In this document: one piece after another, positions 1 to 64,000 of the stretch
Position numbering within the stretch: the stretch's first letter is position 1
How the letters are laid out: each line of letters opens with the position of its first letter
NCBI GenBank assembly: GCA_963783305.1
Contig: CAWAMW010000002.1
Coordinates: 832,001 to 896,000 of the forward strand
DNA from: an uncultured Gemmatimonadales bacterium
Lineage (GTDB): Bacteria; Gemmatimonadota; Gemmatimonadetes; Longimicrobiales; RSA9
Length of the DNA: 64,000 nt
Direction of reading: 5' to 3'
Made by a program: the position numbers and the translations under genes
Notes under the pieces: generated by a model
The model's input: only the letters and a program-made list of their open reading frames with translations
Told to the model about the DNA's origin: nothing
Database searches by the model: none

Positions 1-404
1 CCCGCCGCCAGGTCGCGTGCGGCGGCCAGCGCGGCCGCCAGGCCACCTTTCATGTCCGCGGACCCGCGGCCCCACAACCTCCCATCGCGCACCACCGGAT
101 CGTACGGCTCGATCCCCATGTCCTCGACACCCACGGTGTCGAGGTGCCCCGCCAGAAGGAGCGAGCGGCCGGGACCGCGCTCGAGCCGAGCGAGCACGCT
201 CGGCCGATCGGGCTCGAACTCCAGCAGCTCGACGTCGAATCCCCACTCCTCGAGCCAGCCAGCCGCCAGCCGCGCGATCCGAGACTCCCCCGGTGCGGTA
301 GCGGTCAGCGCGGGGTTCACCGAAGGCATCGCGATGAGCGCGCGAGCAAGACCCAGCGCGCCCTGCTGTACGCCCCCGGACTCCGGCTTCACATCATCCG
401 GCAT
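1..404 (-). CDS. M20 family metallopeptidase/deacylase (ArgE/DapE-like), N-terminal part; runs off the window edge
   Basis: Manual translation, not in ORF track: MPDDVKPESGG...LIAMPSVNP...LLLAGHLDTV...RLWGRGSADMKGG (M20 zinc motifs). GGAGAGGAG RBS upstream. Confidence 0.9.
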   Translation of the reverse strand, partial: MPDDVKPESGGVQQGALGLARALIAMPSVNPALTATAPGESRIARLAAGWLEEWGFDVELLEFEPDRPSVLARLERGPGRSLLLAGHLDTVGVEDMGIEPYDPVVRDGRLWGRGSADMKGGLAAALAAARDLAA

Positions 405-481
405 GGCATGCTCCTCTCCCGAGCACTATTCTTGACTTTCACCTTGCCGCCCCGCTCGAGCCGGGAGGAACTATTCGCACC

Positions 482-634
482 TTGAGTGTCAGTCTGGTCG
501 CAATGACCGCCATCTTCCTCAGCGTGTTCCTGGCCAGACATCGCCAGCCGCACAGCGCCGCGTCCGAAGTCCCCGACGAAGGGGTGGACCGGGCGGAGCT
601 TTCGCTGGAGGAACTGAGGCGGGCAGGCTTCTAG
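482..634 (+). CDS. Putative 50-aa small protein with hydrophobic N-terminus
   Basis: TTG start (or ATG at 503) after GGGAGGAA; (M)SVSLVAMTAIFLSVFLARHRQPH...LSLEELRRAGF; fills the gap between flanking genes. Below the ORF-track cutoff. Confidence 0.5.
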   Translation: MSVSLVAMTAIFLSVFLARHRQPHSAASEVPDEGVDRAELSLEELRRAGF

Positions 635-641
635 AGCCGGT

Positions 642-1127
642 TCAGCCGGAATCGTCATCGGAGGAGTGGTCGTGGACGATGGTCCAGCCGTCGCCCGACC
701 TCCGCAACACCAGCGAGAAGAGGCCGCTGGCGTTGGTCGCTCCCGTCTCGCGGTCGAAGAGCTCGTATCGACCCACGGCGACGGCCGCGTCGCTTCCTGT
801 GGTGCGGACATCGAGCAGGCGGAAGCGGAGACCGTCGGCGGGCATTCCCGTGCTCCAGTATCCGCGAACGTACCCCTCCCGAATCCGTTCCCTGCCCTGC
901 ACCAGCCCTGAAGCGCCGACGAACGTAGCATCCTCGGCGTAATCATCGAGGAAGCCATCCAGGTTCCCGCGCGTCCAGTCGGCCGCGGAGCCATGGAGCA
1001 TGGCCTCGATCTCGGTGGCGGCTGATCGGGGGGAGGGCGCGGCCGCCGCCGATGGGCCGCAGGCGGGGAGCAGGAGGGAAGCGGCGACGAGCGCCGCTCT
1101 AATCGAAGTGCTCGGCGTTCTTCTCAA
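642..1127 (-). CDS. NTF2-like/DUF4440 (SnoaL-like) lipoprotein
   Basis: Lipobox [19 protein letters not shown]...GLFSLVLRR...WTIVHDHSS. Start uncertain (overlaps the ferredoxin end). Confidence 0.8.
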
Positions 1128-1332
1128 TATAGCTGGTCCACTCCGGGGGCACGTCTGTGTCGGGGAAGATGGCGGTCACCGGGCATTCCGGTTCACAGGC
1201 GCCGCAGTCGATGCACTCGTCCGGGTGGATATAGTACTGATCGTCCCCTTCGTAGATGCAGTCCACCGGACAGACCTCGACGCAACTCGCGTCCTTGGTG
1301 TCGATGCACGGTTCCGTAATCACATATGGCAT
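1099..1332 (-). CDS. Dicluster (7Fe-type) ferredoxin
   Basis: [26 protein letters not shown]...[13 protein letters not shown]. Confidence 0.97.
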
Positions 1333-1413
1333 TCAGCAGTCCTCCGACATTCATGCGTAGAGTGGGGAGCGAAATACTGCAAGAGCCGTCCCCCGCGTGC
1401 AAGCCCCCCTGCC

Positions 1414-2007
1414 TCAACGCTCCAGGAACCTGCGCTGGAAGATCGAGCACCACCATCCGAGTCGATCGCCGAGCCGGGTATCGGCGCGCGCGGCGACCGG
1501 GGCGTAGGCGGAGCAGGTGAGGGCGTGATAGTCCTCCCACTCCTCACGCGGTCGGAGGTGCAGGTGGCGGGCGTGATCGAGGCGCTCCGCGGAGACGACC
1601 ATGGCGTCGGCCGTGGTCAGCGCGAGCAGCGCCTCGAGCAGCCTGTCTCCTGCCACTCCGGGAAGCGGCATACGGGCCAGCGCGCGCGCGGCGTGCCCAC
1701 TGACCCGCTCGAGCGTACCCGGCGGTGTCGCCAGCGACGGGTCGCGGCTCTCCAGGAAGAGGGCCGTGATGAGCGTCGGAGCGTCCGCCACACGGCAGTC
1801 GTCCATGAGGATCAACGCCGTGCGCGCGTGGTGGAGGTAGTCGGGATGATGGTCATCGGAAATCCGCGCCCGCCGCGGCTCCATGGCGGTCCGGAAGGCC
1901 CGGTCGATGGCGGCTCGTTCAGCGGCGGGGATCCCCAACCGGCGGGCGGTGCGTTCGATGCGCCGTCCCATGGCCTCTGCCCGGTCTGCGCCGCGGGGCT
2001 CGGTCAA
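1414..2007 (-). CDS. Stand-alone RelA/SpoT-hydrolase-like (HD_4 fold) protein with degenerate active site
   Basis: DYLHHARTALIL...LITALFLES...VVSAERLDHARHL...YAPVAAR parallels RSH PYxxHPxxVAxIL / AALLHD / VKLADRLHNMR / YAPLAHR. Confidence 0.65.
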   Translation of the reverse strand: MTEPRGADRAEAMGRRIERTARRLGIPAAERAAIDRAFRTAMEPRRARISDDHHPDYLHHARTALILMDDCRVADAPTLITALFLESRDPSLATPPGTLERVSGHAARALARMPLPGVAGDRLLEALLALTTADAMVVSAERLDHARHLHLRPREEWEDYHALTCSAYAPVAARADTRLGDRLGWWCSIFQRRFLER

Positions 2008-2053
2008 GGCGGTCCCTGCGCCCGGTGTGGTGGCGTCCGTCCGTCCGATGGGG

Positions 2054-2608
2054 TCACGGACGCCAGGGCGTCTCCGGTACGTCCGCGCGGCGGTTCACGA
2101 GCCGGGCCAGGTCGAAGAGCAGGTCGGAGAGCCGGTTCAGGTATACGAGGATCGCGCCGTCGATCGCTGTTTCGGCAGCGAGCTCGACCACATGGCGCTC
2201 GGCGCGGCGGCAGACAGTGCGCGCGAGGTGCAGGGCGGCGCCGGCCTGGGAGCCGCCAGGCAGGATGAAGGAGCGGAGCGGCTCCAGCTCCTCCTCGGCT
2301 TCGTCGATCCATTGCTCGAACGCGGCGGCGCGGTCGTCCGGAAGTGGCGGGATGTGCTGGCGCGAGGCGGCGTTCATCGGCGTGGCCAGGTGGGCGCCCA
2401 GGGTGAACAGGTCGCCCTGCACGATGGTGAGCCGGTGCCGCACCTCTGTCTCCGACTCCGGCAGGCGGGCGATAGCCCAGCCGAGCGCGGCATTGAGCTC
2501 GTCCACCTCGCCGTAGGCGCGGACCCGCAGGTGCGACTTGCGGACTCTCCCTCCGCCGAACAGTCCCGTTTCTCCCTCATCTCCAGTGCGGGTGTAAATG
2601 CGGTTCAC
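2054..2608 (-). CDS. pduO: PduO-type ATP:cob(I)alamin adenosyltransferase
   Basis: RIYTRTGDEGETGL...AYGEVDELNA...FILPGG...RTVCRRAER...YLNRLSDLLF; GTG start overlaps the upstream stop. Confidence 0.95.
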   Translation of the reverse strand: MNRIYTRTGDEGETGLFGGGRVRKSHLRVRAYGEVDELNAALGWAIARLPESETEVRHRLTIVQGDLFTLGAHLATPMNAASRQHIPPLPDDRAAAFEQWIDEAEEELEPLRSFILPGGSQAGAALHLARTVCRRAERHVVELAAETAIDGAILVYLNRLSDLLFDLARLVNRRADVPETPWRP

Positions 2609-3528
2609 AGGGTACCGTCGCGTGTTGCGGGTCGGAGGATCTCGAGAGACGCCGCGCTGGCGTCCAGGCGCGCGGTCACGCCCACGGGCAGCGTCCAGTT
2701 CTCCCGCTCGTGCCCGAACGGGAGGCCGGCGAGGACCGGTACGCCCAGGGGCTCCAGCAGCTCGGCGATCACGTCCAGTACGGGCGGCTCGTCGTCGGGG
2801 AGTGGGTCGGGCGGCGAGAAGTCGCCCAGTGCCACGCCCGCGAGGTCGTCGAGCAGACCGGCCAGCCGGAGCTGCATCAGCATGCGGTCGATCCGGTAGG
2901 CCGGCTCTCCCACGTCTTCGAGGAACAGCAGGGCGCCCCGGGTGTCCGGCTGATAGCGCGTGCCGCATACGGCGGCCATGATCGCCAGGTTGCCGCCCAC
3001 GAGGGGCCCTTCGGCCACACCGGGGCTCAGCGTGACGGGCGCGCAGCCGTCGGGAAGCGGCAGCACGCCAGCAGGTCCGCTTCCCATGAGGAGGGAGCGG
3101 AATACCCGGTCGGTGGTGGCCGTGAAGTCGCGGTAACCGGAGTGGGGCCCGTGAAAGGAGACGAGCCCCAGTCGCAGCAGCTCCAGGTGAATCACGGTAT
3201 TGTCGCTGAACCCGATGAACGCGCGTGGCCGATCGAGCAGGGCTTCCAGATCGACATGCTCCAGCGTCCGCATGGTGCCGTAGCCGCCCCGGAGCGCCCA
3301 GATGGCGGCGGCGTCCGATCGGATGGCCGCCACGATATCCGCCGCACGCTCCTCATCGCGGCCCGCGAGGTAGCGGGTGCGGGCGCGGATGGCGGACCCC
3401 GGCATCGGCTCGAAGCCGAAGTCGTGGCAGCGGCGCAGCGCCGTCTCGATCGTTGCTTCCGTCACGGGTCCCGCGGGCGCGATGAGCGCGATGCGGTCGC
3501 CGGGCTTCAGCGTTGGCGGGAGGATCAC
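2605..3528 (-). CDS. ldcA: S66 family LD-carboxypeptidase
   Basis: PPTLKPGDRIALIAPAG, RGGYG, GFSDNT (Ser), LFLEDVGE (Glu), PFGH (His). Confidence 0.92.
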   Translation of the reverse strand: MILPPTLKPGDRIALIAPAGPVTEATIETALRRCHDFGFEPMPGSAIRARTRYLAGRDEERAADIVAAIRSDAAAIWALRGGYGTMRTLEHVDLEALLDRPRAFIGFSDNTVIHLELLRLGLVSFHGPHSGYRDFTATTDRVFRSLLMGSGPAGVLPLPDGCAPVTLSPGVAEGPLVGGNLAIMAAVCGTRYQPDTRGALLFLEDVGEPAYRIDRMLMQLRLAGLLDDLAGVALGDFSPPDPLPDDEPPVLDVIAELLEPLGVPVLAGLPFGHERENWTLPVGVTARLDASAASLEILRPATRDGTL

Positions 3529-3575
3529 GCCGCGAAGGTTGGCACGGCTCTGCTCGCGACGCCAGTCCGCACGGC

Positions 3576-5801
3576 TCAGAAGATGGCGTCCAGGTAGAGG
3601 TGGAGGCGCCACCGCTCGAATGGCTCCAGGGTGCGGGCCAGGTCCACCCGCACCAGTCCGTCGAGGAAGCTCGCGCCGATGCCGGTGGACACCGCTACGT
3701 CCTCGCGGCTCCATTGATCGAACTGTCCGGCCCACCCCGCATCAGAAAAGAGCGCCACGCGCGCCACAGGCAGCCGGGTGGCCAGCTCCGCCCGTGCCCT
3801 CACGTGGTCCCGGCCGTGGATCTCCCCGCCGGAGAACCCCCGCAGGGTGGTGGGACCTCCCAGGAACCAGTGCGACTGGACGGGTACGCCGGTGGCGCCG
3901 GTATCCGCGCTCACCGTGGTGCCAGCGCCTACCTCGATGCCGCCCATGAGGTCGGCTGGAAGGGGCGCAACCACGTGGAGCACCGCGCCGGGACGAAGGA
4001 AGGAGAAGGAGCCGGTCTCACCCGTCAGGTCGAGCGATGCGCCCCAGCGCCACGCCGTGGGGTCGAGACCGCGGGCCAGACCTACCCGGGCCGCTACGCC
4101 CAGCTGGTTGGCGGCCTGGGCCACGATGTTTTCGCGGAACTCGCGGGCGCCGCTTACCCGTGCCAGGCTGAAGTCCGCCTCACGGTCGACCGGGCGCTGC
4201 CGCTCCGCGTACACCCTCACGTCGTATCGGGCACTCCCGGGCTCCGGGTCCACTCTCAGCTCCACGCCGCTGGTCTGGAAGTACTGCCCCTCGTCGTGTC
4301 CGAGGACGAGTGCCGACAGGGAGTTACCCAGGGCGAACGGACGCACCGATGGGTCGACGGCCGCCAGGCGGTGGTATGCGGCCGTTCGCCACGTGCGACC
4401 CAGGCGCGGCACCTCCACGCCCAACTCCGCCCTCGGCTCCAGGTCCGCCGCTCCGAGGCGCGCGGTCAGATCCAGCCGCGCCCGGCCCAGATCCCAGTCC
4501 GCGCGAACGCCCGTGGAGAGCCCCTCCACGCGGTTGTAGCGCACCAGCTCGCGCCCGAGCGTCCAGGGTGGGGTGATCCGGGGGCGGCCCACCCGCCACG
4601 GGACCGCCGGCAGCGACCCGAGTTGATCGCCGAGCTCCCGCAGCTCCGCCTCCGACATGAGCACCTCGCCGGCGGAGTAAATGGACGGCGGGAGGCGCGG
4701 GCTGTCGAGGAGCGACGCGGTGTCGTCCGGAACGATGACCCGAACGCCGTGCTCGTATGGGCGCGGCTTGCTGTGCGGGTCACCGGCGAGCTGCCGGATC
4801 ACGGGAGGGAGCTCCGAAAGCCCGTACCGGTCGGCCGCCACGGTATAGTCCGAATAGAGGAGCTCGATATTGATCGGCATGCGTACGGGCCCGAGCTGGA
4901 CCCAGCCGTCGAACGCCATGAGGCGCGGCATCCACCACCGCATCTCCCAGAAACCGTACTCGACCGTGATATAGCGGACATCGAACCGGATCGGCTTGAG
5001 GAAGCCGGGGATATCGTCCAGGTCTTCGGCGTCCTCCGGTGCGATCTCCGGCAGGTCCCGCTCCAGGTCGAACTCCCGGGCGGGACGAAACACAGCGCGC
5101 ACAACGGCGTGGTTCTCGAGCTCGATCCAGAGCGACCCGGTGACCAGCCGAACGTGTCGCTCGCGCGGGGTGACCCGCAGCTCCACGAGTCGAAGCTCCC
5201 GGCCGTCGGGAAGCCGGATGGCCGTCGTATCACCGATCGCGTAGCGGTACGCCGCCTCGCCCCCCTCCACGAGCGGGTGCCAGGCGAAGCCGCCGCCCAC
5301 CGGGTTCACCCACAGCCGATCATCGCCGGGGCGCGGGAGGAACTCCTCGGCCCACGAGCTCAGGTCATCCGGGACCCTCACGCCGGAGAATGCCACGGGC
5401 ACCACCTCGCGGGCCCCCTGAACGGTCACCACGCTCGCCCGGTCTCGCCACCACTCCACGTGGCTCGCGGACTCCCGGCGGTAGAGGACACGGTCTCGCC
5501 GGAGCGCCTGCACGCCGACCGAGAAGCGCTGCCGGGTGTTGGCCGTGTAGTGGAAGACGGAGGCGTCGATGACTCCCCGCTGGCCGCGGGCCAGACGAAC
5601 GAGCTCCCTCGTCTCCGGATCGGCGAACGCCGTGGCCATGTCCGAGGAGTCGGGCTGCAGCGTGACCGTGTCCGCCCCTGCCCCGTCGGTGTCGATGCCC
5701 CGCCCGACGGACACACGAACGTCCTGAGCGGCCACGGCCGCGGGAGCAGCGGCGGCGAGAAGGATCGCGCTCAGAACGGCCTTCGGAATCGGGAGGTGCA
5801 T
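3576..5801 (-). CDS. Large outer-membrane beta-barrel protein
   Basis: Signal peptide MHLPIPKAVLSAILLAAAAPAAVAA; RYNRVEGL, FLGGPTTLRGF; C-terminal beta-signal LHLYLDAIF. Confidence 0.75.
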   Translation of the reverse strand: MHLPIPKAVLSAILLAAAAPAAVAAQDVRVSVGRGIDTDGAGADTVTLQPDSSDMATAFADPETRELVRLARGQRGVIDASVFHYTANTRQRFSVGVQALRRDRVLYRRESASHVEWWRDRASVVTVQGAREVVPVAFSGVRVPDDLSSWAEEFLPRPGDDRLWVNPVGGGFAWHPLVEGGEAAYRYAIGDTTAIRLPDGRELRLVELRVTPRERHVRLVTGSLWIELENHAVVRAVFRPAREFDLERDLPEIAPEDAEDLDDIPGFLKPIRFDVRYITVEYGFWEMRWWMPRLMAFDGWVQLGPVRMPINIELLYSDYTVAADRYGLSELPPVIRQLAGDPHSKPRPYEHGVRVIVPDDTASLLDSPRLPPSIYSAGEVLMSEAELRELGDQLGSLPAVPWRVGRPRITPPWTLGRELVRYNRVEGLSTGVRADWDLGRARLDLTARLGAADLEPRAELGVEVPRLGRTWRTAAYHRLAAVDPSVRPFALGNSLSALVLGHDEGQYFQTSGVELRVDPEPGSARYDVRVYAERQRPVDREADFSLARVSGAREFRENIVAQAANQLGVAARVGLARGLDPTAWRWGASLDLTGETGSFSFLRPGAVLHVVAPLPADLMGGIEVGAGTTVSADTGATGVPVQSHWFLGGPTTLRGFSGGEIHGRDHVRARAELATRLPVARVALFSDAGWAGQFDQWSREDVAVSTGIGASFLDGLVRVDLARTLEPFERWRLHLYLDAIF

Positions 5802-5934
5802 CGGTCGCCGTGGGTGACGGTTCATCCGGTCTGCACATACGGCGCGGAGCGCCCCCCGGTTTCGTCGAGGATGCTGGTCTCCGTCTTGCCGCGAATCTAT
5901 CTTGCGAAGATCACATCCACCGTTGGGAAGTGCC

Positions 5935-6336
5935 ATGGACGAGCGGGCGACGCGAGAGGAACTCAACCGGCGGTACTGGGAGTCTGACGAGTCGGTCTCC
6001 GGGATCGCCGATTCCCTGGACGTCTCCCGCCGCGCGCTGTACGACGCCATCGATCCACAGCCGGCTGACGCGGCGTGTCCCGCGTGTGGCGGGGCGCTGG
6101 GGTTCCGGAACCGGACCAGCGCCGAAAACCGGGAAGCGGAGTGCCAGGAGTGTGGGAACGAAGTCCGGCTCGACCGCGACCGGGGTGACGCAGAGCCCGT
6201 CGAGCAGGAGCGCGTGGTGGGATCGCTATCTCCCGTGCCGAGATCGACGCCCGGCAGCGGACCTGCGGCGGGTGTCATGCTGCTGCTGGGAATGGCTTTG
6301 GGCGCGGGCGCCGCGTACTTCTTCCGCCGCGCGTGA
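5935..6336 (+). CDS. Hypothetical protein: HTH-like segment, zinc ribbon and C-terminal membrane anchor
   Basis: SVSGIADSLDVSRRALY; CPACG...CQECG; VMLLLGMALGAGAAYFFRR. Confidence 0.7.
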   Translation: MDERATREELNRRYWESDESVSGIADSLDVSRRALYDAIDPQPADAACPACGGALGFRNRTSAENREAECQECGNEVRLDRDRGDAEPVEQERVVGSLSPVPRSTPGSGPAAGVMLLLGMALGAGAAYFFRRA

Positions 6337-6381
6337 TCGGCCGGGACGCGGCTCGTACGTGATCTCCGATCCGGGCGCCTC

Positions 6382-7701
6382 TTGACCGGAGAGGACCTTC
6401 CGCGCCTCCGGACGCCGATCCCGGGCCCGGGCTCCCGCCGACTGGGTGAGCGGCTGGCGCGAGTGGAGAGCCGGAACGTCACCCTCATCGACGAGCGAGG
6501 GCCCATCTTCTGGGAGAGCGCCTCGGGCGCCAACGTGCTGGACGTGGACGGCAACCTGTACGTGGACCTCACCGCCGGGTTCGGCGTAGCGGCGGCCGGG
6601 CACACGAACCCCGCGATCGCGGTGGCGGTGGCGGAGCAGGCGGCCCGACTGGTCCACGCCATGGGGGACGTGCACCCGGCGGAGGTGAAGGTGGCGCTCC
6701 TGGAGCGGCTGGCGGAGATCGCGCCCGGAGACCTCGGCGTGAGCATCCTGGGCGCCAATGGTGGCGATGCCGTGGAGGCCGCCCTCAAGACCGCGGTGAT
6801 GGCCACCGGCCGTCCCGGGGTGGTGGCCTTCGAGCACGGGTATCACGGCTTGGGGTACGGCGCACTGGGGGTCACCGGACTCCAGCGATTCCGGGCGCCG
6901 TTCGCCAGGCAGCTCTACCGGGGAGTCCGCTTCGCGCCCTTCCCCGTGGAGTCGGAGCCCGGCTCCGCGGAGCGGGCGCTCGATGCGGTGCGGCGAAGAA
7001 TCCTGGAATCGCCGTCCACCGACGAGCCGGTGGGCGCGGTGATCGTCGAGCCGATCCAGGGGAGAGCGGGGATCCGGGTGCCGCCAGCAGGATTCCTGGG
7101 CGCGCTTCGGGATCTGTGCACGGAGCTCGGAGTGATCCTGATCCTGGACGAGATCTATACGGGCCTCGGCCGGACCGGGCGCTGGTTCGCCTGCCAGTAC
7201 GAGGACGTGGTCCCCGACCTCCTGGTCATCGGCAAGTCTCTCGGCGGTGGGCTGCCGTTGAGCGCCGTGCTGGGCTCGCGGGAGGTGATGGACGGATGGC
7301 CGGGCTCGGAGGGTGAGGCCATCCACACCAGCACGTTCCTCGGGAACCCCGTCGCGTGCGCGGCCGCCCTGGCGCAGCTGCGGGTGATCGAGGAGCGGGG
7401 GCTGGTTCAGCGAGCCGAGCGCCTGGGCGGTCGCGTCGCGGATCGCCTGAACGCGTGGGTCGGGAGCCGGCCCTGGGCCGCCGCCCACCGGGGCCGGGGA
7501 CTGATGCGCGCGCTGGCGCTTGCCGGGCCGGAACCGGAGCAGCACGCGGCGGCCGCCGCCAGCGCGGCTCTGCGTCGTGGCGTAATCGTGCTCCCCGAGG
7601 GGGATGCGCTGGCACTCACGCCACCGCTCGTCATCACGGAGCGGCAGCTGGACCATTCGCTGGACGTGCTGGAGGAGGCGCTCAACGAGACCGGCGGTTA
7701 G
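6382..7701 (+). CDS. Class III PLP-dependent aminotransferase (GabT-like)
   Basis: DVDGNLYVDL, IVEPIQGRAG, LILDEIYTGLGRTG, IGKSLGGG, HTSTFLGNP. Confidence 0.93.
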   Translation: MTGEDLPRLRTPIPGPGSRRLGERLARVESRNVTLIDERGPIFWESASGANVLDVDGNLYVDLTAGFGVAAAGHTNPAIAVAVAEQAARLVHAMGDVHPAEVKVALLERLAEIAPGDLGVSILGANGGDAVEAALKTAVMATGRPGVVAFEHGYHGLGYGALGVTGLQRFRAPFARQLYRGVRFAPFPVESEPGSAERALDAVRRRILESPSTDEPVGAVIVEPIQGRAGIRVPPAGFLGALRDLCTELGVILILDEIYTGLGRTGRWFACQYEDVVPDLLVIGKSLGGGLPLSAVLGSREVMDGWPGSEGEAIHTSTFLGNPVACAAALAQLRVIEERGLVQRAERLGGRVADRLNAWVGSRPWAAAHRGRGLMRALALAGPEPEQHAAAAASAALRRGVIVLPEGDALALTPPLVITERQLDHSLDVLEEALNETGG

Positions 7702-7710
7702 CCCGGTCGT

Positions 7711-7989
7711 TCAATGCACGGCGTCGATGGTGCGGGCCAGATCGAAGTCCCGGCCGGTGAGACCGCCCTCGCTGTGGGTCGAAAGGGAGCAGGCCACACG
7801 ATCGAAGCGGATGTCGATGTCCGGGTGGTGGTCGGCCTTCTGTGCGACCTCCGCGATCCGATTGACGAAAGCGATCGCCTCGGGGAAGGTGTCGAGCGTA
7901 TACGTCTTTCGGATCACGTCCCCTTCACGGGTCCAGCCGCGGAGCTCATCCAGTCGTGTGCGGATCTCCTGGTCATCGAGCAATCTCAT
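7711..7989 (-). CDS. phhB: Pterin-4-alpha-carbinolamine dehydratase
   Basis: AIAFVNRIAEVAQKADHHPDI...LSTHSEGGLTGRDFDLA; GGAGG RBS before ATG at 7989. Confidence 0.95.
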   Translation of the reverse strand: MRLLDDQEIRTRLDELRGWTREGDVIRKTYTLDTFPEAIAFVNRIAEVAQKADHHPDIDIRFDRVACSLSTHSEGGLTGRDFDLARTIDAVH

Positions 7990-8121
7990 GCTGCCTCCGG
8001 ATAGGGACCTGCGGGGAACGGCTGCGTTCACGGCCCGCGAAGAGAGCAAGTCCGGAGCCGCGACCTCCAGGCGCTCCGGAACATTGCCTTTTCTCGGCGG
8101 CCCGACCACCTTACCCCACCC

Positions 8122-9093
8122 GTGACGGATTTGCTAATCACCGGCGCGACCGGCTTCGTCGGATCGCATCTCGTCGAAGCGCTGGCTCGTGGTGGTACCC
8201 GGGCCCGAGCGCTGGTGCGCCCGAGCAGTGACACCTCGCTGCTCGAGCGGCACGACATCACGCCGGTCATTGGCAGCCTCCAGGACGTAGACTCCCTCCG
8301 CCGTGCGCTGGGGGATGCCTCCGTCGTGGTTCACCTGGCGGCGGCGACCCGCGCCCTCACGGAGGCGGATTTCCATCGCGTGAACGCGCGCGGCACCGAG
8401 CGGCTGCTGGACGCGATGGAAGCGGATGGTGGGCGGCGGCGGATGGTGTACCTCAGCTCCCTGGCCGCGGTGGGCCCGACGCGGGGCCGCCCGGTGCGGC
8501 CGGACGATGACCCGCACCCGCTGACGCCGTACGGTAGGAGCAAGCTCGAGGGCGAGCGTGCGGCGCTCTCCCGGGAGGGCATGGACGTGGCGGTGCTGCG
8601 TCCGCCGGCGGTGTACGGCCCGCGGGACCGTGACCTGTTCACCTTCTTCAGGATGGCGCGATGGCATGTGCTGCCGACGGCGGGTCCTTCCGACCGGCCA
8701 ATGCAGCTCGTGTATGCGCCCGACCTGGCGGACGCGATCACGGCCGCGGCGGAACCCGGCGCGGCGACGGGGGTGTTCCACGTGGCCGAGCCGAGGGAGT
8801 ACCCGTGGTCGGAAGTGATCCGGCTGGTGGGCGCGGCCGTGGATCGCCGGACGGTGGTGGTGCGGGTGCCGGACGTGCTGGTGAAGGCGGCCGCGACGCT
8901 CACCGAGGCGCTGGCGCGGCGGGCGGGCAGAGCGGTTATCTTCGACCGCGCCAAGGCCCGGGAGCTACTCGCGCCCGGATGGACCTGTGAAACGGAATCT
9001 GCGCGGCTCGGACTCGGGTTCGAAGCGCCGACACCACTGGCGGAAGGTCTGGAGAAAACCGCACGGTGGTACAGGGCGAATGGCTGGCTTTGA
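8122..9093 (+). CDS. Extended SDR, NAD-dependent epimerase/dehydratase; candidate ceramide/3-ketosphinganine reductase (CerR-like)
   Basis: ITGATGFVG, YGRSK, LRPPAVYGP; first gene of the spt operon. The reductase role is inferred from context. Confidence 0.8.
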   Translation: MTDLLITGATGFVGSHLVEALARGGTRARALVRPSSDTSLLERHDITPVIGSLQDVDSLRRALGDASVVVHLAAATRALTEADFHRVNARGTERLLDAMEADGGRRRMVYLSSLAAVGPTRGRPVRPDDDPHPLTPYGRSKLEGERAALSREGMDVAVLRPPAVYGPRDRDLFTFFRMARWHVLPTAGPSDRPMQLVYAPDLADAITAAAEPGAATGVFHVAEPREYPWSEVIRLVGAAVDRRTVVVRVPDVLVKAAATLTEALARRAGRAVIFDRAKARELLAPGWTCETESARLGLGFEAPTPLAEGLEKTARWYRANGWL

Positions 9094-9120
9094 GTCGTTG
9101 GAGCGATAGCTGGGGGGTCG

Positions 9121-10302
9121 ATGAGTCTGTTCGATAAGTGCTACGGGTACACGACGGCCCGGGAGGTCGAGGCCACCGGGTACTACCCGTATTTCCGGGC
9201 CATCTCCGAATCGCATGACACGGAAGTGGTCGTGGAGGGTCACCGGAAGGTGATGGTCGGCTCCAACAATTACCTGGGGCTCACGCACCACCCCCGGGTG
9301 CTGGCCGCGGCGGAGGAGGCGCTGCGGCGGTATGGCAGCGGCTGCACCGGCAGCCGGTTCCTCAACGGCACCCTGGACCTGCACGAGCGTCTCGAGGACG
9401 AGCTCGCGGCGTTCCTCGGGAAGGAGTCGGCGCTCGTGTTCAGCACCGGTTTCCAGACGAACCTGGGCGTTATTGCGAGTCTGGCCGGGCGCGGGGACCA
9501 CATCTTCAGCGACAAGTTGAACCATGCCAGCATCGTGGATGGACTCCGCCTCTCCTACGGGGAGTCCCACCGCTACGGGCACGCGGACATGGAAGGGCTC
9601 GAGCGTCGGCTGAAGAGCGTGCCGGAGGAGGCGGGCAAGATGATCGTCACGGACGGCATCTTCTCCATGGAGGGTGACATCGCGCCGCTCCCGGCCATCA
9701 CCTCGCTGGCGAAGGTGCATGGCGCGAAGGTGGTGGTCGATGACGCGCACGCGTTCGGGGTCCTGGGTCGCACGGGAGCGGGCACGGCGGAGCACTTCGG
9801 CCTGGTAGACGAGGTGGACCTGATCGTGACCACGTTCTCGAAGTCGCTGGCGTCCATTGGGGGCGTGGTGGCCGGCCCCGAGGCGGTGATCCACTACCTG
9901 AAGCACCACGCGCGTCCGCTCATCTTCAGCGCGAGCATGCCGCCATCGGCGGTGGCGACCGTGCTGGCCGCGCTGGACGTGCTGAGGACGGAGCCGGAGC
10001 GGCTGGAGTCGCTCTGGCGCAACACGCGCAGGATGCAGGCGGGGCTGAAGGACCTCGGCTACGACATCGGGGACAGCGAGACGCCGGTGGTGCCCGTGGT
10101 GATCGGCGAGCTCGACCGGATGCTCATGTTCTGGAAGGAGCTCTTCGACGCCGGCGTCTTCACGAACCCGGTCACTCCGCCGGCGGTGCCCGAGGACTCC
10201 TGCCGTCTCCGTATCTCCCTGATGGCCACGCATACGGACGACCACATCGACCAGGTCCTCGAGGCCTTCTCGCAGGTGGGCAGGCAGATGGCGGTCATCT
10301 GA
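9121..10302 (+). CDS. spt: Serine palmitoyltransferase (alpha-oxoamine synthase)
   Basis: YPYFRAI, MVGSNNYLGL, GSGCTGSRFLNGTLDLH, HASIVDG, DDAH, TFSKSLAS, IFSAS, RISLMATH resemble Bacteroidota-type Spt; adjacent to a bCerS-type GNAT. Confidence 0.85.
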   Translation: MSLFDKCYGYTTAREVEATGYYPYFRAISESHDTEVVVEGHRKVMVGSNNYLGLTHHPRVLAAAEEALRRYGSGCTGSRFLNGTLDLHERLEDELAAFLGKESALVFSTGFQTNLGVIASLAGRGDHIFSDKLNHASIVDGLRLSYGESHRYGHADMEGLERRLKSVPEEAGKMIVTDGIFSMEGDIAPLPAITSLAKVHGAKVVVDDAHAFGVLGRTGAGTAEHFGLVDEVDLIVTTFSKSLASIGGVVAGPEAVIHYLKHHARPLIFSASMPPSAVATVLAALDVLRTEPERLESLWRNTRRMQAGLKDLGYDIGDSETPVVPVVIGELDRMLMFWKELFDAGVFTNPVTPPAVPEDSCRLRISLMATHTDDHIDQVLEAFSQVGRQMAVI

Positions 10303-10304
10303 CG

Positions 10305-11453
10305 ATGCCCGAACAGGCCCACTCCCCGCTGACGGTGGTACCCGCGCGGGAGCGGTCGACCCGTGCACGCTTCATCGGCCTGCCGTGGGACATCTACGCC
10401 GGGGATGAGGCCTGGGTCCCACCCCTCCGCTCCGATGTGCGCAAGCTCATGGACCCGGCGCACCCCTTCCACGAGCACGCGGACGCCGAGTTCTTCCTGG
10501 CACTGGACGGGGACGGTAGGGCTGTGGGGCGGATCGCGGCGGTGGTGAACCGGCTGTACAACGAGTTCCACGACAGTCGAACGGGGTTCATCGGCCTGTT
10601 CGAGTCGGTGGACGATGGGAGTGTGGCGAGGGCGCTGCTGGAGACGGCCAGCGACTGGCTGCGGGCACGGGGGATGACGGAGGTCATGGGCCCGTTCAAC
10701 CTGTCGACCAACGACGAACTGTACTCGCCGGGGATCCTGCTGGACTCCTTCGACCAGCCGCCCGTCCTGCTCATGGCCCACAACCCGCCATACTATCGTC
10801 GACTGTTCGAGGAAGCCGGGTGGGAGAAGCGGAAGGACCTTCTGTCCTACTGGATGGAAGAGGAGACGGCCCCGCCGGAGCGGCTGGTGGAGGGGATGCG
10901 CCGCCTGGCGGATCGGGTGGACGGGCTGGTCGTGCGGCAGCTTCGTCTGAAAGAGCTGGACCGCGAGGTGGAGCGGATCAGGGAAGTGTACAACTCGGCG
11001 TGGGAGCGGAACTGGGGGTTCACTCCGCTGACCAATGCCGAGATCGAGCACCTCGCGTCGGATCTGAAACCCATCGTGGACGAGCGGTATGCGCTCATCG
11101 CCGAGGTCCACGGCGAGCCGGTGGGCTTCGCGCTCGCCCTTCCGGACTACAACCAGGCACTCCGCCACGTGAATGGCCGACTCTTTCCGCTGGGCATCCT
11201 GAAGCTCCTCTGGTACCGCCGAAAGATCAATCGGCTGCGCGTGCTCACCCTTGGCCTCAAGCCGGGGTACCAGCGGAAGGGCATCGATGCCCTCTTCTAC
11301 CTCAAGATCTATCAGAACGGGCTCGCCGCCGGTCTGCATCAGGCCGAGGCATCATGGATCCTGGAGGACAACTGGGGCATGCGGCGTGGGCTGGAGCGGA
11401 TGGGCGCCTACGTGTACAAAACCTACCGGGTCTACGGCACGGAGCTTGGCTGA
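10305..11453 (+). CDS. Tandem GNAT acyltransferase, bacterial ceramide synthase (bCerS) family
   Basis: FIGLPWDIY...WVPPL...HPF...VGRIAA...GFIGLFES...GPFNLSTN...HNPPYY...NWGFTP...SWILEDN...KTYRVY. Confidence 0.82.
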   Translation: MPEQAHSPLTVVPARERSTRARFIGLPWDIYAGDEAWVPPLRSDVRKLMDPAHPFHEHADAEFFLALDGDGRAVGRIAAVVNRLYNEFHDSRTGFIGLFESVDDGSVARALLETASDWLRARGMTEVMGPFNLSTNDELYSPGILLDSFDQPPVLLMAHNPPYYRRLFEEAGWEKRKDLLSYWMEEETAPPERLVEGMRRLADRVDGLVVRQLRLKELDREVERIREVYNSAWERNWGFTPLTNAEIEHLASDLKPIVDERYALIAEVHGEPVGFALALPDYNQALRHVNGRLFPLGILKLLWYRRKINRLRVLTLGLKPGYQRKGIDALFYLKIYQNGLAAGLHQAEASWILEDNWGMRRGLERMGAYVYKTYRVYGTELG

Positions 11454-12306
11454 CCCTTCCGCATCCCCCGTCGACCGGCTGCTGGGCGGCTACCTCCTCC
11501 TCACCGCCCTCGCGGTGGCGTTCCCGCACAGGCCGGAAGGCTGGCCAGTCCTGCTTTCCGCCCACCTGGCGCTGGGGCTGGCGCTCCTCGCGGGCGCTCC
11601 CCACCGGATCCAGGCGACCACGCGATCCAAGCCGATCCGCGTTCTCGTCGACTGGTACCCGCTGCTTCTCATGCCCGCGCTGTACTGGGAGCTGCCGATG
11701 CTTGGTGGCTCGCTCTGGGGCGGCCATTTCTTCGATGCCGTGGTCCAGAGCTGGGAAGCCCGACTGTTCGGCGGTCAGCCGAGCGCGGATTTGGCGGGGC
11801 GCTTGCCCTGGCTGCCGCTCTCAGAGCTGCTGCACCTCTTCTATCTCGCCTACTACCCCGTCATCTACCTCTTTCCGGCGGTGCTGTACATCCGTGGACG
11901 GAGGGAGTCGTTCCGGGCCACGGTGTTCGCCGTCATGTTCGGCTTCACGGCCTGCTACGTGGTCTTCACGCTCTTTCCCGTGCAGGGGCCCCGCTACCTC
12001 TTCCCCGCACCGGGCGGGGCTCCCGCCGATGGCTGGGTGTACCAGCTGACCCACCGGATCCTCGAGAACGGGTCCAGCCAGGGTGCGGCGTTCCCATCCT
12101 CCCACGCGGCGATCGCCGCCGTGCAGACGGTGAACGCGCGCCGATACCTGCCTAAGGCGACCCCGCTCCTGGCGCTGATCACCGCGGGGATCTGCGCGGG
12201 GGCGGTGTACGGCGGCTTCCACTACGGCATCGATATGGTGATCGGTGCGGCGTTCGGGTTCTTCCTGGGCTGGCTGGCGCCCTCCGCTCGCCGGGCGCTG
12301 GCGTGA
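11446..12306 (+). CDS. PAP2-superfamily membrane phosphotransferase, AUR1/IPC-synthase-like
   Basis: Multi-TM; FPVQGPRY, AFPSSH and HYGID (His-His-Asp triad); TTG start overlaps the GNAT stop. Confidence 0.8.
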   Translation: MADPSASPVDRLLGGYLLLTALAVAFPHRPEGWPVLLSAHLALGLALLAGAPHRIQATTRSKPIRVLVDWYPLLLMPALYWELPMLGGSLWGGHFFDAVVQSWEARLFGGQPSADLAGRLPWLPLSELLHLFYLAYYPVIYLFPAVLYIRGRRESFRATVFAVMFGFTACYVVFTLFPVQGPRYLFPAPGGAPADGWVYQLTHRILENGSSQGAAFPSSHAAIAAVQTVNARRYLPKATPLLALITAGICAGAVYGGFHYGIDMVIGAAFGFFLGWLAPSARRALA

Positions 12307-13046
12307 ACCGGCGACTCGGGTGGGCGGTGGGGCTTGGAACAGCGGCCATCACGCTTGGGCTCTGGCTCGTACTGGAGGGGCTGCCGTGGCCGTCCCGCTC
12401 CTTCACCGTGGTGCTGCTGGGGCCGCTCCCGGCGCTGATGCTGCTGCAGGCCCGGATGGTGGACCGCATGCCGCAGGAAGCGGAGCGCGAGGCGGTATAT
12501 GTGTCCTCGGCCGTCACCGTGTGGCTCCTGGCCGGGCTGGCAATGCTGGCCGCGCGCCTGAGCGGAATCACCCGTGAGGAGCTGCGACTCGTCGACCTGC
12601 CGGTCGGCACTCTCCTTCTCGCCGCCGGGGTGACCGTGGGAGCGGGTGTGGCGATCATGGCGGTGGGCAAGCTCGTGCGGGTCCCCGAGTCCGACCTGCT
12701 GGGGTACCTGATACCCCGGAGCGGCAGCGAGAGGATCGCATTCACCGGACTCTCCATCTCGGCGGGGATCGCCGAGGAGCTCGTCTATCGCAGCTTCCTG
12801 ATCTCGGCCGTCACCGCGGCGGCCGGGTCCCTCGCCGTCGGGGCGGCCGTGAGCGTGGGGGCATTCGCGATTTCCCACGCGTATCAGGGTGTTCTCGGCG
12901 TGCTGCGCGTAGCACTCCTCGGGCTCGTTCTCACGGCTCCGTTCCTGCTCACCGGCAGCGTCTATCCCGCCATGATCGCCCACGCCTCGCTCGACCTCCT
13001 GGCCGGTCTCGTCCTGGCCGACTGGCTCCTGCCCGACGGGGACTGA
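12303..13046 (+). CDS. CPBP (Rce1/Abi-like) intramembrane glutamic protease
   Basis: AGIAEELVYR, FAISHAYQG, AMIAHASLD; GTGA overlap with the PAP2 gene. Confidence 0.92.
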   Translation: MNRRLGWAVGLGTAAITLGLWLVLEGLPWPSRSFTVVLLGPLPALMLLQARMVDRMPQEAEREAVYVSSAVTVWLLAGLAMLAARLSGITREELRLVDLPVGTLLLAAGVTVGAGVAIMAVGKLVRVPESDLLGYLIPRSGSERIAFTGLSISAGIAEELVYRSFLISAVTAAAGSLAVGAAVSVGAFAISHAYQGVLGVLRVALLGLVLTAPFLLTGSVYPAMIAHASLDLLAGLVLADWLLPDGD

Positions 13047-13078
13047 GCCCGTGCTGGCGCCGCTATCGAGACGCCCAT

Positions 13079-13202
13079 GCGCTGCCGGGAAAGGTGGAGG
13101 AAACCCACCAGCGCCGCGTGGCGATCCGGGCCCGAGCGACACGGTGGGTCCCGTACCGGATCCCGAGCGGCCGTTACCAGGGTTTTCCTTCCACAGCAGC
13201 GC
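13079..13202 (+). other. Long interrupted intergenic hairpin (candidate structured RNA)
   Basis: Nested pairs GCGCTGC/GCAGCGC, GTGGAGGAAACCC/GGGTTTTCCTTCCAC, AGCGCCGC/GCGGCCGTT, GATCCGG/CCGGATC, GCCC/GGGT. Confidence 0.5.
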
Positions 13203-13262
13203 CCCGACCGACGCCGTAACATCCCGGTGTACCGCCGCGCCCGACCGCGGTGAGGTGTGGAA

Positions 13263-13279
13263 CCGGAACGACCATTGCG
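13263..13279 (+). promoter_or_regulatory. Candidate sigma54 -24/-12 promoter
   Basis: CCGGAACGACCATTGCG has GG-N10-GC spacing, about 70 nt upstream of the CDS at 13347. Confidence 0.4.
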
Positions 13280-13346
13280 CGTACAATTCGTGGGGCCGGG
13301 GGGAACCGGCTCAAGCGCGCAGGCCGCCAAGGGGAGGAACAGGCCT

Positions 13347-13757
13347 ATGATCCTGCGACTTTCGTTCGAAGAAATGACGGCGCTCAACTCCGCGGCGCAG
13401 CGGCTGTTCGACGCGACCGGTGGTGGGACCGTGCTGGCCCCGCCCGAGGCGATGGCGGAGCTGGAGTCCCGCCTTCCGCTGGAGGGCGACATCTCGGTAA
13501 AGACGCTGCCCGAGCAGTTCCGGCTGAGCGGTGCCGTCGCGATGATCCTCGACGACCTGAAGCTGCGCATGGACAGGTTCATCGTAGAGCAGTACGTGGG
13601 CTCCGAGGACGCGGTCAACGCGTACTTCGATTATGCCAACGTGCTCGCGGCCCAGGCGCGGCTCATGGGTCTCCGGCACGAGATGGAGGCCCTGGCGGAG
13701 ATCATGGCGGGCGACGATCCGGCCCAGCGACTGGAGGGGATCACGTTCCCGGATTGA
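13347..13757 (+). CDS. Hypothetical alpha-helical protein
   Basis: Strong GGGGAGG RBS; MILRLSFEEMTALN...ITFPD; normal codon usage. Confidence 0.8.
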   Translation: MILRLSFEEMTALNSAAQRLFDATGGGTVLAPPEAMAELESRLPLEGDISVKTLPEQFRLSGAVAMILDDLKLRMDRFIVEQYVGSEDAVNAYFDYANVLAAQARLMGLRHEMEALAEIMAGDDPAQRLEGITFPD

Positions 13758-13841
13758 CCCGGTGCGCGCGGCGCGGGACCTTGATCGGCCGGACGATGGG
13801 GATCGTCCGGCCGATCGTACATTCAGGGGGGACGGAGCGAC

Positions 13842-14561
13842 ATGACGGATCCGAGCACGGAGACGGTGCTGATCACGGGCGCCTCGCGCGGTCTCGGTCG
13901 AGCGCTTGCCGAAGCGTTCGCGGCGGCGGGCGCGCGACTGGTTCTCTGCGCCCGGGGAGAACGTGACCTGCTGAAGGTGTCGGAATCGCTGGAGCGGAGC
14001 GGGGCGGAGGTGGAAGCGGGCGCGGCGGACGTGTCGAACGAGGCGGCCGTTGCGGCGCTGGTCGCACGAGCGGCGGAGCGGTTCGGCCCGATCAACACGC
14101 TGATCAACAACGCCTCCGTCCTGGGACCACGAGTCCCCCTCCGCGAACATTCAGGGTCGGAATGGCGGAAGGTGATCGATGTGAACCTCACGGGGACGCT
14201 CGTGCCGATCCTCGCGGTGCTCCCCGGAATGCGCGAGTGCGGCCGCGGCGCCATTATCAATGTGTCATCCGGGGTGGGGAACACGCCCCGGCAGCGGTGG
14301 GGTGCCTACGCCGTGAGCAAGTGGGGCGTTGAGGCGCTGTCGAAGAATCTGGCGCTGGAAGAGGAGGACGCCGGCATTCGCGTCAACATCGTGGATCCGG
14401 GTCGCCTTCGGACGGACATGCGGCGCGAAGCCTACCCTGACGAAGACCCGATGAAGCCGGCACCACCCGAGGCGGCGGTGCCCGTGTTCCTCTGGCTCGC
14501 TTCCGACCGGTCCCGCGGCGTCACCGGCAAGCGCTTCCGTGCCCTCGAATGGGCGGAATAG
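13842..14561 (+). CDS. Classical SDR oxidoreductase
   Basis: TGASRGLG, INNAS, YAVSK, VDPGRLRT. Confidence 0.93.
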   Translation: MTDPSTETVLITGASRGLGRALAEAFAAAGARLVLCARGERDLLKVSESLERSGAEVEAGAADVSNEAAVAALVARAAERFGPINTLINNASVLGPRVPLREHSGSEWRKVIDVNLTGTLVPILAVLPGMRECGRGAIINVSSGVGNTPRQRWGAYAVSKWGVEALSKNLALEEEDAGIRVNIVDPGRLRTDMRREAYPDEDPMKPAPPEAAVPVFLWLASDRSRGVTGKRFRALEWAE

Positions 14562-14629
14562 GGCCGCGATTTCGCCGTGCACGAAACCTGCACACCCGCA
14601 GGGACAACTCATTGCAAGGAGCCCGACCC

Positions 14630-14971
14630 ATGAAGCGACTACGCGTTTTCACCCTCGTCGCACTGACCGCCTTCGTGGCCGTCGCGAGCGGCGCCTGTGC
14701 CCGCAACGTCATGCTGAACGAGGACGCCGGCCAGACCTACGCGGTGAACGTGATCAACCGGATGCCGCACGCCATGACCATCGCCTACGACGACGGGCAG
14801 ACCACCCGGCCGCTGGGCACGGTGGCGGCGGACCGGTCCGAGCGATTCGTGCTGGCCGCCGTGAGCGGCTCGACCATCACGCTGGTGGCCAGGGACGCGG
14901 CCGACACGCACACCGTGCGGAGGACGGTGACACTGTCTCCCGGCTCCACGGTGGACGTGGTGATCGACTGA
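14630..14971 (+). CDS. Small lipoprotein
   Basis: AAGGAG RBS; MKRLRVFTLVALTAFVAVASGAC signal/lipobox; beta-rich mature part. Confidence 0.75.
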   Translation: MKRLRVFTLVALTAFVAVASGACARNVMLNEDAGQTYAVNVINRMPHAMTIAYDDGQTTRPLGTVAADRSERFVLAAVSGSTITLVARDAADTHTVRRTVTLSPGSTVDVVID

Positions 14972-14985
14972 ATACCCGGCGCCAC

Positions 14986-17346
14986 CTAGCGCAGGTGGCG
15001 CTCGAAGAGCTCCAGGATCCGGCGGTACTCGTCGGTCCAGGAGGCGGGTTCCTCGAAGGCGTGCCCTTCGACGGGGTAGACGGCGAGCTCCCAGTCCTCC
15101 TTGCCGAGCTCGATCAGCCGCTGTGCCAGGCGCACCACGTCCTGGAAATGGACGTTGGTGTCCACCATGCCGTGGGCGATGAGGAGCGGGTCCTCGAGCC
15201 CTTCCGCGAAGTAGATCGGTGAGGACCGGCGATAGGCCTCATCGTCGAACTGCGGCAGGTTCAGGATACGGCCGGTGTACCAGTGGTTGTAGTGCGCCCA
15301 GTCGGTCACGGACCGCAGCGCGGCGCCGGCTGCGAAGTGCTCGGCCTCGGTGAACAGCGCCATCAGGGTAATGAACCCGCCGTACGACCCGCCGTAGATC
15401 CCGATGCGCCCGGGGTCGACCCCCTCGACCTCGGCCAGGTACCGGGCGCCATCCACCTGGTCGGAGAGGTCCTTGCCGCCCATGTGCCTGTAAATGGCGG
15501 TCCGCCAATCTCTTCCGTAGCCTTCGGAGCCGCGGTAGTCGATGTCCAGCACCGTGTATCCCTTCGACGCCAGGAGGTGGTGGAACATGTACTCACGGTA
15601 ATAGCTGCTCCAGCCGCGGTGCACGTTCTGCAGGTAGCCGGCACCGTGGACAAAGATCACGCCCGCGCCGTTGGGAACGCCCCCGACGTCGGCAGGTCGA
15701 TAGATCCGGGCCGGCAGCGCGGCGCCATCGGACGCGGTGAACCGGACGATCTCGGGCTCGATCCAGGGGAAGCTGCTCCACTCCTCCGTGGGCGAGACCG
15801 TGAGGCGAGTCATGGGCGAGCCCGGACGGTTCCGCATCGCGTATAGCTCCGGCGGCGAGTTGGCCGTGGAGTAGATGGCGGCGAGCCGGTCTCCATCGGG
15901 CGACGGCGTGACATCCCAGATCCCCGGCCGATCCGTGATCCGCGTACGGTTTCCGCCACGAATCGGCATGGTGTAAAAGTGGTACTCGTGCGGCGAGGCC
16001 TCGTTGGTGGTGAGGTAGAAGGCGCGCTCATCGGCGGAGATCCCGACGTCGTGAACCTCCCAATCGCCGCTGGTGAGCTGTCGGGGATCACCGCCCGCGG
16101 CCGCCACTGTGTAGAGGTGGGCATAGCCGGACCTCTCGCTCACGAACCATACGCTCTCTCCGTCGGGCATCCATCCCGCGCAGAACGCGCAGGGTCCGCC
16201 GATCCAGGCGCGGTCGTAGTCGTGGACGATGGTGCGGACCGCTCCGGTGGTGGCGTCCACGATGTGGAGCCAGCGGTGCTTGAAGTCGTAGGAGACCGCC
16301 TCGACCAGGCCCAGCGTTCCCGCCCGGTTCCAGCCCCGGAGCGCGATGAGAGCCAGGTCGGGGAGCTCGCCCTCGGGGAGGCCCACCGAGTCCTCGGCCG
16401 TGACCTCTACGTCCGGGGACAGATCGAGCCAGGTGATGTCCCCGGTGGCGATCTCCACGAGCCCCACCCGTGCAGTGCTCTGCCCGTCCCCGACTTTGCT
16501 CCGGACGTCCAGCGGCTGCGTGTAGCCCGACGCCGTGACGTAATCGGGCACCATGGTCTGGCGCTCGTCCTCCGCCCTGCGCCCCACCTGGACGAGGGCC
16601 CAGCGCTCCGTGGGGGCGACCATGACGCCCTGGAGCCGCTCCTGCTCGTCGATCCGGATCGGCTGCCGCTCCTCCGACTCCCGCGCCTCCCGTTCGGCCT
16701 CCGCCTCCTCCCGCAGCTCGACCTCGCGGCGGACATGTTCAAACAGCTCCGTCTGCTGCTCCTCCAGGTAGGCGGCCAACCCCTCCGCCTCGCGGTCGGG
16801 GGGTTCCGGCCCCTTGGTGATGGATGTCAGCTGCCGCAGTGTGCCGTCCTCCCGCGACAACGCGAACGCGGCGTCATCCCGGGTGAAATAGATGGTCTCG
16901 CCATCACGGCTGAATGTGGGGTCCCGCTCTGCGGCCTCCGTGCGCGTGAGTCTGCGGGTGCGATCGCGGCGGCGGTCGAGGAGCCAGAGGTCGCCCTGGT
17001 GGCTGACGACCTTCCAGCGGCGGTCGCGGGTCAGGTCCCCGGCGGCGAGGAGCACGCCGGCCGAGTCCATGTGCTCCTCCGAGACCTGTTCCGGCGTGCC
17101 ACCGCGGGCGGGAACGCGATAGAACTCGGGCTCCTCGAACCAGGGTCTTCCGCCCGCCTTCCAGCGGAAGTAGATCCACTCCCCGTCGTCGGTCCACCGG
17201 ACGAAGCTCGGGTCGGAGCCCACGTGCTCCGGCCCCCGCATGATGTTTTCGACGGTGAGCTCGAAAGCCTGGGCGTGGAGCGGATTCGGATGGCCGGTCC
17301 CGGCCAGGGCCAGAACCACCAGCGCGACGAGGGTGCTACGGATCAT
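14986..17346 (-). CDS. Secreted S9B dipeptidyl peptidase IV-like serine peptidase
   Basis: Signal peptide; beta-propeller repeats; GIYGGSYGG, HGMVDTNVH, EGHAF. Confidence 0.93.
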   Translation of the reverse strand: MIRSTLVALVVLALAGTGHPNPLHAQAFELTVENIMRGPEHVGSDPSFVRWTDDGEWIYFRWKAGGRPWFEEPEFYRVPARGGTPEQVSEEHMDSAGVLLAAGDLTRDRRWKVVSHQGDLWLLDRRRDRTRRLTRTEAAERDPTFSRDGETIYFTRDDAAFALSREDGTLRQLTSITKGPEPPDREAEGLAAYLEEQQTELFEHVRREVELREEAEAEREARESEERQPIRIDEQERLQGVMVAPTERWALVQVGRRAEDERQTMVPDYVTASGYTQPLDVRSKVGDGQSTARVGLVEIATGDITWLDLSPDVEVTAEDSVGLPEGELPDLALIALRGWNRAGTLGLVEAVSYDFKHRWLHIVDATTGAVRTIVHDYDRAWIGGPCAFCAGWMPDGESVWFVSERSGYAHLYTVAAAGGDPRQLTSGDWEVHDVGISADERAFYLTTNEASPHEYHFYTMPIRGGNRTRITDRPGIWDVTPSPDGDRLAAIYSTANSPPELYAMRNRPGSPMTRLTVSPTEEWSSFPWIEPEIVRFTASDGAALPARIYRPADVGGVPNGAGVIFVHGAGYLQNVHRGWSSYYREYMFHHLLASKGYTVLDIDYRGSEGYGRDWRTAIYRHMGGKDLSDQVDGARYLAEVEGVDPGRIGIYGGSYGGFITLMALFTEAEHFAAGAALRSVTDWAHYNHWYTGRILNLPQFDDEAYRRSSPIYFAEGLEDPLLIAHGMVDTNVHFQDVVRLAQRLIELGKEDWELAVYPVEGHAFEEPASWTDEYRRILELFERHLR

Positions 17347-17399
17347 GGAGTCTCTTGGTTCGGGTAGGACGAGCCACGAAGCTACCCCTGCGTCCGACC

Positions 17400-18509
17400 T
17401 CACTCAAGTCGTGCCGGTCCTCCATCGCCCAAGCTGATCCCCAGGTCCCGGGCGGTCTGCACGATGTCGGAATCCAGCGGCACCGTCTTCATCTGCTTGA
17501 TCGCCTCCTCCAGCGGGACCGCGCGCACGTCCGGCGGATCCAGCGCGACCATGGTGCCGTAGCTCTCATCGGCGACGCAGCGGACGGCCGCGGCGCCGAA
17601 GCGCAGCGCGATGAGGCGATCGTAGGCTATGGGCGACCCTCCCCGCTGCAGGTGCCCCAGGACGAGCGAGCGCGTCTCCTTGCCCGTGGCCTCGGTGATC
17701 TGGTGCGCGACACGCTCGGCGATCCCGCCGTACCGCGCCTCGCTCCCCGGCTGCGCCGGCTCCACAAGGGCCGTGTCCCCCTCCGCCGGCCGGGCCCCCT
17801 CGGCCACCACGACGATGGAGAACATGCGGCCGGCGGCATCGCGGTCCACGACCTTCTTGCAGACTTCCTCGATCCGGTAGGGGATCTCCGGGATCAGGAT
17901 CACGTCAGCGGTGGCACTCACGCCGGCGAACAGGGCGATCCATCCCGTATGGCGGCCCATGAGCTCCACGACCATGACGCGTTCGTGGCTCTCGGCGGTG
18001 GAGTGCAGTTTGTCGAGCGCCTCGGAGGCGGTCTGCACGGCCGTGTGGAACCCGAACGTGACCTGCGTGGCCGCCAGGTCGTTGTCGATGGTCTTCGGCA
18101 CTCCCACCACCGGGAGCCCTTTCTTGAAAAGCTCGTTGGCAATGTGGAGCGATCCGTCCCCGCCAATGGCCACCATGGCGTCGAAGCCGTGGCGGTTGAA
18201 CGCCTCGATCACCTCGTCCGAACGGTCCAGCACGTGGATCTTCCCGTTCTTCATCCGGACCGGCCACTCGAACGGGTTCCCCCGGTTGGTCGTCCCCAGG
18301 ATGGTGCCGCCGAGGTGCGTGATCCCCCGCACCGACTCCCGGTCGAGGTCCACCAGCTCATCCTCGCCCAGGAGACCGCCATACCCCTTCCGCACGCCGT
18401 AGACCTCCCAGCCACGGTTCAGGGCGGAAAGTACGGTCGCTCGTATCACCGCATTCAGACCGGGCGCGTCCCCGCCGCCGGTGCTGATGGCTATCTTCTT
18501 CCGCGTCAT
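17400..18509 (-). CDS. pfkA: 6-phosphofructokinase
   Basis: TGGGDAPGLNA, GGTILGTTN, IGGDGS, PKTIDND, ELMGRH, GHLQRGG. Confidence 0.96.
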   Translation of the reverse strand: MTRKKIAISTGGGDAPGLNAVIRATVLSALNRGWEVYGVRKGYGGLLGEDELVDLDRESVRGITHLGGTILGTTNRGNPFEWPVRMKNGKIHVLDRSDEVIEAFNRHGFDAMVAIGGDGSLHIANELFKKGLPVVGVPKTIDNDLAATQVTFGFHTAVQTASEALDKLHSTAESHERVMVVELMGRHTGWIALFAGVSATADVILIPEIPYRIEEVCKKVVDRDAAGRMFSIVVVAEGARPAEGDTALVEPAQPGSEARYGGIAERVAHQITEATGKETRSLVLGHLQRGGSPIAYDRLIALRFGAAAVRCVADESYGTMVALDPPDVRAVPLEEAIKQMKTVPLDSDIVQTARDLGISLGDGGPARLE

Positions 18510-18522
18510 TCCAGTGGGCTCC

Positions 18523-18750
18523 TTACCGTGCCCCAGCGAGCCGGTCCCGCACGTCCTCCCATTCGGCGTGCCTTCCCGTCTGCTTCTTTGAGTAGATCAA
18601 CTCCCCGTCCTTCTCCACCTCGAACACGCCGCCGCTGGACTCGATGAGCTCAACGGTGGCGTCGGGGAACGACTCCCTGATCCGTGCCTCCATCCTGGAG
18701 GCTCGAGGCAGGTAGTTTCAGATGCCGCAGTACTCGATCGTGATCTTCAT
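18523..18750 (-). CDS. SelW/SelT/SelH (Rdx) family selenoprotein, 75 aa, Sec at the in-frame TGA 18718-18720
   Basis: AGGAG RBS; MKITIEYCGI-TGA-NYLPRASRMEARIRESFPDATVELIESSGGVFEVEKDGELIYSKKQTGRHAEWEDVRDRLAGAR-TAA; Rdx motifs continue after the TGA. Confidence 0.92.
18676..18717 (-). promoter_or_regulatory. Bacterial SECIS-like hairpin
   Basis: mRNA after UGA: AACUA CCUG CCUCGA GCCUCCA-GGA-UGGAGGC ACGGAU CAGG; G-starting apical loop about 22 nt from the UGA. Confidence 0.75.
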
Positions 18751-19136
18751 GGTCTGCTCCTGTGTCTGTCGGGGTCTTAGGTTGTGTCGCCGGGCCGCCA
18801 CGGGCAAGAGCCGGGGGATCGCCCCCGGCATATTGGTTCCATTCTCCGCAGGGGGATGCGTCGCCGCGGTACGGGCCCCCGCGGGTCGGTGCTCCCATTT
18901 CACGGCGTTCGGAAGACCGGTACATTCCCTGGGTCCCCCCGCGCTCGACCACTGCAAGCCGCTTTCCGGAATGCGCAACCACGGGGCCGGGACCGACGCG
19001 GCCTTCCTGGTGGGTGGTGGTCTGGAAGAGTGAAACGACGGGTCCAGTCGGGGGTAGGGACCACACGACTGTAATCGACTGTAATCACTGGCAGCCATCG
19101 CAACGGCGGTGGCCGAATTCCCTGGGGAAGAGACGC

Positions 19137-19433
19137 ATGGCGGACGAAGCGGCGGTACGGAAGGCGCTCCGGAAGGTGAAGGATCCGGAGCTGAACCTCG
19201 ACCTGGTGGTCCTGGGTCTGATCTACGATGTCAGCGTGACAGGGGACCACGCGCACGTGAGGATGTCCCTGACCACGCCCATGTGCCCGGCGGCCGACCA
19301 GATCGTCACGGACGCCAAGCGGGAGGTGGAGGGGGTGGAGGGGATCGACCACGCCGACATCGAGCTTACCTTCGACCCGCCGTGGAGCCCGGAGCGCATG
19401 GACCCCCTCATCCGCTCCTCTCTCGGCCTGTAG
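19137..19433 (+). CDS. DUF59/SufT-like Fe-S cluster assembly factor
   Basis: VKDPELNLDLVVLGLIY, LTTPMCP, LTFDPPWSPERM. Confidence 0.93.
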   Translation: MADEAAVRKALRKVKDPELNLDLVVLGLIYDVSVTGDHAHVRMSLTTPMCPAADQIVTDAKREVEGVEGIDHADIELTFDPPWSPERMDPLIRSSLGL

Positions 19434-19465
19434 GCCGCCACGAGCGGCACCTCCGTGGAATCCAC

Positions 19466-20308
19466 ATGACGTCAGAGCTGCGCGAGACCGGACCCAGCGG
19501 CGCTGAGGCCCGCGGCACCATCGTCTTCCTGCACGGGTTCCCGTTCGACGGGTCCATGTGGGAGCCCCAGCTGGCGGGCCTTCCCGACGGATGGCGCGGC
19601 ATTGCGCCCGATCTGCGCGGCTTCGGCGCGAACGCGCTGGACGCGCTACCGGGCGAGGTATCCACGGGAAAGAGGATGGGAGGCGGGATCGCCCTTCCCG
19701 CGGAGCCCGTCCTGACCATGGCGCGGCTCGCCGACGACATCGCGGCGGTCATCGACGAACGGGGCGCTGGCCGGGTGGTGGTGTGCGGTCTCTCCATGGG
19801 TGGCTACGTGGCCCTGGAGCTCTGGCGCCGTCACCCCGAGCGCGTCCGAGCCCTCGTCCTCGCCGATACTCGCTCGGAGGCCGATGACGACGAGGGTCGG
19901 GAGAACCGGCTCCGGATGGCCCAGACGGCGCGCTCCGCGGGCGCCCGCCCGATCGCCACCAGCATGCTCCCTTCGCTCCTCTCGGCCGCCACGCGCAGGG
20001 ACAGGCCAGAGGTGGTCATCCGCGTCAACGACATGATGCTCGGCACAGCGCCGGAGACGCTCGTCGCCGCGCTCGCCGGCATGGCGGCACGACACGACAT
20101 GACCGCCGCACTCCCGGACATCTCCGTGCCCACGCTCGTGCTCGTGGGAGCCGAAGACACCATCACACCCCCATCCGGGGCCCGCCGGATGGCCACGGCG
20201 ATCCCGGGGGCGACCCTCCAGGAGATCGACGGCGCCGGCCACCTGTCGAATCTGGAACGTCCCGAGCCGTTCAACCGGTCTCTCATGGAGTTCCTCGGCC
20301 GACTGTAG
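19466..20308 (+). CDS. Alpha/beta hydrolase (PcaD-like)
   Basis: FLHGFP, PDLRGFG, GLSMGG, VGAEDTITP, AGHLSNLE. Confidence 0.92.
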   Translation: MTSELRETGPSGAEARGTIVFLHGFPFDGSMWEPQLAGLPDGWRGIAPDLRGFGANALDALPGEVSTGKRMGGGIALPAEPVLTMARLADDIAAVIDERGAGRVVVCGLSMGGYVALELWRRHPERVRALVLADTRSEADDDEGRENRLRMAQTARSAGARPIATSMLPSLLSAATRRDRPEVVIRVNDMMLGTAPETLVAALAGMAARHDMTAALPDISVPTLVLVGAEDTITPPSGARRMATAIPGATLQEIDGAGHLSNLERPEPFNRSLMEFLGRL

Positions 20309-20339
20309 GCCGAGCCGGCGTCACCGGCCGGCGTTCCCC

Positions 20340-20384
20340 TTGACATTCGACAGGAGGCCATCGCACTATCTCCTGTAGAGTGTC
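20340..20384 (+). promoter_or_regulatory. Promoter with overlapping inverted-repeat operator (probable PadR site)
   Basis: TTGACA at 20340; GACATTCGACAGGAG-N13-CTCCTGTAGAGTGTC (13/15 inverted repeat). Confidence 0.65.
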
Positions 20385-20416
20385 GATGGGAGAGCCGCGG
20401 TACCGATCGGGAGTGG

Positions 20417-20752
20417 ATGATGACGCAGAGCAACTCGGACGTGCTGCAGGGGACCCTGGATCTGCTGATCCTGAAGGCGCTGTCGCTGCAGGCGATGCAC
20501 GGGTGGGGCGTGGCGCAGCGGATCCAGCAGATCTCACGCGACGTGCTGCAGGTAAACCAGGGGTCGCTGTATCCGGCGCTGCATCGTCTGGAGCACAGGG
20601 GCTGGATCGTGGCGGAATGGGGCACGAGCGAGAACAACCGGCGGGCGAAATTCTATCGGCTGACGGATACGGGGCGTGCGCAGCTGGGTGCCGAGGAGGC
20701 GATGTGGCGGCGGTTCTCCAGGGCGGTGGACCTCATCCTGGCGGAGGGCTGA
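20417..20752 (+). CDS. PadR family regulator (acidobacterial type)
   Basis: LQGTLDLLILKAL...HGWG...QGSLYPALHRLE...ENNRRAKFYRLT. Confidence 0.95.
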   Translation: MMTQSNSDVLQGTLDLLILKALSLQAMHGWGVAQRIQQISRDVLQVNQGSLYPALHRLEHRGWIVAEWGTSENNRRAKFYRLTDTGRAQLGAEEAMWRRFSRAVDLILAEG

Positions 20753-20753
20753 G

Positions 20754-23456
20754 GTGAGCGCGGTGGGGGATCGGATCCGGGGCTTGGTAGTGCGGCTGCG
20801 TCGTCTGCTCGCGTTCGACCGGGCGGAGCGGGACCTGGAGGAAGAGCTTCGGCATCATCTCGATCTGGAGACGCGGGCGGGGGTGGAGCGTGGGTTGAGC
20901 CCGAAGGCGGCGCTGCGGGAGGCCCGGCTGAGGTTCGGCGGAGTGGAGCGGTACCGGGAGGAAGCGCGGGACGTGCGGCGGCTCGGCTGGTGGGATCGGC
21001 TGAGGCAGGACGCCCGGCTTTCCTGGCGAATCCTGGCGTCGAACCCCGGTTTCAGCGCTGCGGCGATCGTTACGCTGGGGCTCGGGATCGGCGCGAACAC
21101 GGCGATCTTCAGCGTGGTGGACGCCGTGCTGCTGAGCGAGTCCCCGTTCGCGGATCCCGACCAGCTGATCATGGTGTGGGAGACGGACCGGGGCAGCGAC
21201 AACGCCCACGAGCCGGCGAGCTGGCCCGACGTGGCGGATTTTCGGGAGCGCTCGCGTACGCTGTCGGCCATCGGCGCTGTGGTGGGGCAGGACTACACGC
21301 TGTCGTCGGGAGCGGGCGACCCCGAGCGCGTGGCTGGTGTGGCGGTGACGCCGAACGTCCCGGTGCTACTGGGCGTTCGCCCGATCGTGGGGCGAATCTT
21401 CACGCCCGGGGAGGGCCGTGCAAACGATGCTGCCGTAGTTCTGCTGGGCGAGGAGTTCTGGCGGGAGCGCTATGGCGGCGATCCCGGGGTAGTGGGCGCG
21501 ACGCTCGTGATCGAGGAGGAGCCGGCCACGGTGGTGGGTGTACTGCCGGCGGGGGCGGACCTGGGAATTCGGCAGATCCATGATCGTGCGGATTACGCGC
21601 CGTCGTTCAGCGGCGCGGACATCCAGGTGTGGGCGGCGTTTCAGCCTGCAGCGGAGGATTTCCCGAGGCAGACGCACCCGTTCCTGACGCTGGGTCGGCT
21701 GGCGCCGGGCGCTTCGCTGGCGGCCGCGCAGAGGGAGCTGTCCGGTATCGCGGCGGAGCTGGAGTCGATGTATTCGGAGAACGCGGGTCGTGGAGCGAAC
21801 CTCGAGCCGTACACCGAAGTGGTGTTCGGGGGCGTGCGGCGGGCGCTGTGGGTGCTGCTGGGCGCTGTTGGCCTGGTGCTCCTGATCACGTGCGCGAACG
21901 TGGCCAACCTGCTTCTGGCGCGCACCGCGAGTCGCAGGCGGGAGGTAGCCGTCCGCCAGGCGCTGGGCGCGCCGGCGTCGCGGATCCGGAGCCAGTTCCT
22001 GGTGGAGGCGCTGGTGCTGACCGGGCTGGGCGCCGCGGCTGGGGTGGCGGTGGCGTTTGCGGGACTCGCGCTGCTGCTGGCGCTCGCACCGGCGGACATC
22101 CCGCGGCTCGGCCAGGCCACGGTGGACGGCCGCGTGCTTCTCTACACAATGGCGGTGTCCACCCTGGTGGCGGTGGCGTTCGGGGTCCTGCCCGCCCTGC
22201 AGACGGGCCGGCTGGAGGTGCAGGAGGCGCTGAGAGCGCAGGCAGGGCGGCGGAGCTCCGAGGGGCGCGCCTCCCGCCGGTTCCGCGGGGCGCTGGTGGT
22301 GGCGGAAGTGGCCCTGACGGTGATGCTCGTCATCGGCGCCGGGCTGATGCTGCGCAGCGTCTGGGAGATGCGGCGGGTGGAGCCCGGGTTCGATGCAGCC
22401 CGCGTGGTCAAAGCGCAGTACCAGCTTCCCGACACCCGTTATCCGAGGGATTTCTCGCGGTGGCCCGACATCCCGGAAATCAATGATTTCCACGCCCGGT
22501 TCCTGGAAGCGGTGCGGAGCGTACCCGGAGTGGAGGCCGCGGCCATCGCCGGCGGCCACCCGCTCGATCCGGGGTTCACGAACTCGTTCACGATCCTCGG
22601 GCGGGAGTCGGAGTCGGCGGACTACCCCGAGATCCGGACACGTTTCCTTTCCCCGGGCTACCTGGAGACGCTGGGTGTCGATCTCGTGGCCGGCCGGGAC
22701 ATCAGGGCGAGCGACGACGTCCACTCGCCACCGGTGGTAGTGATCAACCGCGCCGCGGCCGCCCGCTACTTCCCAAAGGGCGACCCTCTCGGTCAGTCGA
22801 TCCGGTTCTGGGGCACCGACCGGCAGATCGTGGGGGTGATCGGCGACGAGCGGTTCCAGGGCGTGGACCGACCCGCGGAGCCAGCGGCGTACGCGCCACT
22901 TCTCCAGAACCCGCAGCAGAGCGCGACGCTCCTGGTCCGTAGCGAGGGTGATCCGCTGGCGGTGGTGCCGGAGATCCGGCGGAGCTTCCGTAAGCTCGAT
23001 CCTCAGCTGGCGCTGTTCGACGTGGAGCCACTGGCCACCACGCTCTCCGAGAGCATGTCGCGGCCCCGCTTCCTCGCCACCCTTCTGACTCTCTTCGCCG
23101 GACTCTCCATCCTGCTTGCGCTGGTCGGCGTCCACGGTGTGCTCAGCTACACCGTGGCCCGTCGCGCGCCCGAGGTGGGGATCCGGATGGCGATGGGCGC
23201 GACTCGCGCCCGTGTCATGGGCGCGGTGATGGGGGAGGGGCTCGCGCTGGCCGCCCTCGGAGTCGTGGTGGGCATGATGGCGGCGCTCGCCGGGTCCCAC
23301 CTCCTCGGCAGCCTCGTGTTCGGCGTCACCACCACCGACCCGGCTACGTTCGTGGCCGTTCCGGCGCTGGTGCTGGCGACGGCGGCCGCGGCCAGCGCGC
23401 GGCCAGCCTGGCGGGCCGCGCGGGGTGACCCCCTCAGTGCGCTTCGGGCGGACTGA
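20754..23456 (+). CDS. Duplicated MacB/FtsX-type ABC permease (ADOP family)
   Basis: EELRHHL, LGLGIGANTAIFSVV, CANVANLLLAR, RRREVAVRQALGA, EVGIRMAMGA; follows PadR with no ATPase gene. Confidence 0.93.
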   Translation: MSAVGDRIRGLVVRLRRLLAFDRAERDLEEELRHHLDLETRAGVERGLSPKAALREARLRFGGVERYREEARDVRRLGWWDRLRQDARLSWRILASNPGFSAAAIVTLGLGIGANTAIFSVVDAVLLSESPFADPDQLIMVWETDRGSDNAHEPASWPDVADFRERSRTLSAIGAVVGQDYTLSSGAGDPERVAGVAVTPNVPVLLGVRPIVGRIFTPGEGRANDAAVVLLGEEFWRERYGGDPGVVGATLVIEEEPATVVGVLPAGADLGIRQIHDRADYAPSFSGADIQVWAAFQPAAEDFPRQTHPFLTLGRLAPGASLAAAQRELSGIAAELESMYSENAGRGANLEPYTEVVFGGVRRALWVLLGAVGLVLLITCANVANLLLARTASRRREVAVRQALGAPASRIRSQFLVEALVLTGLGAAAGVAVAFAGLALLLALAPADIPRLGQATVDGRVLLYTMAVSTLVAVAFGVLPALQTGRLEVQEALRAQAGRRSSEGRASRRFRGALVVAEVALTVMLVIGAGLMLRSVWEMRRVEPGFDAARVVKAQYQLPDTRYPRDFSRWPDIPEINDFHARFLEAVRSVPGVEAAAIAGGHPLDPGFTNSFTILGRESESADYPEIRTRFLSPGYLETLGVDLVAGRDIRASDDVHSPPVVVINRAAAARYFPKGDPLGQSIRFWGTDRQIVGVIGDERFQGVDRPAEPAAYAPLLQNPQQSATLLVRSEGDPLAVVPEIRRSFRKLDPQLALFDVEPLATTLSESMSRPRFLATLLTLFAGLSILLALVGVHGVLSYTVARRAPEVGIRMAMGATRARVMGAVMGEGLALAALGVVVGMMAALAGSHLLGSLVFGVTTTDPATFVAVPALVLATAAAASARPAWRAARGDPLSALRAD

Positions 23457-23470
23457 GCGGCGACCCGGCG

Positions 23471-26008
23471 CTATTGCTGGTCGTCATCCGGCTCGGCGGC
23501 GGCGATCAGCTCCATCTGTTCCTCGTGCTGCCCCGATTCCCCGGCAGAGGGCTCTCCTTCCGCCTGCTTTTCCGACCCGCGCTCGGATGCCACCCGGCTG
23601 ACCTCCACCACGCGGTCTCCCACGGCCATGCTGATGAGCTGCTTGCCCTGTGTGGCCCTGCCCTGGATGGGGATCTTCGCGGCGGCCAGCCGGGCGCCCT
23701 TGCCGGCGGCGGTGGTGACCATGAGCTCGTCGCCCTCGAGTACTTCCTTCGCGCTCACCAGCGGCCCCGTCCGCTCGCTGACGCTGAGCGCGGCCGTCCC
23801 CTGCCCGCCGCGTCCCTGGACGCGGAAGTCGGCGATGGGGGTGCGCTTGGCGAACCCGTTGGCGGTGACGCAGGCGAGGGTGGCCTCGCGGCGAACGACG
23901 ACCATCCCGACCACCGCGTCATCGTCCTTGAGCCGAACGCCGATGACGCCCTGGGCGGTGCGGCCGACCTGCGGCACGTCCGTTTCCGGGAACCGTATGG
24001 CGCGGCCCTGTGCGGTGACCAGGACGACGTCGTTGACGCCATCGCTCATGCGGACGTCGAGGAGCTCGTCCTCGTCCTTGAGGTTGATGGCGATGATGCC
24101 ACCCGCCCGGATGTTGGCAAACTCGCTCAGCTGTGTGCGCTTCACGATCCCGCCGCGGGTGAGGAAGACCAGGTCCACGTCCTCCTCGTACTCGGTGATG
24201 GGCAGCAGAGCGGCCACGGCGATGCCGGCGTCGAAGCCCAGCAGCTGGTTCAGCGCGCGGCCGCGGCTGGCTCGGCTGCTCTCCGGGATGTCGAGGACGC
24301 CGATCTCGTACGAGTGGCCATCGCCGGTGATGATGAGCAGCACGTCGTGCGTGCTGGCGATGAACACGTGCTCGAGGAAGTCCTCCTCGTACTTCTCCAT
24401 CCCCGCCAGTGCCTTCCCGCTGGTGACGCGTCGACGGTAGAGCGATACGGGCATCCGCTTGATGTAGCCCTGGTGGCTGACGGTGATGACCACATCCTCC
24501 TGGGCGATCATGTCCTCCATCTTGAACTCGGCGTCGCCCGTGACGATGGTCGTGCGGCGGCCGTCACCGTACTTCTCCACCATCTCGTCCAGCTCGGAGA
24601 GGAAGAGCGCCTCCTGGCGCTCGGGCGAGTCGAGGAGGTCGAACAGGTCCTTGATCTGCGCCTTCAGCTCTTTCAGCCGGGCCTTCAGCTCCTTCGTCTC
24701 GAGCTCGGTGAGGCGGTGGAGCCGCATGTTCAGGATAGCGTCGGCCTGAATGCTGGACAGGTCGAAGGCGGCCTGGAGCTTGTCGCTCGCCTCCTCCTTG
24801 CCTCTCGACTCGCGGATGATCCGGATCACCTCGTCGATGTTGTCGAGGGCGGTGATCAGCCCTTCGGTGACGTGCGCCTCGGCCTTGGCCTGCTCCAGGT
24901 CGTGGGCGGCGCGCCGCTGGATGACCTCGACCCGGTGGTCGCGGTACTTCTCCAGCATCTGCCGCAGCGTCATCTCGCGGGGCACGCCGTGGTCCAGCGC
25001 GATCATGATGGCGCCGAATGTGGCCTGCATGTACGTCTTCTTGTAGAGCTTGTTGAGCACCGGCTGGACCTTGGCGCCGCGCTTCAGCTCGATGACGATC
25101 CGCATCCCGTCCCGGTCGCTCTCGTCCCGGAGGTCGCTGATGTCGTCGACCGTCTTTTTCCGCACCAGGTCGGCGACCTGCTCGATCACCTTCGACTTGT
25201 TCACCCCGTACGGCAGCTCCGTGACGACGAGCTGCTCCTTCCCGCCCCGTTTCGCCTCCCGCTGCACCCGCGCCCGCATGGTCATCCGGCCCCGGCCGGT
25301 CTCGTACGCCTCCCGGATCCCGTCGGTGCCGATGATGAACCCGCCTGTGGGGAAGTCGGGGCCGGGGATGACGGCCAGGAGATCGTCGACGGTGCAATCG
25401 GGCGTGTCCGTAATGAGGTGGAGTCCCGCGGCGATCTCGCGCAGGTTGTGGGGCGGGATGTTGGTGGCCATCCCCACGGCGATCCCGGACGATCCGTTGA
25501 TGAGCAGGTTCGGCAGCTTCGACGGCAGGACCCGCGGCTCCTGCCGCTGGTTGTCGAAGGTGTCAGTGAAGTCGACGGTCTCCTTGTCGAGGTCCGCCAG
25601 CAGGTCGGTGGCGATGGCCTCCAGCCGCGCCTCCGTGTACCGGTAGGCGGCGGCGTTGTCCCCATCGATGCTGCCGAAGTTCCCCTGCCCGTCCACCAGC
25701 GGGTAGCGCAGGCTGAACGGCTGGACCATCCGGACCATGGCGTCGTAGACCGCGGAGTCGCCGTGCGGGTGGTATTTACCCAGCACCTCACCCACCACGT
25801 TCGCGCTCTTCTTGTACGGCCGCGTCGGTCCGAGACCGATGTCGCTCATGGCGTACAGGATCCGGCGGTGCACCGGCTTCAGGCCGTCCCGCACATCGGG
25901 CAGCGCCCGCTGCACGATCACGCTCATGGAATAGTCCAGGAAGGAGTCCCGCATCTCCTCTTCGATCAGACGCGGGAGCACGCGTTCGCGGCGTTGGGGC
26001 ATCACCAT
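23471..26008 (-). CDS. Type IIA topoisomerase A subunit (GyrA-like, no GyrA-box; probably ParC-equivalent)
   Basis: [50 protein letters not shown]-terminal pinwheel blades. Confidence 0.93.
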
Positions 26009-26134
26009 GCTGCTTCAGGCCTCCGGCAAAACGGATGGGTCAGGGTGTCCTGCCCCCAATGTGAGGGAGCGGTGCATCCGCGTCTACCCGGCCGGGGCCG
26101 GCGCGGGATCCAGCAGGACGCGGGGTGCCCGGGG

Positions 26135-28543
26135 TCAGTCCGCGGGCATCGCAGCGCGCACTGCGAGCAGCAGTTGCTGCGTGGTGAACGGCTTCTCGAG
26201 GAACATTGCACCGCGCCCCGCCACCCCGTGACGGATCACCTCATCATCGGTGTACCCGCTGGTGAAGAGTGTGGGGATGTGGATGTCGCTCTGGTGGAGC
26301 GCCTCGGCGAGCTCGGGGCCGCTCATCTCGGGCATCACCACGTCCGTGAGCAGCAGGTCGATGGACTCGCGGCGGGCGTGGGCGATTTCGAGCGCGGCGG
26401 TCGGCGTGGCGGCTTCGAGCACGGAATAGTCGTTCTTCTCGAGCACGCGGCGGGCGAGCCGACGAACGGCCGCCTCGTCCTCGACCAGGAGGATTACGCG
26501 TCCGTCCGGCTCCTTCCCCACCGGAGCGGCTGGTTCGGCGTCGGCGATGACCGCCGTGTCCTCGGTCAGCGGTTCGTCCACGGCCGGGAAGAAGATATCG
26601 AAACGGCTGCCCTCCCCCACCGTGCTGTCCGCCCGAACGTGGCCGTCGGACTGCCTCACGATCCCGTACAGCGTGGCGAGCCCGAGCCCCGTCCCCTTGC
26701 CCTGCTCCTTTGTGGTGTAGAAGGGCTCGAAGATGTGGCCGATCACGTCGCTGCCCATCCCGTGCCCGGTGTCGTGGACTGTGAGCCGGACGTAGTCGCC
26801 CGCCGCCATGGCGTCTCCGTAGGGGTCCTCGCCGGTCGTGTGGACCGGGTGGTCGGCGAGCTCGAGGGAGAGCGTGCCGCCCTGTGGCATGGCGTCGCGC
26901 GCGTTCACGACGAGGTTCATGAGGACCTGCTCGAACTGCGCGGGATCCACCCTGACCGGAGCGGTGGCGCTCTGGAGCTCGACGCGGAGATCGATCTGCT
27001 CGCCGATCAGCCGACGAATCATGGGCAGCATGCCGGATACGATCACGCCGGGGCTCACCACCACCGGCTTCAGCACCTGCTGGCGGCTGAACGCCAGGAG
27101 CTGGCGCGTGAGTGACGCGGCTCGATCAGCGCTCCGTACGACCTCCGCCATGTCCTCGCGTCCCGGAATGTCTCCCGGCAGGTCCGCCAGAGCCAGCTCC
27201 GCGTGACCGCGTAGCGCGGTCAGAACATTGTTGAAGTCGTGCGCGATCCCGCCCGCCAGCCTGCCGACCACCTCCATCCGATCCGCGTGGCGGACCCGCT
27301 CCTGGAGGCCCCTGTGCTCCGTCACGTCGCGCGCGTTGCACACGATCCCGCCCACGGCAGGGTCACCGATACGGTTGGTGGCGATGATCTCCAGCGTGCG
27401 CCAGCCGCCCTCCTTCGTTCGGCAGCGCACCTCGAGCTCCGCGGTCTCGTTGCCGCCCGCCATCTCCTCCAGCATCGCCGCCGCGCTCGTCAGGTCGTCC
27501 GGGTGCACCAGATCGCCGTAGCCCATGCCGGTCAGCTCGTCCGCCGTCCAGCCGAGGATACGCTCCACCGAGGGGTTCTGGTACCGAATCACTCCATGGG
27601 GGTCCACGATCGAGACCGTGTCGGCCGCGTTCTCCAGGAGCGATCGCAGGCGTCCCTCTCGCTCCCGCAGCTGGTTCCGCGACGTCTCCAGCTCGTTGCT
27701 GAGTGCCTGAAGGTGGCGGGCCCGGTTGGATGCCGCCCTGCGCCACGCCAGCAGGCCGAGGATCAGGAGCGCGAGCGCGGCGATCCCGATGTATCGGTAG
27801 GGCGGGACGGGGGCGAACCGGATGTCGTCGATGGTGCGCGGGTAGAGGTAGTACCCATCCGTGGGCGGATTGCTGCTGGAGATCTGGCCCAGGACTCCCA
27901 CCACCTCCACCGTCCGCCCGGCCGCCAGCTGCTCCACCAGCTCGGGGTCCGTGAGCCAGCTCGGCGGGATGAGAACGGCGATGACGCCGGTCTCATCCTC
28001 CAGTTCGGCCTGAGCCCACACCTCCGCGTCCGCCCGGGCCCGGAGCACGCCCGTCAGCCGCACCAGCTGCGATCCCTGCTGCCGCTCCTGCCGCGCCTCG
28101 GCGACCGAAAGATCCAGAGGCTCCGGCGCTCCTGCGGTCCCCAGCAGAGCGATCTCCGCCACCGCGATGAACTCGGCCCCACGGTACTGGCCGATGACGC
28201 CGCGCACCCGGAGACTGTCGCCCGTCCGGAGGGCGAGGAGCGTGGGCGCCTCCGTGCTGTAGACGGCGACGGCCCCGCTCCGATCCTGGAGATAGGTGAC
28301 CGCTCCGCCATCGCCGAACGCTACCGGCGGGACCGTCACCACACCGTCCACCACGACCGTGTCTCCCAGCCGGTCGGGGGCCCAGTCGCCGTCGGCATCC
28401 CGGATCACATCGAACAGCGCTGCCGGGGCGGGGACCCTCCCCTGATCGGGATCAGGCGACTGGGCGGGGGCGGGCGCGAATGCGGCGGCGAGCATGAGGA
28501 GGCAGCCGGTGAGATGCCGCGGTCCAAGGGAGATTCTGCGCAT
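26135..28543 (-). CDS. Hybrid sensor kinase: signal peptide, two OB-fold-like domains, TM, PAS, HisKA/HATPase, receiver
   Basis: GIAHDFNNVL, NLVVNARDAM, DTGHGM, FEPFYTTK, GTGLGL, LLVEDE, TDVVMP, KPF. Confidence 0.93.
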   Translation of the reverse strand: MRRISLGPRHLTGCLLMLAAAFAPAPAQSPDPDQGRVPAPAALFDVIRDADGDWAPDRLGDTVVVDGVVTVPPVAFGDGGAVTYLQDRSGAVAVYSTEAPTLLALRTGDSLRVRGVIGQYRGAEFIAVAEIALLGTAGAPEPLDLSVAEARQERQQGSQLVRLTGVLRARADAEVWAQAELEDETGVIAVLIPPSWLTDPELVEQLAAGRTVEVVGVLGQISSSNPPTDGYYLYPRTIDDIRFAPVPPYRYIGIAALALLILGLLAWRRAASNRARHLQALSNELETSRNQLREREGRLRSLLENAADTVSIVDPHGVIRYQNPSVERILGWTADELTGMGYGDLVHPDDLTSAAAMLEEMAGGNETAELEVRCRTKEGGWRTLEIIATNRIGDPAVGGIVCNARDVTEHRGLQERVRHADRMEVVGRLAGGIAHDFNNVLTALRGHAELALADLPGDIPGREDMAEVVRSADRAASLTRQLLAFSRQQVLKPVVVSPGVIVSGMLPMIRRLIGEQIDLRVELQSATAPVRVDPAQFEQVLMNLVVNARDAMPQGGTLSLELADHPVHTTGEDPYGDAMAAGDYVRLTVHDTGHGMGSDVIGHIFEPFYTTKEQGKGTGLGLATLYGIVRQSDGHVRADSTVGEGSRFDIFFPAVDEPLTEDTAVIADAEPAAPVGKEPDGRVILLVEDEAAVRRLARRVLEKNDYSVLEAATPTAALEIAHARRESIDLLLTDVVMPEMSGPELAEALHQSDIHIPTLFTSGYTDDEVIRHGVAGRGAMFLEKPFTTQQLLLAVRAAMPAD

Positions 28544-28626
28544 TGGAATCGTCGGAGAGGTGAATCGCTGCTGCTAGTATCGGCGGCGCGGGCCGAATGT
28601 TTAGAGTCGCGCCCGAAGCGCGTGCC

Positions 28627-29553
28627 CTACGACCGGAATATCTGCCGGGCGACGAACCAGAGGTTGGCCGGACGCTCCGCCAGCCGCCTCAGATACCACG
28701 GGTACCAGTGGCTGCCGTAGGAGATGAGGACCCGGACCTTGGCGCCCACGGCCGTGAGCCATTCCTGGAGGTCCACGCGGATGCCGTAAAGCATGTGGAA
28801 CTCGATCTGGCCCGGTGCGAACCCGTACTGCCGCGCCGACTCCCTGATCCGTTCGATGAGGCGATCGTCGTGGGTGCCGAAGACCGGCCCGGCAACGCGG
28901 GCGTAGTCACGGTCCTTGAGCATCGATATGGCCAGGTCGTGGAACCGCTGGTCCACGTCCGTCTTCTTCTGGATGGCGAGCTCCGGCTGCTCGCGGTACG
29001 CCCCCTTGACCAGGCGGACCCGCACGGGCGGCTCTCGCAGCGTCTCGAGGTCGTCGGGCGTGCGGTGCAGGTACGCCTGCAGGCACACGCCCACACGATG
29101 TGAGCGCTCGCGCACGGTCCGTACGAGGTCCAGGGTGGCATCGACGTAGGAGCTGTCCTCCATGTCCACCCACACCATCAGGTCCAGTTCGTCGGCTTTC
29201 CCGACCAGCCGCTCGAGGTTCCCACGGGCGATCTCGGGCCCGAGGTCCAGCCCAAGGTGCGTGGGCTTCACGGAGATCTCCGCGTCGATCGAGCGAGCCG
29301 CGATCCGGTCGAGGGTGCGGGCGTAGTGGTCGGTGACGGCGCGGGCATCCTCTTCGGTGGCGACATTCTCGCCGAGCTCCGTCAACACGACACCGAGGGC
29401 CCGGCGTCCCAGCTTCTCCGCGGCCCCGAGCGCGTCATCGAGCTCCTCCCCGGGCATGAACCTCCGCACGGCCTTCCGCGCGGTCTTTGTGCGCTTCACC
29501 CACCGCTCCATCCCCTGGGAGCGGGACATCAGGAGGAGCAGAGATCGCATCAT
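28627..29553 (-). CDS. Monofunctional proline dehydrogenase
   Basis: RRFMPGE, LGENV, SVKPT, VDMED, QAYL, RLVKGAY, GTHD, MLYG, WYPWYLRRLAERPAN. Confidence 0.95.
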   Translation of the reverse strand: MMRSLLLLMSRSQGMERWVKRTKTARKAVRRFMPGEELDDALGAAEKLGRRALGVVLTELGENVATEEDARAVTDHYARTLDRIAARSIDAEISVKPTHLGLDLGPEIARGNLERLVGKADELDLMVWVDMEDSSYVDATLDLVRTVRERSHRVGVCLQAYLHRTPDDLETLREPPVRVRLVKGAYREQPELAIQKKTDVDQRFHDLAISMLKDRDYARVAGPVFGTHDDRLIERIRESARQYGFAPGQIEFHMLYGIRVDLQEWLTAVGAKVRVLISYGSHWYPWYLRRLAERPANLWFVARQIFRS

Positions 29554-29640
29554 CGCGGGTGGGTCGCTTTCCGTCTCAGGATCAGGGAGTGCTGTCCGTA
29601 TCGTGCGAGGGAGGTGTCACGGTGCGGGTATACGCGGGCT

Positions 29641-29706
29641 TCACGGTATCGGCACCCACGCAGCGACGAGCCCGAAGACCTGCGCGAGCCGCTGAATGGT
29701 CGTCAT
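29641..29706 (-). CDS. Putative 21-aa leader peptide MTTIQRLAQVFGLVAAWVPIP
   Basis: GGAGG RBS 4 nt before ATG; lies between a TTGACA promoter and the proline dehydrogenase gene. Confidence 0.5.
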   Translation of the reverse strand: MTTIQRLAQVFGLVAAWVPIP

Positions 29707-29747
29707 GCCGCCTCCGGGGTCCTGAGGGTCGAGGGGATGCACACACT

Positions 29748-29777
29748 GTAGTACGTCCGCCACCCGGGGGGTGTCAA
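29748..29777 (-). promoter_or_regulatory. Sigma70-type promoter for the leader ORF/proline dehydrogenase
   Basis: TTGACA-N18-TACTAC on the minus strand. Confidence 0.5.
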
Positions 29778-29811
29778 GCGCCCGGCGATCGCGTCGCATC
29801 CGGCCATTCCC

Positions 29812-32800
29812 GTGCCCCGCTCGGCCCGCGGTATTGCAGTCGTGAGAACAGAACTGGATTTCCGACCCCTGATCGCCGGCGCCACCGGCCGGCATGGACT
29901 GGCGCCGCTGCTGGCTGCGCTCGGCTTCGATCCGTCGCTCGAGGTCGTCCCGGAAGGCGGCTGGTCGGCGTACGGGCTCGCGGCGCATCCGGAGGTGGGT
30001 GACGTGCTGATCGCGGGGCGGGCGGGGTCGCTGGACGCGCTCCTCATCGAGACCCGAGCCGGGTCGGAGTCCACGGCGCCCCAGATCGCGCGACGGGTAC
30101 GCGCCCGCAACCCCGCGCGGCTCCATCTGTTCGTGATCGCGGACGCGCGGTACCGGCAGATCACCCTGGGAGTCTTCGGTCTCGATGACACGTTCCACAA
30201 TCTCACCATCGAGCGGGACCGGGTACGGCGTTCCGACCTGGAAGCGCTGGTGGAGATGGTGCCCGGGAGCGGCGAGACGGGGCTGCAGCTGGCAATGCGG
30301 CATGCACGGGCCCTCGACCGGACCGGCATCACCCGCCGGTTCTTCCGTGACTTCCGCGCGCGCCGGGCCGCCATCGCCGACGCGTGGACCGGGCTTCCGG
30401 TCACCGCCGCGCAGGATCGGGCGCAACTGGCCCTGCTGTTCCTCAGCCGTCTCACGTTCCTCTACTTCCTCCAGGGCCGCGGCGCGCTGGCGGGCAACGA
30501 CCGATACCTGGTCGATCTGTACGCACAGTGGATGGGCGGCTCGGAGAGCGCGGAGGACCGCCACCCCTCCCACTCGAGGCCGAGCTTCTTTTCGGCGCGG
30601 CTGCGGCCGCTGTTCTTCGGCGCGCTGAATCGCCGGCCGGAGGCCAGGAGCGCGTCGGCCCGGGCACTCGGGCCGCTTCCATACCTCAATGGCGGCCTGT
30701 TCGAGATGCACGCCACCGAGCGCCGATCGCCCGACCTCGACCTCGGGGACACCGAGGTGGGCGCGTGCTTCGACCACCTGCTGGAGCGCTACCGCTTCTC
30801 GGGACGGGAGAGCGGGGATGGGGGCGGCCACGGAGTCGACCCGGAGATCCTCGGGCGCGTCTTCGAGGGGCTGATGGATGCGGGCGAGCGGAGCGGCACC
30901 GGAAGCTTCTACACTCCCGCGCCGGTGGTCGCCCGGGTGGTCCGTGAGGCGGTGGCCACATACCTCACCGTGTCGTGCACCCGATCCGAGGCCCGGGCGA
31001 TCGTGGACGGCGGCGGCGCGGCGCTTCCGGAATCAACGCGCTACCGGGCGCGCACCGCACTGCAACGGGTCCGGGTCCTCGACCCCGCGTGCGGTTCCGG
31101 CGCCTTCCTCCTGGGGGCGCTCCAGCGACTCACGGTCTGCCTGGCACCCCTCACCGGCCAGCCGGTGGGAGAAGTCAGGCGGGAAGTGGTTGCGCGGTCG
31201 CTCCACGGGGTGGACCTGCTCGACGACGCCGCGCTCCTCTGCTCGCTTCGTCTCTGGCTCGCGCTCGCTACCGACGATGACGAGGTGCGGCCCCTGCCGA
31301 ACCTGGACCGCCGGATCCGGCAGGGGGATGCCCTCGTGGATCCTCTGGACCTCGGCTCCCTGGAAGCCGACGGCGATGGTGAAATACCGTGGCACCCGCT
31401 CCGCGACGCCGGGCTCCGACGCGCGCTCCATGCCGTGGCGCCCGCAGCCCGGAGCTACCTGGAGTCCAGTCCGGAGGAGAGGACGGAGCTCCGGCAGGAC
31501 CTCGAGCGCGCGGAGTCACGCCTCGCCCGCCGATGGGTTGAAGGGGCGCGACAGGCGTACCGGCGCAGACTCCGGGGGCTCGGCGCGCGAGCGGCCGACC
31601 GCGACCTCTTCGGCGAGCTCACGGAGTCGGCCCGCCGCGCAGGCGCCGCGGCCGAGGGCCTGGAAGGTCGGGTGCGGGACCTCGATCGCCTGGCCACCGC
31701 CATGGCGGAAAAGGGAAGCCTGCCGTTCTTCAGCTTTGGCGTCCATTTCGCCGATGCGGCACCGGGCTTCGACCTCATTGTGTCGAATCCGCCGTGGGTG
31801 CGATCGCACCGCTGGCCGGACCGGCTCAGGCGCCTGGCCCGCCGCTACGAGGTATGCCGCGATGCGGCCTGGAAGGGTACGGCGGCGCGCGGCGCGGGTG
31901 GAGCCGGGGCGGGCGCCCAGGTGGATCTATCCCTTCTCTTCGTCGAGCGGGCGGTGCGCCTCCTCGCACCGGGCGGGGTGCTGGCGGTGCTTCTGCCGGC
32001 CAAGGCGCTGCGGGCGCTGTACGGTGGAGGCGCCCGGCGTATGCTGTTGCGGGACCTGGAGTTCGCCTTGATCGAGGACCACGCGCTCGACCACCGGTCC
32101 GTCTTCCAGGCGGACGCGTTCACGGCGGTGCTGATCGGACGGAAGCGCCGTCGGATCGCGACCGGATCACCGGCGGTCTCGGCGGGAGATCATGCGCTCG
32201 GCAACTCACCTGGCGACTCGGACCTCAGAGTTCGCATGGTCCGCAGGGGCGTGGAGCCGCTCGAGTACACAGTGGGGCAGAGGGACCTGCCGCTCTTCCC
32301 GGACGACCCGTCGTCACCGTGGGTCATGGCCCCGCCGCCGGTCGTGACCGTATTCCGCCGCATGCAGGAGGCCGGGCCGCCGCTGGGGGCACACGAAGGG
32401 CTGCGGGTCCGCCGCGGCGTGATGACCGGCGCGAACGGACCGCTGCTCTTTCCGGACGTGGAGCCGAAGCTCGGTGGACTCGCTGCAGTCACGGCCGAGG
32501 GCCACAGGCGAGCACGGCGGGAGGGCCGGTCCGGGACCGTCGCATCCCACTACCGCGGCGTGGTGGAAATGGAGGCGCTCAGACCGCTCGTCCGCGGCGC
32601 TGGTATCGACGCCTTCCACTATCGCTCCGACGGCTACGTGGCCTGGTGCCACGACGAGACGGCGGCACCGGTTCACCCACCTCGCAGGATGCGCCAATAC
32701 CTGGAACGGCACCGGAACCGGCTCGAAGGGCGTGCCGGATGGCGGAAGGGCATGCCGCTGGGGTCCGTCTTCCGACTGTCGCCGGAGACGCTGGGGCCAA

Positions 32801-33249
32801 AGGTGGCCTGGCACGACCTCTCCGACACGCTCCGGGCAGTGGCTCTGCCGGCGCGCGTGCGGCGGGACGGCCACGAAAGGGAGCTCGTGCCGCTGAACAC
32901 GGTGTACTTTCTGCCGACACCCGACCAGGACACCTCGATGCTGCTCGCCGGTATTCTGAACTCGCTGCCGGTTCGTACCATGGCCCGCGCGGTGGCGGAA
33001 CGAGCCAAGGACGCCCGATTCCGGTTCTTCGCCTGGGCGGTATCCGCACTTCCCCTGCCGAACGAATGGCGGTCCGCGCCCGCCTCCCGTGAAGTGCTCG
33101 AGATCTCCGCCAGCGCCCATCGGAACGAAGGAACCGACACCGCCCAGGACCGACGCCTGGACCGCGCGGTGGCGCACCTGTACGGCCTCGATGTCGCCGA
33201 CATCGACACCCTCTCCCGCTTCGATGCATGGCTCAGGGCGGCGCCATGA
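29812..33249 (+). CDS. Large Eco57I/type IIG-like N6-adenine DNA methyltransferase
   Basis: PYLNGGLF, DPEILGRVFE, GSFYTP, LDPACGSGAFL (motif I), IRQGDAL, FDLIVSNPPW (motif IV), C-terminal TRD-like region. Start may be 29842. Confidence 0.88.
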   Translation: MPRSARGIAVVRTELDFRPLIAGATGRHGLAPLLAALGFDPSLEVVPEGGWSAYGLAAHPEVGDVLIAGRAGSLDALLIETRAGSESTAPQIARRVRARNPARLHLFVIADARYRQITLGVFGLDDTFHNLTIERDRVRRSDLEALVEMVPGSGETGLQLAMRHARALDRTGITRRFFRDFRARRAAIADAWTGLPVTAAQDRAQLALLFLSRLTFLYFLQGRGALAGNDRYLVDLYAQWMGGSESAEDRHPSHSRPSFFSARLRPLFFGALNRRPEARSASARALGPLPYLNGGLFEMHATERRSPDLDLGDTEVGACFDHLLERYRFSGRESGDGGGHGVDPEILGRVFEGLMDAGERSGTGSFYTPAPVVARVVREAVATYLTVSCTRSEARAIVDGGGAALPESTRYRARTALQRVRVLDPACGSGAFLLGALQRLTVCLAPLTGQPVGEVRREVVARSLHGVDLLDDAALLCSLRLWLALATDDDEVRPLPNLDRRIRQGDALVDPLDLGSLEADGDGEIPWHPLRDAGLRRALHAVAPAARSYLESSPEERTELRQDLERAESRLARRWVEGARQAYRRRLRGLGARAADRDLFGELTESARRAGAAAEGLEGRVRDLDRLATAMAEKGSLPFFSFGVHFADAAPGFDLIVSNPPWVRSHRWPDRLRRLARRYEVCRDAAWKGTAARGAGGAGAGAQVDLSLLFVERAVRLLAPGGVLAVLLPAKALRALYGGGARRMLLRDLEFALIEDHALDHRSVFQADAFTAVLIGRKRRRIATGSPAVSAGDHALGNSPGDSDLRVRMVRRGVEPLEYTVGQRDLPLFPDDPSSPWVMAPPPVVTVFRRMQEAGPPLGAHEGLRVRRGVMTGANGPLLFPDVEPKLGGLAAVTAEGHRRARREGRSGTVASHYRGVVEMEALRPLVRGAGIDAFHYRSDGYVAWCHDETAAPVHPPRRMRQYLERHRNRLEGRAGWRKGMPLGSVFRLSPETLGPKVAWHDLSDTLRAVALPARVRRDGHERELVPLNTVYFLPTPDQDTSMLLAGILNSLPVRTMARAVAERAKDARFRFFAWAVSALPLPNEWRSAPASREVLEISASAHRNEGTDTAQDRRLDRAVAHLYGLDVADIDTLSRFDAWLRAAP

Positions 33250-33839
33250 GCGTGGTCCGGGTGGTGGATGAACGGAGCGAACGCCCGCTGCGGCCGCTCA
33301 TCGGCGAGCTGCTCACGAGCTGTGCCCACGCCGACCTCGCCCTCCAGCGCGTCCGCCTGGCTGCGCTGGACCTCACGGACCAGGAGGTCCACGGGCCCCG
33401 CAGATGCCGCGTGCTGCTCGGGCAGCTGGACGCGTGGACGCTCCTCGATGCCGACTCGGGCCCGGCCCGAGACCGCGCGGGGCTGGGACGGCTCCATGAT
33501 TGGCTGGCGAGCGGCAGGCTCGAGGTGCGCTCCGCCGGGATCGGCGCCTGGACCCCCGATTTCTCCATCTTCCACCACGTTCCGGCGCCGCCGACGTGCC
33601 TCCTCGGCGCGCACTACTTTGGAAGCCCACAACTCGCTGTCGGACCGTCTGTTACGGTCGTTATTTCCGAGGCGGCGGCGGCCCGGCTGCTGCAGCGCCG
33701 GTTCAATGAGCTCTGGGAGCGCGCCCACGATGTGGCGCCCGCCATCGTCGCCGTGCTGCGAGGGGCAGTGGGCGGAGACCCGGGGCTTGGCCGGAACGGA
33801 GGCCCGGACGGAAAGAGCCTTGCCGAGCTCACCCCGTGA
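33246..33839 (+). CDS. PLD-fold-like protein lacking the HKD motif
   Basis: ATGA overlap with the MTase stop; WLASGRLEVRS...WTPDFSIF...LLGAHYFG...RFNELWERAHDV follows the layout of PLD domains fused to SNF2 helicases. Confidence 0.65.
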   Translation: MSVVRVVDERSERPLRPLIGELLTSCAHADLALQRVRLAALDLTDQEVHGPRRCRVLLGQLDAWTLLDADSGPARDRAGLGRLHDWLASGRLEVRSAGIGAWTPDFSIFHHVPAPPTCLLGAHYFGSPQLAVGPSVTVVISEAAAARLLQRRFNELWERAHDVAPAIVAVLRGAVGGDPGLGRNGGPDGKSLAELTP

Positions 33840-36405
33840 GGTCGCCCTCCAGATGCTGGCCGGACTCTTCTCGATCGAGCGGACGGAGAGGGGATCGATA
33901 GAGGAATCGTTCTCGCTCCCTGCGTTCCAGCGGGAGGCCGTGGACCGGGTGCGGCGGGTGCTGGCGCGCCGGAGCGGGGCGGTGCTCGCCGACAGCGTGG
34001 GGCTGGGGAAGACGTATGTGGCGCTGGCACTGATCGAAGAGACACTGAGGGGCGGAGGAGATGCCCTGGTGATCGTACCGGCGGCAACGCGGGCCATGTG
34101 GCGAGCGCGGCTCCGGCGCTTCGAAGGGATCGGCGGGGGCTGGCATCTGCTGTCCCACACGCAGCTTGCACGTGGAATACGCATACCCGTTCGGGTCCCC
34201 ATCGGTGGACCGCCACCACGCCTGATCGTCGTGGACGAAGCCCATCGTTTCCGGAACCCGCGGACGTTGAGGTACGGTGCGCTGGCCGCGCTTATCGGCG
34301 CGGAAAGCGGCATGCTGCTGATCACGGCCACGCCCGTAAACAACCGGCCGGCCGATCTCCTGCACCTGATCCGGCTGTTCGCGCGAGATGACGCCTTCCG
34401 GGATGTGGGGGTGCCGAGCCTCGAGGGGGCGTTCCGGGCGGGTGCAACACCGGGACTCCGCCGCGGACGTGCGGGTCGGCTGCGCGACATCGGAGTGGAC
34501 GAGGCACAGGTCGCTGCCGTGGTGCGGAGCGTTGTCGTCCGCCGGACCCGGGCGATGGTCGACGCGAGATTCGACGCGGGCGAGGAGGGGCCAGCGCTGA
34601 GGTTCCCAAGCCGGGGACCCCCGCAGATCGTGCGGTTCGAGGACCCGGCGCTGGCGGGGCTCGTTGCGGCTGTCGCCCGCCTGGAGCTCCCCGTGTACCA
34701 CCTGGACCGCACGGCCCCGGGAACCGCGGCCCTGGTCCGGCTGAACCTGCTGAAGCGACTGGACTCTTCCCCTGCCGCGTTCAGATCGACAGTGGCGCGC
34801 CTGACGCAGGTGGCGCGCGCCGCGCTGGATGCGGCGAGAGTCGGACGCGTGCTGTCCCCGTCGCGCGGCGTTGCCGCCGGGACGACGGACGACCTCGACC
34901 CTCTCCAGCTGACGATGGTGGAGCTGGTGGCGAGCGCCGCGCCACCCGCCCTGGACCTCGAGGCGTTGACGTCAGCGCTCGAGCGGGACCTCCAACGTCT
35001 CGGTTCGATGGCCAGGCGCCGGCCCAGCGGCGTACAGGATCGCAAGCTCGATGCGCTGGCCCGTCTGCTGGACGACCTGACGGGCGAGAAGGTGCTGCTG
35101 TTCACGGAGTACCGCGACACGGCCGAGTCGCTGGGACGCGCGCTGAGCGCTCGGCGCCGGGTGGGTCGGGTGGACGGCGGCGGCGCCTGGCTCGGCGGTC
35201 GGCGGGCGGGTCGTCGAGCGGTGCTCGAGCGCTTCGCGCCCCACGCGAACGGCCGGCCACCGCCACCCGACCGGGAGCATGTGGACGTGCTCATTGCCAC
35301 CGATGTCCTGTCCGAGGGGCTCAATCTCCAGGATGCCCGGCACGTGGTGAGCTACGACCTCCCCTGGAACCCCGTCCGGCTGCTCCAGCGGATCGGCAGG
35401 GTCGACCGTCTAGGCTCGGCGCACGACCAGGTGGAGGTCCACCTGTTCGTCCCCGGGAGCGGCCTGGAGCCGCTCCTGGGTCTTGTCCGTCGACTGCGGA
35501 CGAAGCTGGGCGACATCTCCGCCGTGGTCGGCGCCGACCACGCGGACGACCTCCTCGACAGCCTCGCCCGCCGACCGAAGTACGTGAAAGCGGGGCGCGA
35601 CGGCGGCGCCGACGGGGCGGTTCCGAACCCGTTCGTCCCCACGCCGAGCGATCCAATGGAGACACTTCGCACGCTGTGGCTGGCGGAGCGCCGCTCAGCC
35701 ACGAGGGCACGCGCCGCCGTGAACGGGGAAGCGGTCACCCCGGGCGCGCACCCGCGACAGACCGCCACCGCCGGGTGCGTCGCGGTGCCCGCGTCTCACC
35801 CGGCCGCCTCGCTCCGTTGGGTCCTGCTCGTGAAGGGCGCGGGGGACCCCGAGCTGCTCGAAATGGGAGCCTCGGGAGCAGTGCGGCGCGCCGGCCCGGC
35901 GGCCTCCGCCGCGCTCCGGTTCGCCCTCACCTCCTCCAACGACCCCGACCCCGGCCCCGGCCCCGGTGACGCCGCACCCGCGCCTCTGGACGCGGTGCTG
36001 GAACACCTGAGAACCAGGACTGCGATGGCTGCGGGTCCGCCACCACTCCGAGCCCAGACGCCGGCGGCGCGTCTCGCCCGCGCGCTCCGTCGCGGCCTCG
36101 GGCGATCGGGGGCCGCGGCCACTCCCGGCCAGATCGGCCGGGTCGATTCCCTACTGCGGCAGCTCGCCCTGCCGTTGAGTCCCGCCGAGGAATCGGCGGT
36201 TCGAGCCCTCCTGCACTCTGAGGCGCCGGATCTGAGTGCGCTGCTGGACCAGGCCGAGTGTGCGCTTGGAACTCGCCGTCGCTCCCCTCCGCCAGCCGCT
36301 GCCCGCAACGGCGACCCCACATCCGCACCCTCTCCGACGGTCCCGCGGCCGCGGGTACTCGCCGCGCTTTCCATCCGCCTCGCCGCACCCCCCGACCACG
36401 GTTGA
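33820..36405 (+). CDS. SNF2-like SF2 helicase
   Basis: LADSVGLGKT, VDEAH, TATPVNN, RRTR, KRLDSS, FTEYRDT, ATDVLSEGLNLQ, DLPWNPVRLLQRIGRVDR. Start uncertain (TTG 33820 or ATG 33853). Confidence 0.88.
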   Translation: MPSSPREVALQMLAGLFSIERTERGSIEESFSLPAFQREAVDRVRRVLARRSGAVLADSVGLGKTYVALALIEETLRGGGDALVIVPAATRAMWRARLRRFEGIGGGWHLLSHTQLARGIRIPVRVPIGGPPPRLIVVDEAHRFRNPRTLRYGALAALIGAESGMLLITATPVNNRPADLLHLIRLFARDDAFRDVGVPSLEGAFRAGATPGLRRGRAGRLRDIGVDEAQVAAVVRSVVVRRTRAMVDARFDAGEEGPALRFPSRGPPQIVRFEDPALAGLVAAVARLELPVYHLDRTAPGTAALVRLNLLKRLDSSPAAFRSTVARLTQVARAALDAARVGRVLSPSRGVAAGTTDDLDPLQLTMVELVASAAPPALDLEALTSALERDLQRLGSMARRRPSGVQDRKLDALARLLDDLTGEKVLLFTEYRDTAESLGRALSARRRVGRVDGGGAWLGGRRAGRRAVLERFAPHANGRPPPPDREHVDVLIATDVLSEGLNLQDARHVVSYDLPWNPVRLLQRIGRVDRLGSAHDQVEVHLFVPGSGLEPLLGLVRRLRTKLGDISAVVGADHADDLLDSLARRPKYVKAGRDGGADGAVPNPFVPTPSDPMETLRTLWLAERRSATRARAAVNGEAVTPGAHPRQTATAGCVAVPASHPAASLRWVLLVKGAGDPELLEMGASGAVRRAGPAASAALRFALTSSNDPDPGPGPGDAAPAPLDAVLEHLRTRTAMAAGPPPLRAQTPAARLARALRRGLGRSGAAATPGQIGRVDSLLRQLALPLSPAEESAVRALLHSEAPDLSALLDQAECALGTRRRSPPPAAARNGDPTSAPSPTVPRPRVLAALSIRLAAPPDHG

Positions 36406-36431
36406 CGATACCCCGGGAGTGCCATTACCTT
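36402..36431 (+). promoter_or_regulatory. tRNA promoter
   Basis: TTGACG-N18-TACCTT, 11 nt before the tRNA; the -35 box overlaps the helicase stop codon. Confidence 0.5.
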
Positions 36432-36442
36432 TTCCCGTCTAT

Positions 36443-36515
36443 TCCCGCGTAGCTCAGTTGGTAGAGCAGGTGACTGTTAATCACCGAGTCGTAGGTTCGA
36501 GTCCTACCGCGGGAG
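36443..36515 (+). tRNA. tRNA-Asn(GTT), CCA not encoded
   Basis: Acceptor TCCCGCG/CGCGGGA, D-arm GCTC/GAGC, anticodon arm GGTGA-CTGTTAA-TCACC, T-arm GTAGG-TTCGAGT-CCTAC. Confidence 0.98.
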
Positions 36516-36548
36516 CTGAACGACGGCTCAAAGTCGTTGTGGCACAAT

Positions 36549-36596
36549 GGGTCTCCGAATGCGTTGCGGGCTGACCGCACATTCGGAGGCCCGTTT
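36549..36596 (+). terminator. Hairpin between the tRNA and the convergent M23 gene
   Basis: GGGTCTCCGAATG...CATTCGGAGGCCC followed by GTTT. Confidence 0.5.
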
Positions 36597-36616
36597 GCAT
36601 GTTGGGCACCCGCTCG

Positions 36617-37510
36617 TCACCGGACTGCGACGAAGAGCGTATCGCCGTTGAAGTCGAGGGCCGTGACGCGCTCCGGCGAGAATGTACCGGGTGACGGGGT
36701 CAGCGTGAGGTCGAACCGGCCGCCGGCCGGCCGACTGGCGTCGAGGTGGATGCCGTCCTGGAGCTGCTCATCGCGAGCGCTCGAGCCCCGGGCGACGATG
36801 TCGTAGTAGCTGACGCGCCGGGTCGTCCCGGCGCCGCTCAGCTCCAGCGTCTGAAGGGTCATCTGCTGGAGCGGCAGGTCGAGCACGACGCTCTCTCCCT
36901 GGAACGTCACCGGCACGTCGTCGAGGGGCGTGTGGGGGAGCACCTCCAGAGGGTTGCGGCTCCTGCGCTCGTCCCGTGTCCGGGTACTTCGTGGCAGTCC
37001 CACGAAGTACCCCAGGTGAAGGTGCGCGTAGCTGGCGCCGGTGCGGCCTGCCGTCCCCACCTTCTGCCCGGCCTCCACGCTGTCGCCCTCCGCCACCGAG
37101 ATGCTCTCCAGGTGGAGGTACGACGTGGACCGATCGTCCGAGTGCGCCACCAGCACGGCGTTGCCCGGCCCGGTGCTCGATCCGTCCCATCGGGAAACGA
37201 GGATCACCCGGCCGGGGAGCACGGCGTTGACCGGGGTCCCGATGGGGGCCGGCAGGTCGATCCCCGCGTGGAAGTCGTACCCGCCCGGCAGCGCGCGGGG
37301 CCCGAAGGGGGCGTGGACCGAGTCGGCGTCGACGTCTCCGGTGTTGGCCAGGGGCCAGACCAGCGACTTGATCGGCGGCTCGGGCTCTTCGGGCCACTTC
37401 CCCTCGTCCGTAGGCCCTGCCCCGCATCCTGCGAGCAGCGGGGCGAGGAGGACGAGCACGCCGAGCCGCGCACGCCAGCGGGCCCAGCGGGTGGCGCGTC
37501 TGGATGTCAT
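36617..37510 (-). CDS. M23 family metallopeptidase lipoprotein
   Basis: LLAGC lipobox; FHAGID, YLHL, HLH. Confidence 0.9.
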   Translation of the reverse strand: MTSRRATRWARWRARLGVLVLLAPLLAGCGAGPTDEGKWPEEPEPPIKSLVWPLANTGDVDADSVHAPFGPRALPGGYDFHAGIDLPAPIGTPVNAVLPGRVILVSRWDGSSTGPGNAVLVAHSDDRSTSYLHLESISVAEGDSVEAGQKVGTAGRTGASYAHLHLGYFVGLPRSTRTRDERRSRNPLEVLPHTPLDDVPVTFQGESVVLDLPLQQMTLQTLELSGAGTTRRVSYYDIVARGSSARDEQLQDGIHLDASRPAGGRFDLTLTPSPGTFSPERVTALDFNGDTLFVAVR

Positions 37511-37805
37511 GTCGACTCACTCCGATGGGTGGCGGGAACACCGCCACGGTCACGGAGTGGCGCCAGCCGCGCAAGGGGTCCCCGCGGGAAGGGTCGTCGG
37601 CGGTTGCCGGGAGCGCGAGGGACGGGTATACGTCGAGACCATTCATGCGGCCGTTTCCCGAAGTTTGGAGGCTCGACTCGTGGCTCAGATCCAACAGGCC
37701 CACACTCCGCGGACCCGTCCTCCGCGGGTGACCATCGCCCCGTGCCCCGGCTGTTCGTCGGGCTCCCGCGCCGCTCCGACGGCCCGGCGCCCGCGCCGCC
37801 GGTCC

Positions 37806-39623
37806 ATGGCCCGGTGGGCCGTCGTGGTAGCGGCCGGACTGGCCGTGGCCGGGTGCGCGGGGTCCGTCGGCCCCGCGGCGGGTCCCGCTCCGGCGTCCCC
37901 CGGCCGGGTCGTGTCCCGGCCCACCCCGGCCCCGGACGCCGGGAAGCGGGTCGTGGTGGACACGGCCGCCGTCACGTCGGCGAGCCCGTTCGCCAGCGAG
38001 GTCGGGCTGGAGATGCTCCGGATGGGCGGGAACGCCATCGACGCGGCCGTGGCCACGGCGTTCGCCCTGGGGGTGGTGGAGCCCCAGATGTCCGGGCTCG
38101 GCGGGGGCGGCACCATGCTGATCTGGCTCCAGGCCGAAGGCCGGACCGAGTACCTCGATTTCTATGCGGCGCAGCCCGCGGCCGCGTTCCGCCGCGGATC
38201 AGACCGGCCGGCGGAAGGGCCGCGGGACCTCCGCATCGTTGCGGTACCGGGCGAGGTGGCTGGACTGTGGGCGGCGCACGAGCGGTTCGGTCGTCTCGCG
38301 TGGGAGACTGTCATGGAGCCGGCCATCCGTCTGGCCAGCGACGGTTTCCCGGTGAACCAGATCCTCGCCCAGATGATCGCCGGGGACTCGGCCAAGCTCG
38401 CCGGCTTCGGCGGCTCCGACCTGCTGTACCCGGGCGGAGCGGCGCTGCCGCCCGGCGTCCGACTCCGGAACCCGGCTCTTGCCGAGAGCCTCCGGCGCGT
38501 GGCGGCCCGAGGACCGGCCGGCTTCTACGACGGACGGACGGCGGCCGAGGTCGTCGCTACCATGAACGCTGGCGGGCACCCGGTGTCTCTCGAGGATTTC
38601 CAGGCCTACGAGCCGCAGTGGCAGCGGCCTCTCTGCACCGTGTACCGGGGCCGGGTCGTGCTGTCGGCACCCCCGCCCCAGACGGGAACGCAGATCCTCC
38701 ACACCCTCGAGCTCCTTGAGCGACACGATCTTGCTGCGCTGGGGCTGCCCACCCGTGACGCCCGGGCGTTCGACGTGCTCGCCAGCGCGCTCCGCCTGGG
38801 CTCCACCGTCCGGGCTCTCAACGGCGACCCGCGCTGGGTCGAGTCCCACGCCCGGGGCCTCGTCTCCGAGCACTACGCCGACGAACGGTCGTCGCTGGTC
38901 GGGGGCGGCCGTGTACCCGAGGAGGTGAGACCCGTCAGCGCAGAGGCCTTCGACGCCGAGCCCTACGCCCCCGCATGCGCCGCCCACGACCCGTGGCGCA
39001 CCGGCACGCCGATGGCGGCCGGCGGGCCGGGAATCACGGCACTGGCGGGAATGCCGCGAATGGGCGAGGCGGCGGGCGGGGGAGAAACCACCCACCTCTC
39101 GGTTGTGGATGGTGAGGGGAACGCGGTGGCGCTGAGTCAGACCAACAGCATGATCTTCGGCAGCGGCGCGTTCGTGGAAGGGTTCTTCCTGAACGATTCC
39201 GGCTACCGATTCGACCCGGAAGAGCTGGAGGGCTCGCTGCCGGCCGACGGTTGGCGGACCCGGACGTCGACCATCGCACCCACGATCGTGCTGGAGGACG
39301 GGCGGGTTCGAATGGTGGCAGGGGCGCCCGGCGGCGGTCGGATCCCCACGGCCATCGTCCAGAACATGGTGTACGCCCTGGACTACGGAATGGACCCACT
39401 GGAGGCCATGCGCATGCCCAGGATCTTCCCGGACCGGCGGGATCGAACGGTCCAGCTGGAAAACGGCTTCTCCCCGGAGGTCCTGGAGCGGGCCCGGTCC
39501 ATGGGGTACGACCTGGAGGCCCTCTCCTTTGGCTATGCCCGCCTCTACATGATCGTCCGGGTCGGGAACCGGTGGGTCGCCGTGGCCGATCCTCGCCACG
39601 ACGGTGAAGCCCGGGGGTACTGA
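37806..39623 (+). CDS. ggt: Gamma-glutamyltransferase family lipoprotein
   Basis: LAVAGC; GGNAIDAAVA, EPQMSGLGGG, AVPGEVAGL, ETTHLSVVD (Thr nucleophile), GAPGGGRI, ADPR. Confidence 0.92.
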   Translation: MARWAVVVAAGLAVAGCAGSVGPAAGPAPASPGRVVSRPTPAPDAGKRVVVDTAAVTSASPFASEVGLEMLRMGGNAIDAAVATAFALGVVEPQMSGLGGGGTMLIWLQAEGRTEYLDFYAAQPAAAFRRGSDRPAEGPRDLRIVAVPGEVAGLWAAHERFGRLAWETVMEPAIRLASDGFPVNQILAQMIAGDSAKLAGFGGSDLLYPGGAALPPGVRLRNPALAESLRRVAARGPAGFYDGRTAAEVVATMNAGGHPVSLEDFQAYEPQWQRPLCTVYRGRVVLSAPPPQTGTQILHTLELLERHDLAALGLPTRDARAFDVLASALRLGSTVRALNGDPRWVESHARGLVSEHYADERSSLVGGGRVPEEVRPVSAEAFDAEPYAPACAAHDPWRTGTPMAAGGPGITALAGMPRMGEAAGGGETTHLSVVDGEGNAVALSQTNSMIFGSGAFVEGFFLNDSGYRFDPEELEGSLPADGWRTRTSTIAPTIVLEDGRVRMVAGAPGGGRIPTAIVQNMVYALDYGMDPLEAMRMPRIFPDRRDRTVQLENGFSPEVLERARSMGYDLEALSFGYARLYMIVRVGNRWVAVADPRHDGEARGY

Positions 39624-39654
39624 CCCGGAGCCGGGACGAGCGCCCTCGAGATCC

Positions 39655-40632
39655 TCATGGCGTCCCCGGCTCCTCCTCCCGCTCCGCCTCCAGCACCTCC
39701 AGGAAGCTGAGGGGGTCCACCGTCACCGCCCCGTAGCGGGCGATCCAGTGGAGGTGGGGCCCTGTGACGCGGCCGGTGGCGCCCACCTCGCCGATCTGCT
39801 CGCCCGCCTCGACGGTGTCGCCCTCCGCCACGAGCTGCCGGCTCAGGTGGAGGTACGCGGTGACCAGCCCAGCCCCGTGGTCGATGTAGACCACGTTCCC
39901 GCCCAGGAAGAACTCGTCCACCAGCGCGACCACGCCGCGGGCCGCCGCCCGAACGGGTGCGCCCACAGCGCCCCGGAAGTCGGTGCCCATGTGGCGGCTG
40001 GTCACCTCGCCGTTGAACTGACGGCCATCGCCGAACGCGCTCGTGATCCGGGTGGCCCGCGGGTGGACCACGGTGTCGGACCAGAGCCGCGGCGTCTCGT
40101 GGGAGCGTGCGGAAACCTCCCGGGCTCGCTCCGACTCCCGCCGCATGCGGGCCTGTATGGCCGAGTCGGGCGGCGAGCCGTACCGGGGCGCGACGCTGAG
40201 CGCCTCCATCCGGTAGTCCCCGGCCCGGATGGGGACGGCCATGGTGAGGGAGTCGGTGGCGCCGTCGTCCCACTCGGCGATAACGGGCAGGAGCAGCTCA
40301 CCCTCGGCCTCGATGGGGGCCGCGGCGAGGGCGGCGAACTCACCGTCGCGGACCTCCTGGAAGTGGAGCGGCTGGTCGGCGAAGGTCGCGCGGAGCGTGC
40401 GGAGGTACTCCGGCCGATCGGCGGAGATCAGGACTCGGAAGAGGCGGCCCTGGACAGGGTAGTCTGGCTCCCAGCGTACCTCGACCCGGGAGATCTGCGC
40501 GTGGGCCGCGGCCGACAGGCCGGGCGCAACCAGCGCCACCAGCAGCAGCACGACCGCGGTGGTCGATCGTGCGACGAACCTCCACGCGGACCCGGGTGCG
40601 GCGGAACGGGAGTGCTCGGAGGGTACGTCCAT
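39655..40632 (-). CDS. M23 family metallopeptidase, secreted
   Basis: ITSAFG, HMGTD, IDHGAG, YLHL, TGPHLHW. Confidence 0.92.
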   Translation of the reverse strand: MDVPSEHSRSAAPGSAWRFVARSTTAVVLLLVALVAPGLSAAAHAQISRVEVRWEPDYPVQGRLFRVLISADRPEYLRTLRATFADQPLHFQEVRDGEFAALAAAPIEAEGELLLPVIAEWDDGATDSLTMAVPIRAGDYRMEALSVAPRYGSPPDSAIQARMRRESERAREVSARSHETPRLWSDTVVHPRATRITSAFGDGRQFNGEVTSRHMGTDFRGAVGAPVRAAARGVVALVDEFFLGGNVVYIDHGAGLVTAYLHLSRQLVAEGDTVEAGEQIGEVGATGRVTGPHLHWIARYGAVTVDPLSFLEVLEAEREEEPGTP

Positions 40633-40655
40633 GGCGCTACTCCACAGCTGTGAAA

Positions 40656-42905
40656 TCAGGGGCCGCCGGTGGCCTGGTTCTTCGGGGGTGTCGGGCCGAG
40701 CGTCTCCCGGAGCGCGTCGAGGACGATCTTCCGGGTCAGCAGCTCCGGCAGCAGATGCGGCTCGGCGGCGGGGTCCGGGGGATAGAGGACGTAGAGCGGT
40801 ACGCCGGCCCGGTCGAAGGAGGCGAGCGCCTCCGTGATCACCGGGTCCCGGCGGGTCCAGTCGGCCTTGATGAGCGCCACATCGTAGTCCCGGAGCGCCG
40901 CGGCCACCTCATCGGTGTGGAGCGCCACGCGCTCGTTCACCTGGCAGCTGATGCACCAGGCGGCGGTGAAGTCCACGAAGACGGGGCGCCCCTGGCTCCG
41001 GTACTCGTCCACCAGCTCGGGGGAGAACTCCTCCCACTCCAGAGCCGCCACGCTCCGGCCGCCCCCGCTGGGCAGCGGCTCGCCGCCGCGGACGGCGGCG
41101 GCGGCGACGAACACGGCCATGAGCAGGCCCAGCAGCGCCAGCGAGCGGGTCACGACGCGGATCCGGCCGGACGCCAGCGTGGCGGGCCAGCGGCCCACGA
41201 GCCACGCGGCCAGGGAGAGGAGCAGGAGCGCGAACAGGAGCCGGGCGGCTCCGCCCATCCCGGTCTGGAGTCCGAAGACCCACACGAGCCAGACGGCCAC
41301 GGCGAACATCGGGAACGCCAGAACCTGCTTGAACGTCTCCATCCAGCGACCCGGCTTCGGCAGCTTCCGGGCGAGGGCCGGCCAGAACGAGAGCGCCACG
41401 TAGGGAGCGGCCATGCCGACTCCCAGGGCCCCGAAGATGGAGAGCGCCTCGACGGGCGGACGGATCAGTGCGGCGCCGATGGCCGCCCCCATGAACGGCG
41501 CGGTGCAGGGTGTAGCCACGATCGTGGCGAGCACACCCGTCAGGAACGCCGACCCGCGGCCATCGCCCCCGCCCATCCCGCCGACGCGGGTGAGCGACGC
41601 CCCGAGCTCCACCACACCCGCCAGCCAGAGCCCGATGCCGAACATGAGCGCGGCCAGCAGCGCGACCACCGTGGGGCTCTGGAGCTGGTACCCCCACCCC
41701 ACCTGAGCCCCGCCCGCCCGCACCGCCAGCAGCGCTCCGGCCACGGCCAGGAACGTCACGATCACACCGGCGCCGAACGCCATCCCGTCCGCCCGCATGG
41801 CGCTCCGGTCGCCGCCACGGCTGGCGAAGCCCAGCGCCTTCAACGACAGGATCGGGAAGACGCAGGGCATGAGGTTGAGGATCACGCCCCCCACGAGCGC
41901 GAAGAAGAGTGCGACCAGCAGGGTGAGCCCACCGCCCGCCGCGCCGGCCCGGCCCACTGCCGGTTCCGCCGGCGCGGCGAGGGGGGTCGCCGCCGCGGAG
42001 GTCCACTCCGAGCCGGAGGCCTCCACCGGCATCGACAGCTCGATACCGCGGTGCCCCGCGTCATCGAAGGCCTGTCCCTCCGGCAGCACCAGGAGCCCGG
42101 TGATCGCGTCGGGCTCACCGGCCATGTACTCCGACTCCGTCAACTCCAGCCGCAGCTCGTCGCCCGCGAGGCCGGCCGGCTGGTCCGCGACGTGGCTGAG
42201 GATGGTGGGATCGTCGGGGAAGAAGTAGACGCCGTTGAAGGCACCCGACCACCCGTCGGGCGGCGCGATCGACAGGACGAAGCCGCCCTCCGTCCGCGCC
42301 GCGCGCGCGGCCCAGTCGTCGCTCTCGACGGGCATCTGGTCGCGGAACCGGCGGATCAGCGACGCGCTCTCGGATACGGCCATCGGCGCGGTTCCCGCCC
42401 GCACCGGCAGCGTGAGGTCGAGGTCGGCGCTGGCCGGGATGCAGACGTCGGCACAGACGAGGAAGTCGGCCACGGCGGCCAAGTCGACGCTCCCGTCCGG
42501 CAGCTCCGCGGGCGGTGTGACGGTGGCGAGGAAGACCACCTCGTCGTGGTAGCCGTAGTTCATGAGCGGCGGGTAGGGAATCCGCTCGGGCACGGGATAG
42601 CGGAGGGAGTCCACCGTGAACCCGTCGGGCAGCGTCCAGCTCATGAGGACGCCATTCCCGGCGTCGCCGGCGTTCTCCCAGTAGGTGTGCCAGCCCTCGT
42701 CCAGGGTCACCCGCAGCCCGACGGTGAACGACTCACCCGGCCGGACCGCCGACACCTCGCTGATGAGCTCGGCCTCGCTGTGGGGCGTGGGGTCCTGCTG
42801 AGCCGCTGCCGCCACCGGCCACGCCGAGCCCAGGACCCCCAGGACGGCCCCCAGCGACAGCGTCGCAACCGCCGACAGCCGTCGGATCCCGCCATTCCCG
42901 CGCAT
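40656..42905 (-). CDS. dsbD: Protein-disulfide reductase DsbD/ScsB family
   Basis: GWHTYW, VCADVCIP, LNLMPCVFP, ATPCTAP, FTAAWCISCQVN. Start may be 42935. Confidence 0.92.
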   Translation of the reverse strand: MRGNGGIRRLSAVATLSLGAVLGVLGSAWPVAAAAQQDPTPHSEAELISEVSAVRPGESFTVGLRVTLDEGWHTYWENAGDAGNGVLMSWTLPDGFTVDSLRYPVPERIPYPPLMNYGYHDEVVFLATVTPPAELPDGSVDLAAVADFLVCADVCIPASADLDLTLPVRAGTAPMAVSESASLIRRFRDQMPVESDDWAARAARTEGGFVLSIAPPDGWSGAFNGVYFFPDDPTILSHVADQPAGLAGDELRLELTESEYMAGEPDAITGLLVLPEGQAFDDAGHRGIELSMPVEASGSEWTSAAATPLAAPAEPAVGRAGAAGGGLTLLVALFFALVGGVILNLMPCVFPILSLKALGFASRGGDRSAMRADGMAFGAGVIVTFLAVAGALLAVRAGGAQVGWGYQLQSPTVVALLAALMFGIGLWLAGVVELGASLTRVGGMGGGDGRGSAFLTGVLATIVATPCTAPFMGAAIGAALIRPPVEALSIFGALGVGMAAPYVALSFWPALARKLPKPGRWMETFKQVLAFPMFAVAVWLVWVFGLQTGMGGAARLLFALLLLSLAAWLVGRWPATLASGRIRVVTRSLALLGLLMAVFVAAAAVRGGEPLPSGGGRSVAALEWEEFSPELVDEYRSQGRPVFVDFTAAWCISCQVNERVALHTDEVAAALRDYDVALIKADWTRRDPVITEALASFDRAGVPLYVLYPPDPAAEPHLLPELLTRKIVLDALRETLGPTPPKNQATGGP

Positions 42906-43115
42906 CCGGTCCTCCACGCGCACCTCCACCGCCATGTTCCAATCCGCCGTCGGCCGGAAGCCCCGCCGGTCCGGCCCACCCGGCCTGGCGGCTCTTCGAG
43001 CTCCGATGATGTGACCCCGTAGACGCGCCGGCGTTCCGGGCCGGCGAGCTCCGTGTGCAAGACGCACCGCCTGATTCGTCCCCCGCTTCGAGAACCATGA
43101 CAAAGGGGAGGCATC

Positions 43116-45407
43116 ATGAGGACGTGCAACGACATGGGAACGATGGGGTGCCGGCGGGCTCCCGGCCAGGGCGCCGGACAGCTGCGGGTCCTGTACCCGC
43201 TGCTGGGCCTGCTGGTGCTGCTGGGGATGGCGTCCCCGGCGGCCGCGCAGGGGTGGGTCGAGCCGCTGCGGCCGGTGCCGGGCGGCGGAGTGGTACGACT
43301 GAGCACCGATGTCACCGTGGAGATCAGCGGGCGGGTCGCGGAAGTCGTGGTGGAGGAGTGGTTCGAGAACCGCGGCGGCGGCCTGGGCGAGGGGGACTAC
43401 CTGTACCCGCTGCCGGGGGAAGCCGTCTTCTCCAACTTCTCGCTCTACCAGGGAGACCAGGAGCTGCGGGGCGAGACCATGGATGCCGCTGAGGCGCGGG
43501 GGATCTACGAGGAGATCGTGCGCAGCAGGCGTGACCCGGCGTTGATCGAGCTCATGGGGCACGGGCTCATCCGCGCCCGCGTCTTCCCCATCGAGCCGGG
43601 GCAGCGGAGGCGGATCACATTACGATACACGCAGCTCCTCGAGCGATCTGGCGAATCGGTCCAGTTCCGCTACGCGGCGGGCGGTCGGAACGCCGGCCGC
43701 GCTCCCGTGACCGGTCGGGTGCCCGTGGACTTCACGCTCATAGCCGACACCGCGGCCTACGCCGAGCCGTTCTCTCCCACGCACCGCCTGGAGGTGGAGC
43801 GACGGGGCGGTGTGCTCCGGGTCCAGCCCGGCGCCGACCTCACGGGCGACCTCAGCGTATTCCTCCCCGTCGTGCGCGACGGCGTGGGGATCACGGTCGC
43901 GGCGTACCGAACGGACGCGGAAGCCGGCTACTTCATGCTGACGCTCTCGCCGGGGACGAGGACGGGCGCCGGCACGCCCAGAGATGTGACCGCCGTGGTG
44001 GATGTCTCGGGGTCGATGTCCGGTGAGAAGCTCGAGCAGACCCGGCAGGCGCTGCACCAGCTGCTGGGCTCCCTCGGCCCGCGGGACCGGTTCCGCCTCC
44101 TGGCGTTCAGCAACCGCGTGCGCTCCAGCGGTGACGGGTGGTCGTCCGCCTCCGCCACGGAGCTGGAATTGGCGCGCGACTGGGTCGACGACCTGCGGGC
44201 GGACGGCGGCACCAACATGGGTGACGCGCTGGCGGAGGCGCTGCGGCTGGAATCGCCCGACGACCGGCTGCCCATCATCGTCTTCCTGACGGACGGTCTA
44301 CCCACGGTTGGGGAGCGCGACCCTGAGCGGATCGCCGCCACCGCCGAGGCGCGCCGCGGTCGCGCGCGGATCTTCGCGTTCGGGGTGGGCTACGACGTGA
44401 ACACCTACCTGCTCGACCGCCTCGGCCGCGCCGGGCGCGGCAGCACCGGGTACGTCCAGCCCGACGAGGACGTGGAGCGGGCGCTCGCCACGCTGGCGGG
44501 GAAGATCACGCACCCGGTGCTCACCGACCTCCGCCTGGACGGTGCCCCCGTCCGACTGACGGAGATCTACCCGGGCGAGCTGCCGGACCTCTTCGCCGGC
44601 GAGGAGCTGGTGGTCTTCGGTCGCTACGAGGGGCACGGCGCCGGTCCGCTCCGGATCGTGGGGCGCCGGGCCGGCCGCGACGAGCGCTTCGCGGTGGACG
44701 CCACCTTCCCCGCCCGCGCCGGCACGAACGACTATGTCCCCCGACTCTGGGCGTCGCGGAAGCTGGGCGAGCTCACCCGCGAGATCCGTCTGAACGGCGC
44801 CAGCGAGGAGCTGGTGGCGGCGGTGCGTGAGACCGCGCTCCGCTACGGCCTGTTGAGCGACTACACGTCATACCTGGTCCAGGAGCCGGGGATCACGGTC
44901 ACCGGCGGCACGGGCGGCGCGCGGCGGCTGCTCCGTACACAAGCGCCGCCCCCGGCGGACGCAGAAGCGGCCACGGTGGCGCTCCAGTCGGCGTCGGGCG
45001 AAGCGGCGGTGAAGGCGTCCGCCCGGGCCCGCGCCTTCCGCGAGGTGGCCACGGCGGCCGACCTGGCGGCGGTCGAGGAGGAACAGGTCGCGGCCGGGCC
45101 CAGCGCGCAGGGGATCCGGATCGTCGCCGGGCGCACCTTCCAGTTTCGGGACGGGACGTGGCTGGACGCGGCGGTGGCGCGGGATGGCGCGGCCGCGGAG
45201 GGCGCGGTGGAGACCGTCGCCGTGGCGGTTTACTCCAGCGCGTATTTCGACCTGCTGGAGGCGTTGCCGGAGCTGCGTGCCCTGGCGGAGCTGGAGGGCA
45301 CGGTGGTCGTGGCCGGCGCGGAGGTGAACCTCCGGTTTGGTGACGACGGCGCGAAGTCGCTCCCGCCGCGGGCGGTCCGACGGCTCGTCGCCCTGTTCCG
45401 GGGGTAG
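43116..45407 (+). CDS. Secreted VIT + vWA domain protein
   Basis: VIT region EWFEN...YLYPLP...RDPALIE; MIDAS DVSGSM, GGT, FLTDG; RLWASRK. Confidence 0.9.
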   Translation: MRTCNDMGTMGCRRAPGQGAGQLRVLYPLLGLLVLLGMASPAAAQGWVEPLRPVPGGGVVRLSTDVTVEISGRVAEVVVEEWFENRGGGLGEGDYLYPLPGEAVFSNFSLYQGDQELRGETMDAAEARGIYEEIVRSRRDPALIELMGHGLIRARVFPIEPGQRRRITLRYTQLLERSGESVQFRYAAGGRNAGRAPVTGRVPVDFTLIADTAAYAEPFSPTHRLEVERRGGVLRVQPGADLTGDLSVFLPVVRDGVGITVAAYRTDAEAGYFMLTLSPGTRTGAGTPRDVTAVVDVSGSMSGEKLEQTRQALHQLLGSLGPRDRFRLLAFSNRVRSSGDGWSSASATELELARDWVDDLRADGGTNMGDALAEALRLESPDDRLPIIVFLTDGLPTVGERDPERIAATAEARRGRARIFAFGVGYDVNTYLLDRLGRAGRGSTGYVQPDEDVERALATLAGKITHPVLTDLRLDGAPVRLTEIYPGELPDLFAGEELVVFGRYEGHGAGPLRIVGRRAGRDERFAVDATFPARAGTNDYVPRLWASRKLGELTREIRLNGASEELVAAVRETALRYGLLSDYTSYLVQEPGITVTGGTGGARRLLRTQAPPPADAEAATVALQSASGEAAVKASARARAFREVATAADLAAVEEEQVAAGPSAQGIRIVAGRTFQFRDGTWLDAAVARDGAAAEGAVETVAVAVYSSAYFDLLEALPELRALAELEGTVVVAGAEVNLRFGDDGAKSLPPRAVRRLVALFRG

Positions 45408-45473
45408 TAATGGGAGTCGGGCCGGTTCCGCGGCGGACCGGCACCGCGAGGGAGCTCGGACGAGGAGGAACGG

Positions 45474-45983
45474 ATGGCGCTGGACTGGGAGGAGGTGTAC
45501 CGGAGCACGTTCCCCGACCTGGTCCGCTATCTCCACCGGAAGGTGTGGGACGCGGACCGGGCGCGGGACCTGGCCCAGGAAGCCTTCGCCCGATCACTGG
45601 ACCGGGAGCCCGCCGATCCCCGGTCGTGGGTTTTCACGGTGGCGGCCAACCTGGCGCGGGACGAGGCCCGCACGGCCATACGACGCCGGCGCCACCTCAC
45701 CCTGGTGAAGGCCGAGCGGGAGGCCGAGCCGCGACCGCCGGACGCGCTCCAGCGGCTGGAGCGGGAGGAGAGGGCGGTGGGCGCCCGTGCGGCGCTGGAG
45801 CGGCTGAGCGAGCGCGACCGTGAGGCGCTCCTGCTCTGGGACGCGGGACTGAGCTATCGTGAGATCGCCGACCGCACCGGGCTGACCGTCGGCGCCATCG
45901 GCACCACCCTGGCGCGGGCGCGGCGGCGGCTGGTGGAGGCATTCGAGGAAACGAAGGAGGCGGATGATGCCGCACGTGGATGA
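45474..45983 (+). CDS. ECF RNA polymerase sigma factor
   Basis: ARDLAQEAF, WVFTVAANL, GLSYREIA, TLARARRRL; GAGGAGG RBS. Confidence 0.93.
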   Translation: MALDWEEVYRSTFPDLVRYLHRKVWDADRARDLAQEAFARSLDREPADPRSWVFTVAANLARDEARTAIRRRRHLTLVKAEREAEPRPPDALQRLEREERAVGARAALERLSERDREALLLWDAGLSYREIADRTGLTVGAIGTTLARARRRLVEAFEETKEADDAARG

Positions 45984-47112
45984 AGGGACCCTGCACGCGC
46001 TGCTGGACGGCGCCCTCCTGGCGGAGGAGCCCGATCGCGCGGCCCAGGTGGAGGCCCACCTCCGGTCCTGCCCTGATTGCCGCGCGCTCCTGGACGAGGC
46101 CGCGGGGGTTCGAGCCGACGCGGCGGGAATCCTCGCGGCGGCCGCACCCGCCGCGCCTCCCACCGCCGACTTCGCCGATGTTCGCGCTCGTTCCGCGGGC
46201 CGAACGGATGCGGTCGGCGGAGGGAAGCGCCGCAGTGGATCGCGGCGCAGAGGTGCGGCGCGCCCGCTCCACTGGACCCGTCGGGTCGCCTGGGCGGCCT
46301 CGCTGGTCCTGGCCCTCGGCACCGGCTACCTGCTCCGGGACATGGCGGGGCCGGCGTCCAGCTTCGAGACGAGCGCGACTGCCGAAGCCGGCCGGACGCC
46401 GGTAGCGGATCCGGCTTCATCGCGTGCCCTGGAGATGGAGTCCGCGGCGCCCACCGCGGCGCCCCCTCCACCCGTGGCCGGTAGTCCGGAAATCCAGGAG
46501 CGGGCGCGCGAGAGGGACGAACCGGAGCCGCGTGGCATGGCGCAGGGATCGGTCGCGGCCGCTGAGAGGGCTCGCCAGCAAGAGCCGGTGGAGATCGAGG
46601 AGATCGAGGAGATCCAGGCGACGGACGCCACCGCTTCGACCCGCGACGCTCTGGCCTCGGCCCCCGCGAAGGTGCGGGCGGAGCCGCTGCTGCAGCTACG
46701 GTCGCAGACGCCGGTCATGTCCAGGAGCGCGGACGGCGAAAGGGCGCCCGGCGAGGCGTGGCTCTCCGCCACGCTGGACGAGGCCCGCGCGGCGCTGGAC
46801 GGACCTGTTTACCGGCTGCCCCGCGCCCGCATCGAGGAGACCTACGTGGACGCCGGTCCCGATGCGCCACGCGTGCTGACGCTCCAGCGGCTGGAGAGCG
46901 GTGTGCCGGTGCGGGTGGTCCAGGCGCTGGGATCGGCGGGAGCGCTGGGAGCGGCACCGCCTGCGTCCGCCGCGGCGGGCGATGGGAGCGGCGCCCTCCC
47001 GGCTCCGGAGGTCGCCCGGGTGACCGTCGACCGGTACACCCTGGAGGTCACGGGCTCGCTCCCGGTCGAGCTCCTGGCGATCCTGGCCCAGTCGGCGTCG
47101 CCCGCCCGCTGA
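45964..47112 (+). CDS. Zinc-binding (zf-HC2) membrane anti-sigma factor
   Basis: HLRSCPDC (HxxxCxxC), one TM WAASLVLALG, low-complexity outer region; overlaps the sigma gene. Confidence 0.88.
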   Translation: MMPHVDEGTLHALLDGALLAEEPDRAAQVEAHLRSCPDCRALLDEAAGVRADAAGILAAAAPAAPPTADFADVRARSAGRTDAVGGGKRRSGSRRRGAARPLHWTRRVAWAASLVLALGTGYLLRDMAGPASSFETSATAEAGRTPVADPASSRALEMESAAPTAAPPPPVAGSPEIQERARERDEPEPRGMAQGSVAAAERARQQEPVEIEEIEEIQATDATASTRDALASAPAKVRAEPLLQLRSQTPVMSRSADGERAPGEAWLSATLDEARAALDGPVYRLPRARIEETYVDAGPDAPRVLTLQRLESGVPVRVVQALGSAGALGAAPPASAAAGDGSGALPAPEVARVTVDRYTLEVTGSLPVELLAILAQSASPAR

Positions 47113-47124
47113 GCCAGCCCGAGC

Positions 47125-47370
47125 TCAACCGCCGGGACCGCCCAGGTCGCGCTCCTGGCGGTCGGACTCGCTGATCCGCTGATCGCTCCGGCCCGCGCCC
47201 TCCGAGCCGGCGTCGGCGTGTCCGTGCCCCTGGTTCTTGGACTCCTGACTCTCATCGTAATCGCGGTCGGAGCCCACGGTCTTCGCGTTGCGGTCCCCGG
47301 TCGGAGGGGCGTCGGTGCCGTGTCGAGTGGCGCCACTCTCGTCCTGGACCGTTTTCCCGAGGTCGCTCAT
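47125..47370 (-). CDS. Small hydrophilic, probably disordered protein
   Basis: GGAGG RBS; MSDLGKTVQDESGATRHG...QERDLGGPGG. Confidence 0.6.
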   Translation of the reverse strand: MSDLGKTVQDESGATRHGTDAPPTGDRNAKTVGSDRDYDESQESKNQGHGHADAGSEGAGRSDQRISESDRQERDLGGPGG

Positions 47371-47464
47371 TGCCTGCCTCCCTGCATGGTGAATGGGAGG
47401 ATACCAAGGGGCAAGAGGTATTCCGGCGGAGGTCGAGGGGCCGGCGATCCTGGACGACGCTGGG

Positions 47465-48667
47465 TCAGTCGTCGCCGAGGAGCCGCCCGGGGCGGAGCGC
47501 GTCCCGGCCGAACCGGTCCCGCAGCTCGTCGGACACCCTGGAGAGTCGGCGGTCGCGCTCGGTCTCGAGGGTGGGCGCGCTCTCACCGGTGTCGAAGAGC
47601 ACGAGCTGGGTGCCCTCGTCGGCGGTGTCGAAATGGGACACCGCGACACCCACCAGCCGGGCACCCGTGCGACGCCGCTCCCGCAGCGTGGCCAGGAGCT
47701 CGCGCGCCACGGCGAGGATGGCGCGGTCGGACTCGAGCGGCTGATCGACGGTCCGGCTCGCCGTGCGGCTCCGGAAGTCGCCGTCCTTGATCTTCACCGT
47801 GACGGTGCGGGCGCGGAGCCCCTGCCGCCGGAGGTCGGACGCGACGCGGATGGCCAGCGCCATGAGCTCGCGCTCGAGTTCCGTATCGCTGGTGAGGTCG
47901 CGCGGGAACGTCTCCTCACGGGACATGGACTTGGCCTCGCCGCTCGTCGTGACGACGTCGCTGCCGATGCCACGGATGCGCTCGTGCAGCCAGGCGCCGC
48001 GACCGGCGCCCAGCATGCTCTCCAGCTCCGACTCCCGGAGTCGCAGCGCGTCCGTCACGCGCACCAGACCCATCGACCGCAGCCGCTCCGCCAGCACGGG
48101 CCCCACGCCGGGGATGTCCCGGAGCTCGAAGCCCTTCATGAACTCGACCACAGCGGCCGGGTCCACAACATGCACCCCCGCGGGCTTCCCGCGCTCCGCC
48201 GCCAGCTTCGCCACGATCCGCGTCGGTCCGCCGCCTATGGAGACGGTGATGTCCGTCTCCTCCTTCACCGCGCCCTGGATCCGCCGCGCCGTGGCTTCCA
48301 GCGTCTCGTGATGGTACAACGCCTCGGTTCCGGTGAGGTCCAGATACGCCTCGTCCACCGACGCCGGTTCGACCAGCGGCGTAAACTTCTGGAGCACCGC
48401 CCGCACCTCGTGGCTCTTCCGGCGACACATCTCCCCGGGCACCGGCACGACCTTCGCCTGTGGGCACAGCTGGAGCGCACGGGCGGTGGGCATGGCGGAG
48501 CGGCAGCCGAATACCCGCGTCTCGTACGACGCGGACGTCACCACGCCCCGGCCTTCCGGCGATCCACCCACCAGGAGCAGCGGTTGGCGGCCGGCCCCGT
48601 CGGGGTCCGCGAGTCGCGCGCACTGAACGAAGAACTGGTCGCAGTCGAGGAGGAGCAGTCGGCGCAT
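47465..48667 (-). CDS. dinB: DNA polymerase IV
   Basis: LDCDQFF, SASYETRVFG, ASVDEAYLD, KPAG, IPGVG, SREETF; clamp motif QLVLF. Confidence 0.95.
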   Translation of the reverse strand: MRRLLLLDCDQFFVQCARLADPDGAGRQPLLLVGGSPEGRGVVTSASYETRVFGCRSAMPTARALQLCPQAKVVPVPGEMCRRKSHEVRAVLQKFTPLVEPASVDEAYLDLTGTEALYHHETLEATARRIQGAVKEETDITVSIGGGPTRIVAKLAAERGKPAGVHVVDPAAVVEFMKGFELRDIPGVGPVLAERLRSMGLVRVTDALRLRESELESMLGAGRGAWLHERIRGIGSDVVTTSGEAKSMSREETFPRDLTSDTELERELMALAIRVASDLRRQGLRARTVTVKIKDGDFRSRTASRTVDQPLESDRAILAVARELLATLRERRRTGARLVGVAVSHFDTADEGTQLVLFDTGESAPTLETERDRRLSRVSDELRDRFGRDALRPGRLLGDD

Positions 48668-48853
48668 GCCGGGAAGGTACGCGCGGGGAGACCGCCGGGG
48701 GACCCCCGGCCGCGATGCCTCCGGCCGGCCGGGCCCGCCGGAGGCATCGCCAAACCGGCGCCGAACCGGCACCGAGACCCTGCGGCGCTACCGGAGCGGC
48801 GCCGCGCTCGATATGATGGCGGAACACCCAAACAGGAAGCGGGAGTGATTTAA

Positions 48854-50704
48854 ATGCCGAAGATTCTGACTGTGTTCGGGCTCACCGTGGCGGTGGCGGC
48901 GTGCGCGGCCAACCCGGAGCCGGTGGTGGTCGTCGATGCGGGAGCCGATGCGGGGGCTTCCTCGCGCCTGGCCGCGCCCACCGCCGCAGAAGCCGCGGCC
49001 TTCGTCGACAGCGCGGAAGTCGTCCTCATGGACCTCTCGGAGCGGGCGGGACGGGCTCAGTGGGTTCAATCCAATTTCATCACCCATGACACCGAGATCC
49101 TGGCCGCCCAGGCCACCGAGGAGTACCTGGGCACCGCCGTGGAGCTCGCCACCGCCGCCGCTCACTACGCCGACGTGGATGGCCTGGCACCGGACGTGTC
49201 CCGCAAGATCCAGATGCTCAGGGGCGGCCTCACCATGCCGGCGCCTTCGGACGCGGAGAAGACGGCTGCCGTTACGCAGATCCAGACGGGGATGGAGAGC
49301 CGGTACGGCCGGGGTGAGTACTGCGGCCCCAGCGGCGAGTGCTGGGACCTGGGCGAGATGAGCGAGATCCTCGCCACGAGCCGGGACGAGGCGCTGCTCC
49401 GGGAGGTGTGGGCTGGCTGGCGCACGATTTCCGTCCCCATGCGGAACGAGTACGCTCGCTTCGTCGCTCTCGGCAATGAGGGAGCGCGGGAGCTGGGCTA
49501 CCCCGACGTGGGTGCGCTGTGGCGCTCCAACTACGACATGGAGCCCGACGCCTTCGCCGCCGAGCTCGACCGGCTCTGGGGGCAGGTGGAGCCCCTCTAC
49601 GAAGCACTGCACTGCCACGTCCGGGCGGAACTCGCCGAGGAGTACGGTCCCGACGTGGTGCCGGAAGGGGAGCCGATCCCGGCCCACCTCCTGGGCAACA
49701 TGTGGGCGCAGAGCTGGGGCAATGTATACGACATGGTGGCGCCAGCCGACGCCGACCCCGGCTACGACCTGACGGAGCGGCTCCGGGAACACGACTATGA
49801 CGCCCTGGAGATGGTCCGCACCGGCGAACGATTCTTCTCTTCGCTGGGCTTCGAGCCGCTGCCGGAGACGTTCTGGGAGCGATCGCTGTTCACCAAGCCG
49901 GCGGACCGCGACGTGGTCTGCCACGCCAGCGCCTGGGACGTGGACAACGACGAGGACCTGCGCATCAAGATGTGCATCAACGTCAACGCCGAGGACTTCC
50001 AGACGATCCATCACGAGCTCGGCCACAACTACTATCAGCGCGCGTACAACTTCCAGCCGTTCCTCTTCCGGAACAGCGCCAACGACGGCTTCCACGAGGC
50101 CCTCGGCGACGCCGTAGCGCTGTCGATCACGCCCGATTACCTGCGTCAGATCGGGCTCATCGACGAGGTCCCGCCGCCGGACGCCGACCTTGGCCTGCTC
50201 ATGCGGGATGCCCTCGAGAAGGTCGCGTTCCTGCCGTTCGGCCTGCTGGTGGACCAGTGGCGGTGGCAGGTGTTCAGCGGCGAGATCACACCGCAGGAGT
50301 ACAACAGCGCCTGGTGGCGGCTGCGGGAGCACTATCAGGGCGTGGCGCCGCCCGTCGCGCGCAGTGAGGCCGACTTCGACCCGGGCGCCAAGTACCATGT
50401 GCCGGCCAACGTGCCCTACACCCGCTACTTCCTCGCCCAGATCCTCCAGTTCCAGTTCCATCGGGCGCTCTGCCAGGAGGCGGGCTTCGAGGGGCCGCTC
50501 AACCGGTGCTCCATCTTCAACGACCCGGAGGCGGGCGCGCGTCTCGCCGCCATGATGGAGATGGGCTCCGCCGAGCCGTGGCCGGACGCCCTGGAGGCGC
50601 TCACGGGGCAGCGGGAGATGGATGCCACCGCGCTCATCGATTATTTCGCGCCGCTGAAGACGTGGCTCGATGAGCAGAACCGGGGCCGGACCTGCGGCTG
50701 GTAG
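48854..50704 (+). CDS. M2 family peptidyl-dipeptidase (ACE-like) lipoprotein
   Basis: AVAAC lipobox; PAHLLGNMWAQ, CHASAWD, HHELGH, GFHEALGD, DPGAKYH, PYTRYF. Confidence 0.96.
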   Translation: MPKILTVFGLTVAVAACAANPEPVVVVDAGADAGASSRLAAPTAAEAAAFVDSAEVVLMDLSERAGRAQWVQSNFITHDTEILAAQATEEYLGTAVELATAAAHYADVDGLAPDVSRKIQMLRGGLTMPAPSDAEKTAAVTQIQTGMESRYGRGEYCGPSGECWDLGEMSEILATSRDEALLREVWAGWRTISVPMRNEYARFVALGNEGARELGYPDVGALWRSNYDMEPDAFAAELDRLWGQVEPLYEALHCHVRAELAEEYGPDVVPEGEPIPAHLLGNMWAQSWGNVYDMVAPADADPGYDLTERLREHDYDALEMVRTGERFFSSLGFEPLPETFWERSLFTKPADRDVVCHASAWDVDNDEDLRIKMCINVNAEDFQTIHHELGHNYYQRAYNFQPFLFRNSANDGFHEALGDAVALSITPDYLRQIGLIDEVPPPDADLGLLMRDALEKVAFLPFGLLVDQWRWQVFSGEITPQEYNSAWWRLREHYQGVAPPVARSEADFDPGAKYHVPANVPYTRYFLAQILQFQFHRALCQEAGFEGPLNRCSIFNDPEAGARLAAMMEMGSAEPWPDALEALTGQREMDATALIDYFAPLKTWLDEQNRGRTCGW

Positions 50705-50719
50705 GACCCCGGGTAGAGT

Positions 50720-50762
50720 ACGGAAAAGGGGCGGTCGCCATGGCGACCGCCCCTTTTTCCGT
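50720..50762. terminator. Bidirectional intrinsic terminator
   Basis: GGAAAAGGGGCGGTCGCCATGGCGACCGCCCCTTTTTCC between convergent genes. Confidence 0.85.
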
Positions 50763-50781
50763 TCCTGCGCTTTCGTGTCTA

Positions 50782-52449
50782 CTAGAAGAGCCCGTGGATG
50801 GTCCCGTCCGGGTCCACGCCCATCCGCTCCGCCGCCGGGCTGGCGCTCAGTCCCGGCATGGTCATGATGTCTCCCGTCTTGGCCACCACGAACCCTGCGC
50901 CGGCCGAGGGAGTCACCTCCCGAACCGTGATGCGGAACCCGGTGGGCCGTCCCAGCTTGCTCGGGTCGTCGGAGAAGGAGTACTGGGTCTTCGCCATGCA
51001 GATCGGGACCTCGCGCATTCCGATCTCCTCGAGGTTGTCGATCTGCTTCTGAGCGGCCGGCTCGAAGTCCACCCCGTCCGCACCGTAGATCTCCCGCGCG
51101 ATGATCTCCATCTTCTCGCGCAGCCCCTGGTCGAGCTCGTAGAGCGGCTGGAAGTCCGCCACGCCCGAGTCGGCCACTTCCACCACGGCATCCGCCAGGT
51201 CCACGCAGCCTTCGCCGCCGCTGCCCCACGGATCAGCCTCCACCGCACGCACGCCCCAGCGCTCGGCCGCCGCCAGCACAGCCGCCACCTCGGCGTCGGT
51301 GTCCGCGCTGAACCGGTTCAGCGCAACCACCGGCGGTACGCCGTGCTTCTTGATGTTCTCCACGTGGGCCCGAAGGTTCTCCAGCCCCCGCTCCAGCGCT
51401 TCCACGTTCTCCGACTCCAGCTCCTTCTTGGCCACGCCACCGTGCATCTTCATGGCCCGCACCGTGGCCACCACCACCGCCACCGCCGGCTTCAGGCCGC
51501 CCGCTCGACTCTTGATGTTGAAGAACTTCTCCGCGCCCAGGTCGGCGCCGAAGCCCGCTTCCGTCACCACGTAGTCCCCCAGCTGGAGCGCCGTGTTCGT
51601 GGCTACCAGCGAGTTGCAGCCGTGCGCGATGTTCCCGAACGGTCCGGCATGGACGAGCGTGGGCGTGCCACCGAGCGTCTGCACCAGGTTCGGCGACATG
51701 GCATCCTTCATCAGGAGCGTCATCGCACCCGCGGCCTTCAGGTCACGGGCGTACACGGGCTTCTTGTCCCGCGTCAGCGCGACGATGATGTCGCCAAACC
51801 GCTTCTCCAGGTCTTCCAGACCCGACGCCAGAGCGAAGATGGCCATGATCTCCGACGCCGCCGTGATGACGAAGTTGTCCTCGCGGGTCGTGCCGCCGTT
51901 GATGCCGCCCAGGCCGATGGCCACGTTGCGCAGCGCCCGGTCGTTCATGTCCACGGTCCGCGGCCACGTGATCCGGCGAGCATCGATCTCCAGCGAGTTC
52001 GGACGCCAGAGGTGGTTGTCCAGCATGGCGGAGAGCAGAGAGTGCGCCGACGTCACCGCGTGGAAGTCCCCGGTGAAGTGCAGGTTGATGTCCGCCATCG
52101 GCACCACCTGCGAGTAGCCGCCACCGGCGGCCCCGCCCTTTATCCCGAACACGGGTCCCAGGCTCGGCTCCCGGAGCGCGAGCATCGGGTTCTTCTGCCG
52201 CAGCGTGAGGGCATCCGCGAGACCGACGGCGACCGTCGATTTGCCCTCACCGGCCGGCGTGGGATTGATCCCCGCGACCAGGATCAGCTTCCCCTTCGGC
52301 GGCTTCCCCGTCTGCGACATCGCCAGGGGGATCTTTGCCTTGTAGCGGCCGTAGGGGATGATATCGTCGGCCGACAGGCCGATCCTGGCGGCGATTTCCG
52401 TGATCGGCTGGAGCTCCGCCTCCTGCGCGATCTGAATATCCGTCTTCAT
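50782..52449 (-). CDS. fhs: Formate-tetrahydrofolate ligase
   Basis: TPAGEGKS, LREPSLGP, KGGAAGGG, INLHFTGD, GPFGNIAHG, EAGFGADLG, MAKTQYS, MTMPGL. Confidence 0.98.
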   Translation of the reverse strand: MKTDIQIAQEAELQPITEIAARIGLSADDIIPYGRYKAKIPLAMSQTGKPPKGKLILVAGINPTPAGEGKSTVAVGLADALTLRQKNPMLALREPSLGPVFGIKGGAAGGGYSQVVPMADINLHFTGDFHAVTSAHSLLSAMLDNHLWRPNSLEIDARRITWPRTVDMNDRALRNVAIGLGGINGGTTREDNFVITAASEIMAIFALASGLEDLEKRFGDIIVALTRDKKPVYARDLKAAGAMTLLMKDAMSPNLVQTLGGTPTLVHAGPFGNIAHGCNSLVATNTALQLGDYVVTEAGFGADLGAEKFFNIKSRAGGLKPAVAVVVATVRAMKMHGGVAKKELESENVEALERGLENLRAHVENIKKHGVPPVVALNRFSADTDAEVAAVLAAAERWGVRAVEADPWGSGGEGCVDLADAVVEVADSGVADFQPLYELDQGLREKMEIIAREIYGADGVDFEPAAQKQIDNLEEIGMREVPICMAKTQYSFSDDPSKLGRPTGFRITVREVTPSAGAGFVVAKTGDIMTMPGLSASPAAERMGVDPDGTIHGLF

Positions 52450-52531
52450 GGGATAACGTCCCGTTCCTTTCGAGTGGCCCACACGTTAGCCGGATGCGGG
52501 GCCGGAAGCGTGCGGCGGCGGAACGGCCGTG

Positions 52532-53431
52532 TCAAGCGATGGCGGTAGTGGCGGCCAGGTGCGGTGCGGAATCCAGACCGGGGAAGGGGCCCTCCAGAGA
52601 CGTGACCACGGGCATGGCCAGAACCGCGCACGACGCCTCGGCCAGGATCTTTCGGGCGACGCGGCCCACGACCACACGGCCGTTGCAGATGTACCCGTCG
52701 CTGCCGATGGCCAACAGCCCAGACCCCAGCTCCTCGACCGCCGTCATGAGCTCTTCGGCGGGGTCCCCGCACCGGTTGTGTCGCTTCACCTCGCCCGCGC
52801 CCAGCTCCGTCAGTCGGCGCGCGAGGGTGTCGAGAGCGCCATCCACCGCGCATTCGTAACAGGGACCCCAGCCCCAGACGGACGCGGCGGGGAAGTCCAG
52901 GAGAGGCTTCACATGCACCAGGTGGATCCGGCCTCCCGGCCCCACGAGGCGGGCGGCCTCCTCCGCGGCGGCCACCGATGAGGCGCTGAAGTCGACGCCG
53001 ATCACCGCGTCCCGCGGGATGCCGCCGCCCTGGGTCACCAGCACGGGCTTCTCGGCCAGGTGGAGCAACTCCACCGCGATCTCGTTCCCCTGCCCCTGCT
53101 TCGAGTCCACTCCCAGCAGGATCATGCGCGCGTTCCGGGCTCGCGCCGTCGTGCAGATGGCGGGCGCGGGTCGGCCCAGCTTCACGTGGATCGGCCAATC
53201 CACCGGCCCCACGCTGTTGCGCACGTGCTCACGGACGCTATCTGCGATTCCGTGCGCGTGCGCCTGCTCCAGCTCGGCCCGATGGGGCAGCTGCATGGGC
53301 AGGTCCCGCAATGACTCCACGAACGATACCACCTCGACAGGAACGCCATGAGCGGCGCTGTACGCAGCCGCGAGCTCCAGGGCGCCGTCGGCCGAGCGGC
53401 CTCCGTCCGTCGCTACCAGCAACGGGTCCAT
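52532..53431 (-). CDS. Universal stress protein (two USP domains)
   Basis: LLVATDGG; VIGVDFSASS; GDPAEEL; VVGRVARKILAEASCAVLAMP. Confidence 0.9.
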   Translation of the reverse strand: MDPLLVATDGGRSADGALELAAAYSAAHGVPVEVVSFVESLRDLPMQLPHRAELEQAHAHGIADSVREHVRNSVGPVDWPIHVKLGRPAPAICTTARARNARMILLGVDSKQGQGNEIAVELLHLAEKPVLVTQGGGIPRDAVIGVDFSASSVAAAEEAARLVGPGGRIHLVHVKPLLDFPAASVWGWGPCYECAVDGALDTLARRLTELGAGEVKRHNRCGDPAEELMTAVEELGSGLLAIGSDGYICNGRVVVGRVARKILAEASCAVLAMPVVTSLEGPFPGLDSAPHLAATTAIA

Positions 53432-53596
53432 TCCTTCCCTCCAGGCTTCGGAGATCGGTGCTGGGATCCCCGGTGTGCTTCATGATACCTTCCGCCCGGG
53501 TGGGTACCTGTCGGGATATTGTGGAAAATCGAGTGGGGCGATGGAGGAAGCGCCTGTCGGGATGGCTGGGGACGGGCGAAACCGCGCGGCCGGTTC

Positions 53597-54031
53597 TCAG
53601 ACTGCGGGACCCGGGCCTGTTTCGCCGCCGGAACCGCTCCTGGACCCCATCGTAGCTCTGAGCTGTTCCAGCTCGTGATGCAGCCGTCCCACGAGGATAC
53701 GCGTCGCCCGCAGGTCGTGATTCGTCTCGATAAGCATGATCGCCAGGTCGCCGCCCGCCCAGAGGAACCCGGCGAAGACCAGGAGCCGGGTGGCATCCAC
53801 CAGCAGGCCGGCCAGCGCCGCGGAGCCCGCCTGCATCAGCCCGAGCACCACCTCCGCCACCAGGAGCAGCATGAGCAGGACCGCCAGGAACTTGAAGAGA
53901 CGCGCGATGTATCGCAGCGCCGCGAACGGCTCCAGGTCGGCGTCGCGTACCCGTGCGTCCTCGGGGAGCCGTTCGCTGCGTGTCTCGTGCCTTCGGTCGC
54001 TGGCCCGCTCCTGCTCTCTGTCATCCGTCAT
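53597..54031 (-). CDS. Hypothetical two-TM membrane protein
   Basis: EPFAALRYIARLFK, two hydrophobic helices, LIETNHDLRATRIL. Confidence 0.75.
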   Translation of the reverse strand: MTDDREQERASDRRHETRSERLPEDARVRDADLEPFAALRYIARLFKFLAVLLMLLLVAEVVLGLMQAGSAALAGLLVDATRLLVFAGFLWAGGDLAIMLIETNHDLRATRILVGRLHHELEQLRATMGSRSGSGGETGPGPAV

Positions 54032-54052
54032 CAATAGCTCTCCCTTTCGAGG

Positions 54053-55198
54053 TCACCACCGGGCGTGGTAGCCCCGTGCGTCGATGTGAACGAACCCGGA
54101 GTGAGCGCCGGGGTTCGGCGCGTAGGTGCCGATCCCACCCACGTACTCGGGATAATCCTGCTCGACCTGGTTCGCCGCCTCCGCAATGATCCGGGCATCC
54201 TCGATACCCGCGCTCCCATCGCCGGACAGGTCGTCCATCATGCCGTCGTGGTTGTTGTCGATATAGAAGTCGAGGGCGTCGCCGTACATGTGCCGCGACA
54301 CGGAGCCACGACCGGCGGTCGTGCCACCGTGGGCGTTGTAGTAGGGCGTCCGGAAACCGCTGATTATCCCGATGTTCTCCACCGGGTATCCCATCTCCTC
54401 GAGCTGCTGGATCGTGAGCTCCACCTTGTCCAGCACTTCCGGAGTGATGGCCACGTACTTCGGCCAGACGTCCTCCTGCCCCTTCGTGAGGAAATCCCCC
54501 AGCGTCAGATGGTCGCTGACCCGGAGGTCGCGGTTCTGCGGAGTGACGGCGATCAGACCCGAGGGGGCGTCGTACTTGTCGGTGCGTAGATTCGCGGGCC
54601 GTTCCTCCCGGCTCGGCCACTTCCCCACCAGGTACTCCCCCACCCGGCCATCCCGGATGAGGCGACTCGGAATCGGGTTCAGCACCGCCATGTCCGTCAC
54701 GCGTCGCACCTCGTTCCGGAGGCGGAGCACGACGCTGAAGGCGCCGGGCTGGTCGAGGCTGTCGCTGCCCACCCGAACGCCCGGACGGGCGACGTCCTCG
54801 AGCTCCACCAGGGCCTCCGCGGGGAGGCTGTCGAGCCCGAGCGTGTCGGAGAGCGCGAGCCCTTCCCGGTCGGCGATGATGGCGCGCACCGCTCCGCTCC
54901 GGCCGCGCCACTCGGCGGTGGTCGTGCTCGCCAGCAGACGGTCGAGGACGAAGCGCGCAGGAGGGGCGGATGCGCTGGACAGGGGACTCGTCGCGATGTC
55001 GCGGCTCACCCTCAGGGACTCGCCGCCGGCGGCAGCGTCCATCACCACGAATCCCCAGCTGCCGGCAAACAGCAGCACCACGAGGCCCAGCGCAACGTTC
55101 AGGACGTTCTCCTGCCTGTGGGTCAGCCCCGGACTCTCGAGGCGCTTCGTCAGCCGCTTCAGCGGCCCTCGTCGGTTTGTTTCTCTGGCTTCGCTCAT
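54053..55198 (-). CDS. M15A/YcbK-like zinc peptidase, membrane-anchored
   Basis: ISGFRTPYYN, SRHMYGDALD, FVHIDARG. Confidence 0.88.
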   Translation of the reverse strand: MSEARETNRRGPLKRLTKRLESPGLTHRQENVLNVALGLVVLLFAGSWGFVVMDAAAGGESLRVSRDIATSPLSSASAPPARFVLDRLLASTTTAEWRGRSGAVRAIIADREGLALSDTLGLDSLPAEALVELEDVARPGVRVGSDSLDQPGAFSVVLRLRNEVRRVTDMAVLNPIPSRLIRDGRVGEYLVGKWPSREERPANLRTDKYDAPSGLIAVTPQNRDLRVSDHLTLGDFLTKGQEDVWPKYVAITPEVLDKVELTIQQLEEMGYPVENIGIISGFRTPYYNAHGGTTAGRGSVSRHMYGDALDFYIDNNHDGMMDDLSGDGSAGIEDARIIAEAANQVEQDYPEYVGGIGTYAPNPGAHSGFVHIDARGYHARW

Positions 55199-55332
55199 GA
55201 CAGGGCCCTGTGCGTTCATCTTCCGTGCCGGCGCGGCTCATGCCCGCCCCGCCCGGCGCACGGGCCGGCGTACACTTCTTGCCCCGGACTGCCCCCCAGG
55301 CCACCTTGGCCGTTTCCCACAGGAGGAGATAC

Positions 55333-55812
55333 ATGTTCGCGATCCGCTGCACGGTCCCCCTTCTGGCGGGTGCCCTCGCTCTCGCCGGCTGCGATGCGCC
55401 CGCCGGGAACGGCGGTTCCGCCGCGCCACCCGTGGATTCCGCCGCCGTCGCCCGACAGGAGTCCGAGACCGGTGCCACACCGGGGGTGCTGGTCCCGGTC
55501 AACCGGTCCGACGTTCGCGGCGCCGTGCGCCTGAGCCGGAATGGCGATGATCTGCTCGCGGTCGTGGACGCCGAGGGCCTGGAGCCGGGAGTCCGCTATT
55601 CCGTCCGGATTCACGAGGGCGATTGTGCCGATGGCGGTCCTGTGCTCCTCCCGCTCGGCCGTATGACGGCCGGCGAGGACGGCACCGGGTCGCTGCGGTT
55701 CAGAGCGGAGGCCGATCGCCTGCCGAACGCCGAGCGCGTTTTCGTCCAGATCCACACGGGGGACCGTGCCGTTGCATGCGCCAACGTGGAGCGCGGAGGC
55801 GTCGGGTCGTGA
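55333..55812 (+). CDS. Lipoprotein with a Cu/Zn-SOD- or CHRD-like beta domain
   Basis: AGGAGG RBS; LALAGC; IHEGDC...VQIH...VACANV; too few His for a canonical SodC. Confidence 0.65.
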   Translation: MFAIRCTVPLLAGALALAGCDAPAGNGGSAAPPVDSAAVARQESETGATPGVLVPVNRSDVRGAVRLSRNGDDLLAVVDAEGLEPGVRYSVRIHEGDCADGGPVLLPLGRMTAGEDGTGSLRFRAEADRLPNAERVFVQIHTGDRAVACANVERGGVGS

Positions 55813-56393
55813 GCGCAACGGACCGGGACCGGTTGCGGGAGCTCCTCCGGACCCGCTCGATCCAGCGCGGTGACTTCGTGCTGGCGAATGGCGGTCGCTC
55901 CACCTACTACATCGACGCGCGGGTCACGACCATGTCGGGAGCGGGCCAGCTCCTGATCGGTCGCCTGGGCCTGGAGGCCCTGGACGCCGCGGAATGGCGG
56001 CCGGCGCTGGTCGGCGGACTGACGCTGGGAGCGGATCCCGTCTCCTACGCCCTGGCCCACGCCGCGGCTCGAGAGGGCCGGGAGCTGGACGCGTTCACCG
56101 TCCGGAAGGAGCCAAAGGGGCACGGCACGGGTCGGCGCATCGAGGGCGGCTTCCGAACGGATTGCGAGGTCGTCATCGTCGAGGACGTGGTCACCACCGG
56201 CGACAGCGCTCTCCGCGCCACGCAGGTGGTGGAAGAGGCAGGCGGTCGGGTCCTCGGTGTGATCACCGTCGTGGACCGGGAAGAACGGGGAAGGGAGCGG
56301 ATCGAAGGCGCGGGCTATCCGCTCGTGGCGCTCTTCACGGCCTCCGACCTGTTGTCGGAGCCGTCGTCAGGGTCGGCCGGCGGAACCGGCTGA
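55809..56393 (+). CDS. pyrE: Orotate phosphoribosyltransferase
   Basis: GDFVLANG, YYIDAR, GLTLGADP, VRKEPKGHG, VEDVVTTG. Confidence 0.96.
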   Translation: MSATDRDRLRELLRTRSIQRGDFVLANGGRSTYYIDARVTTMSGAGQLLIGRLGLEALDAAEWRPALVGGLTLGADPVSYALAHAAAREGRELDAFTVRKEPKGHGTGRRIEGGFRTDCEVVIVEDVVTTGDSALRATQVVEEAGGRVLGVITVVDREERGRERIEGAGYPLVALFTASDLLSEPSSGSAGGTG

Positions 56394-56395
56394 GC

Positions 56396-57700
56396 TCACC
56401 CGCCACCGCCGCTGTCCGCAGCCTCGTCCTCTCCCACCAACGCCGTGGGGCGCCGAACCGGGTAGAGATCCCTCAGGCGCGTGGCGATCTCCCCCAGCTC
56501 CGACCGGGCGATCACCACGCTCTGAGCCGGCGAACCGACGGACTGGAGGGCCTGCTCCTTCACCCGCGCGACCGACTGCCCCGCCTCGAAGCCCAGCGCC
56601 TCCGCCCATCCCGTCACCCGCTGCTCCCACCGCTTCTCGATCGCCGCTTCCTGCGCGGCCGATGGGACGATCCCCAGATCCCTGGCGTGGGCGATCATCG
56701 CGTGCGTCTGCGCCGCACTCTGGACAAGCCCCAGCACGCGTTCTACTCCCTGCTCCTCCAGGCTGCCCTCACCTCCACCGGGCGCCGCCATCCGGTACGA
56801 CGTGAACTGCTCCCGCTCGAAAGGCGGGATGGCGAGCGAGTCCGGCCACGTCACCAGCGGGGCCGCCGCCGCCCCTGACATCACAGCCCGTACGGCCGCG
56901 GTGTCGATGCGCGCAACGGCCATCCGGCTCCGACCCCACCGCTCGGCCCGACCGAGGGCCAGCGAAAGGTCCATCACATCCCGCAGGACGTCATCCCGGA
57001 CATCCTCGAACGGCACCCTTCTGCGCTCCTCGAGCTTGATGACGTGGAACCCGAACTCCGTGGCGACGACGGGGCTGACCTCGCCCTCCTCCAGTGCGAT
57101 CGCCGCGCGCCAGAACTCGGGTACCCAGCTGCCCTCCCGGCCCGGTTGGAGTAGACCTCCCCGCTCCGCCGCGCCGGGCTCGTCCGAGTACTCGGACGCC
57201 AGCGCCTCGAACGGCTCTCCGGCCCGCGCCCTCTCCAACGCTTCCGCCGCCACGGCCCGGGCCGAGTCCCTGTGCTCCGCCGGCCGCCAGCGCTCCGAGA
57301 GCACCACCAGGTGCCGCACGACCAGCTCGTATCGCGGGTTCACGTCGTACGCCAGCCGGAGCTCGGCGTCCCCCAGCCCCGCGCGGTTTGCCGCCAGCTC
57401 CATCGCCAGGCGCTGCACGACGAGGGACCGAAGGTCTCGCTCCACGTGTGGCGCGATCAGCGAGTCCGTGCGCTCCTGCGCCACGGCCAGCCCGAACGCC
57501 GTGAGATCCACCAGCGTCCGCTGCTGCGCCTCTCCCAGTGCGCCCAGATCGAGGGAGGTGAACTGCACCGGTCCCACCTCGAGCGCCGCGGGCGGGCCCT
57601 CGCCGCACGACGTGGACGCAAACACGAACGCCCCCCAGCACAGCGTCATGACAACGCCGCGCCGGAGGGCGCCAGGACCGGCTACGGCCGCTGCGGCCAC
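56396..57700 (-). CDS. Parvulin-type peptidylprolyl isomerase (PrsA/SurA-like)
   Basis: VRHLV, FEALASEYSDEPG, GGLL, VPEF, TEFGFHVIKL. Start may be 57649. Confidence 0.88.
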   Translation of the reverse strand: MAAAAVAGPGALRRGVVMTLCWGAFVFASTSCGEGPPAALEVGPVQFTSLDLGALGEAQQRTLVDLTAFGLAVAQERTDSLIAPHVERDLRSLVVQRLAMELAANRAGLGDAELRLAYDVNPRYELVVRHLVVLSERWRPAEHRDSARAVAAEALERARAGEPFEALASEYSDEPGAAERGGLLQPGREGSWVPEFWRAAIALEEGEVSPVVATEFGFHVIKLEERRRVPFEDVRDDVLRDVMDLSLALGRAERWGRSRMAVARIDTAAVRAVMSGAAAAPLVTWPDSLAIPPFEREQFTSYRMAAPGGGEGSLEEQGVERVLGLVQSAAQTHAMIAHARDLGIVPSAAQEAAIEKRWEQRVTGWAEALGFEAGQSVARVKEQALQSVGSPAQSVVIARSELGEIATRLRDLYPVRRPTALVGEDEAADSGGGG

Positions 57701-57702
57701 CG

Positions 57703-58809
57703 CTACTCCAGCAGGCGGAGCGGCATGATCAGACAGAGGTACTCCCCACCCTCGGTGTCCGTCGGCTCGATCGTCGCCGCGCGCTCCGGTGCCTTGAAGG
57801 AGAGCTTGACCTCGTCCGTCGGCATGAAGCGCAGGACCTCGAGGAGGTAGTTCGCGTTGAAGCCGATGTCCAGCGGCTCTCCGTCGTAGCTTACCTCCAT
57901 TTCCTCGTGGGCATCGCCCAGATCCGGCGTCTCCACCGATAGACGCAGCGCCGTTCCCACGAACGACAGCCGCACCCGGTGCGTCTGCTCACTCGCCACG
58001 ACCGCCATCCGCCGCAGCGATCGCGTCAGCGTCTCCTTGTCCGCGATGGCGATCCGGTCGTTGTCCTTCGGGATCACCTGCTCGTAGTTCGGATACGGCC
58101 CCTCGATCAGGCGCGTGAAAACTCTCGTGCCGTCCTTCCTGAAGCCGAGGTGGTTCTCGCTCCGCGCCACCTCGATCTCGTCCCCTTCCTCGAACAGCCG
58201 CTGTACCTGCGCCAGCGCCTTCGGGGGCACGATCAGGTCGGCGTGAGGCGTGTCGCTCGTCTGCGCCGGAACGGCGAGCTTCGCCAGCCGATGCCCGTTC
58301 GTCGCCACCATCCGCATCTGGCCATCCGCAAGCTGCCAGAGCACCCCGTTCAGGATCGGACGACTCTCTTCCGTCGAGACCGCGAACGAGGTCCTCGCGA
58401 TCATCTCCGAGATCAGCGCCCCCTGGATCGTCCAGCTGGTGCTGAAGTCCACCTGCGGGAACGCCGGGAACTCGTCCCTCGGCATTCCGTTCAGACGGAA
58501 GGTGGCCTTCCCGCAGACGAGCTCGAACCGCTCGCCCGTGGTCGTCACCTTCGCCGGCGCCTCCGGCAGCTCCCGCGCCAGCTCCTGGAGCTTCTTGGCC
58601 GGCACCGTGATCGCTCCCGGCTCCTCCACTTCCGCCGGCACACGCAAAGCGACGGCAATGTCCAGATCCGTTCCGCTCATCTGGACTCCGCCCTCTCCGG
58701 CTTCGATCAGGATGTTCGACAGCACGGGGAGCGTTGTGCGGGTCGGTATGCTCGCGCCCACGGCGGCCAGACCCTGCTGAAGGTTGTCCCGCGTGATCGT
58801 GAATTTCAT
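57703..58809 (-). CDS. dnaN: DNA polymerase III beta clamp
   Basis: TLPVLSNILI, GTDLD, RPILNG, ATNGHRLA, GPYPNYEQVIP, GFNANYL, LIMPLRL. Confidence 0.98.
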   Translation of the reverse strand: MKFTITRDNLQQGLAAVGASIPTRTTLPVLSNILIEAGEGGVQMSGTDLDIAVALRVPAEVEEPGAITVPAKKLQELARELPEAPAKVTTTGERFELVCGKATFRLNGMPRDEFPAFPQVDFSTSWTIQGALISEMIARTSFAVSTEESRPILNGVLWQLADGQMRMVATNGHRLAKLAVPAQTSDTPHADLIVPPKALAQVQRLFEEGDEIEVARSENHLGFRKDGTRVFTRLIEGPYPNYEQVIPKDNDRIAIADKETLTRSLRRMAVVASEQTHRVRLSFVGTALRLSVETPDLGDAHEEMEVSYDGEPLDIGFNANYLLEVLRFMPTDEVKLSFKAPERAATIEPTDTEGGEYLCLIMPLRLLE

Positions 58810-59095
58810 TCGCGCCTCACGTTCGATCCTGGTCAGGTTGGACGGATATCCACACGCTAACTGCTTGTTACTCCCCTTTTCTAACTAAACCGTAGTAGTA
58901 ATAGGGGCTGTGGAAGCGTGGAGAACTGCGTCGTTCGTACCGTTTAAATGGTTGCCGTGTAACTGGTTACGGATCCCGCTGTACCTGTGGACACAGCGTG
59001 GACGCGTCCGGGGCCGAGTCCACAGAGTGAACACTTCGTCCGCCAATGTGGAAAACTTGTGCGGTTCCCACAATGCTTCAACGCGCCATTCCACG
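58810..59095. other. oriC: Chromosomal replication origin (oriC)
   Basis: Lower-GC dnaA-dnaN gap with DnaA-box-like 9-mers at 58846, 58909, 58917, 58986, 59016, 59047 (TGTGGAAAA, consensus) and 59064; TAGTAGTAATAG trios at 58893-58904. Confidence 0.9.
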
Positions 59096-60478
59096 TCATC
59101 CACCGAGCTCCGCGCGCAGTGCTTCGATGCGATCGCGCACTCCATCATCCGCCGCCATGTCCTCTTCGACCTTGTTGATCGAGTGGATCACGGTGGAGTG
59201 GTCGCGGCCGCCGAAATGGTCGCCGATGCGCGAGAGGGGGATGTCCAGGAGATCGCGCATGAGGTACATGGCGACCTGTCGCGGGACGGTGACTTCCTTC
59301 GTGCGTCGACGGGACGTCAGCGCGTCCACGGACACGCCGTACTCCGTGGCGACGCGCTGTCGGATCGCGTCCGGGGTCCGCTCCGCGCCGGGAGCGAGCA
59401 CCCCGCCCAGCGCCTCTCGGGCCAGGTCGATGGTGATGTCACGCTGCGTCAGCGACGAGTAGGCCAGGAGCTTGATGACGGCGCCCTCCAGCTCTCGTAC
59501 GTTCGAGCGGCAGTTGCGCGCGATGTACTCGAGCACCTCGTCCGGTATGACGATGTCCCCCTCTTCGGCCTTGGTACGGAGGATGGCCACCCGGGTCTCG
59601 AGGTCCGGGCTCCGGATATCGGTCACGAGCCCCCACTCGAATCGCGATACCAGCCGCTCCTCCAGCCCGGGGATCTCCTTTGGCGGACGGTCGCTCGTCA
59701 CCACGATCTGCCGCTGCGCCTCGTACAGCGCGTTGAACGTATGGAAGAACTCCTCCTGCGTACGCTCCTTCTCGCCGAGGAAGTGCACGTCGTCGATCAG
59801 GAGCAGGTCGATCTCGCGGTAGCGCCGCCGGAACTCCGACATGCGTCCTTCCTGGATCGATGCGATGAGGTCGTTCGTGAACCACTCGCTCGACACGTAG
59901 GCCACTCGCCGGTTCGGGTGCCGCTCCTTCAGGACGTGACCGATGGCGTGCATGAGGTGCGTCTTCCCCAGACCTACGCCGCCGTAGATGAAGAGGGGGT
60001 TGTACATGCGCGCGGGTGCGTCGGCTACGGCACGGGCGGCCGCGGCGGAGAGCTGGTTGTTCCCGCCCACGACGAAGCGCTCGAACGTGTAGCGCTCGTT
60101 GAGCGGCGCTCCCACCGTCTCGGGCGCGGGTACGTGTGCGGCGCCCGAGCCACGCGCGGATCCCTCCTCGCGGCCGAACTGCTGCTGGGGAGGGGGCGTC
60201 AGGGTGGATGGCCCTCGGTCCTCGCCGTCGGAATGGTGCTGGAAGGAGATCGTCAGACGTCGCCCGAGGACCTGCTCCGCCATGTCCGCCAGCATCCGGC
60301 CGTACTTGTCCTCGATCCATTCCGCGGCAAACTCGCTGCCCGCACCGACCGCCAGAAGCTCCTGCGACAGAGCCAGGGGCTCCGTCTCGGCGAGCCAGAT
60401 GCGGTAGGTGGGTTCGGGCAGCTTTTCCCGCGCTTTCTCGAGAATGCGGGACCAGGCCTCGGAAGCGGTGAGCTCCAT
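59096..60478 (-). CDS. dnaA: Chromosomal replication initiator
   Basis: YTFERFVVG, YNPLFIYGGVGLGKTHL, QEEFFHTFN, RLVSRF, NVRELEGA, FGGRDHSTV. Confidence 0.98.
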   Translation of the reverse strand: MELTASEAWSRILEKAREKLPEPTYRIWLAETEPLALSQELLAVGAGSEFAAEWIEDKYGRMLADMAEQVLGRRLTISFQHHSDGEDRGPSTLTPPPQQQFGREEGSARGSGAAHVPAPETVGAPLNERYTFERFVVGGNNQLSAAAARAVADAPARMYNPLFIYGGVGLGKTHLMHAIGHVLKERHPNRRVAYVSSEWFTNDLIASIQEGRMSEFRRRYREIDLLLIDDVHFLGEKERTQEEFFHTFNALYEAQRQIVVTSDRPPKEIPGLEERLVSRFEWGLVTDIRSPDLETRVAILRTKAEEGDIVIPDEVLEYIARNCRSNVRELEGAVIKLLAYSSLTQRDITIDLAREALGGVLAPGAERTPDAIRQRVATEYGVSVDALTSRRRTKEVTVPRQVAMYLMRDLLDIPLSRIGDHFGGRDHSTVIHSINKVEEDMAADDGVRDRIEALRAELGG

Positions 60479-60612
60479 TGCGTCGGCTGTGAGGAAAGAG
60501 CGGGCAGGATCGAGTGCCGAGCGGACCAAGCTAACCGCCGGCTCCCGGATGCGTCAACGTACGCAGGCCGCCGGCCGGCGCGCGCTCCGCGGGTGCGGAC
60601 CGGCCCACGGGC

Positions 60613-60641
60613 TTGACCCTGAACCGAAGGCCAATTACACT
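60613..60641 (+). promoter_or_regulatory. Sigma70-type promoter of rpmH
   Basis: TTGACC-N17-TACACT. A divergent TTGACG-N18-TAGCTT (60557-60528) precedes dnaA. Confidence 0.65.
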
Positions 60642-60681
60642 CCAAATCTTTGCAAATCCTGATTGAGAACGGGGCACGATC

Positions 60682-60834
60682 ATGGGCAAGCCCACATACA
60701 ACCCGCGGAACCGCAAGCGGGCCAACAAGCACGGCTTCCGCAAGCGGATGGCGACCAAGGGTGGACGGAAGACGCTGAACCGGCGACGGCAGAAGGGTCG
60801 CAAGCGCCTGGCCGTCCGCGTCAGCTCGAAGTAG
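60682..60834 (+). CDS. rpmH: 50S ribosomal protein L34
   Basis: Manual translation, not in ORF track: [50 protein letters not shown]. Confidence 0.97.
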
Positions 60835-60845
60835 CTGGATCCCCG

Positions 60846-61229
60846 GTGACGGGCGCGCGCGAGCCGCGCGGCCGTGGCTTTCCGCGCGAGAAGAGGATCA
60901 CGCGCGGGTCCGAGATCCGGGCGCTCTTCAAACGGGGGAAACGGAGCAGAACGCCGCACCTGGACGTTCTACTCTCCGGTTCCCCCGCTTCGTTTTCGAG
61001 GGTTGGCGTGGTCGTGCCGCGGCATGGCAACAGCGCCGTGCGGAGGAACCGTGTGAAACGGCGATTGAAGGAGGCGCTCCGGCGGGAGATCCTGCCGCGC
61101 CTGGAGGCGGCGGGGGTGAACGTCGACATCATCGTTCGAGCTCGCAGGGAAGCCTACGACACATCCTACGCACGTCTGTCGAAGGAGCTCGTCCACTGGG
61201 TGGACGCCCGATGGCCCGCCTCCTCCTGA
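60846..61229 (+). CDS. rnpA: Ribonuclease P protein component
   Basis: [27 protein letters not shown]; conserved synteny. Confidence 0.93.
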
Positions 61230-61462
61230 GCGTCATCCGGTTCTATCGACGTGCGATCTCGCCGTCGCTGCCTCCGTCGTGTCGCTTCACGCCGACATGC
61301 TCCGCGTATGCGGAAGAGGCCGTGCGGCGACACGGCGCCCGCAGCGGCGGCTGGCTCGCTCTCAGAAGGATTCTCCGCTGCCACCCCTTCGGTGGGAGCG
61401 GTTACGACCCTGTCCCCGGTACGGACTTGGAAGATTCACACGATGACACGGTGGGCCGCTGA
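61211..61462 (+). CDS. yidD: Membrane protein insertion efficiency factor
   Basis: [31 protein letters not shown]. Confidence 0.96.
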
Positions 61463-63231
61463 TGGAAGGCGCTAGATTCTTAATCGCGATCGTTCTCTCG
61501 ATCGCCGTCGTCATGATCGTCAATATCGCGTTCCCTCCCACCACGCCGTCCGTCGCAGGCGGTGCGGACTCCGTCCTGATCGACACCGTCTCCGCAGTGG
61601 TCGCGGACTCAGCGCCCGCTGCCGATTCGCTCCGCCGCGAGCCGTCGGCGCTGGAGGAGCTCGCACAACGGCCGACTCAGGCGCCCGCCGCCGCGCCGGC
61701 CGCCGCTGTCGGGAGCGCACCCGACACCTTCTGGGTCCAGACCGATGTGGCCCGGTACGGCATCTCGTCCCGCGGCGCCGCCATCGTGGCCGTGGAGCTC
61801 CTCGAGTTCGAGTCGCACACAACGCCCGGACCGGTGCAGCTCGCCGAGCCGGCCGACTCGGCGATCCTCTCCTACGGGCTGCGCATCGGCGACCGCGTCC
61901 TGCCGTTCTCCGCCCTCGCCTTCCAGGCGCCGTTCGCCGCCGGCGACACCCTCCGCGTCTCCGGCCCCGACGCCGTGGTGCGGTTCGAGGCCGACGTGAA
62001 TGGCGGTCGCGTCGAGATGGCGTACACCTTCACTCCGGAGAACTACCTGCTCCAGCTCTCAGGCTCGGTCGAGGGGATCGGGGAGAACGCCACTCTGCTC
62101 CTGGACCTCGGGCCACGCCTGGCCGTCAACGAGGCCGACTCCGCCGAGGACCTCCGCGCCCTCGCGTACGTGGTCAACGCCCGCCAGCGAGGGATCGAGA
62201 GCGTCCGCATCGAGGACATCGAAGAGCGCCGGGTCGAGGAGGGGCCGCTCTCGTGGGTGGCCATCAAGAACAAGTACTTCCTCGCCGCCGCCATTGAATG
62301 GGAGGAGGGCACTGGCGCCTTCGGCGGCCTGATCGCTGAGGGCGGTTCAGGCGGCGCCAGCACCGTGATCGCGACCCTCCCGCTCGACCGGGACGGCCGG
62401 TACAACCTACGGCTTTTCTTCGGGCCGCAGGAGTATGGGCGCCTTGCGGCCGTCGGGGATGGTCTCAAGGACGTGAACCCGTACGGCTGGCGCATTTTGC
62501 GGCCGATCATCCGCCCGGTGGCCGACATCATTACCTGGATCCTGACGGCGGTCCACGGGGCGGTTGGGCTCAGCTATGGCTGGGTGTTGATGCTGTTCGG
62601 CATCGCCATGAGAGGAATCCTGTGGCCCCTGAATGCCAAGGCGATGCGGTCCCAGCTCAAGACGATGGAGCTGCAGCCGCGGATCAAGGAGATCCAGGAG
62701 AAGTACAAGGAGAAGCCCGAGCAGCTGCAGAAGGAGATGATGCGGCTGTACAAGGAGGAGGGTTTCAATCCTCTGGGGGGCTGTCTTCCGATGCTCATCC
62801 CCTGGCCGGTCCTGATCACGCTCTTCTTCGTCTTCCAGAACACCATCGAATTTCGGGGCGTCGAGTTCCTCTGGCTGCCGGACCTTTCGGGGCCGGACCC
62901 CTACTACATCCTCCCGATCGTGCTCGGGCTCTCCATGTTCGCCCTCCAGTTCCTGAACATGCGGGCGACTGGGTCGGACAACCCGCAGCAGAAGATGCTC
63001 ATGTACTTCATGCCGGTCATGATGACCGTGATCTTCCTCAACTTCGCTTCGGGCCTCAACCTGTACTACGCGGCATCCAACGTCGCGTCACTGCCGCAGC
63101 AGCTTCAGATCATAGGGGAGCGCAAGAAGGCCAAGGCACGGATCGAGGCGAAACAGGTGGACGCGGGCGACGCGACGAAGGGCTCCGAGGGCGGCAGCAA
63201 AGGTAAAGGCCGGAGGCCCGGAAAGCGCTGA
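61462..63231 (+). CDS. yidC: Membrane protein insertase
   Basis: FFGPQ, LQPRIKEIQEKYK, NPLGGCLP, FLWLPDLS, DPYYILP, SGLNLYY. Confidence 0.96.
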   Translation: MEGARFLIAIVLSIAVVMIVNIAFPPTTPSVAGGADSVLIDTVSAVVADSAPAADSLRREPSALEELAQRPTQAPAAAPAAAVGSAPDTFWVQTDVARYGISSRGAAIVAVELLEFESHTTPGPVQLAEPADSAILSYGLRIGDRVLPFSALAFQAPFAAGDTLRVSGPDAVVRFEADVNGGRVEMAYTFTPENYLLQLSGSVEGIGENATLLLDLGPRLAVNEADSAEDLRALAYVVNARQRGIESVRIEDIEERRVEEGPLSWVAIKNKYFLAAAIEWEEGTGAFGGLIAEGGSGGASTVIATLPLDRDGRYNLRLFFGPQEYGRLAAVGDGLKDVNPYGWRILRPIIRPVADIITWILTAVHGAVGLSYGWVLMLFGIAMRGILWPLNAKAMRSQLKTMELQPRIKEIQEKYKEKPEQLQKEMMRLYKEEGFNPLGGCLPMLIPWPVLITLFFVFQNTIEFRGVEFLWLPDLSGPDPYYILPIVLGLSMFALQFLNMRATGSDNPQQKMLMYFMPVMMTVIFLNFASGLNLYYAASNVASLPQQLQIIGERKKAKARIEAKQVDAGDATKGSEGGSKGKGRRPGKR

Positions 63232-63239
63232 GCCTCCGG

Positions 63240-63515
63240 TCACCGGATGATCTCGAACCCGGCGGGGAGCGTGTCCTCGCCGGGTTCTTCTTCTTTCACC
63301 TGCTCCACGCGGGCGGCGCCGGGGCCCGAGGCGAGCTGGTCGCGAAAGGCCTCGATCGTCTTCCGGTCTCCCTCCACGACGATCCGCACGGATCCATCCT
63401 CGGCGTTGCGGACCGTGCCGCGTAACCCGTTGGCGGCAGCGGTTTTACGAGTCCACCAACGGAACCCCACTCCCTGTACCGTGCCGGTGATCCGGTACGC
63501 CCTTCGCTCCGTCAT
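63240..63515 (-). CDS. acyP: Acylphosphatase
   Basis: ITGTVQGVGFR, GTVRNAEDGSV, GPGAARV. Confidence 0.93.
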   Translation of the reverse strand: MTERRAYRITGTVQGVGFRWWTRKTAAANGLRGTVRNAEDGSVRIVVEGDRKTIEAFRDQLASGPGAARVEQVKEEEPGEDTLPAGFEIIR

Positions 63516-64000
63516 TCGGGTCTCCCACCCGTGGTACTCAGGGTCCGAATCCGGTTCAGGAAGGCCGCGAGCTCGAAGGGTCGGAACGCGGCCAGCTCGC
63601 CGATGCCGTACGGGTGGACCGCTGCGAGCCCCTGCCGCTCGATTTCCGCCATGACACGGTGGATCGCTTCCCCCATGTCCGAAGCCCCGTCCAACAGCTC
63701 TCCACACGCCCACGCTACCGCGTACGCCATGGCTCGGGTCTGCGCCGTCTCGACGATCTGCTCGACCGCGCCCAGCTCCACCGTAGTGGTGCCCAATTCG
63801 ACCCGGTCGCGCGCCCGCACCCGTACCGCCAGCGCCTTTCGGCCGCGCCGGGTATCGATGCTGGAGGGGTCCGGGGTGCGGCGCCGCAGGGGCCTCCAGG
63901 CGCCCCCTTCGGCCACCCGCTCGGTGGGGAGCGCGTCCGCGGCCGCCCGCGCCGCCGTGGTGACTTCCGCCGGGACGTACTCTCTCATCGCGATCACGGT
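63512..64000 (-). CDS. C-terminal part of a predicted ABC-class P-loop ATPase; starts beyond the window
   Basis: VIAMREY...VELGAVEQIVETAQTRA...LAAFRPFELAAFLNRIRTL resembles the C-terminus of that family. Confidence 0.65.
   Translation of the reverse strand, partial: TVIAMREYVPAEVTTAARAAADALPTERVAEGGAWRPLRRRTPDPSSIDTRRGRKALAVRVRARDRVELGTTTVELGAVEQIVETAQTRAMAYAVAWACGELLDGASDMGEAIHRVMAEIERQGLAAVHPYGIGELAAFRPFELAAFLNRIRTLSTTGGRPE

Follow-up and report, generated by a model that had tools for sequence, protein, structure and literature searches.

The first four of five adjoining genes in this Gemmatimonadales genome appear to make a phosphosphingolipid, most likely inositol phospho-dihydroceramide, with gene 4 using phosphatidylinositol (PI) supplied by genes encoded elsewhere; we place the probability of this reading at roughly 0.5. 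The cluster very probably yields a ceramide backbone, and gene 4 probably puts a phospho-head on it; granted that step, inositol is slightly favored as the head. The pathway itself is not new, and what we describe is an extension of the known ceramide pathway with a variant head-group gene. Its chemistry is drawn as a whole by analogy with characterized systems. Serine and a fatty acyl thioester would be condensed by gene 2, the product N-acylated by gene 3 and reduced at its 3-keto group by gene 1, and phosphoinositol transferred from PI to the ceramide by gene 4. Acylation is placed before reduction purely by analogy, the order of the two being disputed in Caulobacter (Caulobacter crescentus; PMC11087976), and the acyl donor would likewise be acyl-CoA and not a dedicated ACP, since the cluster is devoid of acpR and aasR.

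Organization of the cluster

All five reading frames are open and co-directional on the forward strand of the window (the whole stretch of 64,000 nucleotides analyzed here). Gene 1 (8122..9093, GTG start, 323 aa) is an extended SDR predicted to be a CerR-type ceramide (3-keto) reductase, and gene 2 (9121..10302, ATG start, 393 aa) a PLP-dependent alpha-oxoamine synthase of the serine palmitoyltransferase (Spt) clade. They are followed by gene 3 (10305..11453, ATG start, 382 aa), a YghO/bCerS-family N-acyltransferase and predicted bacterial ceramide synthase, gene 4 (11446..12306, TTG start, 286 aa), a membrane PAP2_3 protein predicted to be an Aur1-like phospho-head-group transferase, and gene 5 (12303..13046, GTG start, 247 aa), a CPBP (Rce1-like) intramembrane glutamic protease. 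A recheck reproduced exactly the gaps of 27 and 2 nt and the overlaps of 8 and 4 nt given in the first-pass annotation, with which the Pfam labels (Epimerase, Aminotran_1_2, weak GNAT, PAP2_3, and Rce1-like, from gene 1 to gene 5) also agree. Both overlaps are seen again at three other loci (L031–L033), and GC3 of the five frames is 0.83–0.92. The frame of gene 4 stays open upstream to a TTG at 11251. GC3 in this stretch is 0.63, compared with 0.86 for the gene 3 frame, and 11446 is close to where most homologues start.

From the spacing we infer co-transcription of the five genes. The clustering of genes 1–4 is not due to chance, because 80 loci chosen by gene 3 alone hold gene 2 in 65 cases, gene 1 in 61, and gene 4 in 49; bacterial ceramide genes are often clustered (PMC11334938). 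A conserved promoter-like element (8084..8112, forward strand; TTGCCT, 17-nt spacer, CACCTT) lies 9 nt before the start of gene 1; transcription of the operon from it would give a very short leader. The pattern, taken from aligned upstream regions and picked after the sequences had been viewed, occurs in 15 of 18 close loci and, with both strands counted, at three places in the entire window; a strict sigma-70 scan returned no sites.

The predicted head-group enzyme and its donor

A profile of 36 gene 4 homologues found its best PDB match in Aur1 (9vj3, E 8e-5) over positions 8–280, that is, including the extra N-terminal helices, while its match to phosphatases was confined to the last ~70 positions. 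Yeast Aur1 is the catalytic subunit of IPC synthase (PDB 9vj4, 9vj3, and 9ivc; PMC13133130). With a structure model of gene 4 (pLDDT 95.5), Foldseek returned 9vj4/9ivc as the only matches at E<1e-3. VIA-align gave Z 17.9 against Aur1 9ivc (rmsd 4.8, 262 aligned), a tie in Z with LpxE (17.1, rmsd 2.8, 161 aligned), and 10.4 against the PE-using SMSr (188 aligned). The candidate triad H220, H259, and D263 aligns with H255 and H294/D298 of Aur1, within the motifs AFPSxH and HxxxD, and is present in 47/47 homologues; these three Aur1 residues are essential (PMC13133130). The modeled fold with its N-terminal helices and the triad of His, His, and Asp are thus those expected of an Aur1 family member. 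A two-step mechanism has been proposed for Aur1 with H294/H255/D298 (PMC13133130), and by analogy gene 4 might pass through a phospho-His259 intermediate and release diacylglycerol.

The motif comparison went against a PAP2 phosphatase of the PgpB/LpxE type. Such phosphatases carry the motifs C1, KxxxxxxRP, and C3, SRxxxxxHxxxD, the latter appearing as SRVYLGVH in Bacillus subtilis PgpB in our alignment. Neither the C1 motif nor an arginine six residues before the C3 histidine was found in any of the 47 homologues (0/47 for both); the position of this arginine is occupied by Thr, Ala, Val, or Gly in all 47, as it is by Thr in Aur1. Profile, modeled fold, triad, and missing arginine together argue for an Aur1-like phosphotransferase rather than a phosphatase, in line with the first-pass annotation.

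Which donor it would use is a separate matter. Gene 4 shares only 17–18% identity with Aur1 (TM-score 0.58–0.63) and scores 26.4 bits on the model of BT_1522, the phosphoinositol dihydroceramide synthase (NCBIfam NF052609, cut-off 480), so that membership of that family was rejected; gene 4 is nevertheless the only match of this model in a scan of the genome (22.6 bits), and Bacteroides thetaiotaomicron passes the cut-off. Judged by sequence, these distances are too great to fix the donor. The first-pass annotation had considered the window alone and held that the head group was open and could be new, and that the phosphosphingolipid came from one locus. Neither statement is supported once the rest of the genome is considered: a MIPS gene, its single MIPS match, overlaps a PIP-synthase-like gene on another contig (C11:76721-78692), which makes inositol the leading guess, preferred by analogy over ethanolamine or glycerol. 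The best NCBIfam matches of the C11 CDP-alcohol transferase are inositol-lipid synthases (163, 145, and 134 bits), and PgsA is unmatched. A PIP-synthase-like gene is present in 80 of the 81 genomes with gene 4, including all 76 that also have spt, and in 49/70 without it, and MIPS is found in 55 of 61 relatives from the order, so that co-occurrence speaks of availability and not of coupling.

A close precedent is the BT_1522-1526 cluster of B. thetaiotaomicron, which encodes PI-DHC synthase, PIP synthase, PIP phosphatase, and MIPS and in which BT_1522 makes PI-DHC (PMC9246714, PMC8791184). Both genomes combine an Aur1-like enzyme, a PIP-synthase-like enzyme, MIPS, and Spt, and the predicted lipid class is the same. 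Here, however, the arrangement is the reverse, with the Aur1-like gene placed among those for ceramide and the inositol genes forming a pair of their own; gene 4 and the PIP-synthase-like enzyme lie below the respective model cut-offs (26/480 bits, and 145/350 bits on the BT_1523 model), and no PIP phosphatase of the PgpA/BT_1525 type was found in the genome.

Genes for PssA/Psd and for a PgsA-like protein are likewise present in this genome, so that PE and PG are available as donors. Gene 4 could then move phosphoethanolamine or phosphoglycerol from them onto the same ceramide backbone to yield ethanolamine- or glycerol-phosphoceramide, as a bacterial type of enzyme for which B. thetaiotaomicron offers no candidate: BLAST with the Drosophila enzyme gave no EPC-synthase match there (PMC8791184). 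The remoteness of gene 4 from both characterized inositol transferases would suit such a donor, as would the fact that no MIPS or PIP synthase gene adjoins it in any of 80 metagenome loci, of which many are short, whereas BT_1522 sits in an inositol operon. We still regard this as unlikely, though credible, because the nearest solved fold is Aur1, which is strict for PI (PMC13133130), and not the PE-using SMSr, and because of the lone BT_1522-model match and the PIP-synthase-like gene in every genome with spt and gene 4.

The distribution of gene 4 bears on whether it acts on ceramide at all. Among 151 genomes of the class, each at least 90% complete, spt and gene 4 orthologues are both present in 76 (no more than 5 kb apart in 71) and both absent from 64, while six have spt alone and five gene 4 alone, two of these five being assembly breaks with a partial spt; since kin among the genomes do not count as independent cases, such numbers are overstated. 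The association of gene 4 with the ceramide genes holds through three layouts. In this genome the order is cerR-spt-bcerS-gene 4; other Gemmatimonadota, Eisenbacteria, TA06, and Sumerlaeota show spt-bcerS-cerR-gene 4; and at 19 of the 80 metagenome loci gene 4 and bcerS are divergently oriented. One family (f3) is missing gene 4 in all of its 12 genomes and has GT4 or GT2 glycosyltransferase genes beside the core in eight, which fits the expectation of a head-group slot. The swap is not exclusive, since GT4 and LPG_synthase_TM orthologues are present elsewhere in this genome (contig C7). Four genomes, G014, G015, G024, and G049 (98, 96, 95, and 95% complete), retain gene 4 with an intact triad but no spt or bcerS orthologue (best matches 40–43% and 0–33%), both genes being cleanly gone from the syntenic locus in G014 and G024. 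Extra gene 4 paralogues occur in 17/81 genomes, several of them in spt-free cassettes, which means that action on ceramide cannot be taken for granted in this family.

These last observations would suit a gene 4 that is merely co-regulated with a ceramide pathway made of genes 1–3, either as a glycerolipid enzyme exchanging head groups with diacylglycerol or as a hydrolase of PIP, PGP, or ceramide-1-phosphate. The tie with LpxE over the core domain points the same way, and with no PgpA in the genome another enzyme must dephosphorylate PIP and PGP. This is more doubtful still, given the replaced C3 arginine and missing C1 motif, the Aur1 match over the N-terminal helices, the other PAP2 proteins that the genome holds for phosphatase work, and the bcerS linkage retained in all three layouts.

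The predicted ceramide backbone genes

Gene 2 scores higher on an NCBIfam Spt model (CFB) than on those of BioF, Kbl, or HemA (546 bits against 415, 398, and 270). Although the best of all models, this one (NF047600) has a cut-off of 640, and gene 2 falls below every NCBIfam cut-off; the three Spt models are lineage-specific. Its best PDB match is again serine palmitoyltransferase (8guh/3a2b, 453 bits; Kbl 279, BioF 249). In trees it groups with Spt, apart from BioF, Kbl, and HemA (support 97/86 with 33 rows and 100/99 with 16), the references being labeled by record annotation or gene context and only that of E. coli BL21 named in a paper. The AU test rejected a clade with BioF (p 0.000126) or with Kbl (p 3.1e-06). 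With neither bioB nor bioD matched in the genome, a BioF would have no pathway to serve; a distinct Kbl-like gene is found on contig C16. Gene 2 is therefore a predicted Spt, nearer the Bacteroidota type than those of Caulobacter and E. coli.

A product derived from alanine or glycine would lack the 1-hydroxyl required by an Aur1-like partner. This, together with the higher score of gene 2 against serine palmitoyltransferase than against the cysteate enzyme (453 and 249 bits), makes it improbable that gene 2 is an Spt-like enzyme without serine specificity that feeds a sphingolipid-like lipid from alanine, glycine, or cysteate, even with its score under the Spt cut-off and the ability of Spt to use alanine (PMC11334938).

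Gene 3 is the sole tblastn match in the genome of E. coli BL21 YghO, with full-length homology (34% identity over 367 aa, E 2e-71), and its loci hold spt at the frequency given above. YghO (ECD_02850) is listed with Caulobacter CC_1154 as an acyl-CoA N-acyltransferase (PMC9386255). By sequence, gene 3 has no PDB relative and no NCBIfam family. Gene 1 (Pfam Epimerase, 118 bits) is the best genome match of E. coli BL21 ECD_02852 (107 bits, the next 69) and of the cluster reductases of Sphingomonas, Roseomonas, Rubrobacter, and Aureispira, thus of five out of five references, in one-way best matches. Three plasmid records match gene 1 at E<1e-20, and in each a gene 3 relative lies no more than 4 kb away. 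The protein begins directly with the nucleotide-binding motif; Caulobacter CerR is periplasmic (PMC11087976). The earlier Spt, bCerS, and CerR assignments are thus upheld, as is the expectation that automated annotation would miss the pathway, with gene 2 under every cut-off and gene 3 outside any NCBIfam family.

Spt, bCerS, and CerR are CC_1162, CC_1154, and CC_1164 in Caulobacter and ECD_02854, ECD_02850, and ECD_02852 in E. coli BL21(DE3) (PMC9386255, PMC11087976), and within this genome the best matches of the three E. coli enzymes all lie in the cluster (41, 34, and 32% identity). In contrast to those systems, lptFG and genes for a dedicated ACP or acyl-ACP synthetase are missing from the cluster (AcpR and LptF queries gave no match in the genome, AasR only 22–27%). 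The Caulobacter ceramide phosphoglycerate route, CpgA/B/C, also adds a phospho-head to a bacterial ceramide by core-clustered genes, through a ceramide kinase and ceramide-1-phosphate (PMC11324152). Here the head-group gene is Aur1-like and not one of a kinase route; the kinase, CDP-alcohol transferase, and nucleotidyltransferase of the Roseomonas cluster gave no match in this genome.

The CPBP protease and the reach of the pathway

CPBP proteases are marked by the motifs EExxxR, FxxxH, and HxxxN/D. Gene 5 belongs to this family (PF02517, 57 bits), with intact-looking motifs in which E158, E159, R163, H192, H227, and D231 are invariant in 12/12 aligned sequences. The first-pass annotation counted it in the pathway operon, but its tight linkage is limited to this family of organisms: it adjoins the cluster in 19 of 20 close loci and in none of 60 distant ones (0/37 of those with at least 3.5 kb downstream, a profile search giving the same outcome), and the retention of unrelated flanking genes is similar (18, 16, and 15 of 20). 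Gene 5 persists where gene 4 has gone (G025 and G032), has homologues at 34–39% in core-less genomes such as G037, and is one of five CPBP genes in the genome, which makes chance adjacency plausible. It is probably a family-level passenger and a neighbor only, likely co-transcribed in this family yet outside the lipid pathway.

That gene 5 genuinely belongs to the pathway as its fifth component, cleaving substrate proteins and attaching them to the phosphosphingolipid or signaling through it, is very improbable despite its 4-nt overlap with gene 4, its place beside gene 4 in 30/35 family genomes that have it, and weak matches to myxosortase-type models. The myxosortase-type (Mrt) assignment itself was rejected, with no Mrt match for gene 5 at E<0.001 and at most 27 bits for three orthologues against cut-offs of 75–130. 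A second cassette (SDR, gene 4 paralogue, SDR, CPBP) occurs in five genomes with a CPBP subfamily unrelated to gene 5. Because each of two unrelated subfamilies thus closes a cassette that includes a member of the gene 4 family, and because genes 4 and 5 stay paired in G014 and G024 after the loss of spt and bcerS, one might imagine a single module in which the protease cleaves a C-terminal signal of surface proteins and joins them to inositol phosphoceramide, a bacterial counterpart of ceramide-based GPI anchors; we consider this the longest shot of all.

If the preferred reading of genes 1–4 is true, about half of the sampled genomes of the class (76/151) would make phosphosphingolipids, probably inositol phosphoceramide, which in the literature cited here has been demonstrated mainly for Bacteroidota among bacteria. 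Inositol ceramides in lipid extracts from soil and sediment could then no longer be put down to fungi or plants as a matter of course. Within the Aur1 family, gene 4 would represent a large branch (1,336 clusters at 50% identity, E<1e-30) and, as a single small bacterial protein, would suit assays of donor choice and aureobasidin sensitivity. The pathway being already known, the gain would be its wider range and one enzyme family.

Gene cluster and predicted ceramide backbone genes

The five open reading frames of the cluster lie on the forward strand of a genome of 4.35 Mb, estimated to be 96% complete (G000, with the window at C2:832001-896000; G, C and L denote genomes, contigs and fetched loci), and their extents and spacing (gaps of 27 and 2 nt, then overlaps of 8 and 4 nt) are exactly those of the first-pass annotation. 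Upstream, the cluster is bounded by a short pterin-carbinolamine dehydratase gene (7711-7986) in the opposite orientation, and downstream of gene 5 there are 300 nt before the next gene, with its ATG at 13347. A promoter-like element (8084-8112) is common to 15 of 18 close loci, the pattern having been picked after viewing the sequences; a strict sigma-70 scan returned no promoters, and a terminator scan gave three terminator-like sites where 1.8 were expected. Two small proteins that match nothing in Pfam keep their position in the close loci of the family (5902-6336 in 15/20; 13347-13757 in 16/20). In one relative (G019:C3:541616-543682) genes 3 and 4 are each broken across frames, probably by sequencing errors of the long-read assembly.

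Gene 2 (9121-10302) ranks highest with the Bacteroidota-type Spt model of NCBIfam (546 bits, followed by BioF with 415, Kbl with 398 and HemA with 270, all below cut-off), and its best PDB match is the SPT of 8guh/3a2b (453 bits; Kbl 279, BioF 249). With reference genes taken from annotated records, a 33-row tree places it in one clade with the Spt of E. coli BL21, Roseomonas, Sphingomonas and Bacteroidales (97/86), and a 16-row tree recovers the same clade, gene 2 included, at 100/99. A BioF or Kbl role, the alternative raised by the first-pass annotation itself, is ruled out by these trees, by AU tests on the 16-row set (p 0.000126 for a grouping with BioF, 3.1e-06 with Kbl) and, for BioF, by the absence of any bioB or bioD match in the genome, and the Spt assignment stands. 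Two further alpha-oxoamine synthases are encoded in G000, one grouping with Kbl and the other, located behind a zinc-dependent dehydrogenase (C2:625121-627587; L129:5122-7588), immediately outside the Spt clade of the 33-row tree, on a long branch. The latter has no clearly best NCBIfam family and has orthologues 66-69% identical in G014, G015 and G024; its product may be a further lipid or metabolite of the amino-alcohol type.

The remaining backbone genes were compared with the enzymes named in PMC9386255, in which YghO (ECD_02850, like Caulobacter CC_1154) is an N-acyltransferase and ECD_02852 (like CC_1164) an epimerase/dehydrogenase required for dihydroceramide. YghO, taken from the BL21(DE3) record, has gene 3 (10305-11453) as its sole match in G000 (34% identity, pairwise E 2e-71), while ECD_02852 finds gene 1 (8122-9093) first (107 bits, next 69), as do four more cluster reductases. 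Searching 72,556 plasmids with gene 1 gave three records at E<1e-20, all three with a gene 3 relative at most 4 kb away. Gene 3 had no match in a PDB search, and its nearest titled relatives (70-75% identity) are Longimicrobiales/Gemmatimonadota records. Because the cluster yielded no dedicated ACP or acyl-ACP synthetase, in a search with a short and insensitive ACP query, we infer acyl-CoA as the acyl donor. PMC11087976 gives two proposed sequences for the acylation and reduction steps, and our results favour neither. Judged by sequence, genes 1-3 correspond to the known bacterial Spt/bCerS/CerR backbone pathway.

Other bCerS relatives were observed as well. A distant one (25%) lies inside another gene cluster of G000 (C16:219729-220727; L127:5730-6728), and lone orthologues (49-50%) occur in G057 and G043 (L160, L161), where the best Spt match reaches only 44%. 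A member of the same order (G051:C35, L171) carries a proteobacterial-type ceramide cluster composed of a reductase, a short ACP-sized ORF, Spt and bCerS; its Spt scores 617 bits, above the betaproteobacterial NCBIfam cut-off, which suggests that the cluster was gained horizontally.

The Aur1-like enzyme and its linkage to the ceramide core

Gene 4 (11446-12306) belongs to the Pfam family PAP2_3. A profile of 36 homologues matched yeast Aur1 over positions 8-280, and phosphatases only over the last 60-75 positions. A Foldseek search with its AlphaFold2 model (pLDDT 95.5) matched nothing but Aur1 at E<0.001 (TM 0.58-0.63, 17-18% identity); VIA-align gave Z 17.9 and rmsd 4.8 over 262 residues for Aur1, Z 17.1 and rmsd 2.8 over 161 residues for LpxE, and Z 10.4 for SMSr. 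Residues H220, H259 and D263, kept in 47/47 complete homologues, align with Aur1 H255, H294 and D298, each reported as essential in PMC13133130; the C3 arginine and the C1 KxnRP motif occur in none of the 47. Since profile and fold match Aur1, the triad is kept and both of these motifs are absent, gene 4 probably acts in the manner of a phosphodiester head-group transferase. Membership in the BT_1522 family (26 bits against a cut-off of 480) and a longer start at 11251 were both rejected. Fusions of gene 4, checked for hints on the donor, involved one FkbM methyltransferase, one PF04932 domain and one SDR, none of them informative.

The synteny survey proposed in the first-pass annotation bears out the association of gene 4 with the ceramide core. 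Among 151 genomes of the class at least 90% complete (orthologue cut-offs E<1e-40 for gene 4, E<1e-120 for spt), gene 4 is found in 81, spt in 82, both in 76 (71 of these within 5 kb) and neither in 64, counts that come from kin and so are not independent tests. Two of the five genomes with gene 4 only (G104, G177) have a partial spt adjoining it. The 80 loci fetched with gene 3, many of them incomplete, contain gene 2 in 65 cases, gene 1 in 61, gene 4 in 49 and gene 5 in 19. The gene 4 profile was used to fetch another 80 loci from metagenomes. A gene 3 relative is present in 55 of these, and in 19 of the 55 it and gene 4 are divergently oriented, which is a third gene layout.

Each partner also occurs without the other. 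In family f3 all 12 genomes carry spt and bcerS, and none has a gene 4 orthologue; GT4 or GT2 genes adjoin the core in 8/12 of these and in 2/3 further spt-only genomes. Conversely, and speaking against the proposed role of gene 4, four relatives 95-98% complete (G014, G015, G024, G049) have retained this gene, its triad unbroken, and have no spt or bcerS orthologue. Without any assembly gap, spt and bcerS are cleanly lost from the syntenic locus in G014 (L152 on C17, cerR-gene 4-gene 5), and cerR too in G024 (L157 on C31, gene 4-gene 5); the best oxoamine synthases of G014 and G049 score about equally on the Spt model (376 and 342 bits) and as BioF. Extra gene 4 paralogues are present in 17/81 genomes, several in spt-free cassettes. 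In the relatives lacking spt, gene 4 may be left over from a recent loss, or its acceptor may be diacylglycerol or a different amino-alcohol lipid. Paralogues at L207 (G089:C40) and L208 (G062:C107) have fatty acid hydroxylase, NeuB-family and class III aminotransferase genes as neighbours or convergent partners. On another contig of G000 (C7:12534-16977; L210:7535-11978) a cassette combines two GT4 glycosyltransferases with a PAP2 gene of the phosphatase type and an LPG_synthase_TM protein and would be a glycolipid module, possibly one for a glycosphingolipid; orthologues of its GT4 and LPG_synthase_TM genes adjoin the ceramide core in f3.

The CPBP protease gene

Gene 5 (12303-13046) encodes a CPBP protease whose catalytic motifs are conserved; 35 genomes of the family have it, next to gene 4 in 30 cases. 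It stands beside the cluster in 19/20 close loci and in 0/60 distant ones, 29 of which still have gene 4. Unrelated flanks are kept about as often in the close loci (an upstream aminotransferase in 18/20, a downstream hypothetical gene in 16/20), gene 5 remains where gene 4 has moved or been lost (G025, G032), and homologues are also found in genomes without the core. The protease, counted as fifth member of the operon in the first-pass annotation, is probably a passenger and not a component of the pathway. Weak evidence in its favour comes from a second, spt-free cassette (SDR - gene 4 paralogue - SDR - CPBP) in five genomes (L193 in G130, L198 in G063, L200 in G165, L201 in G124, L209 in G069), with an SDR fused to the gene 4 paralogue in G165; the hint is weak because G000 alone has five CPBP genes. 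The CPBP protein of this cassette has WE replacing the EE motif, matches the MrtA model weakly and has no detectable relation to gene 5 (profile comparison probability 0.7%).

Inositol supply and head group

The first-pass annotation noted that inositol-supply genes are missing from the window; a lack of inositol supply does not survive at the genome level, as two such genes lie on C11. A single-copy MIPS gene (77376-78692; Pfam 342 and 110 bits) is preceded and overlapped by a PIP-synthase-like CDP-alcohol transferase (76721-77383). In NCBIfam this transferase matches only inositol-lipid synthases, each below its cut-off, and its DxxDGxxAR...GxxxDxxxD motif is intact. The pair (76721-78692; L125:10722-12693) sits amid housekeeping genes, identified by eye from translations as rpmE, prfA, prmC and tmk-like. 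The same two enzymes feed BT_1522 in B. thetaiotaomicron (PMC9246714, PMC8791184). MIPS is matched in 55/61 order relatives; five of the six others were rechecked (all but G054), the gene pair being interrupted by a contig end in G005 and G031, G012 and G026 being incomplete (80% and 62%), and G038 (95% complete) having neither inositol gene and no gene 4. The synthase-like gene is found in 80/81 genomes with gene 4, but also in 49/70 without it (129/151 of the class overall). For this reason, and given the spread of MIPS, the genes point to an available inositol donor and their co-occurrence does not support a functional coupling to gene 4. Inositol genes adjoin gene 4 in 0/80 metagenome loci, PE and PG routes are also encoded in G000, and no PgpA was found there. 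Inositol is our best guess for the head group, at little better than even odds.

The phospho-route of Caulobacter differs from this cluster in using a ceramide kinase (PMC11324152). The layout is what sets it off from described systems: an Aur1-like gene of an uncharacterized branch is coupled to ceramide genes, and the inositol genes lie elsewhere in the genome. Among the papers retrieved on Gemmatimonadota sphingolipids or bacterial PAP2 genes beside ceramide genes, none, judged by title and start of abstract, deals with this cluster. PMC11334938 extends Spt-like genes to 40 phyla, Gemmatimonadota being unnamed in its main text; its supplement, or Stankeviciute et al. 2022, may list them as predicted ceramide makers. 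The C11-type pair is widespread in the class, so that most Gemmatimonadota are predicted to contain phosphatidylinositol, whether or not they have ceramide genes.
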